Source of the DNA: a virus
Length of the DNA: 6,314 nucleotides
Direction: 5' to 3' (one strand)
IMG/VR virus record: IMGVR_UViG_3300020041_000065
Span: 1 to 6,314 of that record
A program made the position numbers and the translations under genes. The notes below the pieces were generated by a model. The model was not told where the DNA came from and searched no databases. It was given only the letters and a program-made list of their open reading frames with translations. Below, one piece after another: positions 1 through 6,314 of the stretch. Positions within the stretch are counted from its first letter, which is position 1. The number at the start of each line of letters is the position of its first letter.

Positions 1-121
1 AGTATCTGTTGTTTTCTAATGCTCACTTTGTCGTGACCAGTGCACGTCGCACCCCTGAACAGAATAAGGCTTGTAATGGCGCTCCTAATTCTCAACATCT
101 AATAGGCGAAGCTATTGATAT
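1..121. repeat. Left copy of the 121-nt terminal redundancy (circular-genome overlap)
   Basis: Exact match to 6194-6314. It lies inside the peptidase coding sequence, so it is a wrap-around of a circle, not a biological LTR or att repeat. Confidence 0.95.
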
Positions 122-281
122 CAAGCCTTATGGCTCTACTACTTATAGTCAGTTGCTTGAATATATTCATAGTTATTCGGATAATGTTCATATATTTGAT
201 CAATTGATATTATATCCTACATTTATTCATATTTCGTTTGGCCCGCGTAATCGTCGCCAGGTGATTGATAAGAGAAAATAA
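1..281 (+). CDS. Peptidase M15 family (VanX/VanY-like, LAS-type zinc D,D- or L,D-peptidase), putative endolysin; 3' portion of a gene cut by the window start
   Basis: First complete codon is at nt 3; stop TAA at 279-281. The translation ...FVVTSARRTPEQNKACNGAPNSQHLIGEAIDI...TFIHISFGPRN carries the SxHxxGxAxD zinc-ligand signature (His codon 96-98, Asp codon 117-119) plus a distal His (228-230). The 5' end (ATG 6166) is visible in the repeat copy. Full product is 102 aa: MNYSLMHFLEYLLFSNAHFVVTSARR... Confidence 0.8.
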   Translation, partial: YLLFSNAHFVVTSARRTPEQNKACNGAPNSQHLIGEAIDIKPYGSTTYSQLLEYIHSYSDNVHIFDQLILYPTFIHISFGPRNRRQVIDKRK

Positions 282-283
282 TT

Positions 284-2104
284 ATGAAATATACGCCGGA
301 GTTACTTAAAGCTGCTGATCATTGTCAGCATCGCTCTTTCATTACCAACAGATATACAGGTAAGCGTATCGCTGTAGATTGCGGTCAATGTGACTACTGT
401 ATCCACAAGCGAGCTCAAAAGGCGTCTATGCGTGTGAAGACCGCTGGAAGTGCCTTCGAACATTGTTGGTTTGTTACGCTCACCTATGATAACGAGCACA
501 TTCCGTTGTTTAACTGCGAGGTGTACCACTCTGAATACGACGATGTTTTAAGTGACTCCGGTATTGTTTATGGTTATGAAAAACATTCGTTTATTCCGGT
601 ATCCGAGTATAGTTGCTCAGATTCATCTTTCTTGTGTCATATATTCTTTACACAAGTACAGGGTACAGTGCCTTATAACCGGAAATCATCTCAGTATGAA
701 TCGGTTAAGGATAATTGGTTTCTTTCTATGGATGCTATCCGCTCCTTTATTGCTAAGACGAAGTCCGCTACACCTTATGGTAAAGAAGGAGAGCTTTCTG
801 CTAGATACGGAGATAATCTTATCCCTTATCTGAATTATGTCGATGTTCAGAATTATATTAAACGATTACGTAAACATTTAAAAACAGCTTTAGGTTCTTA
901 TGAAACGTTACACTTCTACGCTGTGGGTGAATACGGACCAGTCCATTTCCGCCCGCATTATCATATCTTATTATTCACGAACTCGAAAGAAATCCCAAAG
1001 GTATTACGACAGTGTCATGATAAGAGTTGGAAACTCGGTCGTTCAGATTTTCAGGTTGCCCGCGGTGGAGCTGCATCGTACGTTGCGAGTTACGTTAACA
1101 GCCTTAGTTCTGCTCCCCTGTTATATAGATCATGCCGCGCGTTTAAACCCCGCCAGAGAGCGTCTCTTGGATTTTTTGAGAAAGGTGAGGTTTTTGAGGA
1201 AGGTGAAGACATCTATCATGCGATTGAACAAAAAATCGATTCTGTCATTAATGGACGAGTCTATAACTTCAACGGGATTAGTGTTAAATCAACTCCCCCC
1301 ATGTCGTATATCCGTACCTTACTCCCCCGATTCTCAAGCGCTCGCTATGACGATGCTGTTGCGATTGCTAGAATTATTCGAGCTGTTGCAAGCGCGCCAA
1401 AAAGAATGGCAAGGTTCGGTATTATAGATTATGATTCCGATTCTATCCTTTCTATTGTTCGTGCTTATTATCAGTATCTTACATTGAATCATCACCTGAC
1501 CAATGAAGACGAAATTATATTACATAACGCTCGGTGCTCTACTAGGCTCTGTAACAGTTCTTCTGATGTCGATATTGAATCTTTTCTTAATAAGTTGTAT
1601 CGGCTATTCCTTTATGTCAGTAAGTTTCTTAGGAATTGGTATCTGCCTTCCATCGGTGGCAATCTTGATTCTTATGCCAATCGTATTATGTTTATCATCA
1701 AAACCGGAATAGAATATGAAAAGAAAACAGACTATGTACGAATGTGTGATTCGTTGCGAATACAACAGACTTTGCCTTCCCCTATGCTTCGGTATTTCTA
1801 TATACCAGCCGAGGGATGCGAAATGGCGTCCATTGGTATCGGAGAAGACGGAGAATATGCAGACGGATTTATTCGTCCCATTAAAGAACAGATACACGTT
1901 CCGTTTGATGACCCCAGAATCCCATCTCTCGCGGCTTGTAATTACATCAAATCCGCGAAACCCGATACAAGAAGTTCCTATGATAGTGGGCAAAGTAGCG
2001 ACTTACAAAAATGTCTTGATTTCCGTGCTGCTACCTTCTGCCGCGATATGATTAAGCATAAAAAATTGAATGATGTAAACAATATATTTAACCGTATGGT
2101 TTAA
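284..2104 (+). CDS. VP4: Rolling-circle replication initiator protein (Microviridae VP4 / phiX174 gpA-like HUH endonuclease), 606 aa
   Basis: N-terminal CGQCDYC cysteine cluster. RCR motif I FVTLTY (nt 470-487). HUH motif II PHYHILLF (HYHILLF = nt 956-976). Double-tyrosine motif III SYVASYVNS (Tyr codons 1079-1081 and 1091-1093), close to the phiX174 gpA YVAKYVNK. T-ending codon bias throughout. The ATG lies 2 nt after the peptidase stop. Confidence 0.92.
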   Translation: MKYTPELLKAADHCQHRSFITNRYTGKRIAVDCGQCDYCIHKRAQKASMRVKTAGSAFEHCWFVTLTYDNEHIPLFNCEVYHSEYDDVLSDSGIVYGYEKHSFIPVSEYSCSDSSFLCHIFFTQVQGTVPYNRKSSQYESVKDNWFLSMDAIRSFIAKTKSATPYGKEGELSARYGDNLIPYLNYVDVQNYIKRLRKHLKTALGSYETLHFYAVGEYGPVHFRPHYHILLFTNSKEIPKVLRQCHDKSWKLGRSDFQVARGGAASYVASYVNSLSSAPLLYRSCRAFKPRQRASLGFFEKGEVFEEGEDIYHAIEQKIDSVINGRVYNFNGISVKSTPPMSYIRTLLPRFSSARYDDAVAIARIIRAVASAPKRMARFGIIDYDSDSILSIVRAYYQYLTLNHHLTNEDEIILHNARCSTRLCNSSSDVDIESFLNKLYRLFLYVSKFLRNWYLPSIGGNLDSYANRIMFIIKTGIEYEKKTDYVRMCDSLRIQQTLPSPMLRYFYIPAEGCEMASIGIGEDGEYADGFIRPIKEQIHVPFDDPRIPSLAACNYIKSAKPDTRSSYDSGQSSDLQKCLDFRAATFCRDMIKHKKLNDVNNIFNRMV

Positions 2105-2126
2105 CTTTTTTTAATTATTAACCATT

Positions 2127-3863
2127 ATGAGTGATTTTAATCCGCTAGACCGAGCGAAAGTTGCCGTGCATCGCTCTTCCTTTGACTTGTCTAGTAAAAA
2201 ATTGTTTACGGCAAAAATTGGAGAGATTCTTCCTTGTTATTGGCAGATTGCTATTCCCGGTAATAAGTACCGTATCTCTTCCGATTGGTTTACCCGTACT
2301 GTTCCCGTCAATACGGCTGCATATACCCGTATTAAAGAGTATTATGACTTTTACGCTGTGCCGTTACGCTTGATTTCTCGTGCGCTTCCGCAGGCGTTTA
2401 CTCAGATGACGGATTATATGACGTCTGCTGCTAGTAATACTGCTAACACCGAGATGTTGACTTCTGTTCCGAATACAACGTTGAGCGTGTTGTCACTAAG
2501 TCTTCAGACGATTAATGGTCAGGATATTTTCGATGATGCTGGTCTCCCTTATGTTTATGGCGCTTCTAAGGTATTGGATATGCTTGGATATGGTTCTTTC
2601 CTTGCGTCTTCGAATACTGCTAAAACTGCTATTACCGGTGCTTATCTAGGTAAGAGCTCTGTAGCAGATGCTGATAATCCTTTGGTTTACAAAGTTAGTC
2701 AGACTGTGAATCTTCTTCCGCTGTTGGCTTATCAGAAGATCTACTATGACTTCTTCTCTGAATCTCAATGGGAAAAGCACCTGGCTTATGCTTACAATGT
2801 TGACTATTGGGACGGTAAATCTCAACTGAATCTCGCTCCTGAAATGCTTCAGCTGCGTTATGCTAATTATCCGAAAGACTACTTTATGGGTATGCTTCCC
2901 GCATCTCAGTATGGTTCGGTAGCTGTTTTGTCTTCGACTGTTTCTTCTTTGCAGCCTAATGCGGTTGCTATGTCTATCGATTCTTCTCTTGCTTATCATT
3001 CTCCTATTCAGAATCCTCTTTCGTCTAATGTTGTTCAAACCTCTGTTCAGAACGGAGAAGGTGGAGTTCGTTACGCATTCCTTAACTCTGATCTTTCCGC
3101 TCTTTCAATCCGTGCAACTGAATATCTTCAGCGCTGGAAAGAAGTAGTGCAATTCTCTAGTAAGGATTATTCAGACCAGATGCGTGCTCAATTCGGTATT
3201 AAAGCCCCCGAATACATGGGAAACCATGCTCATTATATCGGAGGTTGGTCTAATGTTATCAATATCAATGAGGTTCTCAATACCAACCTTGAAGCCGCTG
3301 GTTCTCAAGCCGTGATTGCTGGTAAGGGTGTAGGTTCTAACTCTGGCCATACATTAACTTATGATTGTGGCGCTGAACATCAGGTGATTATGTGTGTTTA
3401 TCATGCAGTCCCTATGGTTGATTGGAATCTGTCTGGCCAGAATCCTCAGTTGACTGTTACGGCTATTACTGATTTCCCCCAACCTGCATTCGACCAGTTG
3501 GGTATGCAGCCTGTCCCTGCTCTGAATCTTCATAATAACCCGTCTCGTGAAGTTTCTGGTTCTCTTGGATATAATCTTCGGTACTGGCAATGGAAGACTA
3601 ATATTGATACTGTTCACGCTGCATTCCGCTCTGGCATGGCTTACCAGTCCTGGGCTGCTCCTATTGATGGCTGGGAAGTTCTCACCTCTTCTGGTTCTTG
3701 GTCATATCAGTCAATGAAAGTTCGCCCTCAGCAATTGAACTCTATCTTTGAGCCTCAGGTTTCAGGCCAGAATTGTTCCGTTGCTTACGATCAGTTGTTA
3801 TGTAATGTTAATTTCCAGGTTTATGCTGTTCAGAATTTGGATAGAAATGGTTTACCTTATTAA
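2127..3863 (+). CDS. VP1: Major capsid protein (Microviridae VP1 / phiX174 F-like), 578 aa
   Basis: The N-terminal pattern HRSSFDLSSKKLFTAKIGEILPCYWQIAIPGNKYRISSDWFTRTVPVNTAAYTRIKEYYDFYAVPLRLI follows the conserved F-protein pattern (FdLS...G.L.P....lPG..f.i....R..P......r.....FFVP.RL). Long uninterrupted ORF with strong T3 codon bias. Largest structural gene, as expected. Confidence 0.92.
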   Translation: MSDFNPLDRAKVAVHRSSFDLSSKKLFTAKIGEILPCYWQIAIPGNKYRISSDWFTRTVPVNTAAYTRIKEYYDFYAVPLRLISRALPQAFTQMTDYMTSAASNTANTEMLTSVPNTTLSVLSLSLQTINGQDIFDDAGLPYVYGASKVLDMLGYGSFLASSNTAKTAITGAYLGKSSVADADNPLVYKVSQTVNLLPLLAYQKIYYDFFSESQWEKHLAYAYNVDYWDGKSQLNLAPEMLQLRYANYPKDYFMGMLPASQYGSVAVLSSTVSSLQPNAVAMSIDSSLAYHSPIQNPLSSNVVQTSVQNGEGGVRYAFLNSDLSALSIRATEYLQRWKEVVQFSSKDYSDQMRAQFGIKAPEYMGNHAHYIGGWSNVININEVLNTNLEAAGSQAVIAGKGVGSNSGHTLTYDCGAEHQVIMCVYHAVPMVDWNLSGQNPQLTVTAITDFPQPAFDQLGMQPVPALNLHNNPSREVSGSLGYNLRYWQWKTNIDTVHAAFRSGMAYQSWAAPIDGWEVLTSSGSWSYQSMKVRPQQLNSIFEPQVSGQNCSVAYDQLLCNVNFQVYAVQNLDRNGLPY

Positions 3864-3873
3864 TGTATTGATT

Positions 3874-4317
3874 ATGAGAAGTTTTGCGTATAATAATGAG
3901 AATTTTGAAAAGAATTCGTATGTTCCTGAGCTGAAAGAGGGCAATCCGTGCTATCAGGCTTCTGTTTATGATCCGGTTATGTATGATGAGACTCCTGACG
4001 GTGATCTGGTCCAGTGTGATATGACCCAGATTCTTTTGAATCAGGAAAAGTACCGTCGTTTGCTTGGTGATATGAACGTTAATAATATCCTTGCCCAAAT
4101 GCATCCTACTCAATCTACTGTGATGGATGGTATGACGGATGATGAACGTTTTGCGTGTGTTATATCGCGTCATTGTCAGACAATGTCTGAACGTCAGGCT
4201 GTATTACAGCAATTGGCTAATGAGAAATCAGATCTTACCGCATATGCTCAAGCTATGTTGGCAGAGGAACAGGCAGCGCCGTCTACGGATTCCGCCCCTG
4301 CCGCTAGTGCACAATGA
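3874..4317 (+). CDS. Hypothetical acidic 147-aa protein; its position between VP1 and VP2 is compatible with an internal scaffolding (VP3-like) role
   Basis: First ATG after the VP1 stop, 10 nt downstream. The ORF-track extension 3748-3873 overlaps VP1 and is discounted. T3 codon bias. Acidic, with an Ala/Gln-rich C-terminus. Its stop TGA (4315-4317) overlaps ATG 4314 of the next ORF (ATGA). I recognise no diagnostic motif, so the function is a guess from synteny and size. Confidence 0.6.
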   Translation: MRSFAYNNENFEKNSYVPELKEGNPCYQASVYDPVMYDETPDGDLVQCDMTQILLNQEKYRRLLGDMNVNNILAQMHPTQSTVMDGMTDDERFACVISRHCQTMSERQAVLQQLANEKSDLTAYAQAMLAEEQAAPSTDSAPAASAQ

Positions 4318-5480
4318 GGTTTCTAGAAGTTGGAGAGAGCATGCTCTCTCCTAGAAATGAACATCATTTCCTTGGTGCTGCTATTAGTGGTATCTTCGGT
4401 ACATTGCAACAGTCTAGCGCTAATCGTGCTAATTATCGCAATACTCAGACTACTAATAAGTTTAACATGCTGGAAGCCCAGAAACAACGTGATTGGCAAG
4501 AAAAGATGGTTGATGAATCGCGAGAATATAATTCTCCTGAAGCTATGATTGCCCGTGGTTTGAATCCTTTTATGTCTGGTTCTGCTGCTCTGACTGGTGC
4601 TGGTTCAGGTTCTTCACCTTCTGGTGCTCAGGCTTCTGCTGTCAATCCTATTCCGTATCAGGCTTTTCATCCTGACTTTTCAACTGTGGATACTGCTTTG
4701 GCTTCGTTTGCTCAAGCCAAAAAGGCTCTTTCTGAAGCTGAACAGATAGAGACTCTTACCCCTTATTTGGTTAATAGGATTTTGGGTGATACTAATTATA
4801 AGAATATTGGTGTCGGTCAGTCTGGTTATTGGAATAAGGAAACAGGTCGTATTTCTGCTGAACTGGACCAATCTATGGAGCGTCAGGAATTAGAGAACGC
4901 TGTTACTGCTGGTAAGCTTTCTGCCGCTCAAACGACTCAGGTCTACCTACAGTCTGATGCTCAAGCTATTATGAATAAGTATATGGATGCCCAGCAGCAA
5001 GCAGATTTGTTTACAAAAGCCCAGTATCTTTATAACCTTGTACAACAAGGAGCTCTGACTGAGAAACAGATTCGAACTGAAATTCAACGTTCAATCCTGA
5101 TAGCTGCCCAGGCGCAAGGTCAGAAGATTAATAATAAGATAGCTGCTGGTACTGCTGATGCTCTTATAAGTGCTACTAATATGGCTTACTATACACAGTA
5201 TTATGATTCTCTTTGGGATTATAAGAACGTCAATAATCGTAAGAATATGCAATATTCTAAGGATAAGGCCTTGCGTGACTATTATAAGTGGTCTGCTGGG
5301 AATGCCAAGAAGGACTTTGAGTCTTACGGCCTTCGGAATGCAATAGATTATACATCTCGTATTTCTTCTGGTGTTGGTAATGTTATTGGATCTATGCGTC
5401 CTGGTGCCCAGATATACCGTAATGATTACGGTCCTCGTAATACTACTATATATAATGGTTCTAATGGTATTGGTTATTAG
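4314..5480 (+). CDS. VP2: Minor capsid / DNA pilot protein (Microviridae VP2, phiX174 H-like), 388 aa (379 aa if started at ATG 4341)
   Basis: The N-terminal segment NKFNMLEAQKQRDWQEKMVDESREYNSPEAMIARGLNPFM matches the conserved VP2 pattern (...W.E.M.....YNSP......GLNP). It is followed by a Gly/Ser-rich linker (GSAALTGAGSGSSPSGAQ) and a long Gln/Ala-rich helical, coiled-coil-like region typical of pilot proteins. ATG 4314 overlaps the upstream stop. The alternative ATG 4341 is preceded by GGAG (4332-4335), the only clear SD-like element in the genome. Confidence 0.85.
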   Translation: MRFLEVGESMLSPRNEHHFLGAAISGIFGTLQQSSANRANYRNTQTTNKFNMLEAQKQRDWQEKMVDESREYNSPEAMIARGLNPFMSGSAALTGAGSGSSPSGAQASAVNPIPYQAFHPDFSTVDTALASFAQAKKALSEAEQIETLTPYLVNRILGDTNYKNIGVGQSGYWNKETGRISAELDQSMERQELENAVTAGKLSAAQTTQVYLQSDAQAIMNKYMDAQQQADLFTKAQYLYNLVQQGALTEKQIRTEIQRSILIAAQAQGQKINNKIAAGTADALISATNMAYYTQYYDSLWDYKNVNNRKNMQYSKDKALRDYYKWSAGNAKKDFESYGLRNAIDYTSRISSGVGNVIGSMRPGAQIYRNDYGPRNTTIYNGSNGIGY

Positions 5481-5507
5481 CTGTTAGTACATACTTCAGG
5501 ACTAAAA

Positions 5508-5554
5508 GCCCATCGCGGCGTTTGAGCGATATACACCCGCCGCCCGCGTAGGGC
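5508..5554 (+). other. Stem-loop A: imperfect inverted repeat GCCCATCGCGG / CCGCGTAGGGC
   Basis: 5508-5518 GCCCATCGCGG pairs with 5544-5554 CCGCGTAGGGC (4 bp + 2-nt internal mismatch + 5 bp) around a 25-nt loop. An alternative inner stem is GCGGCG (5515-5520) with CGCCGC (5538-5543). Confidence 0.55.
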
Positions 5555-5566
5555 CTGATCGAAAAA

Positions 5567-5613
5567 CGGAGCGGAGCGACTTCTTTATAGGAGCGCCCCG
5601 CTCCGGTATTTTA
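5567..5613 (+). terminator. Stem-loop B followed by a T-rich tract: candidate intrinsic terminator downstream of VP2
   Basis: CGGAGCGG (5567-5574) pairs with CCGCTCCG (5598-5605). An alternative tight hairpin is GGAGCG-CCC-CGCTCC (5590-5604). It is followed by GTATTTTA (5606-5613). GGAGCG occurs three times (5568, 5573, 5590). It lies about 90 nt after the VP2 stop on the coding strand. Confidence 0.4.
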
Positions 5614-5629
5614 GCGCAGCGCGCGCAAA

Positions 5630-5652
5630 GGCAAGACAGTTCCTGCCTTGCC
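5630..5652 (+). other. Stem-loop C: GGCAAGACAG-TTC-CTGCCTTGCC
   Basis: 10-bp stem with a single A/C mismatch (5630-5639 versus 5643-5652) and a 3-nt loop. It is preceded by a (GC)4 self-complementary run at 5619-5626. Confidence 0.55.
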
Positions 5653-5818
5653 GTGCCTATACACCTCTGTATACATCCACTTGTTAATTAAGCGAAGCCC
5701 CTAGTTGTGTGCGAAAGCAAATTCGAGTTATCCTCTCGAATTCTCCTGTCTCTTGTCTATAAACGCACAACTCACACCCAACTGTAGAATCTTAATTCTC
5801 AAAAAAAACTCCAAATTA

Positions 5819-5850
5819 TTTGTTTTTCTGAAAAATACTTCTTTCCTTTG
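5819..5850 (+). promoter_or_regulatory. Candidate Bacteroidota-type promoter (-33 TTTG / -7 TAnnTTTG-like)
   Basis: TTTG at 5819-5822, then a 20-nt spacer, then TTCCTTTG at 5843-5850 (one mismatch to TAnnTTTG). It ends about 50 nt upstream of ATG 5902, in the AT-rich half of the intergenic region. A motif-level match only. Confidence 0.25.
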
Positions 5851-5901
5851 TCCCTGTAGAAACCAACTCATTAAATTATTAACATTTAAAATCTTACAAT
5901 T

Positions 5902-6096
5902 ATGCAGAAATTTATTATTTCGCTTAAAGAAAAACAAACTGGTCGTGATGTTATGCCGCCTTATATTGTCAATTCTCTGGATGGTCTTGGAGATTATTCT
6001 GAGCGAGTTTCTCCGTTGGGTCTTATTGTTATTGTGGATTCAATTAAAGAAGAAAATAATTTCGTTGAACTTAAAGCTCAAAGTGATGAAAAGTAA
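5902..6096 (+). CDS. Hypothetical 64-aa protein, first gene after the intergenic region
   Basis: ATG-initiated. The pronounced T-ending codon usage (ggt cgt gat gtt ... cct tat att gtc aat tct ctg gat ggt ctt) matches the recognised genes. Slightly acidic, no TM segment, and no motif I recognise. Confidence 0.6.
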   Translation: MQKFIISLKEKQTGRDVMPPYIVNSLDGLGDYSERVSPLGLIVIVDSIKEENNFVELKAQSDEK

Positions 6097-6169
6097 TAAT
6101 ATTTGGAAAATTATTATCGGTGCTGTATCTGCCGCTCTTGGTTACGTTCTTAATGCTATTGGATTATGA
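6086..6169 (+). CDS. 27-aa single-pass transmembrane micro-protein (MKSNNIWKIIIGAVSAALGYVLNAIGL), candidate holin-like or membrane partner of the peptidase
   Basis: From 6097 to 6165 this is the only open + frame, and it shows the genome's T3 bias (ggt gct gta tct gcc gct ctt ggt tac gtt ctt aat gct att). ATG 6086 lies 11 nt inside the end of the 64-aa ORF. Its TGA (6167-6169) overlaps the peptidase ATG 6166 (ATGA). It has a charged N-terminus followed by about 19 hydrophobic residues. The start is uncertain: in-frame ATGs also occur at 5948 and 5981. Confidence 0.5.
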   Translation: MKSNNIWKIIIGAVSAALGYVLNAIGL

Positions 6170-6314
6170 ATTATTCTCTTATGCATTTTCTTGAGTATCT
6201 GTTGTTTTCTAATGCTCACTTTGTCGTGACCAGTGCACGTCGCACCCCTGAACAGAATAAGGCTTGTAATGGCGCTCCTAATTCTCAACATCTAATAGGC
6301 GAAGCTATTGATAT
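6166..6314 (+). CDS. Peptidase M15 family, 5' portion (same gene as 1..281; runs off the window end)
   Basis: ATG 6166 overlaps the upstream stop (ATGA). The reading frame continues through the repeat copy 6194-6314, which equals 1-121, and on to the TAA at 279-281. An alternative start is ATG 6181 (97 aa). Confidence 0.8.
   Translation, partial: MNYSLMHFLEYLLFSNAHFVVTSARRTPEQNKACNGAPNSQHLIGEAID
6194..6314. repeat. Right copy of the 121-nt terminal redundancy
   Basis: Exact match to 1-121. Confidence 0.95.

What the first reader, a model, noticed from the sequence alone, without database searches (positions are those of the whole stretch)
5902..6314. Holin/endolysin-style lysis module (TM micro-protein + M15 zinc peptidase) in a microvirus
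Seen in sequence: three ORFs are chained by overlaps. ATG 6086 sits inside the end of the 64-aa ORF, and ATGA at 6166-6169 joins the 27-aa TM ORF to the peptidase. The peptidase (6166..6314 continuing into 1..281) has SxHxxGxAxD plus a distal His, with only about 16 residues and no signal-peptide-like segment before the catalytic core. Established knowledge: phiX174-type microviruses lyse with the single protein E, which inhibits MraY and is not a muralytic enzyme. Gokushovirus-type microviruses have no well-defined lysis gene. M15 peptidases are bona fide endolysins of dsDNA phages (for example T5 and Listeria phage A500). From memory, M15-like peptidase ORFs have been noted in a few metagenomic microviruses, so the enzyme is not unprecedented, but I know of no characterised export partner or mechanism. 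Inference: a cytoplasmic endolysin needs a membrane lesion, and the translationally coupled TM peptide is the obvious candidate. That would make this a miniature two-component lysis cassette in a 6.2-kb ssDNA phage.
Basis: partly seen in the sequence, partly recalled or inferred. Interest (0 to 1): 0.75.

Follow-up and report, generated by a model that had tools for sequence, protein, structure and literature searches.

The report
Tiny membrane peptide beside microvirus endolysin
A 6.2-kb gut microvirus carries a known type of cell-wall-cutting enzyme, and just upstream of it an unannotated but strongly conserved 27-codon gene for a membrane peptide related to the uncharacterised Bacteroidales 'smalltalk' (DUF6486) family; the two probably act together to burst the host, though this is not proven.

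Summary
The window is a complete circular microvirus genome (unit 6193 nt, with a 121-nt terminal repeat). ORF64 (5902-6096), a 27-codon ORF (6086-6169) and a 102-aa peptidase (6166-6193 + 1-281) are chained exactly as described.

The peptidase is a trimmed Peptidase_M15_3 with H42, D49 and H86, and it has no export signal. This enzyme was already reported in microviruses (Roux 2012).

The new part is the micro-ORF. No inspected GenBank record or gene call includes it, yet it is present in 78/78 close relatives with dN/dS of about 0.07. A 29-aa version sits upstream of the peptidase in a second lineage.

By profile-profile comparison it is a divergent member of Pfam DUF6486 / NCBIfam 'smalltalk'. 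In Bacteroidales genomes and in another microvirus, that family lies next to M15_3 or amidase genes.

This supports a two-gene lysis module: a membrane peptide plus a cytoplasmic endolysin. Two results argue against strict holin dependence. A third lineage keeps the micro-ORF directly before the replication gene with no peptidase anywhere. One genome keeps the peptidase without the micro-ORF.

The parts
5902..6096 (+). ORF64: a 64-aa acidic protein of unknown function and the first gene of the chain. Its last 11 nt overlap the micro-ORF start.
   Evidence: ORF. There are 2831 homologues; the best 120 are 92-100% identical and none carries a Pfam domain. Positional homologues of 54-73 aa precede the micro-ORF, the peptidase or VP4 in lineages B and C and in more distant relatives. 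No Pfam, PHROG or NCBIfam hit. The AF2 model is all-beta but low confidence, pLDDT 63.
6086..6169 (+). Micro-ORF: 27 aa, MKSNNIWKIIIGAVSAALGYVLNAIGL. It has a polar, positively charged N-terminus followed by a 19-22-residue segment rich in small residues that could span a membrane. It is a divergent, minimal relative of DUF6486 / 'smalltalk'.
   Evidence: Present in 78/78 lineage-A loci. Of 75 extracted copies, 74 start with ATG and 1 with GTG, and 70 are exactly 84 nt. dN/dS is 0.07 in its own frame, against 0.19 for the peptidase. Mean Kyte-Doolittle hydropathy over 19 residues is 2.0 and net charge is +2. HHalign against a DUF6486 profile gives probability 96.3% and score 37.4; 120 column-shuffled controls reached at most 15.6. 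It is not annotated in the GenBank relatives inspected and not called in the JGI, ENA or Logan gene calls seen.
6166..6314 (+). Peptidase gene, 5' part (residues 1-50). It includes S40-Q-H42 and D49. Coordinates 6194-6314 duplicate 1-121.
1..281 (+). Peptidase gene, 3' part, reading on from 6193 through the circular junction (residues 10-102 plus the TAA stop). It contains D76 (198-200), H86 (228-230) and S88. Total length is 102 aa: an N-terminally trimmed Peptidase_M15_3.
   Evidence: Pfam PF08291 gives E 5.9e-9 and 36.5 bits (gathering cut-off 23.2), with residues 18-87 matching profile positions 42-107 of 108. PHROG 894 'endolysin' gives E 2.2e-16. The AF2 model has pLDDT 88.3 and pTM 0.80. 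The top Foldseek hits are all LAS/M15 peptidases: 1LBU, ChiX 5OPZ, VanY, LysECD7, LysB4, Ply500. H42, D49, H86, R26, D76 and S88 are invariant. dN/dS is 0.19.
284..2104 (+). VP4 replication initiator (context). It starts 3 nt after the peptidase stop. In lineage C the micro-ORF abuts this gene directly.
   Evidence: Pfam REP_ORF2-G2P and PHROG 942. Lineage C architecture.

Best explanation
The region is a compact, probably two-component, lysis module of a Bacteroidales-associated gut microvirus.

Shown:
- A 102-aa, signal-less, N-terminally trimmed M15_3 (LAS-fold) zinc peptidase belongs to an endolysin family.
- Immediately upstream lies a real, strongly constrained 27-codon gene for a peptide hydrophobic enough to span a membrane once.
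- That peptide is a divergent, minimal relative of the Bacteroidales small-protein family DUF6486 / 'smalltalk'.
- DUF6486 genes are neighbours of M15_3 or Amidase_2 genes in Bacteroidales genomes and in another microvirus.

Inferred mechanism:
1. Late in infection the peptide inserts N-in/C-out in the cytoplasmic membrane.
2. It self-associates through its small-residue face (G12, A13, S15, A16, A17, G19).
3. It permeabilises or depolarises the membrane.
4. This lets the folded cytoplasmic peptidase reach the peptidoglycan, where it cleaves stem peptides or cross-links, and the cell lyses.

The membrane peptide is probably the older and more general component, because lineage C has it without the peptidase. 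The peptidase would then be an acquired enhancer, possibly captured together with or next to a smalltalk-type gene from Bacteroidales or their phages. ORF64 is conserved alongside, but its role is unknown.
For: Peptidase identity:
- Pfam M15_3 scores above the gathering cut-off, and PHROG 894 'endolysin' matches.
- The AF2 model plus Foldseek point to LAS peptidases and endolysins.
- H42, D49 and H86 are invariant.
- dsDNA-phage homologues sit in holin-endolysin(-spanin) cassettes: Bacteroides phage BS-TP2 and Stenotrophomonas phage Salva.
- No export signal: the best 19-residue Kyte-Doolittle mean in the N-terminus is 0.98.

Micro-ORF is a real gene:
- 78/78 conservation, codon-position pattern and dN/dS 0.07.
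- Lineage B has a 29-aa version in 20/20 loci found through the peptidase alone, and in 46 of 51 matches to a DNA pattern back-translated from the lineage-B peptide.

Membrane character: 19-residue Kyte-Doolittle mean 2.0, positive N-terminus.

Family link:
- HHalign probability 96.3% and score 37.4, against a shuffled maximum of 15.6.
- The lineage C peptide has DUF6486 as its top Pfam hit, E 0.013.
- The micro-ORF HMM finds a DUF6486 protein in Bacteroidales loci at E 5e-4.

Recurrent pairing of DUF6486 with cell-wall hydrolases:
- Bajarodmic virus 1034: a 31-aa bona fide DUF6486/smalltalk ORF directly upstream of a 162-aa M15_3.
- A Bacteroidaceae MAG (L261): a 30-aa DUF6486 ORF followed by an M15_3 that shares the DQLIxYPTFxH and NRRQ motifs with the window enzyme.
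- M15_3, then a 190-aa gene, then DUF6486, in 10/10 places examined.
- M15_3 ... DUF6486, then Amidase_2.

Host clade: about 30 of 40 closest cellular homologues of the peptidase are in Bacteroidales.
Against: - Lineage C (ON840043 and four IMG/VR genomes) keeps the micro-ORF immediately before VP4 and has no peptidase in any frame. The peptide therefore has a function independent of the enzyme.
- Microvirus mar63 has ORF64 followed by the peptidase with no micro-ORF homologue.
- Three of eight other microvirus lineages with full-length M15_3 show no adjacent intergenic TM ORF.
- The peptide has no hydrophilic C-terminal tail and no significant match to any holin family.
- A 27-aa single helix would have to make lesions large enough for a 12-kDa folded enzyme, and this is undemonstrated.
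- Some DUF6486 genes (the 33-aa type) sit next to HU-like genes with no hydrolase in view.
- The canonical acidic residue two positions after the third His (HxD/E) is Ser88 here, so activity rests on the untested idea that the invariant D76 substitutes for it.
- No spanin-like gene was found for the outer membrane.
- No experiment exists for any member.
Confidence: 0.5

Rival explanations
1. The micro-peptide is itself the lysis effector, a single-gene-lysis ('protein antibiotic' or autolysis-triggering) peptide in the manner of phiX174 E or the 37-residue LysM of phage M. The peptidase is a later add-on that only speeds or completes wall breakdown once the envelope has failed.
For: Lineage C genomes carry the micro-ORF but no muralytic enzyme. 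The peptide is more strongly constrained than the peptidase, dN/dS 0.07 against 0.19, as expected if it contacts a specific host membrane protein. There is precedent for very small TM lysis proteins: the 37-residue LysM blocks MurJ (PMC12506998), and functional Sgls of around 25 codons exist (PMC7693330).
Against: Homologues (DUF6486/smalltalk) are common chromosomal genes of the presumed host clade. That is hard to reconcile with an inhibitor of an essential step unless they are tightly regulated. The repeated synteny with cell-wall hydrolases argues for cooperation with an enzyme. A cytoplasmic peptidase kept under purifying selection in a 6-kb genome implies that it reaches the wall. Chamakura et al. 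found that most TMD-containing small ORFs are not lytic.
Confidence: 0.2
2. The micro-peptide has a non-lytic role, such as a membrane tether or cofactor for replication or assembly, superinfection exclusion, or a signalling or regulatory peptide. Its adjacency to the peptidase would then be an accident of where the peptidase was inserted, just upstream of VP4. The peptidase would act alone or with host factors.
For: In lineage C the micro-ORF abuts VP4. mar63 and several other microviruses have a peptidase without it. Some chromosomal DUF6486 genes follow HU-like DNA-binding genes near VapE- or primase-like genes, with no hydrolase seen. Canonical DUF6486 ends in a lipobox-like G-A-T-S-C motif that the phage peptides lack, so family function may not transfer. 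The family has no known function.
Against: Independent co-occurrence of DUF6486 with M15_3 or Amidase_2 in bacterial genomes and in a second, differently organised microvirus is not explained by an insertion-site accident. A signal-less peptidase still needs some route across the membrane.
Confidence: 0.2
3. The two ORFs are expressed as one signal-anchored endolysin through programmed recoding: a -1 frameshift at the ATGA junction, or stop read-through.
For: In the window a -1 shift at TTA-TGA would join the TM peptide to Met1 of the peptidase. In most lineage-B genomes the two ORFs are in the same frame, separated only by the stop codon and one sense codon.
Against: The frame relationship is not conserved. 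Lineage A needs a -1 shift; in lineage B the distance from the first base of the stop codon to the peptidase ATG is 6, 12, 19, 24, 35 or 59 nt. There is no slippery heptamer at the junction. The peptidase ATG and its MNxxLM start are conserved. The stop codons are TAA, TAG or TGA without pattern.
Confidence: 0.02
4. The peptidase is a virion-associated entry enzyme rather than an endolysin.
For: Some phages carry M15-type domains in virion proteins; the tblastn hits included tape-measure proteins.
Against: It is a free-standing 102-aa protein with no structural-protein fusion. Its nearest phage homologues are endolysins in lysis cassettes. Microvirus DNA delivery uses the pilot protein.
Confidence: 0.05

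Closest known systems
M15_3 peptidase of Alpavirinae and gokushoviruses, proposed as an endolysin (Roux et al. 2012, PMC3394797)
   Same: Same Pfam family (PF08291), the same kind of host-associated gut microviruses, and the same proposed role in wall dissolution. GenBank relatives already annotate the gene as 'peptidase'.
   Different: Roux et al. and later surveys (PMC9239249, PMC11499846) name no membrane partner; Roux et al. note only that 5 of their 11 peptidase genes lie next to an unknown ORF (one of 153 codons), which was not compared here. The window enzyme is a 102-aa trimmed form lacking the first 41 or so profile positions, and it has HxS plus an upstream DQ in place of HxD/E.
Canonical holin-endolysin cassettes of dsDNA phages, for example Bacteroides phage BS-TP2 (holin then M15_3 endolysin) and Stenotrophomonas phage Salva
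   Same: A membrane-protein gene lies directly upstream of, and overlaps, a signal-less muralytic enzyme of the same PHROG.
   Different: Those holins are 100-150 aa with several TMDs and charged tails. Here the partner is 27 aa with a single helix and no tail. No spanins are present, and the phage is ssDNA.
DUF6486 (PF20096) / NCBIfam NF033879 'smalltalk protein' of Bacteroidales
   Same: Profile-profile similarity over the whole peptide, with the pattern K-x-x-W-K-x-I-I ... L ... L-G. Same host clade, and the same neighbourhood with M15_3 or amidase genes.
   Different: The window peptide does not reach the family's HMM cut-offs. It lacks the C-terminal G-A-T-S-C-M-G motif. Many chromosomal members have a 25-45-aa basic N-terminal extension. 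The family has no assigned function.
Single-gene lysis proteins of small phages (phiX174 E; LysM of phage M, 37 aa)
   Same: Very small single-TMD proteins encoded by minimal genomes. Lineage C of this microvirus group has only the peptide.
   Different: Those phages encode no muralytic enzyme, whereas the window does. No sequence similarity was found. E is overprinted inside another gene, while this ORF is essentially free-standing.
Pinholin / SAR-endolysin systems
   Same: Small membrane proteins rich in small residues that act by depolarisation.
   Different: The peptidase has no SAR or signal-anchor segment, so a pinhole alone would not release it.

Membership tests
Peptidase_M15_3 (PF08291; LAS / clan MD zinc peptidases) | Profile HMM score above the curated gathering cut-off | tested here: met
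   36.5 bits against a cut-off of 23.2, E 5.9e-9.
Peptidase_M15_3 (PF08291; LAS / clan MD zinc peptidases) | Zinc ligands H-x6-D plus a distal His | tested here: met
   H42, D49 and H86 are invariant in 18 sequences spanning 45-93% identity. The H/D motif aligns to T5 endolysin (2MXZ) and to 1LBU.
Peptidase_M15_3 (PF08291; LAS / clan MD zinc peptidases) | Acidic residue two positions after the third His (HxD/E), seen in other M15_3 members | tested here: not met
   The window has H86-I-S88. The HxS subtype (window, L247, L248) always carries D76-Q77 on the preceding strand, while the HxD/E subtype (L249-L251, L253, L254) lacks it. A relocated catalytic acid is my inference and is untested.
Peptidase_M15_3 (PF08291; LAS / clan MD zinc peptidases) | Complete domain | tested here: not met
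   Only profile positions 42-107 of 108 are matched, with 17 residues in place of the first 41 or so. Full-length relatives are 128-191 aa.
Peptidase_M15_3 (PF08291; LAS / clan MD zinc peptidases) | LAS fold | tested here: met
   AF2 pLDDT 88.3. The top Foldseek hits are 1LBU, ChiX, VanY, LysECD7, LysB4 and Ply500, with probabilities 0.9-1.0 but modest E-values of 6e-3 to 0.2.
Peptidase_M15_3 (PF08291; LAS / clan MD zinc peptidases) | Peptidoglycan peptidase activity | not testable with these tools
   Needs a zymogram or muropeptide analysis.
Holin | At least one transmembrane domain | tested here: met
   Kyte-Doolittle 19-residue mean of 2.0 for residues 9-27. The summed Hessa-scale score of +1.6 equals or betters the values for the reference TM peptides I entered from memory. 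No dedicated TM predictor was available.
Holin | Hydrophilic, charged C-terminal domain | tested here: not met
   The peptide ends inside the hydrophobic segment (...NAIGL*).
Holin | Gene adjacent to the endolysin gene | tested here: met
   ATGA overlap in the window. Conserved in lineages A and B.
Holin | Membership of a described holin family | tested here: not met
   No Pfam, PHROG or NCBIfam hit for the window peptide. Lineage B and C variants give only E 0.07-0.25 hits to holin models.
Holin | Timed, lethal membrane-hole formation that releases the endolysin | not testable with these tools
   Requires expression experiments.
DUF6486 / smalltalk (PF20096, NF033879) | HMM score above the curated cut-off | tested here: not met
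   The window peptide gives no hit. Lineage C reaches 15.6 bits against a cut-off of 22.7. By contrast the microvirus L247 31-aa ORF scores 43.9 bits and the L261 30-aa ORF 26.9 bits.
DUF6486 / smalltalk (PF20096, NF033879) | Profile-profile similarity over the core | tested here: met
   HHalign probability 96.3% and score 37.4 over 27 columns. Column-shuffled controls gave mean 7.9, sd 2.2 and maximum 15.6; the reversed alignment gave 10.6.
DUF6486 / smalltalk (PF20096, NF033879) | C-terminal G-[AT]-T-S-C-M-G motif | tested here: not met
   Absent from the peptides of lineages A, B and C, which stop at or before the conserved L-G.
DUF6486 / smalltalk (PF20096, NF033879) | Bacteroidales association and neighbourhood with M15_3 or amidase genes | tested here: met
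   This is not universal: the 33-aa type follows HU-HIG with no hydrolase seen.
Single-gene lysis (amurin / Sgl) | The phage has no muralytic enzyme and one small protein suffices for lysis | tested here: not met
   The window encodes the peptidase. The criterion is met only in lineage C genomes. Sufficiency is not testable here.
SAR endolysin | N-terminal weakly hydrophobic signal-anchor-release segment on the enzyme | tested here: not met
   The best 19-residue Kyte-Doolittle mean in the first 30 residues is 0.98 and the summed Hessa score is +8. AF2 places residues 3-14 as a helix packed in the domain.

The most novel reading that the evidence does not exclude
DUF6486 / 'smalltalk' peptides are a previously unrecognised class of ultra-small (27-33 aa core) holin-like lysis or autolysis triggers of Bacteroidales. 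Gut microviruses use them either alone (lineage C) or with a captured minimal M15 endolysin (lineages A and B). The host's own chromosomal smalltalk-hydrolase pairs would be the same device. If so, this would be the smallest holin known, the first holin-endolysin system defined in a microvirus, and the first function for a widespread Bacteroidales small-protein family.
Probability: 0.3. Interest if true: 0.8.

Novelty: new variant of a known kind. Interest (0 to 1): 0.62.

Why it matters
How microviruses other than the phiX174 group lyse their hosts is an open question, and these gut microviruses are extremely abundant; thousands of near-identical peptidase and ORF64 clusters turned up in public data.

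The enzyme half has been known since 2012, but no membrane partner has been proposed. The candidate partner found here is missed by gene callers because it is only 84 nt long.

It is nevertheless one of the most constrained genes in the genome, and it links to an uncharacterised Bacteroidales family that neighbours cell-wall hydrolases. That turns the question into a two-gene, three-construct experiment.

It also offers a first testable function for 'smalltalk' proteins, and a minimal lysis cassette for engineering in Bacteroides.

Tried and rejected
1. **Recoding fusion of the TM peptide and the peptidase.** Rejected. The frame and spacing vary between and within lineages, and the peptidase start is conserved.

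2. **An overprinted, holin-like 69-aa ORF inside VP4 (1503-1712) as a rival lysis gene.** The frame is open in 137/138 relatives. However, VP4 synonymous variation is not suppressed there, 0.36 against 0.40 elsewhere. The open, hydrophobic frame is best explained by T-rich third codon positions. Not supported.

3. **Prophage or host assignment.** A VP1 scan of GTDB genomes found nothing. The long contigs carrying these genes are concatemers or chimeras, not prophages.

4. **Spanin or lipoprotein search in the window.** Nothing credible.

5. **Direct sequence search of the PDB with the peptidase.** No hit. Only a profile gave weak hits.

6. **ORF64 function.** No family hits, and the AF2 model was too poor (pLDDT 63) to search by fold.

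7. **Homology of other small TM ORFs to the micro-ORF family.** The L249/L253 37-aa, L100 31-aa and L254 29-aa ORFs are not significant. The 65-67-aa TM-plus-Cys ORFs of L097, L098 and L101 look similar to L261's DUF6486 ORF by eye but give no Pfam hit.

8. **Rfam scan of the whole window.** No match.

9. **Sigma-70 promoter scan upstream of ORF64.** None found; the tool is not suited to Bacteroidales promoters.

10. **Literature.** No paper in the searchable library names a holin or TM partner for a microvirus peptidase, and none mentions DUF6486.

**Caveat.** The lineage-B dN/dS of 0.05 used copies selected by a peptide regular expression, so it is biased low. The lineage-A estimate was position-based and is not affected.
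Full report
**Observation check**

The window is a complete circular genome read past its start. Bases 1-121 repeat at 6194-6314, so the unit length is 6193 nt, with 41% G+C.

- ORF64 at 5902-6096.
- A 27-codon ORF at 6086-6169, whose ATG lies inside the end of ORF64.
- A peptidase ORF starting at the ATGA of 6166-6169 and running through the junction to 281, giving 102 aa.

The rest of the genome is a standard microvirus set:
- VP4 replication initiator, 284-2104.
- VP1 capsid, 2127-3863.
- A 147-aa scaffold-like ORF.
- A VP2-like pilot protein, 4314-5480.

All genes are on one strand and tightly packed, so overlaps as such are not special to the three ORFs.

**The peptidase**

- It scores above Pfam's cut-off for Peptidase_M15_3 (36.5 against 23.2 bits). 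Only profile positions 42-107 of 108 are matched, so it is a trimmed domain.
- It matches PHROG 894 'endolysin' at 2e-16.
- AlphaFold2 gives a confident compact model (pLDDT 88, pTM 0.80).
- The best structural neighbours are all LAS/M15 peptidases, several of them phage endolysins. E-values are modest. A sequence profile weakly finds T5 endolysin and 1LBU across the H/D motif.
- H42, D49 and H86 are invariant, together with R26, D76 and S88.
- The usual acidic residue two positions after the last His is Ser here. Among the microvirus enzymes I compared, the HxS type always carries a D-Q on the preceding strand and the HxD/E type never does. I infer a relocated catalytic acid, but this is untested.
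- The N-terminus is not hydrophobic enough for a signal or SAR segment.
- Homologues in dsDNA phages sit in classical lysis cassettes: holin then endolysin in Bacteroides phage BS-TP2, and peptidase, holins and spanins in Stenotrophomonas phage Salva.
- About 30 of the 40 closest cellular homologues are in Bacteroidales genomes. This fits the host assignment made by Roux et al.

**What was already known**

Roux et al. 2012 (PMC3394797) reported M15_3 peptidases in six Alpavirinae and five gokushoviruses and proposed an endolysin role. Later surveys repeat this without naming a membrane partner. In GenBank, 77 related records exist and most annotate the gene as 'peptidase'. The enzyme itself is therefore not new.

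**The micro-ORF is a real gene**

- None of the GenBank records or metagenome gene calls I inspected includes it. Two annotations instead extend the peptidase upstream in the wrong frame.
- It is present in all 78 lineage-A loci whose upstream region was available.
- Among 70 gapless copies (67 distinct at the DNA level), variation is concentrated at third codon positions: entropy 0.235 / 0.073 / 0.70.
- dN/dS is 0.07 in its own frame, against 1.07 and 10.3 in the other frames. The neighbouring peptidase gives 0.19.

**Membrane character**

The product has a polar, positively charged start (MKSNN..K) followed by a 19-22-residue segment rich in Gly, Ala and Ser. Mean Kyte-Doolittle hydropathy is 2.0. 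This is compatible with one N-in/C-out membrane span and nothing else. No dedicated TM predictor was available.

**Distribution across lineages**

- *Lineage B* has peptidases 46-56% identical to the window's. It carries a 29-aa version, MKSETKSKIWSAIIAAAVSLLTSIAQIFS, in the same position. The version is present in 20/20 loci retrieved through the peptidase alone, and upstream of a peptidase in 46 of 51 matches to a DNA pattern back-translated from the lineage-B peptide.
- Spacing and frame relative to the peptidase vary in lineage B (6, 12, 19, 24, 35 or 59 nt). This excludes a conserved fusion by recoding.
- *Lineage C* comprises ON840043 and four IMG/VR genomes. It has a 32-33-aa version directly before VP4, and six-frame HMM searches find no peptidase anywhere in those genomes.
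- *Microvirus mar63* has ORF64 followed by the peptidase with no micro-ORF homologue.

**Link to DUF6486 / smalltalk**

- The micro-ORF HMM picked out a 68-73-aa protein in two Bacteroidales loci (E 5e-4 among 12,065 ORF segments). That protein is a clear member of Pfam DUF6486 and of NCBIfam NF033879 'smalltalk protein'.
- The lineage C peptide has DUF6486 as its best Pfam hit but below threshold (E 0.013). The window peptide gives no direct hit.
- Profile-profile comparison of the phage peptides with DUF6486 cores gives probability 96.3% and score 37.4 over 27 columns.
- Against that, 120 column-shuffled controls averaged 7.9 (maximum 15.6), and the reversed alignment gave 10.6.
- I therefore treat the micro-ORF as a divergent, minimal relative of this family. 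It lacks the family's C-terminal G-A-T-S-C-M-G motif.
- No paper in the searchable library mentions DUF6486.

**Synteny of DUF6486 with cell-wall hydrolases**

- In bajarodmic virus 1034, a 31-aa ORF that passes both family cut-offs lies directly upstream of a full-length 162-aa M15_3.
- In a Bacteroidaceae MAG (L261), a 30-aa DUF6486 ORF is followed by a 143-aa M15_3. That enzyme shares the DQLIxYPTFxH and NRRQ motifs with the window enzyme.
- In ten of ten chromosomal places examined for two other DUF6486 proteins, the order is M15_3, a 190-aa gene, then DUF6486.
- In L291 the order is M15_3, a 317-aa gene, DUF6486, then Amidase_2.
- The association is not universal. A 33-aa type follows an HU-like gene with no hydrolase in view. 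Only 3 of 40 loci chosen through the peptidase had a DUF6486 ORF nearby.

**Other microvirus lineages**

Two further microvirus lineages with full-length M15_3 have unrelated small intergenic TM ORFs next to the enzyme: a 37-aa ORF in L249/L253 and a 29-48-aa ORF in L254. Three lineages (L248, L250, L251) show none.

**Interpretation**

Shown:
- An endolysin-family peptidase without an export signal.
- An adjacent, highly constrained gene for a membrane-type peptide.
- Relatedness of that peptide to a Bacteroidales family that repeatedly neighbours cell-wall hydrolases.

Inferred:
- The peptide makes the membrane lesion that gives the enzyme access to the wall.

The lineage C genomes show that the peptide also works without the enzyme. 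So either it can cause lysis on its own (by an Sgl-like mechanism, or by depolarisation that unleashes host autolysins), or its role is not lysis at all.

I put the two-component lysis reading at about 0.5. A peptide-only lysis effector and a non-lytic role each get about 0.2.

**Caveats**

- All functional statements are inferential.
- TM prediction rests on hydropathy scales.
- The lineage-B dN/dS was computed on regex-selected copies.
- mar63 is a single metagenomic genome.
- The neighbourhood survey of DUF6486 covers only a handful of families.

Noticed in passing
window 5490-5700: A G+C-rich intergenic block follows the VP2 stop. It is conserved at 78-95% (mean 89%) in 68 distinct relatives, and by blastn it aligns in far more relatives than the adjoining VP2 3' end. 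It folds into several hairpins with a few compensatory pairs; one hairpin (5567-5604) is followed by a T-run, like a terminator. It has no Rfam match. It could be a complementary-strand origin, a terminator or a small RNA.
   Followed up: partly
window 1503-1712: An overprinted 69-aa hydrophobic ORF in the +1 frame of VP4 has two TM-like segments and looks like a class II holin. It is open in 137/138 relatives, but VP4 synonymous variation is not reduced there, so it is probably a compositional artefact of T-rich third positions.
   Followed up: yes
window about 959-1110 and about 1859-1960 (inside VP4): Synonymous-codon variability of VP4 dips locally to 0.23-0.29, against about 0.40 overall. 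This might mark a cis element such as an origin inside the replication gene.
   Followed up: no
L097 4175-4372; L101 4379-4582; L098 within 4532-4849: More distant relatives that lack the peptidase carry 63-67-aa ORFs at or near the position just upstream of VP4. Each has one TM segment, a V/A-Q-[AS]-C motif and a Ser/Thr/Asn-rich tail, which looks lipoprotein-like. The TM-plus-QSC part resembles the DUF6486 ORF of L261 by eye, but there is no Pfam hit.
   Followed up: partly
L003 1138-1512 (PP511332, Dulem virus 238); L092 568-939: Public annotations extend the peptidase by about 21 codons upstream. That extension reads the micro-ORF region in the wrong frame, which is a probable mis-annotation caused by the uncalled 84-nt gene.
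   Followed up: yes
L090, L091, L092, L255: Contigs of 10-18 kb carrying these genes are head-to-tail concatemers or chimeras of related microvirus genomes, not prophages.
   Followed up: yes
DUF6486 proteins P0241-P0360 (for example P0264, P0279, P0346): Canonical 'smalltalk' proteins end in a lipobox-like L-G-A-T-S-C-M-G-[IL]-H, with only 3-4 residues after the Cys. Many have a basic amphipathic N-terminal extension of 25-45 aa. The phage versions lack both features.
   Followed up: no
L299-L308: The chromosomal cluster of M15_3, a 190-aa gene, DUF6486 and a 99-122-aa gene sits beside capsular-polysaccharide biosynthesis genes in several Bacteroidales contigs. The 190-aa and 99-122-aa proteins have no Pfam match.
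   Followed up: partly
window 5902-6096: ORF64 is more conserved among close relatives (92-100% identity in the best 120 hits) than the peptidase (83-94%). It has positional homologues across lineages A, B and C and in more distant genomes. Its function is unknown, and it may be a near-core gene of this microvirus group.
   Followed up: partly
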